From assembly GCA_003567835.1 (NCBI GenBank), contig PWYO01000332.1:1-26583 (forward strand): a stretch of DNA of 26,583 nucleotides, given 5' to 3'. Shown here one piece after another: positions 1 through 26,583 of the stretch (the stretch's first letter is position 1; every line of letters begins with the position of its first letter). The notes beneath the pieces were generated by a model. It was given only the letters and a program-made list of their open reading frames with translations, had not been told where the DNA came from and ran no database searches. The position numbers were made by a program, and so were the translations under genes. The DNA is from Actinomycetota bacterium. Its GTDB lineage: Bacteria > Actinomycetota > Humimicrobiia > Humimicrobiales > Humimicrobiaceae.

Positions 1-611
1 ACATACCTTTCCAGAACATGCGATATGATATCTGCAGCCCCGGCTGCGGTTTGAAAGGGAGGCAGCGTATAGGTAAGCTGGGGATTTAACACAGCAAATC
101 TGGGCCTGATCAATTGATGATGATAGCCCTTTTTGATAAGGCCCTGTTCATTGGTCATCACAGACACATCACTGGATTCGCTCCCTGCCGCAGGAATGGT
201 CAGAACCACCCCTGTGGGAAGGGCCTTTTGGGGTTTGGCCCTGCCGTCAAAAAAATCCCAGAGATCTCCCTGGTAGGGGACGCCCAAAGCAATTGCTTTG
301 GCAGAGTCTATCGCGCTTCCTCCGCCTACAGCAAGAATAAACTGGATGTTCTCCTTTCTGCAGATCTCTATGCCCTGGTTTACCATTCCCAATATAGGAT
401 TAGGCTTGACGCCTGAAAGTTCCACAACTTCGATCTTTTCATGTTTTAAGGAATCCATAACCCGCTGATATATCCCATATTTTTTAATGCTGCCTCCGCC
501 ATAATGCAGCAGTACTTTGTCGGCATATTGTTTTACTTCACGCCCAACATGTTTATCGGTATCTTTGCCGAATACAATTTTGGTGGTATTCTGGTATACA
601 AAGTTTTCCAC
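1..611 (-). CDS. Iron-containing alcohol dehydrogenase (BdhA/YqhD-like), 3' end runs off the window
   Basis: Not in the ORF track; translated by hand from GTG at 611 with AGGAG upstream: MENFVYQNTTKIVFGKDTD...LLHYGGGSIKK...GVKPNP...ILAVGGGSAIDSAKAIA...LTIPAAGSES...AGAADIISHVLERY. GGGS and GGGSxxDxxK motifs of Fe-ADH. Confidence 0.93.
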   Translation of the reverse strand, partial: MENFVYQNTTKIVFGKDTDKHVGREVKQYADKVLLHYGGGSIKKYGIYQRVMDSLKHEKIEVVELSGVKPNPILGMVNQGIEICRKENIQFILAVGGGSAIDSAKAIALGVPYQGDLWDFFDGRAKPQKALPTGVVLTIPAAGSESSDVSVMTNEQGLIKKGYHHQLIRPRFAVLNPQLTYTLPPFQTAAGAADIISHVLERY

Positions 612-733
612 TTCCTGCTCCTTTTTTGGTGTATTATTGGTAATATTATAATAATGTATGTAAAATACTTCAAAATACTATACTTTAGGTTTTTAAAATA
701 GTAAAATTTTTCCAATAACGACCGTAAGCCTAT

Positions 734-1495
734 ATGCAAGAAAAAACGATTTATGACCTATTGCTCTGGACCGTATTTATTTCAAGTATCCTGATTTTTG
801 TGGTCCTTTTTTTTATCAGGGCACCTTATGGCCGCCATTACCGCCAAGGATGGGGGCTTGAGACCAGTGCAAGGCTGGGTTGGATGGTCATGGAATCACC
901 GGCAGTGCTGGTTATGGCTTATGTATTTGTCATAGGCGACCGGACCACCCATTTGGCATCAGTGGTCTTTTTCCTTATTTGGATGTCTCACTATATACAG
1001 CGTACCTTCATATATCCCATGCTTATGAAAGGCGGGAAAAAGAATTTTCCCATTCTGCTTATCATTTTTGCTTTGACCTTTAACAGCATCAATGCCTACC
1101 TAAACGGCAGATACCTTTTTTATTTTTCTGCTCCCTATACCACTGCCTGGCTGACCGGCCCCCGGTTCCTGCTTGGTGTGGCCCTTTTTGCTGTAGGATT
1201 TGTGATCAATGTACACTCTGATTCCATTTTAAGAAACCTGCGGCAGGAGGATGAAAACGGATACAGCATTCCTGAGGGCGGACTGTTCCGGTATGTTTCC
1301 AATCCCAATTATTTTGGAGAGATGCTTGAGTGGATTGGCTGGGCGGTACTTACCTGGTCCCTGCCGGGCCTTGCTTTTGCTGTGTTTACCATTGCCAATC
1401 TCCTCCCCAGGGCCTGGGCCAATCACCGGTGGTATCAAAAAGAGTTCTCCTCGTATCCAGAAGATAGGAAGATCCTGATCCCTTTTATTTTTTAA
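734..1495 (+). CDS. 3-oxo-5-alpha-steroid 4-dehydrogenase (steroid 5-alpha-reductase, SRD5A1/2-like membrane enzyme)
   Basis: 253 aa, hydrophobic; motifs PYGRH, WMVMESP, HYIQR, NVHSDSILRNLR, IPEGGLFRYVSNPNYFGE, PRAWANHRWY, RKILIPFIF match the Steroid_dh family. Confidence 0.9.
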   Translation: MQEKTIYDLLLWTVFISSILIFVVLFFIRAPYGRHYRQGWGLETSARLGWMVMESPAVLVMAYVFVIGDRTTHLASVVFFLIWMSHYIQRTFIYPMLMKGGKKNFPILLIIFALTFNSINAYLNGRYLFYFSAPYTTAWLTGPRFLLGVALFAVGFVINVHSDSILRNLRQEDENGYSIPEGGLFRYVSNPNYFGEMLEWIGWAVLTWSLPGLAFAVFTIANLLPRAWANHRWYQKEFSSYPEDRKILIPFIF

Positions 1496-1560
1496 TCTTC
1501 GCAACAGGACAAAACCTCATTTTTTTTATAAAATAGCTTAATTATGGTCATGGAGTAAAA

Positions 1561-2490
1561 TTGGGTAATAATTTCAAAAAAATATTGATCATGTCCAGAC
1601 CCCCTTTCCATATTGTGGGCATACTCCCGTTTGGTCTGGGTGCCATGATGGCTTACCGGCTGCATGGGGATTTTAGCTGGCTGATATTTATTGTAAGCAC
1701 CTTAGCGGTTATAGCCATCATGCTCTCCACCTATTACAATGGAGAGTATTATGATATTAAGGAAGACCGCTTGTCTGCCCGTATGGGAAAAAATCCTTTT
1801 TCTGGGGGCAGTCAGGTGATTGCCCAAAGCCAGCTGCCCCGGACTGCTGCCAGAATGGCTTCATTGCTTAGCATAGGTTTTGCTGCGACCATGGGCATGG
1901 TGCTCCAATTTGTATTGGAAACCGGGGTATGGACCATCCCTCTGGGGCTGGCCGGCATATTATTTGGATATTTCTATTCAGCTCCTCCTTTTCGCTGGGT
2001 TTCCAGAGGTGTAGGTGAGCTCATGATCGGATTCTGCTATGGTTGGCTGCCCATAAATGTCTCTTATTACATACAAACACAGGATTTTTTGCCTTTGGCC
2101 AGCTGGATCTCTATACCGGTAGGCTTAAGCATAATCAATGTGATTCTTATCAATGAATTTCCCGATTATGAGCCGGACCGCATCTCAGGGAAAAAGACGC
2201 TGGCGGTAAGAATTGGCAAGCAGAATGCCGCAGTCCTATACTTGTGCATTTTTGTTTTGACCTGGCTTTTTTTTGTGGTGTCCTTTTGGAAGGGAGCGCC
2301 TTTGCTTAGCCTGTATATCAGTATCCCCTTCATGCTGGCTTCTCTGGCTGCCGCAGGGGCGGTTGCTTTAAAAAAATATGTTAAGCCTCAGCTTCTGGCC
2401 CTCATATGCGGGCTTACCATACTGGTCAATATTGGAATTTCTCTTTCTTATCTGATTGGGTTTGCGGCAGGGGGAGACTGGTACTTATGA
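1561..2490 (+). CDS. menA: UbiA-superfamily prenyltransferase, MenA-like (DHNA polyprenyltransferase family)
   Basis: TTG start after GGAG; 309 aa, multi-pass; Asp-rich motifs NGEYYDIKED and NEFPDYEPDRISGKKTLAVRIG, plus RPPF and YSAPP...GVGE, all MenA-like. Substrate not established. Confidence 0.75.
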   Translation: MGNNFKKILIMSRPPFHIVGILPFGLGAMMAYRLHGDFSWLIFIVSTLAVIAIMLSTYYNGEYYDIKEDRLSARMGKNPFSGGSQVIAQSQLPRTAARMASLLSIGFAATMGMVLQFVLETGVWTIPLGLAGILFGYFYSAPPFRWVSRGVGELMIGFCYGWLPINVSYYIQTQDFLPLASWISIPVGLSIINVILINEFPDYEPDRISGKKTLAVRIGKQNAAVLYLCIFVLTWLFFVVSFWKGAPLLSLYISIPFMLASLAAAGAVALKKYVKPQLLALICGLTILVNIGISLSYLIGFAAGGDWYL

Positions 2491-3722
2491 GCAGGATTTT
2501 AAAAAATATCTTCTGGCCTCCAAATCTGATAGCCAGACAGGGCGCAAGCATGGTGCTCTATAAAAATGTAGCAGGATGGAAAAGGCTGGGCAGCTGGCTT
2601 ACCGCCCACGGCATAAAGTCCCTGCCTGTAGCAGCAGGGGCAAAGGGCATGGGATGTATTGGTTTTCCGGCCCACCCTGCCTGGGAAGTCACCAATGCCT
2701 GCAACCTCAACTGCATACACTGCCATACCCATGGAGGAGGGAAGCTCAAAGATGAACTGACCACCAAAGAAGCAAAAATGGCCATAGACCAAATGGCAAA
2801 AATACCCGAATTCAGGATGCTGGTATATACCGGAGGGGAACCCTTGGTAAGGGAAGACATTTTTGAGCTATTGGATTATTCAAAAAAAGCAGGATTGATT
2901 AATGTAATTGCCAGCAACGGCATTTTGATTACCCCGCAAGTGGCTTCAAAATTAAAAAAGGTTGGAGTGGCAGGGGTGGCCATAAGCCTCGATTCAGCTG
3001 ACCCTGACATCAATAATCATATAAGGAACCATTCTGGGGCGTATACAGCCGCATTAAAAGGCATCAGGGCGGTAAAAAAATCCGGCATGCTTTTTCAGGT
3101 CAATACCACGGTCATGGAATACAATTTTGACCGGCTGGAGGAACTGGTCAGCCTGGTCAATGATTTAGATTCTGCCATCTTGCTCATGTATCAGCTGGTA
3201 CCGGTGGGCAGGGGGGGCTATATTAAAAATGCTGCTTTGAGCCGGGAAAATAATGGAAAACTGCTGAAAATGCTGGCAGAAGTCCAGCAACGTTCAAAAA
3301 CTGTGATCGAACCGGTGGCAGGTCCCCAGTACTGGGCTTATATGCTGGAAAAACACAAGAAAAATTCAAAGCATTGGCTCAAGCTGGCAGAAAAGTTATT
3401 CCATGGCTGTACTGCAGGCAGGGGACTTCTGTATGTGAAGGCCAATGGAGAGCTCTGGCCATGCCCTTTTGCAGAGGTCAGTCTGGGAAATGCGAAAAAA
3501 GACCCCATTGATGTGGTGTGGAGGCAAAACAAGATTCTGCAGCAATTGCGTCATAGAGATTTATTAAAAGGAAAATGCGGAGATTGCCGCTACAAGGAGA
3601 TATGCGGGGGATGCCGGGGAAGGGCACTGGCCTTCACCGGCGACTTGTTTGGCGAAGACAGCTCCTGCTTTCTTGACCTTAAACAAAAAGAGTCACATCG
3701 GATTCCTGCGCCTTCTCGATAA
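2487..3722 (+). CDS. Radical SAM/SPASM domain protein (AhbC/AhbD/NirJ/PqqE-like)
   Basis: CNLNCIHC (CxxxCxxC), YTGGEPL, and C-terminal SPASM cysteines GCTAG, PCPF, KCGDCRYKEICGGCRGRA, DSSC. Start moved to ATG 2487, which overlaps the upstream TGA (ATGA). Confidence 0.92.
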   Translation: MSRILKNIFWPPNLIARQGASMVLYKNVAGWKRLGSWLTAHGIKSLPVAAGAKGMGCIGFPAHPAWEVTNACNLNCIHCHTHGGGKLKDELTTKEAKMAIDQMAKIPEFRMLVYTGGEPLVREDIFELLDYSKKAGLINVIASNGILITPQVASKLKKVGVAGVAISLDSADPDINNHIRNHSGAYTAALKGIRAVKKSGMLFQVNTTVMEYNFDRLEELVSLVNDLDSAILLMYQLVPVGRGGYIKNAALSRENNGKLLKMLAEVQQRSKTVIEPVAGPQYWAYMLEKHKKNSKHWLKLAEKLFHGCTAGRGLLYVKANGELWPCPFAEVSLGNAKKDPIDVVWRQNKILQQLRHRDLLKGKCGDCRYKEICGGCRGRALAFTGDLFGEDSSCFLDLKQKESHRIPAPSR

Positions 3723-4158
3723 AAAAACCCACACCCACACAACTGTTGACTTCATTGATCATATCCTCTCTAGATATTTCCAGCACTTGCATGCTCATCT
3801 GGCACCCATAAAGGCTGACCCCCATTTCCAGGGCCATATCCCTTAACTGGGGAAGAGAAGTTGCTTTTTTGGATTTCATCATGCGGTTAAAGATCCGTCG
3901 CCCCAATCCGCCAAAACTGTATTTGGAAGGTGCGGCTTCGCTGATGTCTCCTCTTTCCAAGAAGCCCATCATTTTCCCAAGAAAACTTTTGCCGGTTCTC
4001 TTTTTCTTTTTTAATGCCCTTAATCCCCAGAAAGTAAAAAACATGGTTACTTCCATGTCTGAAGCTGCTGCTCCGGTGGCTATGATAAAAGCGGCCATTA
4101 ATTTATCCATATCCCCGCTAAAAACCACCATGGACAGTTTCTTTTTTTTATTTTTCAA
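3679..4158 (-). CDS. DsrE/DsrF/DrsH-like (DsrE2-type) putative sulfur carrier protein
   Basis: LSMVVFSGDMDKLMAAFIIATGAAA, MFFTFWGL, YGCQMSM, FIEKAQESDVTLFV. Start placed at TTG 4158 behind AAGGAGG. Confidence 0.85.
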   Translation of the reverse strand: MKNKKKKLSMVVFSGDMDKLMAAFIIATGAAASDMEVTMFFTFWGLRALKKKKRTGKSFLGKMMGFLERGDISEAAPSKYSFGGLGRRIFNRMMKSKKATSLPQLRDMALEMGVSLYGCQMSMQVLEISREDMINEVNSCVGVGFFIEKAQESDVTLFV

Positions 4159-4504
4159 TGGGTCCCTCCTTGTGTTTTTTTCCGATAACACGATCAATGA
4201 TTTCTGCTTTCAGATTTGATTCATCTCTAATTGATTCAGTGATAAGATCATAAGCTTCAATAATTTTGTGGTTGGCAATCGAATAAAAGATACGGCATCC
4301 TTTTCTGCTGCCACATACAATGCCTTTGGTTTTAAGCAGGGCCAGATGCTGGGAGATATTGGACTGGGGAAGCCCTGTTTTTTTCACAATTTGGCTTACT
4401 GTCAAAGACCGATATCTGATGGTATCAAGCACAGCTTGCCTGCCCGGGTTGGATAAGCTTTTGCATATATCAGAATGAAGATTGTAAAAAAATTTTTTTT
4501 CCAT
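4148..4504 (-). CDS. ArsR/SmtB-family transcriptional repressor
   Basis: 118 aa; KSLSNPGR...LTVSQIV...QSNISQHLALLK.KGIV...R.G..IFYSI winged HTH pattern; its stop overlaps the start region of the DsrE2-like gene. Confidence 0.92.
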   Translation of the reverse strand: MEKKFFYNLHSDICKSLSNPGRQAVLDTIRYRSLTVSQIVKKTGLPQSNISQHLALLKTKGIVCGSRKGCRIFYSIANHKIIEAYDLITESIRDESNLKAEIIDRVIGKKHKEGPIEK

Positions 4505-4540
4505 GCCCTATTGGATTATTTCCCTGTACAATATTAATAT

Positions 4541-4568
4541 TATATTAATATGTTAACATATTAATATA
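4541..4568. promoter_or_regulatory. Perfect 28-bp palindrome, likely ArsR operator
   Basis: TATATTAATATGTTAACATATTAATATA equals its own reverse complement; lies between the divergent arsR and CDF starts. Confidence 0.75.
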
Positions 4569-4620
4569 GTAATGTGAATGGAGATTTACAGAAACAGATG
4601 GAGCGATTAAAATAGAGGAA

Positions 4621-6030
4621 ATGCAACAGGGTTCTTATATGATCAAAAAAAAATTAGAAGTTTCGCCAAAGAGAAGAATTGCCGCCTTTTCTTTGGTGGT
4701 ATCCATATTTCTGGTAACCATCAAGGTGCTGGCTGCCTATTTTTCAAACAGTCTGGGCATATTTTCCGAAGCCCTCAATAATGGTTTGGACCTGGTTACG
4801 GTATTGATCACTTTTTTGGCCATCAGGATGTCTACCAAACCTGCAGACAGGGACCATACCTACGGCCACGGCAAATATGAGAACTTCTCGGCATTTATTG
4901 AACTGGTGATCATCTCCGGCCTATGCATCTTTATTATGTACAAATCCGTACAGAGGATCATAACCAGGGATTTTGAACTATTTCTGCCTTGGCCCATATT
5001 TTTGGTACTGGGGGTGTCGGTGGCCTTGAACATCATAAGGGTCATATTACTCAGGAATGCCGCAAGAAAATACCACTCATTTGCTTTTCGGGCTGAATTT
5101 ATCAATTATAGCGGGGATATTATCAGTTCGGTGGTGGTAATCGCAGGTTTGCTGCTGGCCCGGGCAGGCATGGTCCTTGCTGACCCCATTGCTTCGATTC
5201 TGGTGGCTTTGGTGGTCATGGGGTTAAGTTTCCGTCTCTCGGTTAACATTGTAAAAAATTTGCTGGATTATATTCCCAGGGAAGTAACCGGGAAAATAAG
5301 GGGGGCTGTGTCAGGCATAAAAGAGATTGCCCAAATCAATGATATAAAAGTCCACGAAGTTGGGGGCATAAAGTTTATCAACCTGGACCTTGCCATACCC
5401 AACAATGTATACCTCTCCCAGGTTGAACAGATTAAGGGAAAGGTCAGGGATGCCATAAAAAAAGAATTCCCCGATTCAAATATCATTGCAGAGATCAGAC
5501 CGGGATTCTGCAAGGATAATGTATCCGATTCTATAAAAAGCGTGGCCTTGAACCAGCCGGAGATCGAAGATATCCATAATATATATGTGTATTCGGTAGG
5601 CCCATATTTGGACATTTCTTTGCATGTAAAGCTTTCCAAAGATTTTAATTTAAAAGAAGTGGAGGCCCTGACCAAACAGACGGAAAAAAAATTAAAAGGC
5701 AAGATCGAGAACCTGCGGAGAATTTATATTCATGCAGAGGACTTATCTTCAAAGGAAGGATGGGATGATGTGACCCAGCAGTCGGGGGCGATAATCCAGC
5801 AAATCAAGCAGGAAATATCCGCTTTTATCGAACCAGTCAGCTGCCATCATTTTACGGTATTAAAAAAAGATCACTATTGCCATGTTGCGTTTCACTGCAG
5901 GCTGGACAGCAGGCTAAACATAGAACAAGCCCACAAAATCATTACCAAAGTAGAGGACTTCATTAAAACAAACATAGAAAATGTTGACGATGTATTAATC
6001 CATGTAGAACCCAATGAATATACATGCTAA
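4621..6030 (+). CDS. Cation diffusion facilitator (CDF) transporter with three tandem cytosolic dimerisation-type domains
   Basis: Hydrophobic N-terminal ~210 aa with PADRDHTYGHGKYE loop and ADPIAS; C-terminal ~250 aa shows three CTD-like repeats ending IAEIRP, IYIHAED, VLIHVEP. Confidence 0.92.
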   Translation: MQQGSYMIKKKLEVSPKRRIAAFSLVVSIFLVTIKVLAAYFSNSLGIFSEALNNGLDLVTVLITFLAIRMSTKPADRDHTYGHGKYENFSAFIELVIISGLCIFIMYKSVQRIITRDFELFLPWPIFLVLGVSVALNIIRVILLRNAARKYHSFAFRAEFINYSGDIISSVVVIAGLLLARAGMVLADPIASILVALVVMGLSFRLSVNIVKNLLDYIPREVTGKIRGAVSGIKEIAQINDIKVHEVGGIKFINLDLAIPNNVYLSQVEQIKGKVRDAIKKEFPDSNIIAEIRPGFCKDNVSDSIKSVALNQPEIEDIHNIYVYSVGPYLDISLHVKLSKDFNLKEVEALTKQTEKKLKGKIENLRRIYIHAEDLSSKEGWDDVTQQSGAIIQQIKQEISAFIEPVSCHHFTVLKKDHYCHVAFHCRLDSRLNIEQAHKIITKVEDFIKTNIENVDDVLIHVEPNEYTC

Positions 6031-7915
6031 AAAAATTGAGTTTGCCCTTACCATTGTTTCAGCAGCTTTGACGGGGACGGCCATTGCCTTCTATGTAACA
6101 GCGGGCCCCACCCCAGCAGTCAAAGTTGTCTTTTTTTCAGCGGTTGCCACCGGGCTTGCATTCACCGCCTACCGGGGCCTGAAAGGCGTGGCCCATTTCC
6201 ACTTTGATATGAATTTCCTGGTGACCATTGCTGCATTAGGGGCCTTCCTGATTGGAGAATATATAGAAGGTGCGGTGGTGGTGCTCCTGTTTAATATTGC
6301 CAATACGCTGGAAACCTTTTCTGCCAGACGGGCCAGGCATGCAGTAAAGGCATTGCTGGATCTCTCTCCGGAATACGCACATGTTTACCGCCAACACGGT
6401 CTGGCCAAGGTACACGTAAAAGAAATTGGGGTGGGTCAGATGATCTACATAAAGCCTGGAGAGCGGGTGCCTTTGGATGGCCGAATCCAAGAAGGCATCT
6501 CCTTTGTTGACCAATCCCCTTTGACTGGAGAATCCGAACCAGTGCAAAAAAGGGCAGGAAGTGTGGTATATGCGGGGAGCATAAACGGAAAAGGTTTGCT
6601 GAAAGCAGAAGTGATAAAGGATTTTGGCCGCTCTACGGTCTCCAGGATCAAGCAGCTGGTGGAAGAGGCGCAGGCCAAAAAATCAAAAAGCCAGAGGATT
6701 GTCAACCGTTTTGCTGCCGTATACACCCCTATTGTGATTGGAATTTCAGCGGCAGTCGCTGTAATCCCTCCGCTGCTTTTTTCCCAGCCATGGTCTGATT
6801 GGATATACCGTTCATTGGTTTTGCTGGTTATCTCCTGTCCCTGCGCATTGGTTATATCCACCCCGATTACCATTGCATCAGGACTAAGCCTTGCTGCCAG
6901 AAACGGGGTGCTCATAAAAGGCGGCGGCTTTTTGGAAGAGATCAGCAGGCCGGATGCGTTCATTTTTGATAAAACCGGCACCCTTACCCAGGGCAAACCC
7001 CAGGTAACCGATTTTATCGCATATCATATGCCCAAAAAAGCGTTACATGTGACCTATGCCATTGAAGATCTGTCGGAACACCATTTGGGAAAAGCCCTGA
7101 AAGAATATGCCCTGCAGCAGGGTGCAGGGGATTTGAAGGCAACAGGGGCCAGGGCTGTATCCGGTAAAGGGATTGAAGCGCTGGTTGATGGAAAAAAATA
7201 TTATTTGGGAAACCATTCATTTTTCAAGCAAAAAAAAATCTATCACGGCCGGGCTGCAGAGGATGTTCTGCAGCTGGAGTCGGCCAACAAGACTGCTGTT
7301 CTGCTGGGGGATGAGGAAAATATCATTGCTGCTTTTGGCATAAAAGATCGCATCCGTCCCCAAGCCAGGGCCGTGATTGGAAAATTGAAGGAAATGGGCG
7401 CCCGTAAAATCTATATGCTCACTGGGGATAATACAAAAACTGCTGCCATGGTCTGCAAGGAGCTTGATATCGATCAGTGTTATTCAGAACTTATGCCTGA
7501 GCATAAAATTGAGAAAATAGAACAGATCCAGGCGATTTTTCCAAAAACGGTGATGGTAGGGGATGGCATCAATGATGCGCCTGCTCTGTCCAGAGCCAAT
7601 ATCGGGATTGCCATGGGAGGAGGCGGTTCGGATGTGGCCCTGGAAAGTGCAGATATTGCGCTCATGGAAGATGATCTTGAAAAAATTCCTTTTACTTGCC
7701 GCTTAGGGCGGAGAGCGGTTGCCCTCATCAAACAAAATATTTTTATTGCCGTCTCTATAAAAATAATCTTCCTTGCCCTTGCAGCCAGCGGGCTGGCTTG
7801 GCTGTGGATGGCGGTCATAGCAGATATGGGCACTTCCATATTGGTGATCTTCAATGGGCTTCGGGCTCTAAGGTCAGAAATCAGTAATCGATCACGGTTT
7901 TCCCGCCGAACATAA
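6014..7915 (+). CDS. cadA: Heavy-metal P1B-type ATPase (CadA/ZntA-like, P1B-2 signature), no N-terminal metal-binding domain
   Basis: TGES, CPCALVIS, FDKTGTLT, EHHLG, TGDN, GDGINDAPAL, and ADMG in the last helix; overlaps the CDF stop by 17 bp. Confidence 0.92.
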   Translation: MNIHAKKIEFALTIVSAALTGTAIAFYVTAGPTPAVKVVFFSAVATGLAFTAYRGLKGVAHFHFDMNFLVTIAALGAFLIGEYIEGAVVVLLFNIANTLETFSARRARHAVKALLDLSPEYAHVYRQHGLAKVHVKEIGVGQMIYIKPGERVPLDGRIQEGISFVDQSPLTGESEPVQKRAGSVVYAGSINGKGLLKAEVIKDFGRSTVSRIKQLVEEAQAKKSKSQRIVNRFAAVYTPIVIGISAAVAVIPPLLFSQPWSDWIYRSLVLLVISCPCALVISTPITIASGLSLAARNGVLIKGGGFLEEISRPDAFIFDKTGTLTQGKPQVTDFIAYHMPKKALHVTYAIEDLSEHHLGKALKEYALQQGAGDLKATGARAVSGKGIEALVDGKKYYLGNHSFFKQKKIYHGRAAEDVLQLESANKTAVLLGDEENIIAAFGIKDRIRPQARAVIGKLKEMGARKIYMLTGDNTKTAAMVCKELDIDQCYSELMPEHKIEKIEQIQAIFPKTVMVGDGINDAPALSRANIGIAMGGGGSDVALESADIALMEDDLEKIPFTCRLGRRAVALIKQNIFIAVSIKIIFLALAASGLAWLWMAVIADMGTSILVIFNGLRALRSEISNRSRFSRRT

Positions 7916-8228
7916 ATAAAATTTTTAGGGGGTCTTGCTCTCCGGTAAGCACCAGATGGGATTTTCCTGCAGGGATATAGGCAAAATCCCCTTTTTGTAT
8001 ATTGAAACATTGGCCTTCTATTTTTATTTTTCCATTTCCAGAAAGGATGTATAGGGCTTCCTCTACTTCATGGGTATGGGCATTGGGCTGCTTTCCGGGT
8101 TTAAACTCCACAATACCCAGGTGCAGGCTGTCGGTTTTTTTCCGGCCCTGGTGTCCAAAAGCAAATTTTACCATCCGATCCTCAAATGCGGTAATATCAA
8201 TTTCTGTATCCTTGAAAACATACTCCAT
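7881..8228 (-). CDS. Cupin domain protein
   Basis: AHTHEVEEALYILSGNG and GDFAYIPAGKSH are cupin motifs 1 and 2. Confidence 0.88.
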   Translation of the reverse strand: MEYVFKDTEIDITAFEDRMVKFAFGHQGRKKTDSLHLGIVEFKPGKQPNAHTHEVEEALYILSGNGKIKIEGQCFNIQKGDFAYIPAGKSHLVLTGEQDPLKILFMFGGKTVIDY

Positions 8229-8231
8229 GGT

Positions 8232-8474
8232 TTAAGTTGCACCCTTTCCCAACTGTCTGTCAATCTCTTTTTGGTTAAACCCTTTGATTATTCTGTTGTT
8301 AATCTCTATGACCGGCACACCCAGCTGCCCGGATTTTTCCACCATTTCTTCAAGCTTTTGCTGGTCCAGGGAAACATCGATGATTGTAAAAGGAATTTTT
8401 AGCGATGTAAGATAATCTTTGGCCTTTTTGCAGAAAGGGCAGCTTTCTGTGGCATACAGGGTAACCTTATGCAT
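8232..8474 (-). CDS. Glutaredoxin-like protein (YruB/NrdH type)
   Basis: 80 aa, CPFC active site, SGQLGVPVI cis-Pro motif, IKGFN. Confidence 0.92.
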   Translation of the reverse strand: MHKVTLYATESCPFCKKAKDYLTSLKIPFTIIDVSLDQQKLEEMVEKSGQLGVPVIEINNRIIKGFNQKEIDRQLGKGAT

Positions 8475-8484
8475 AGCATTTCTC

Positions 8485-9135
8485 CTATCTTATAAAATCG
8501 ATGATAAACCTTACCCCTAGGTAAAGCAAAAATATTGCACAAACAAGCAGGATTATACGGTATATTTTTTGGCTAAAAAACCGCCTGCCGCTATGGACCA
8601 AGAAACCGATAAGCATAAACCAGATAAAATCAGCACTGATATGGCCCAAAAAGAAAGAGCTTACCCCTGCAATATTCAGCTTCATGCTCCGGATCATGAA
8701 AGCAGCTCCAATGGTGACCCACCATATATACCAGTAGGGGTTTATAAGGCTTACCGCTGCCCCTTTGGCTATAAAGCGGGCCGAATAATATTTGCCGCCA
8801 GCCGTACTGGCTTTTGAGGGGTCCCATTGCAGGCGGATCTTTTTGGATACAACTGAATAAATAAGTTTAGCGCCCAGGTACAGCAGGAAAATGCCCCCCA
8901 GTATACCGATTGCCTGCATCAGCGGCTGGTTGTCAAGGTATTGAAGAAGGCCCATAAAAAAGCTAAATACCAGAAGCAGTTCCAGTATGGAGTGGCCCAG
9001 TGATATATAAAAAGAAGACCAGAACCCTTTCTGGGCTGCGCTGGCAATGGTGAGCGTGAGCATAGGTCCGGGCACCATGGCTCCGGTAAACCCAACCACC
9101 ATGGAGCCAATAAAAATTTCTGTAAGTTCTGCCAT
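8485..9135 (-). CDS. LysE-family translocator
   Basis: 216 aa hydrophobic; GAMVPGPM, GH..LE, LLYLG, LINPYWYIWW pattern. Confidence 0.88.
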   Translation of the reverse strand: MAELTEIFIGSMVVGFTGAMVPGPMLTLTIASAAQKGFWSSFYISLGHSILELLLVFSFFMGLLQYLDNQPLMQAIGILGGIFLLYLGAKLIYSVVSKKIRLQWDPSKASTAGGKYYSARFIAKGAAVSLINPYWYIWWVTIGAAFMIRSMKLNIAGVSSFFLGHISADFIWFMLIGFLVHSGRRFFSQKIYRIILLVCAIFLLYLGVRFIIDFIR

Positions 9136-9137
9136 GA

Positions 9138-9794
9138 TTAGGACACCACCAGATTGGAAAGCCTGCCTATTTTTTCAATCTCGCAGACCACAGTATCTCC
9201 CGGCTGAAGCAATTTTTTCTGCTTCATAAAAACCCCCACCCCTGCAGGGGTTCCTGTAGCGATGAGATCTCCGGGTTTTAGGGTTATAGCCATAGAAATA
9301 TGCGATATGAGCTTGTAGATGCCGAAGATCATGTCCGAGGTATTGGAATTTTGCCTTAGCTGGTCATTGACATAGGAGCGAAGGTTTAGATTCTGGGGAT
9401 TGCCTATATCAGCAGTGGGGGTAATGACCGGCCCAATGGGGGCGAAGGTATCAAAACTTTTTGCCCTGTACCACTGGCTTTCCTTTTTTTGTAAATCTCT
9501 TGCGGTAATATCATTGATGATGGTATAGCCGTAAATATATTTGCCGGCTTCATGTTCACTGATTTTGGTTGCCTTTTTTGATATGATTGCTGCCAGCTCT
9601 ACTTCATAATCCAGTTCTTCTACTTGTTTAGGGTATACAATGTGTTCCCCATTTTTTATGATGCTGCTGTTGGCTTTGGAAAAAAGTACCGGTTGCTGGG
9701 GGAAGCGGCCGTCTTGTTCTTGGATATGGGATTTGTAATTCATGCCCACACATATGATTTTGCCCGGGATATAGGATGCAATGTCTATTTCCAT
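9138..9794 (-). CDS. Fumarylacetoacetate hydrolase (FAH) family protein
   Basis: KIICVGMNY..H, PVLFSK, LDYEVELA, NDITARDLQ, W.RAKSFDTFAP.GP, LKPGDLIATGTPAGVG. Start placed at ATG 9794 behind AGGAG. Confidence 0.93.
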   Translation of the reverse strand: MEIDIASYIPGKIICVGMNYKSHIQEQDGRFPQQPVLFSKANSSIIKNGEHIVYPKQVEELDYEVELAAIISKKATKISEHEAGKYIYGYTIINDITARDLQKKESQWYRAKSFDTFAPIGPVITPTADIGNPQNLNLRSYVNDQLRQNSNTSDMIFGIYKLISHISMAITLKPGDLIATGTPAGVGVFMKQKKLLQPGDTVVCEIEKIGRLSNLVVS

Positions 9795-10074
9795 GGAACG
9801 CTCCTGGTTCAATGATGTTTGTTTTTAATATTTTAGGGCATTTTTTATTCTTTGCCAATGATTCCATCATGTGCTGTGATAGAATTGACCCGGATTTAAA
9901 GCAGCATATCCAATCACTTGCTTTTTTAAACCAACCATATTGATGATTATACGGATTCAGCGCTTGTATGCCGATCTGCTCTCCGCAGAATTGGATGAAT
10001 TTTTAACAGATTCGGTGTACACTAATGTTGAATAAGCTGAACAGCAGCTTGCGGCAAGTATGCGGAGGTTGAAT

Positions 10075-10296
10075 TTGCGGTTTTTAGATTACAAATGCAA
10101 TGCATGCGGACAGGTTTCCGAGTTCGTGCTAAGAGGAGAAGACTGCCCGATTCAGTGCGAATCCTGCGGCAGTGAAAATATGTCCAGGGTATTTTCAGGG
10201 GTTTGTCTAAAAAGCACATCGGAACGTTCACCGGTTTCCGAAAAAACCGGCTCAGGGTGCTCCGGTTCCTGTGCTACATGCAGCGGATGTCCATAA
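10075..10296 (+). CDS. FmdB-family zinc ribbon protein with Cys-rich tail
   Basis: DYKCNACG...CESCGS..MSRVFS pattern plus CSGSCATCSGCP tail. Probable TTG start at 10075, 6 nt after GGAGG. Confidence 0.85.
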   Translation: MRFLDYKCNACGQVSEFVLRGEDCPIQCESCGSENMSRVFSGVCLKSTSERSPVSEKTGSGCSGSCATCSGCP

Positions 10297-10312
10297 ATAA
10301 ATAAGATTTGAA

Positions 10313-11425
10313 GTGTTTTTAAAAAACCTGGAACTAAAGAATTATAGAAATTACAAACACGCCCAGTTGAATTTTGACAAGGGCACCATACTCATCACCG
10401 GTGATAATGGGCAGGGTAAAACCAATCTTTTGGAATCCATCTATTATCTTTCCTGCGGAAAATCCCATCGCGGATCCAGTACCAGGGAGATTATTCACGC
10501 CCAAGAAAATTTTGCGCTCATGCGGGCAGAAGCGGTTGCAGAGGATGGCAAAAAACGAATTGAAATAGAGCTGAGAAGGGAAGGCAACGATAAGATCAGG
10601 GTGGATAAGGTATACAGGAAGAAGAAATCCGAATTTATCAACATCATGCCTGCAGTGGTTTTTTCACCGGATGACTTAAGCTTGGTAAAGGGAGGGCCTT
10701 CGTTTAGGCGATCTTATCTGGATGGAATCCTGGATCGGGCGGCCAGGGATTTCCCGGGGCTGAGGCTTCGGTACCAAAAGACGCTTGCCCAGCGCAATTC
10801 TCTTATCAATAGCATGACCCACCATCCCCATAAAATTAATACTACCTTAAAGGTTTGGACCGAAAAACTGATAAGCTATGGGACAACCATTATGGCCTAC
10901 CGGATGAAGCTGGTGGAGGCCATAAAAGATGATTTCGCCAGCCATATGGATTATTTTTTCGGGGGCAGCGATGCACTTATGGGTTATATGGCCAGCTGGC
11001 AGCAGCAGCCGGAAAGCCTGGAGGATGTTGAGAGCCAGTACCGGAAGCATATGGAAAAGAACCTCAAAAAGGATTTGGCTATGGCCACCACCACCATAGG
11101 CCCCCATCGTGATGAAATCATCCTGAACCTGGAAGGCAGAAATTTGCGCAATTACGGCTCTCAAGGACAGCAAAGGCTGGCCGCATTGTCTATGCGACTT
11201 TGTGAGCTTATGTTTCTTTTCCAAAAAATGGGCAAGTCCCCTTTATTCTTGCTGGACGATGTTTTATCTGAACTGGATCTTTTAAGAAAAAAGCTACTAA
11301 TTGAAAAACTGGGGGATCGGTTTCAGACCATGATCACCGCCACCAATATCCATTATCTGGAAGGCGTTGATATCGATATTTGTGGAAAATATGTGGTAAG
11401 CGGGGGGTCTGTGCAAAGGTTGTAA
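10313..11425 (+). CDS. recF: DNA replication and repair protein RecF
   Basis: L.NYRNY, Walker A GDNGQGKTNLLE, VVFSPDDL, GPHRD, SQGQQR, LLDDVLSELD. Confidence 0.97.
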   Translation: MFLKNLELKNYRNYKHAQLNFDKGTILITGDNGQGKTNLLESIYYLSCGKSHRGSSTREIIHAQENFALMRAEAVAEDGKKRIEIELRREGNDKIRVDKVYRKKKSEFINIMPAVVFSPDDLSLVKGGPSFRRSYLDGILDRAARDFPGLRLRYQKTLAQRNSLINSMTHHPHKINTTLKVWTEKLISYGTTIMAYRMKLVEAIKDDFASHMDYFFGGSDALMGYMASWQQQPESLEDVESQYRKHMEKNLKKDLAMATTTIGPHRDEIILNLEGRNLRNYGSQGQQRLAALSMRLCELMFLFQKMGKSPLFLLDDVLSELDLLRKKLLIEKLGDRFQTMITATNIHYLEGVDIDICGKYVVSGGSVQRL

Positions 11426-11469
11426 TTGTCCATAATCTGCCTTGGCCTGTTAAAAACGCAACCTTACTT

Positions 11470-11478
11470 TGTTATAAT
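11470..11478 (+). promoter_or_regulatory. Extended -10 element upstream of dciA
   Basis: TGTTATAAT (TGn-TATAAT), 55 bp before the ATG. Confidence 0.5.
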
Positions 11479-11533
11479 GGCATTAATTGCCAAGATCTTT
11501 TAAGAGCCAGAAAAGGGGTGTTTAGCAGAATCG

Positions 11534-11830
11534 ATGCATGCTGAACCTTTGGACCATATATTAAAAAAAATGGTTTCTGATTTAAAAATTGGCAATCAGC
11601 TCAAACATTCCATGATTTTTAACCACTGGAAAGAAATCGTGGGCAGCCAGATCAGTGAAAAATCCAAACCCAAAAGCTTGCGGGAAGGGGTGTTGTATGT
11701 ATCTGTTGCCAATTCGACTTGGGCCAATGAGCTGGATTTGATGTCCGGCCAACTGATGGATACAATCAACAGCTATCTTGGCACCGAGCTGGTAAAAAGG
11801 ATGCGATTTAAGGCAGATCTTGGCCCCTGA
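11534..11830 (+). CDS. dciA: DUF721/DciA family protein (helicase loading factor)
   Basis: 98 aa; HWKEIVG.QI...SKP..LREGVLYVSV.NSTWA.EL; sits between recF and gyrB, the usual position for this family. Confidence 0.88.
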   Translation: MHAEPLDHILKKMVSDLKIGNQLKHSMIFNHWKEIVGSQISEKSKPKSLREGVLYVSVANSTWANELDLMSGQLMDTINSYLGTELVKRMRFKADLGP

Positions 11831-11853
11831 TTGCTAAAATTTCATGAAAAATA

Positions 11854-11862
11854 TGATATAAT
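11854..11862 (+). promoter_or_regulatory. Extended -10 element of the gyrBA promoter
   Basis: TGATATAAT in the AT-rich gap between dciA and gyrB. Confidence 0.5.
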
Positions 11863-11944
11863 ATGAAGATATAAAAATAAATATTTACCCTGAAATTACA
11901 GCATAAGGGGTAATGAGTATGCATAACCCAGGCTCTCGATTTGA

Positions 11945-13906
<1,962 letters not shown>

Positions 13907-13917
13907 GAAGGTAAGAG

Positions 13918-16350
13918 ATGGTATTTGAATTAAGAGGAAAAGTAAAGAATATTGAAATTGAATCTGAAATGCAGGAATCTTATTTGAGTTATGCCATGAG
14001 TGTCATAATAGGCAGGGCTCTGCCCGATGTAAGGGACGGCCTAAAACCGGTACACCGGCGGATTTTGTATGCCATGAAGGATATGGGCATGACCCATAAT
14101 GCCTCCTATAAAAAATGCGCCAGGATTGTGGGAGAGGTTCTGGGCAAATACCATCCCCATGGGGATACCGCTGTTTATGATTCTATGGTTCGCATGGCAC
14201 AGGATTTTTCTCACCGTTATCCCTTAATTGATGGGCATGGCAATTTTGGTTCGGTTGACGGGGATAGTGCTGCGGCTATGCGTTATACTGAGGCGAGGCT
14301 GTCCAGGATTGCTGAAGAACTGCTGGTCGATCTTGAAAAAGAGACCGTGGATTTTGTGGATAATTTTGACAGTTCGCTCAAAGAGCCGGGGGTGCTTCCT
14401 GCAAAATTTCCCAACTTATTGGTCAATGGCTCCTCAGGGATTGCCGTGGGCATGGCAACCAATATCCCTCCCCATAATTTGGGTGAGGTAGTGGATGCCA
14501 TTATCTATTCCATTGACCACCCCAAAGCAGAGATAAAAGATTTAATGAAAATTCTCAAAGGCCCTGATTTTCCCACTGGGGGGATTATCATGGGCGTGGA
14601 CGGAATTGTCCAGGCTTACCGGACAGGCAGGGGAAGAGTGGTGATCAGGGGCAGGGTGCATCTTGAACAGCATAAGAAAGGAAAACCGCAAATTATTGTC
14701 AGTGAACTCCCCTACCAGGTGAACAAGGCAAAGCAGATTGAAAAAATAGCAACTCTGGTGCGGACCAAAAAGCTGGAAGGCATTAGCGACCTCAGAGATG
14801 AATCGGATAAAGCAGGCATGCGTGTGGTCATAGAGCTAAAAAGGGATGTTGAACCCAATGTGGTTATCAACCACTTGTATAAAAACACCCAGCTGGAAGA
14901 GACTTTTGGCATTATTTTGATTGCATTGGTGGACGGGGTTCCCCGTACCCTCAACCTGATTCAGGTCATAGAAGAATATAAGAAGCACCGTTATGATGTG
15001 GTGGTAAGAAGGACCCGCTACGATCTGCGGAAAGCCCAAGAAAGGGCCCATATCTTAGAAGGGCTGCTTATTGCCCTGGACCATTTGGACGAAGTCATAA
15101 AGACCATTCGAGCTTCCAAAGATGTGCCTACTGCCAAGAAACGGTTGGTAAAAAAGTTTGAGCTTACCGGTGTGCAGGCCCAGGCCATTCTGGATATGAG
15201 ACTGCAGAGACTAACCGGCCTGGAAAGAGAAAAGGTCAAAAAAGAATATAAGGAACTGCAAAAAAAGATCAAGGATCTAAAAGAGCTCCTAGGAAACGAT
15301 ACACTTATTTTTAAAGTGATAAAAGGCGAGCTTCGGGATATGAAGAAAAAATATGCAGACCAAAGGAGAACAGATATTTCTTCAACCTCTGCAGATATGG
15401 AAATTGAGGATCTGATACCCGAAGAAGAAAATGTAATTGCAGTGACCCATTCCGGCTATATTAAAAGGGTACCTGTTACCACCTATAGAAAGCAGAGAAG
15501 AGGCGGAAGAGGGGTAAGCGGAATGAACCTGAAGGTCGATGATTTTGTCAAGCATCTGTTTATCTCCTCGACCCACCACTACATTATGTTTTTCTCCAGC
15601 AAAGGTAAGGTCTACAGGCTGAAAGTACACGAACTTCCTACCGGAAGCCGGGCTTCGAAAGGGAAAGCAATGGTCAATTTGCTTCCTTTTAGCGCAGGGG
15701 AAAAAGTTGCCGCCATCATTGCGGTAAAAGACTATAATGAAGATGAGTACCTGGTGATGTCTACCAGGAAAGGGCTGGTAAAAAAGACCCCTATAACCCA
15801 CTATGATACATCCAGAAAAGACGGCATTATCGCCATTAATATCCGTAAGGGCGATGAGCTTATTAAAGTGGAAAAATCCAGCGGAAACGATGATATTGTG
15901 CTGGTGTCTAAAAAAGGAAAATCCATTCGGTTTTCTGAAAAGGACTGCAGGCCCATGGGCAGAACTGCAACCGGCGTAAAGGGCATGGATTTGATCAAAG
16001 GAGACAAGGTCCTTGCCATGATGGTGGTAAAGGATCTGGATGCGGACTTGTTTGTTTTAACGGAAAATGGTTTTGGGAAGCGAACACCTTTGTCAAGGTA
16101 TAATAGGCAGAGCCGGGGGGGAAGAGGTGTTGTAACCCTTAAAATCAACACAAAAAAAGGAAATCTGGCTGGAGCCGGTATTGTAAAAGAAGGCCAGGAC
16201 GTCATGGTGATTGCCACCAATGGGGTACTTATCAGGATGCAGGCAAAATCGATATCCCGAACCGGCCGATCAACCCAGGGGGTCAAGATCATGAATCTTG
16301 AAAAAAACAGTAAGGTCGCATCCTTTGGAATTATTGCCTCGGAGAATTAA
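13918..16350 (+). CDS. gyrA: DNA gyrase subunit A
   Basis: [32 protein letters not shown] catalytic Tyr, and GyrA-box QRRGGRG in the C-terminal pinwheel. Confidence 0.98.
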
Positions 16351-16429
16351 AGGTATAAAATTTTTACAAAATACTTTAAAATAACCAATAAGTGATATGT
16401 AAATCCTTAAAAACGAAAGGAAAAGGAAA

Positions 16430-16819
16430 ATGGCAGAAGAAAAACAACCTGAAGTGCACCCAGATTTTAACAAGAAGAGCTCAACCAATATGGAGCCGAA
16501 GATGGCGGTACTCATATCCCATATCGGTTTCATTATTGGCGCCGGCTGGCTCTCAGGACTGATCATCTATCTGATGGAAAAGGATAACTATTTTGTGAAG
16601 TTCCATGCCATGCAGTCTTTGATTGTAGGTATAGCAGAAATCATTGGATATATCATTGGGGCCATACTCAGCGCATTTATTATTGGGATTGCTTGTTTTC
16701 CAATTGTATGGATTGCTGCATTGGTCATCAGAATTCTCATCATCATGAAAGCCAATCAGGGCGTACTTTACAAATTCCCTGGTTTTGGCGGTATGTCAGA
16801 GAAGTATACCAAAATGTAA
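16430..16819 (+). CDS. DUF4870-like small membrane protein
   Basis: 129 aa, three hydrophobic stretches, MEKDNYFVKFHAMQS motif, KANQG..YK.P ending. Confidence 0.75.
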   Translation: MAEEKQPEVHPDFNKKSSTNMEPKMAVLISHIGFIIGAGWLSGLIIYLMEKDNYFVKFHAMQSLIVGIAEIIGYIIGAILSAFIIGIACFPIVWIAALVIRILIIMKANQGVLYKFPGFGGMSEKYTKM

Positions 16820-16853
16820 TAGGAGCTTTTAGCTCTGGATTTAGGAGCGGGTA

Positions 16854-17243
16854 ATGTCCATAGAAAGAAAGACACTGAGAAGCGTCAGCGAGTTCTCCAT
16901 CTTTAAGTATTTGCTTGTTTTCTACCTGATCTTTTTCATACTATCAGTGATAGGAATGGGTGTAATATTCCTGTTTGCGTGGCTGTTTGCCGGAGCTGCA
17001 GGATTTAACTTCAATGAACTCTTTGGGGCTTTCGGACTGGATTGGATACCCGGAGGAACTGCGATTGCAGTGGTCATATTTATTATTTTGGGTTTGATAG
17101 GTTCCATATTTTATGCGGCTATAGGAACACTCGCTATGTGGATTGTCAATATCGTATTGAAAATTAGCGGAGGCATAGAATTACGGTTTATGGAACCCAA
17201 AGCCAAAACAAAGCCACAAGCAGGAACTGCCGCCAATCAATAA
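16854..17243 (+). CDS. DUF3566-like membrane protein
   Basis: 129 aa; R.VSEFSIFK start, two long hydrophobic segments, WIVN.....SGGIELRF end; position between gyrA and tRNA-Ile is typical of actinobacterial DUF3566. Confidence 0.65.
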   Translation: MSIERKTLRSVSEFSIFKYLLVFYLIFFILSVIGMGVIFLFAWLFAGAAGFNFNELFGAFGLDWIPGGTAIAVVIFIILGLIGSIFYAAIGTLAMWIVNIVLKISGGIELRFMEPKAKTKPQAGTAANQ

Positions 17244-17265
17244 AACCTGTTTAAAAAATAGGTTT
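17243..17265 (+). terminator. Hairpin after the DUF3566-like gene
   Basis: AAACCTGTT-TAAAA-AATAGGTTT, 9-bp stem with one G-U pair; weak U tract. Confidence 0.4.
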
Positions 17266-17268
17266 GGC

Positions 17269-17297
17269 TTGACAAAGTCATGCTAAATTGGTATTTT
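17269..17297 (+). promoter_or_regulatory. Sigma70-type promoter of tRNA-Ile
   Basis: TTGACA-17 nt-TATTTT with TG at the extended -10 position. Confidence 0.65.
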
Positions 17298-17316
17298 TTG
17301 CTCTGTTGTTTATGGG

Positions 17317-17393
17317 GGGCCTATAGCTCAGCTGGTTAGAGCGCATCCCTGATAAGGATGAGGCCTCTGGTTCGAGTCCAGATAGGCCCACCA
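17317..17393 (+). tRNA. tRNA-Ile (GAT)
   Basis: Acceptor GGGCCTA/TAGGCCC, anticodon arm CATCC-CTGATAA-GGATG, T arm TCTGG-TTCGAGT-CCAGA, encoded CCA; 77 nt. Confidence 0.98.
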
Positions 17394-17447
17394 TGCGATC
17401 AATAAAATACTATGCACTAAGCCAATAAAATTTCATAAACAGGTTGT

Positions 17448-17500
17448 CATTGTTGTAAAAAGGTAGTGCAAGTTTTATGCGACACAACAATGGTTTTTTT
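17448..17500 (+). terminator. Long hairpin plus T7 tract downstream of tRNA-Ile
   Basis: CATTGTTGT (17448-17456) pairs with ACAACAATG (17484-17492), followed by GTTTTTTT. Confidence 0.5.
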
Positions 17501-17646
17501 CGAGGTTAGGAAATTAAGGCTTAGAGAAAAGACACTCCTCCATTTCTTTATGAACCCGGACAATGCATGATATTGAAGGGAAATTGTAGTTCTACTTTTA
17601 GAAGCCTCAAGGAAGCCTATCCAAGGAAATGTCAAAACATGAATGG

Positions 17647-17670
17647 GAAGGCTCGCCTTCTGCTTTTTTT
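17647..17670 (+). terminator. Intrinsic terminator
   Basis: GAAGG-CTCG-CCTTC followed by TGCTTTTTTT. Confidence 0.6.
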
Positions 17671-17968
17671 ATGTTGTGTTTTTAGATCTTGGTTATAAAA
17701 ATCTTTGGGTGCTGCGCATTGCTAAAATTCCTCCCCTGTTCACAAAAAGTACTGTCAATATGCTGTATGGGGTTGGAAATTACAGAAAATCATGGCGGCT
17801 TTAACAGATTGTCTGGTTTTGACAACCATGGAAAGGTCTGTTAGAAAAAATATTGACAACAATAATCAGGATCTGGGCTTGCTGCAAAAACCTGTTTGTC
17901 TTCTTTGATAAGCAAATTAAAATGTTTATTTCTAAGTGGTTTCTGGAGGATAAAAGATATCTTAGAAG

Positions 17969-17997
17969 TTGATTAAATCCACAATTATTGTTACTAT
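17969..17997 (+). promoter_or_regulatory. Sigma70-type promoter of tRNA-Ala(GGC)
   Basis: TTGATT-17 nt-TACTAT with extended TG, ending 9 nt before the tRNA. Confidence 0.55.
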
Positions 17998-18006
17998 TTC
18001 ACCCGT

Positions 18007-18081
18007 GGGGATGTAGTTCAGTGGGAGAACGCTTGTCTGGCAGACAAGAGGTCGGCGGTTCAAGTCCGCTCATCTCCACCA
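18007..18081 (+). tRNA. tRNA-Ala (GGC)
   Basis: Acceptor GGGGATG/CATCTCC with G3:U70, anticodon arm CTTGT-CTGGCAG-ACAAG, T loop TTCAAGT, CCA; 75 nt. Confidence 0.98.
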
Positions 18082-18099
18082 TAAATCTTTTTTTTATCC

Positions 18100-18128
18100 T
18101 GGACAAGGATTTTATTATCTGTTATATT
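18100..18128 (+). promoter_or_regulatory. Sigma70-type promoter of tRNA-Ala(TGC)
   Basis: TGGACA-17 nt-TATATT with extended TG. Confidence 0.55.
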
Positions 18129-18147
18129 CGTTTCTCGCACATTTTGT

Positions 18148-18223
18148 GGGGGTGTAGCTCAGTTGGGAGAGCGCCTGCCTTGCAAGCAGGAGGTCAGCGG
18201 TTCGACTCCGCTCATCTCCACCA
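18148..18223 (+). tRNA. tRNA-Ala (TGC)
   Basis: Acceptor GGGGGTG/CATCTCC with G3:U70, anticodon arm CCTGC-CTTGCAA-GCAGG, T loop TTCGACT, CCA; 76 nt. Confidence 0.98.
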
Positions 18224-18379
18224 ATTCTAATTTCCCAAACATGCTGCTGATACCATACATATAAATAGCCTGATGCAGAATTTGCAAATCAGGACATGAA
18301 TGGCACCCAAAGGCTTATGCAGCCAAAAAGGGTATGGCATAAACCAGAGTGAGGATAACCTGAATATAATGATGGGCGC

Positions 18380-19294
18380 CTATGGTTGTTCTACTGTAAT
18401 TCGTGTGGTTAATCTTTTGACTTCTTGTGGGTCAATTTTCCCTGGTATAGGGGTCAAAAGATTGGCGGACCCGCAGGCAATGGAGGTTTTTAATAATTCT
18501 GTTGCACCAAACTGCCCCATGATGCTATACAGCATCCCGGCGTCAACTGAATCGCCGGAACCTACAGCGGCCAACCCTTGAATGTGGGGCGGCTTTGCTG
18601 ACAGCAGATTGACCGGATCCCTGTACACAACCTCTTGGGAGCCCGAGGTGATCATGACCTTTTTGATACCCGCTTGGATATATTGTTCAACCATGCTCTG
18701 GGTGTTGCCGTCTTTGCTGATACTCAAGAGTTCTTCCCGGTTTATTTTCAAAAAATCCGGCTTAGCTGCTATGCCCAGCCTGAGGGGTTCACCGGAAGCA
18801 TCAAGGAGTACCTTGGCTCCTTTTTGGTGCACCATGGTTATGATGCGGCCATATATATCTGTCCCTATGTTCCGGGGCAGGCTTCCAGCCAGCACAAAAT
18901 AGTCCCCTTTTTGACATTTTCTGGCAATATTGTCCAATAGCCTATTGACTTCAGAGGCTCGCACAGTAGGGCCGAATTCATTGAATTCCACTACATTGCG
19001 CTCTTTTTTTTCGATGATTTTTACATTGATCCTGCTGTTTTTTTCAATGTTAGTAAGACAGCTTTGAATTCCCTCAGACTGGAGTTTGCGGCTTATGAAA
19101 TCTTTGACCTGGCCTCCGCAAAAGCCCAGAGCCCTGCTCTCCAACCCCAAGCACTGCAGGGCCCTGGATATATTGATGCCCTTTCCGCCCACTGAGAAAG
19201 CTTTGCATTGGGTCTGGTTGATCTGATCTTTTTGGATCCGGCTGGTTTCATAAACCAGATCCAAAGTGATATTTAAAGTAACCGTATAAATCAT
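18380..19294 (-). CDS. pfkB: 1-phosphofructokinase-family hexose-phosphate kinase (PfkB/FruK/LacC)
   Basis: MIYTVTLN, GGKGINISRAL, SRINVKI, AGSLP, LDASG, KINREEL, VGSGDS. Start placed at ATG 19294 behind GGAG (ATG 19312 is an alternative). Confidence 0.92.
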   Translation of the reverse strand: MIYTVTLNITLDLVYETSRIQKDQINQTQCKAFSVGGKGINISRALQCLGLESRALGFCGGQVKDFISRKLQSEGIQSCLTNIEKNSRINVKIIEKKERNVVEFNEFGPTVRASEVNRLLDNIARKCQKGDYFVLAGSLPRNIGTDIYGRIITMVHQKGAKVLLDASGEPLRLGIAAKPDFLKINREELLSISKDGNTQSMVEQYIQAGIKKVMITSGSQEVVYRDPVNLLSAKPPHIQGLAAVGSGDSVDAGMLYSIMGQFGATELLKTSIACGSANLLTPIPGKIDPQEVKRLTTRITVEQP

Positions 19295-19425
19295 ATTGGC
19301 TCCGGTTTCCATTTTATGCTAAATTGAAATTATAACAAGCTGAAAAACGGCTTAAAGCAAGCTGTGCTTCACGAAATCTTTTTTTGGTGATAGGATGAAT
19401 AAAAATACAGGAAGCGGGAGTCTAT

Positions 19426-19905
19426 ATGTCTCGATTTTGGCTCGAAACTTTTTTAGGCAGAATAGGTGACTACATTTTATTTTTCTTTCAGAACTATTAT
19501 TTCTATATCGTTGCATTGCTGGTGATATACGGAATATTTATGGCTGTCTCTTCTTATAACTTCAAGCGGATTGAAAGGAAGATTGATGAAGAAATAGTCA
19601 CCCAGGCCAAGCAGATTTTAGACCGCCATCCCGGTATAAGTTATGTATCTTTGGCTGAAGAAATCAATATACCCTGGGTAGAAATTGTATACCAGCGTTC
19701 CTTTTTTCCTTATGTTTCCCGGGAGGCAGATCTTTGGGTGCAGAGAACCCTGGCCAATACAGTCAGGAAGATGATTATGGAAAACAGCAATAAACTAAAG
19801 TCTGTCTTGGTCAGAAAAGGCATCTTTTTTGAAGAAGGGGATGAAGAGGCAAGAAGTAATTTATATCTTGACTATATCCACCGGATCACCAAAAGAAAAC
19901 CCTAA
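19426..19905 (+). CDS. Hypothetical protein with an N-terminal membrane anchor
   Basis: 159 aa, GGGAG RBS, hydrophobic segment at about aa 17-42, then charged soluble part; fills the gap between pfkB and gatC exactly. Confidence 0.8.
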   Translation: MSRFWLETFLGRIGDYILFFFQNYYFYIVALLVIYGIFMAVSSYNFKRIERKIDEEIVTQAKQILDRHPGISYVSLAEEINIPWVEIVYQRSFFPYVSREADLWVQRTLANTVRKMIMENSNKLKSVLVRKGIFFEEGDEEARSNLYLDYIHRITKRKP

Positions 19906-19910
19906 AAGCT

Positions 19911-21209
19911 TTATAAAAATAGGTCCAAAATCGGTCTGAGTATCTGCAGCAAGATCCAGAACAGGACATTGGAGCTGCCCAAACTGGAAGCCCGGCTGAA
20001 ACCTTCTGCCAGATCCAAATGATGATTTAAAAGGATATTGGTATAGATATCTGCCATATCTGTGGCAATCCACAACACAATGGGAATCAAAAGGGCCGCG
20101 GATAGTATGCTTCTGATTAAATCTCCCTTGGACAGAGACACTGCCCAGATGATAAAAAATGGTATAAAAACAAGGTCTGCTCTAGGGAGAATGGTATTTC
20201 CAGGCAAAATAGTAGCAATATACACGGTCAGGGGGACCATAATCACTGAAAGGCCAATGACTGCGGGATGCCCTGCCAAAAATAGAGGATCGAGGCCGAT
20301 ATATAGTTCTCTTTTGGTGATCCTTCTCTGCACAAATTGCTGAATATCTTCCAAAATGGGTTTCAGGCCTTTGGCCAAAAGGTGAAAAGCTCTGGGCATC
20401 ACGATCATAATGGTGGCCAGCTGCAAACCGGAACCAAAAGAATATAAGAGATCGGCCGCTGTATGGGTTAAGATGGTCCTGGATTTGGTCACCACACCTA
20501 TGATAAAGCCAAGTATGAATCCCATGACCATTGGTTCGGAAAAGAAACCCAGTTTGTATTGAATTTCTTCAGCAAAAAGATGAATTTTTCTGAATTTTGG
20601 TATTTTATTAAGCGCCAGGTTTACCAGCTGGGGTATGGGTGCAAGCGAAATGGTTTGAGACTGGGTAATGGAAATGCCTTCCAAGCCATAATACCGCTGC
20701 ATATAAGGGGCATAAATATCGGAAACAACCAAAGTGATCGCCGCAACCACCAGAGAGACAAGGATGCCCATCCACCTTATTTCAGTGATGGTATAGATTA
20801 CAGAACTTATCAATAGAAAAATCCAGTAATTCCAAATGTCGATATTGATGGTTCTGGTAAGCCTCAGCAGAAGCATGAAAATATTCAAACCGATGATTGC
20901 CAGCAGTGTTTCAACAAGCATGGGTGAGAGAAAGGCAATATCTTGGGAAAGCACCATACCCATGTCCATGACCTGAAAGTTTTTGTCAGAATACTGTATG
21001 ATGGTGGCAGTCAAAGGCTCAAAAAAGTTAATGAAGACAGTCAATATCAATGTAGTGAGCACAAGACCCAGGAAGACATAAACGCTGTTGAGCAGCGTTC
21101 TGTGGGGTTTCCTTCCGGTAATCAGGCCCAGGATCAACAACAGTGAAGGCAATAGTATCACCGGGCCTAAATCAATCATATATTCAAAAACGGTTTGGGC
21201 AGCTTGCAT
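19911..21209 (-). CDS. gatC: PTS galactitol-type IIC component homolog (GatC family), divergent
   Basis: DLGP..LLP, TRTINIDIWNYW, EGIS, EP...GF..G..IG, MPR, IGLDP...GHPAV, PGN..LP..DL follow GatC along its length. Confidence 0.88.
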   Translation of the reverse strand: MQAAQTVFEYMIDLGPVILLPSLLLILGLITGRKPHRTLLNSVYVFLGLVLTTLILTVFINFFEPLTATIIQYSDKNFQVMDMGMVLSQDIAFLSPMLVETLLAIIGLNIFMLLLRLTRTINIDIWNYWIFLLISSVIYTITEIRWMGILVSLVVAAITLVVSDIYAPYMQRYYGLEGISITQSQTISLAPIPQLVNLALNKIPKFRKIHLFAEEIQYKLGFFSEPMVMGFILGFIIGVVTKSRTILTHTAADLLYSFGSGLQLATIMIVMPRAFHLLAKGLKPILEDIQQFVQRRITKRELYIGLDPLFLAGHPAVIGLSVIMVPLTVYIATILPGNTILPRADLVFIPFFIIWAVSLSKGDLIRSILSAALLIPIVLWIATDMADIYTNILLNHHLDLAEGFSRASSLGSSNVLFWILLQILRPILDLFL

Positions 21210-21327
21210 ATTTGTTATTTTTCCCCCAATGGTAGATAAGGTTTAATATAGCAGAATTATCCATTTTATTTAATAGGCCGGTAGAAAATTCTGTCAGTAT
21301 CCAGGCAGGTGATTGTGAAATGTCTTG

Positions 21328-21966
21328 TTACTGGAATTTGTCCAAATCAATGCGCATTTCATATTCATCTGTATGGTAATCAAAACCAGCCACTGGGACT
21401 TTTGTGTCTCCAAGCAACGTAAAACCAAGTTTTTTATAAAACTGAAATGCCGTTTTGTTTTCATGCATGGTGGTAAGGTAGGTGCATTTGAAGCCAAGGA
21501 TTCTGAGCGTATTGATCATCATAGCTATGAACAAATAGCCCAGCTTGTTTTTTTGATAGGGGTCGGCTAGCCCCAGCGCGATGATGGGTTTTTTTTCAAG
21601 ATCTTCTACAAAAAAGTGCCCTATGACCGTCTCATTTACCCAGGCATTATAGGCCAGGATTTTCCTTTGCCAGCTTTTTTTTAGATGCATGGCTATATAT
21701 TTTTCAATCCTATAATCCATAGGAAAAATGCTAATGAAGTGTCTGCTTCTAAAAGTAAGTCCTTCATACCACTCTTTTATAGCCCACAGATCATGAATGG
21801 AAGCTGATTCGATGGAGAGATTGCCAAGGTTTTCCCATGCCGTATGCAGGTATAAATTCCAGGGATCTGCCCCTTCTATATGCAGTTGGCTGGCTTTTTG
21901 TTTAACCACTGGGTTTTCGGTAAGCAGATCTTTGAGTTTTTTGTCAAAATCTTTTACAGTTTTCAC
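21328..21966 (-). CDS. GNAT-family N-acetyltransferase
   Basis: C-terminal half has motif A-like LGLADPYQKNKLGY and N..AFQFYKKLGF; N-terminal half unrecognised. GTG start. Confidence 0.78.
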   Translation of the reverse strand: MKTVKDFDKKLKDLLTENPVVKQKASQLHIEGADPWNLYLHTAWENLGNLSIESASIHDLWAIKEWYEGLTFRSRHFISIFPMDYRIEKYIAMHLKKSWQRKILAYNAWVNETVIGHFFVEDLEKKPIIALGLADPYQKNKLGYLFIAMMINTLRILGFKCTYLTTMHENKTAFQFYKKLGFTLLGDTKVPVAGFDYHTDEYEMRIDLDKFQ

Positions 21967-22326
21967 AGTGTAAGCAAATACGATAACCTATTTTACAATT
22001 AGGGCAAAATGCTTTTCTTTTTGCTGAATCCTTGTTTCTATTTTGGCACAAGCAGCTGTTGCCGTAAAGCCAATCTTATGCCAATTTTCTAGCAGTATAT
22101 CATCAGCAGGAATAAATGTATATCCAGTTTTGCCTATGAAGCTGCTGATTTTTTATGGAAAATCCAATCAAAAAGGCTGCGCTGCAACATGCCTGTAGGC
22201 GGCTGCACCCTGGCAATCCGATGACACAGGCAGTTTTCTCATTGCAGCAATTCGTAAAAAGCAAATCTTGCATCAGTGATTCATTTTCAATTCTTTTTAA
22301 AACCTTTATAATAGACACAAATAAAA

Positions 22327-22950
22327 ATGAGTTTTAGTAAAATGGCCAAAAAAGAGAAGACTAATCAGGAAGTTTTGTTGTCGGTGTACGATGATTATTT
22401 CTGCCAGCTGGCAAAAAAGGATTTAAGCCAGGTGGTGAAAAATTCTGGTTCGGTTTTAAAGGACGGATGCATCGAAGTCGACTTTTATAACCAGAAGCAT
22501 AGGGTAGACATAGATCAGAAAATGATAAAAAAGAAGGACGGCCGAACTGCAGATCCTTACACCTCCTCTATGATCCTCCATTATTTGATCCATGCCAAGG
22601 GAACCCCCCGATCCGGGAAATGGATTCCGTACAGGGAGCTTCCCGACGGGCTTTTTTATGCCCAAACCATTGAAGGGGTTCTGGCGCCGCTGGTCCAAAC
22701 GTATGGCAGGAATCTGGAAGCCTTTTACAGCCAGGCTGAAAAATTGGGTGCAAGAAGTAGCAAGGAATTTGATTGCGGAGTGGTTATCCACAGTTTTAAA
22801 AAGGTACCCCTGCTGCTGATTATGTATCCAGCTGATGAAGAATTTGATGCTGAAGCAAATATTTTGTTTGACAGCAGTATATCCGATTACCTGAAAACCG
22901 ATATCGTAAAGCTGATTACGGTCTATACGGTACAACTTTTCTTAAAATAA
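22327..22950 (+). CDS. DUF3786 domain-containing protein
   Basis: ILHYL...G....GKWIPYRELPDG.FY, F.KVPL.....PADEEFDAEANILFDSS pattern. Confidence 0.82.
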   Translation: MSFSKMAKKEKTNQEVLLSVYDDYFCQLAKKDLSQVVKNSGSVLKDGCIEVDFYNQKHRVDIDQKMIKKKDGRTADPYTSSMILHYLIHAKGTPRSGKWIPYRELPDGLFYAQTIEGVLAPLVQTYGRNLEAFYSQAEKLGARSSKEFDCGVVIHSFKKVPLLLIMYPADEEFDAEANILFDSSISDYLKTDIVKLITVYTVQLFLK

Positions 22951-24332
22951 GTTTTGAATCTGGGGCCAAGTTTATCCCAAACGGCGCATAGGTTATAACT
23001 GCAAAGAAGAATCAATGGATTTTACAGCCTTACGCTCAGCAAACAACTTCGATGATGCCGCCTAAGCGAAAAACCCGCATTGTTTTAAACCTTGGGCGGT
23101 GATGCGTTTGGCTCTTCCAAAAAGGGGTCCCATTGACAGATCCTAAAAAATAGTCTAGTACCCAAATGACCCAAACGGGCTGGTCAGCCTTGTTTTGATA
23201 GCGAGCATTTATGCTATAGGCATGCAGATTTTTAAAAAATGGATCTTTTAGACCATATCCGTTCCCTGCCCCAGCCTGCAGAGAACCTTTGGCGGTCCGC
23301 TTGTATGTTGCATCAGCAGCTACGGTTAAAAAGTACGGCCCAAAGCCGGTCAGATGCTGGAAGCGGTAGGAAGGTCCGGTGGTTTCACTAGCATTCATTC
23401 CGCCTGCATAGTAATGGATTTACCCAGCACCGAAAAAGGCAGGTGATGTGAAATCCATACCTCCCTTGGCAAGCATTTGTCAAATGGCTGAATCAAAACG
23501 CGTATCTGGGTTTAGGATCTAATTCAAGTTGTAAGGGGAAGCCCAAGGCGCAACCATAAAAAATGGTTCTGCTAAAGCCGTATATTTTCTATTAGAAAAG
23601 GTAACTATGAAAATTCCTGCAGTATCTGAAATAAGTTGTTTTCATATCCCAAGAACTATGCTATATTGAACACAAAGTAAATGGGTAACAAATGCACCAT
23701 TGTGTCATATGATGGATCGAAAAAAACAGACATGGATATCCAAAACCGCCCGTCTTCCTTTCCAAGGCAGCCTAACCGGGTCAAAAATAGCAGCCCCGAG
23801 AGGCATACCCTGGACCAAAGTACGTATGCATTTCATTGCAGCCGGAAAACAAGCAATTGAAACCAGTAATGATAATTTTTTTCAGTTATATTTGGGGACG
23901 GACCTTCGCATTGGGCGTGGTCCTCTTATAGAAAATGGTTGATGATATTGTATGTAAAAGTCAATAGGAGAAACAATAGACTACAGTGGCCTGGCTGAAT
24001 GGTCAGAAGCATTGCGTTCAGGCTAGAAATTTGCCTGGATATTGGCAGGGCCAACCGTTCATACAGGCCTGGTGTAGACTTTGTTAAAGGGCCGAAACTG
24101 TCAATACATAGAGCTTTGCTTCTGAAAATACCTGGCGGTTTTTAGGGAAGTCAAAGCTTGCATTGATTGATATGCAGGGCAAAAGAGTTTTACCGGATAG
24201 GAACCATAAATGAAAATAGTACGGTTATAGAATTTAAAACCAACCACAGCTGTAATTACCCATGGGTTATAAGGAATATGACCGATATATTGGTAATGAT
24301 GGACAAACAGCAAAAAATGTTAGGGAGTTGAA

Positions 24333-25370
24333 ATGGCAAAAAGCAAGCAATTGGCAAATAAGCAGAAAATAGACGGATACCAAATAGAGGACGGTTTTAG
24401 CCAGCTGGAAGGTAAGAAAAAGATTGAGATGCTAAAAAAGATGTACCAGATCCGTTATTTTGAGGAACAAACGGAGCAATTTATCATCAGAGGCATGATC
24501 CATGGCACTTGCCATCTCTATACAGGACAGGAGGCTTCGGCAGTAGGGGCTGTTTATGCAATAGGCGGTGACGACTATATTACTTCTACGCATAGAGGCC
24601 ATGGACACTGCATCTCCAAAGGGGCAGATCTTAAGCGGATGATGGCTGAGCTCTTGGGCAAAAAAACCGGATACTGCAAGGGTAAAGGCGGCTCTATGCA
24701 TATAGCAGATATTGAAAGCGGAAACCTGGGTGCAAACGGTATCGTAGGGGGCGGTCTGGGCATAGCAACTGGAGCAGGTCTAACCTGCAAGATGAAATAT
24801 GCCAATGAAAAGATGGTGCTCTGTTTTTTTGGTGATGGTGCAGCCAACCAGGGTATTTTTCACGAATCGGTTAATATGGCTTCTATTTGGGGCTTGCCGG
24901 TTATTTACTTCTGTGAAAACAATATTTACGGTATGTCTACCCCCACCGATGATGCTTTCAATATTGACAAAATTTCAGACCGCAAGCTGGCTTACGGTAT
25001 AGAGGGCCTTACCATTGACGGCAATGATGTGGCACAAGTCTATAATACAGTCGCCCATTTTGCCCAGGCTTGCAGAAAAGGAAAAGGGCCGGTACTTATT
25101 GAAGCCCAAACTTACCGGTGGAAGGGCCATTCCAAAAGTGACGCCCAGGTCTACCGAAGCAAAAAAGAGGTAAAGGAATGGATGCAAAAAGACCCCATTA
25201 AGCGGTATGCCCAAAAGCTTGTCAAAGAGGATGTTATGGGCGAGGCAGAGGTTTCCCAACTGGAAGAAGAGGTGGGCAATACAATAGCGGAAGCAGTCGA
25301 TTTTGCCAAGGAAAGCGCTTTTCCTTCACCGTCAGAAGTAGAAGACGATGTGTATTTTGTCAAACAATAA
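24333..25370 (+). CDS. acoA: TPP-dependent acetoin/2-oxoacid dehydrogenase E1 alpha subunit
   Basis: HLYTGQEA, THRGHGH, GKGGSMH, TPP-binding FFGDGAANQG...ENN, YRWKGHS..D. Confidence 0.93.
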   Translation: MAKSKQLANKQKIDGYQIEDGFSQLEGKKKIEMLKKMYQIRYFEEQTEQFIIRGMIHGTCHLYTGQEASAVGAVYAIGGDDYITSTHRGHGHCISKGADLKRMMAELLGKKTGYCKGKGGSMHIADIESGNLGANGIVGGGLGIATGAGLTCKMKYANEKMVLCFFGDGAANQGIFHESVNMASIWGLPVIYFCENNIYGMSTPTDDAFNIDKISDRKLAYGIEGLTIDGNDVAQVYNTVAHFAQACRKGKGPVLIEAQTYRWKGHSKSDAQVYRSKKEVKEWMQKDPIKRYAQKLVKEDVMGEAEVSQLEEEVGNTIAEAVDFAKESAFPSPSEVEDDVYFVKQ

Positions 25371-25387
25371 GGGAGATATACAGTAAA

Positions 25388-26380
25388 ATGAGAAAAATTA
25401 CGTACCTGGAAGCCTTAAGGGAAGCCATGCAGCAGATGATGAGAGAAGATGAAGATGTGTTCTTGCTGGGTGAAGATATTGCCGAATACGGTGGCGCATT
25501 TGGGGTTACAGTAGGGATGTTAGAAGAATTTGGAAAAGAGAGAATCAGAAACACCCCCATTTCGGAAGCAGCAATTGTAGGTGTGGGCATAGGAAGCGCA
25601 GTCACGGGTATGCGGCCTATTGCAGAAATCATGTTTTCTGATTTTTTAACCATTGCTATGGACCAAATCGCCAACCAGGCGGCAAAGATCCGGTATCAGT
25701 TCGGGGGCAAAGCAAAAGTACCATTGGTGGTAAGAACGCCCGGCGGAGGAGGCACCGGTGCAGCCAGCCAGCATTCACAAAGCCTGGAAGGGCTGGTAGC
25801 CCATATCCCGGGGTTGAAGGTGGTTATGCCTTCCTGCCCTTATGATGCAAAAGGGTTGCTGATATCTGCTGTGTATGATGGAAATCCGGTTATTTTCATC
25901 GAACATAAACTGCTTTATAAAAATAAAAAATATGTACAAGACGTACCCGAAAAAGCATACAAAGTCCCTATAGGAAAAGCAGATATTAAAAGGAAAGGAA
26001 AAGATATAACCCTGGTAGCCAGCTCTTTTATGGTCCAGCGGTCTCTGTCGGTAGCAGAAATGCTCTATGAGGAACAGGGAACAGATATTGAAGTGGTGGA
26101 TCTGCGAACCTTAAGACCTCTGGATATCAGCCTTATCCTGGAGTCGGTAAAAAAAACGGGCAGGCTTCTTTGCGTTGAGGAAGCACCCATATTTGGTGGT
26201 TTTATGGGAGAAGTAGCTGCCCAGGTTACTGAAAAAGCCTTTGACTGGCTGGATGCGCCTCCCCACAGGGTTGCTGGCAGAAATTGTCCTGTTCCTTATT
26301 CATTGGTTCTAGAACAGGAAATGATTCCCAGTGAAGAAAGGATCAAGAAAGGTGTGGAAGATATACTCACTGCTGTTTAA
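25388..26380 (+). CDS. acoB: Acetoin/2-oxoacid dehydrogenase E1 beta subunit
   Basis: LLGEDIA..GG.F.VT, NTPISE, IAEIMFSDF, QHSQSLE, EHKLLY, DLRTL.PLD, DWLDAP..RV. Confidence 0.93.
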   Translation: MRKITYLEALREAMQQMMREDEDVFLLGEDIAEYGGAFGVTVGMLEEFGKERIRNTPISEAAIVGVGIGSAVTGMRPIAEIMFSDFLTIAMDQIANQAAKIRYQFGGKAKVPLVVRTPGGGGTGAASQHSQSLEGLVAHIPGLKVVMPSCPYDAKGLLISAVYDGNPVIFIEHKLLYKNKKYVQDVPEKAYKVPIGKADIKRKGKDITLVASSFMVQRSLSVAEMLYEEQGTDIEVVDLRTLRPLDISLILESVKKTGRLLCVEEAPIFGGFMGEVAAQVTEKAFDWLDAPPHRVAGRNCPVPYSLVLEQEMIPSEERIKKGVEDILTAV

Positions 26381-26481
26381 CAAATATTGCAAGGCTGCAA
26401 CATTTATCTTGTTAAATAAGATACTTTAATATACTATAATTACTAAAATAAGTTTGACAGACATCATTCTAGGAGGAAAGC

Positions 26482-26583
26482 ATGCATGAAGTGATAATGC
26501 CCAAGCTGGGGCTTACCATGGAAACTGGGGTTATAGAGAAATGGCATAAAAAAGAAGGAGAACCAGTAGAATCGGGAGATGTC
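26482..26583 (+). CDS. acoC: Dihydrolipoamide acyltransferase (E2), N-terminal lipoyl domain, truncated by window edge
   Basis: AGGAGG RBS; hand translation MHEVIMPKLGLTMETGVIEKWHKKEGEPVESGDV matches a lipoyl-domain start. Confidence 0.9.
   Translation, partial: MHEVIMPKLGLTMETGVIEKWHKKEGEPVESGDV

Follow-up and report, generated by a model that had tools for sequence, protein, structure and literature searches.

Three genes follow one another between positions 734 and 3,722 of the window, that is, of the whole stretch of 26,583 nucleotides that was analysed (Table 1). The first codes for a member of the steroid 5-alpha-reductase family (Steroid_dh), the second for a membrane prenyltransferase of the UbiA superfamily (UbiA), and the third for a radical SAM/SPASM enzyme (rSAM). 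An earlier note on this DNA had described three co-oriented genes with a 65-bp gap between the first two and an ATGA overlap between the last two, and all of these open reading frames (ORFs) were recovered on the + strand as described. The Steroid_dh gene stops at 1495 and the UbiA gene opens with a TTG at 1561, with a GGAG on the 5′ side of this start, while the UbiA stop codon TGA (2488–2490) shares two nucleotides with the ATG of the rSAM gene (2487–2489). The rSAM ORF has candidate starts at 2406 and 2487, and the latter was retained because 20 homologues in the alignment begin at the equivalent place.

Table 1. Coordinates of the three genes and of the junctions between them, counted from the first letter of the window.
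Feature	Position	Strand	Details
Steroid 5-alpha-reductase family gene (Steroid_dh)	734..1495	+	253 aa; PF02544 187.4 bits vs 22.6 gathering, E 2e-55
Spacer Steroid_dh/UbiA	1496..1560	+	65 bp
UbiA-superfamily membrane prenyltransferase, first cassette gene	1561..2490	+	309 aa; PF01040 98.8 bits, E 4e-28
ATGA stop/start overlap coupling the UbiA and rSAM genes	2487..2490	+	direct sequence reading
Radical SAM/SPASM gene, second cassette gene	2487..3722	+	411 aa; Radical_SAM and SPASM Pfam domains

A scan of the spacer found no terminator-like hairpin and returned two weak promoter-like matches (9/12; 1506–1534 and 1545–1572), the count of such matches in the region being no higher than in shuffled sequences. 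Rfam and tRNA scans gave nothing close to the three genes. None of the men, mqn, ubi or heme families was found among the remaining ORFs of the window with Pfam and NCBIfam profiles, in agreement with the earlier note, which had seen no other such genes in the stretch.

The functional unit at this locus is a two-gene cassette, formed by the UbiA and rSAM genes, which have been passed down as one unit in anaerobes of many phyla. Among 80 species genomes, 77 loci had enough room for adjacency to be tested, and the two genes adjoin on the same strand in 73 of them, which is far beyond chance. Loci with the pair come, among others, from Actinomycetota, Syntrophales, Syntrophorhabdaceae, Chloroflexota, Aminicenantes and WOR-3, tight spacing between the two genes is the rule in homologous loci, and the pair is present in at least 312 species genomes. 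Among related genomes, orthologues of rSAM (>48% identity) occur in exactly the seven that also have a UbiA orthologue, and always adjoin it. The pairwise distances of the two proteins are correlated (Pearson 0.87), and a single record (P0121, 752 aa) is a natural UbiA-rSAM-SPASM fusion protein. Such strict coupling across phyla, together with the fusion, argues that the reaction of rSAM is required and not an optional tailoring step. The flanks of the pair are unrelated in Syntrophales, Thermodesulfobacteriota and Dehalococcoidia, and all-against-all clustering of 933 neighbour ORFs revealed no conserved third gene, only lineage-specific synteny (Smithella group) and generic ABC ATPases. We found no paper describing the pair in a full-text literature search for UbiA or MenA with radical SAM/SPASM. 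Incomplete MAGs make up many of the genomes (completeness of G000, 80%), and related genomes are non-independent samples. None of the conclusions depends on G032, an unpublished genome.

The prenyltransferase belongs to the UbiA superfamily by its PF01040 score, which stands well over the gathering threshold of 34.2 bits. Its Asp-rich motifs, NGEYYDxxxD and NEFPDYxxD...K, do not vary among 19 homologues drawn from several phyla, the alignment of which has a mean column identity of 66%. The best NCBIfam matches are MenA models, all of them below cut-off (NF004751, 98.3 vs 264 bits; TIGR00751, 57.8 vs 102.15 bits), so that the protein falls short of both MenA equivalog cut-offs, whereas the MenA of relatives without the pair passes TIGR00751 at 116.2 bits. 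It reaches 22–23 bits on PRK12884 and TIGR01475 (prenyltransferase, UbiA-like models) and about 41 bits on chlorophyll synthase, the haem O synthase model is absent among its 16 NCBIfam matches, and its only sequence match in the PDB is UBIAD1 (8djk, E 1.4e-7). The likeness to MenA and UBIAD1 thus lies in the best profile and PDB sequence matches, in both Asp-rich motifs, the second of them with a MenA-style D..xD..GK..L.VR.G, and in a length of about 300 aa with several predicted membrane spans. On the other hand, the pair-type UbiA stays below every MenA cut-off, forms a tight clade of its own, is followed by an rSAM gene and occurs in genomes without MenB over cut-off or full-score MqnA/D. 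Judged by these comparisons of sequence, it is best classified as a MenA/UBIAD1-like prenyltransferase of a separate and highly conserved clade. It is also the only UbiA-family gene found in G000.

In its partner, both PF04055 and PF13186 score over their cut-offs, which places the protein among the radical SAM/SPASM enzymes. The motif C72xxxC76xxC79 and seven SPASM cysteines (C308, C326, C364, C367, C373, C376 and C394) are invariant in an alignment of 21 sequences, and C57 and H63 are invariant in a loop that precedes the cluster motif, GMGCIGxPxHP. The highest curated profile scores, all below cut-off, are those on AhbD (TIGR04545, 289.7 of 500 bits), NirJ2 (288.5 of 500) and TIGR04053 (263 of 395), and the protein scores 114 against 381 on PqqE and 154 against 265 on MftC. 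With AhbD, NirJ2, AhbC, NirJ and TIGR04053 it has in common the radical SAM core and a seven-Cys SPASM domain; it is distinguished from AhbD by its score and by an added, family-specific N-terminal extension of about 65 aa that carries the loop. Moreover, the genus has a true AhbD besides, encoded by another gene in an ahb/hemB cluster, and genomes with the pair are often without HemB. In an AF2 model (pLDDT 85, pTM 0.86), the N-terminus is predicted to form three helices, without beta strands. In a fold search, the top matches were SPASM enzymes of a generic kind (SkfB, PqqE, SuiB and anSME), which give no clue to the substrate, and a search of PDB sequences did not find an AhbD-like structure. 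A role as a RiPP maturase (PqqE/MftC-like) was considered and rejected: there is no conserved third ORF or precursor and no RRE, and the N-terminal extension is all-helical.

Several features of gene content and neighbourhood connect the cassette with quinones. Directly downstream of the rSAM gene, a MenG/UbiE gene over the TIGR01934 cut-off is found in three loci (L047, L051 and L064); these genes look like separate recruitments because they are 28–30% identical to the one in L047. A polyprenyl synthase gene directly follows the pair in four loci (L067, L080, L100 and L104). These arrangements recall quinone operons of the hepS-menG-hepT type, although such genes are accessory here (7/77 loci) and absent from the window. 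Along with co-inheritance, adjacency across phyla and the fusion, these occasional attachments support the proposal of the earlier note that UbiA and the SPASM enzyme cooperate on an unusual prenylated quinone, cofactor or lipid. In the family to which the window belongs, pair-type UbiA, paired MenA+MenG (TIGR00751, 116 > 102 bits) and a MenA next to MenB never occur together in one genome; this mutual exclusion is not general, since Syntrophales genomes with the pair also hold a second, near-cut-off MenA-like gene. The pairless relatives in the family have MenA+MenG without MenB or Mqn, and appear to run these as a salvage module. MenG is present in G001 and G007, where the pair-type UbiA is the sole UbiA gene, and G007 and G015 code for a full-score NuoH (about 395 bits), no other quinone route having been found in these two genomes.

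Neither MenB over cut-off nor full-length, full-score MqnA/D (PF02621) was found in seven pair genomes of the family and five of other phyla, and UbiD was not found in pair genomes. Weak matches to PF02621 (VitK2_biosynth) in G000, G004 and G015, at 32–55 bits vs 229–256 bits for full matches, are formally above the Pfam cut-off of 26 bits and are read as putative related binding proteins. The earlier note had advised looking for a complete men or mqn pathway elsewhere in the genome; in G000 this search returned the weak PF02621 match, with no MenB over cut-off and no full-score MqnA/D.

The reading that we prefer, and to which we give an even chance, is that the cassette is an anaerobic module for a prenylated quinol-type lipid. 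At the membrane, UbiA would prenylate an aromatic head group with a polyprenyl chain, and the conserved helical N-terminal extension would hold rSAM, either at the membrane itself or on its partner, for an oxygen-independent radical step on the prenylated intermediate. The characterised enzymes closest to rSAM, AhbD, AhbC and NirJ, carry out radical decarboxylation or side-chain removal, and an oxidative decarboxylation or side-chain cleavage of this kind would be the likeliest step, the alternative being a ring-forming C-C step. Where present, MenG/UbiE would C-methylate the ring, and the pathway would end in a quinol-type electron carrier of the membrane whose synthesis needs neither Men nor futalosine enzymes nor UbiD. 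Against a quinone, two genes cannot suffice for the de novo synthesis of a naphthoquinone head group, and MenG/UbiE occurs in 5 of the 12 pair genomes examined and adjoins the pair in 3/77 loci.

One of the closest known parallels in design is oxygen-independent quinone synthesis by the futalosine route, which comprises the MqnP prenyltransferase, the radical SAM enzymes MqnC and MqnE and the UbiD-type MqnL, and which likewise combines a UbiA prenyltransferase with radical SAM chemistry. However, MqnC and MqnE are not SPASM enzymes, unlike the rSAM of the pair, and pair genomes lack full-score MqnA/D and UbiD, with weak partial PF02621 matches in three. According to a 2026 survey of bacterial quinone pathways, in which only UQ, RQ, PQ, mPQ and MK (Men or futalosine) are listed (PMC13386864), the known routes do not include such a pair. 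As a more tentative proposition, the pair, together with MenG/UbiE where present, could lie at the heart of a third way, independent of oxygen, in which anaerobes without Men, futalosine and UbiD make a membrane quinone or else a novel quinone-like electron carrier; docked to the prenyltransferase, rSAM would then use radical chemistry to decarboxylate a prenylated aromatic intermediate or to form a ring on it.

Among the competing explanations, the one that survives best, though unlikely, is that the cassette's product is an isoprenoid lipid or cofactor other than a quinone, whether a prenylated glycerol or ether-type lipid that rSAM cross-links or cyclises, as Tes/GDGT-MAS do, or a prenylated metabolite without a redox role. 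Lipid synthases are among the members of the UbiA superfamily, radical SAM enzymes act on isoprenoid lipids, most genomes with the pair are without MenG, and adjacency to a polyprenyl synthase would suit any isoprenoid product. GDGT-MAS (7tol/7tom), which belongs to the radical SAM enzymes, has auxiliary clusters and acts on a lipid, is among both the sequence and the fold matches of rSAM, but the match is confined to the rSAM core (query residues 67–170), with a TM-score of 0.43. Furthermore, UbiA scores best on MenA models (98 bits) and poorly on PRK12884 and TIGR01475, and a quinone is favoured both by the loci in which MenG/UbiE adjoins the pair and by the mutual exclusion of the pair and MenA within the family. 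A second explanation keeps the quinone and makes UbiA simply the MenA of its lineage, acting on salvaged 1,4-dihydroxy-2-naphthoate, while rSAM either just tailors ordinary menaquinone or builds the head group out of a precursor that is itself salvaged. The MenA-like character of the protein, the apparent use of MenA+MenG by pairless relatives without MenB or Mqn, and the replacement of this module by the pair within the family all speak for it; we nevertheless consider it improbable, as UbiA fails the equivalog cut-off that the relatives' MenA passes (57.8 and 116 vs 102 bits), and its strict coupling to rSAM argues for an obligatory radical step.

It is very unlikely that all three genes serve one pathway in which Steroid_dh would saturate a C=C bond of the prenylated product, e.g., in the prenyl tail. 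The SRD5A family does include polyprenol reductases, the 65-bp spacer has no predicted terminator, and in G000, G001 and G004 all three genes run in one direction with little space between them. The protein itself is a clear PF02544 member with near full-length similarity to SRD5A structures (bacterial 7c83, 253.8 bits over residues 19–252; human SRD5A2 7bw1, 176 bits), a likeness that carries no link to the cassette. Against such a pathway, the gene stands next to the pair in 2/80 loci, both in the window's own genus; G007, G018 and G019 have it on a different contig, and G015 has a fragment of it. It occurs in 19/24 genomes of the family, with or without the pair, including 12 pairless ones, in several of which no UbiA relative was found, and it was not found over cut-off in 4/5 pair genomes of other phyla. 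Its stable neighbour is a divergent Fe-ADH gene. In the window's genus, the cassette lies between the Steroid_dh gene and a DsrE2-like gene, and G002, a genome of the same genus without the pair, keeps the same Steroid_dh in the order FeADH/Steroid_dh/DsrE2, with some 35 bp in place of the pair, as an indel would leave it. The gene-neighbourhood search proposed in the earlier note therefore bore out the adjacency of UbiA and rSAM and not that of the reductase, whose assignment to a three-gene system has to be abandoned: it is not conserved beside the pair in relatives, which the note itself had named as grounds for refutation, and lies elsewhere in other genera. A three-gene operon is rejected in view of the restriction of the adjacency to one genus, the independence of Steroid_dh from the pair and the arrangement in G002. 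Steroid_dh is a local neighbour unrelated to the conserved cassette, and it is a useful negative result that annotation of this gene as part of the cassette's pathway is unwarranted.

Least probable of all, and rejected, is a tetrapyrrole role in which an AhbD-like enzyme makes or alters haem and UbiA farnesylates it (haem O-like): AhbD and NirJ2 are the nearest curated relatives of rSAM, and haem O and chlorophyll synthases are UbiA enzymes, but HemB was not found in the pair genomes G001 (97% complete), G007 (92%) and G000, the window holds no sirohaem or haem biosynthesis context for rSAM, the UbiA profile matches described above disfavour both synthases, and G004 has a separate AhbC-HemB-AhbD-AhbA cluster, the AhbD of which is without the N-terminal extension and scores 496 bits (515 in G033) vs a cut-off of 500.

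Many anaerobes of the subsurface and of syntrophic communities depend on an electron carrier in the membrane, and the carriers of the cassette that were examined, among a range that includes Smithella and other Syntrophales, Syntrophorhabdaceae, Anaerolineae, WOR-3 and small-genome Actinomycetota, are without both known menaquinone pathways. The two-gene module could supply or tailor such an electron carrier. If this is true, it would fill a gap in the maps of quinone biosynthesis, extend the chemistry of SPASM radical SAM enzymes by a reaction of a new type, and provide a marker by which respiration-like metabolism could be recognised in the genomes of uncultured lineages.

Three co-oriented ORFs occupy positions 734-3722 of the window and code for a Steroid_dh protein, a UbiA-superfamily prenyltransferase and a radical SAM/SPASM enzyme (rSAM). 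Their arrangement as described in the earlier note, i.e., a 65-bp gap followed by an ATGA overlap, was confirmed in the sequence, and profile searches bore out its claim that none of the remaining window genes belongs to men, mqn, ubi or haem pathways. These genes code for an iron-dependent alcohol dehydrogenase (Fe-ADH), DsrE2-like, ArsR, CDF transporter, P-type ATPase, LysE, FAA hydrolase, PTS/1-PFK and PDH E1 proteins, alongside recF-dciA-gyrB-gyrA and three tRNAs. The source genome (G000) is a fragmented MAG of 1.9 Mb in 351 contigs, ~80% complete. The DsrE2-like and rSAM genes converge, their 3′ ends overlapping by 44 nt, and the group spanning 3679-7915 looks like a metal-homeostasis cluster. 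The gyrase block, together with a GC skew that is positive from ~10 kb on, indicates that a replication origin is probably close to the window.

Features of the window and the matches supporting their annotation
Feature	Coordinates	Strand	Matches and remarks
Steroid_dh	734-1495	+	PF02544, 187 bits; 254 bits to bacterial SRD5A structure 7c83
UbiA-superfamily prenyltransferase	1561-2490	+	Best curated matches MenA models, all far under cut-off
Radical SAM/SPASM enzyme	2487-3722	+	Closest AhbD, NirJ2 and TIGR04053, all sub-cut-off
DsrE2-like	3679-4197	-	PF13686; under NCBIfam DsrE2 cut-off
ArsR-type regulator, CDF cation-efflux protein, P-type ATPase	4148-7915		Three ZT_dimer stretches in CDF protein
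recF-dciA-gyrB-gyrA	10313-16350
DciA	11534-11830		PF05258
tRNA genes Ile-GAT, Ala-GGC, Ala-TGC	17317-18223		Low-GC stretch, no rRNA genes near
DUF3786 protein	22327-22950		PF12654, 143 bits; beside PDH E1 genes

The UbiA and rSAM genes very probably constitute a real two-gene unit that is independent of Steroid_dh. When each of the three proteins was searched against 40 related genomes, orthologues of UbiA (53-69% identity) were recovered in G001, G004, G007, G015, G018 and G019, and rSAM orthologues (52-73% identity) in exactly the same genomes, always immediately downstream of UbiA. None of the conclusions draws on G032, an unpublished genome. A wider scan with the UbiA protein as query, guided by a profile and covering one genome for each species, found relatives encoded in 312 species genomes; among the best 80 of these, an rSAM gene directly follows UbiA on the same strand in 73 of the 77 loci with room downstream. 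The neighborhood co-occurrence that the earlier note proposed to check holds for this pair and fails for Steroid_dh, present in only 2 of the 80 loci. Carriers of the cassette are nearly all uncultured anaerobes, among them Actinomycetota, Smithella and other Syntrophales, Syntrophorhabdaceae, Desulfobacterales, Anaerolineae/Thermoflexales, Dehalococcoidia, Aminicenantes and WOR-3, plus one archaeon. Its flanks differ wholly from lineage to lineage, and clustering of 933 neighbor ORFs around the pair yielded no third conserved gene. The two proteins show correlated pairwise distances (Pearson 0.87), and an apparently natural UbiA-rSAM-SPASM fusion of 752 aa (P0121) is known from a single JGI metagenome record. 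A quick, unfinished tree built from the concatenated pair places the Actinomycetota copies in a single clade with good support, indicating that the cassette is old in this lineage and has been lost repeatedly. Near-identical cassettes (branch lengths 0.04-0.06) occur at loci L047 and L051, in MAGs labelled Chloroflexota and Deltaproteobacteria, and the L047 cassette has a fragment of an IS91 transposase upstream; either a recent transfer or mis-binning is suggested.

Steroid_dh itself is a true membrane reductase of the SRD5A family and is conserved in the Humimicrobiaceae, with orthologues in 19 of 24 genomes, 12 of them devoid of the pair. It adjoins the pair among related genomes only in G001 and G004, from the window's own genus, where the outer flanks (Fe-ADH and DsrE2) are syntenic with the window too. 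It lies on a different contig from the pair in G007, G018 and G019, and is reduced to a fragment in G015. In G002, a same-genus genome that lacks the pair, the genes for Fe-ADH, Steroid_dh and DsrE2 form an uninterrupted run with ~35 bp at the pair's site; the pair thus behaves as an insertion/deletion cassette. The neighbor that Steroid_dh keeps is Fe-ADH, a divergent gene that accompanies it in another genus too (G009). Of five pair-carrying genomes of other phyla, four gave no Steroid_dh match over cut-off, and its presence in genomes without a detected UbiA relative (such as G006, G008, G010, G016 and G022) means that its substrate cannot depend on the cassette. The three-gene lipid/quinone modification system put forward in the earlier note is consequently rejected on conservation: the reductase is not kept next to the other two genes in relatives, an observation that the note itself had listed as refuting, its adjacency being limited to the window's genus and the pair being absent from 12 Steroid_dh genomes. 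As no terminator is predicted between Steroid_dh and the downstream cassette in the window, read-through transcription is possible, but it would represent hitch-hiking rather than a sign of shared function.

Across phyla, the UbiA clade retains an unusually high mean column identity of 66%, with both Asp-rich motifs invariant in the alignment, and the rSAM clade is on par (65%), with CxxxCxxC and all seven SPASM cysteines invariant. The UbiA protein, whose sole solved relative by sequence is UBIAD1, fails the equivalog cut-offs (57.8 against 102 for TIGR00751) and is not a canonical MenA. The best curated score of the rSAM protein is 290 against 500, and it falls under every cut-off. Its family-specific N-terminal extension of ~65 residues, invariant in the clade, ends in a loop, GMGCIGxPxHP, that places an invariant Cys and His just ahead of the radical SAM cluster motif. 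In a confident AlphaFold model (pLDDT 85, pTM 0.86), the extension is predicted as three helices without beta strands, excluding a PqqD/RRE peptide-recognition domain; a fold search returned generic SPASM enzymes only (SkfB, PqqE, SuiB, anSME and BlsE). The extension serves as the linker to the UbiA domain in P0121, and probably anchors the soluble Fe-S enzyme at the membrane or on its partner.

A role in haem synthesis fares poorly. The cassette rSAM is not the organism's AhbD, as G004, a pair genome of the same genus, has a separate, compact AhbC-HemB-AhbD-AhbA cluster of the alternative haem pathway (L122, G004:C196), whose AhbD scores 496 bits and, unlike the cassette enzyme, lacks the N-terminal extension. 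Three genomes of this genus other than G004 gave no HemB match, and HemB was not found in the pair genomes G001 (97% complete), G007 (92%) and G000, making a tetrapyrrole substrate unlikely on gene content.

Gene content also speaks against a canonical MenA: neither MenB over cut-off nor full-length, full-score MqnA/D (PF02621) was found in the seven family pair genomes or in five of other phyla, including two closed chromosomes. G000, G004 and G015 do have weak matches to PF02621 (32-55 bits), taken for putative related binding proteins. Several independent observations point to isoprenoid-quinone metabolism. MenG/UbiE over the TIGR01934 cut-off directly follows rSAM at L047, L051 and L064, with a gap or overlap of 4 nt in two of the three, and a polyprenyl diphosphate synthase does so at four loci. 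The MenG/UbiE proteins of L051 and L064 are 28-30% identical to that of L047 (28% for L051); such divergence despite the near-identical cassettes of L047 and L051 suggests separate recruitments. UbiA genes of the family fall into three kinds that never co-occur in the genomes searched: the pair type (seven genomes), a MenA passing TIGR00751 and convergent with MenG (6-7 genomes, MenG confirmed alongside in four), and a MenA beside MenB or MenG (five genomes). At the cassette-free loci L018 (G009), L019 (G003) and L020 (G002), a MenA passing TIGR00751 converges and overlaps with MenG/UbiE; MenB and MqnA/D were not found in these genomes, and the arrangement resembles a module for DHNA salvage in two steps. 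A stand-alone MenG/UbiE is retained by G001 and G007, the pair-type gene being the only UbiA gene found there. Full-score NuoH is encoded by G007 and G015, where searches found no quinone route other than the cassette. Searches for UbiD were negative in all pair genomes examined; it is present in futalosine-type relatives.

AhbD, AhbC and NirJ catalyse radical decarboxylation or side-chain cleavage. By analogy with them, the UbiA enzyme would yield a prenylated aromatic product on which rSAM would perform a decarboxylative or oxidative step that needs neither oxygen nor prFMN; the chances that the final product is quinol-type are about even. Against such a product stand the finding of MenG in only 5 of 12 pair genomes and a second MenA-like gene in Syntrophales genomes with the pair. 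Full-text literature searches found no paper describing the UbiA-rSAM pair, and it is not included in a survey of quinone pathways in bacteria published in 2026 (PMC13386864). We rate the cassette as a system for the UbiA-based synthesis of prenyl lipids or quinones in which a radical SAM enzyme is an obligatory and hitherto undescribed partner.
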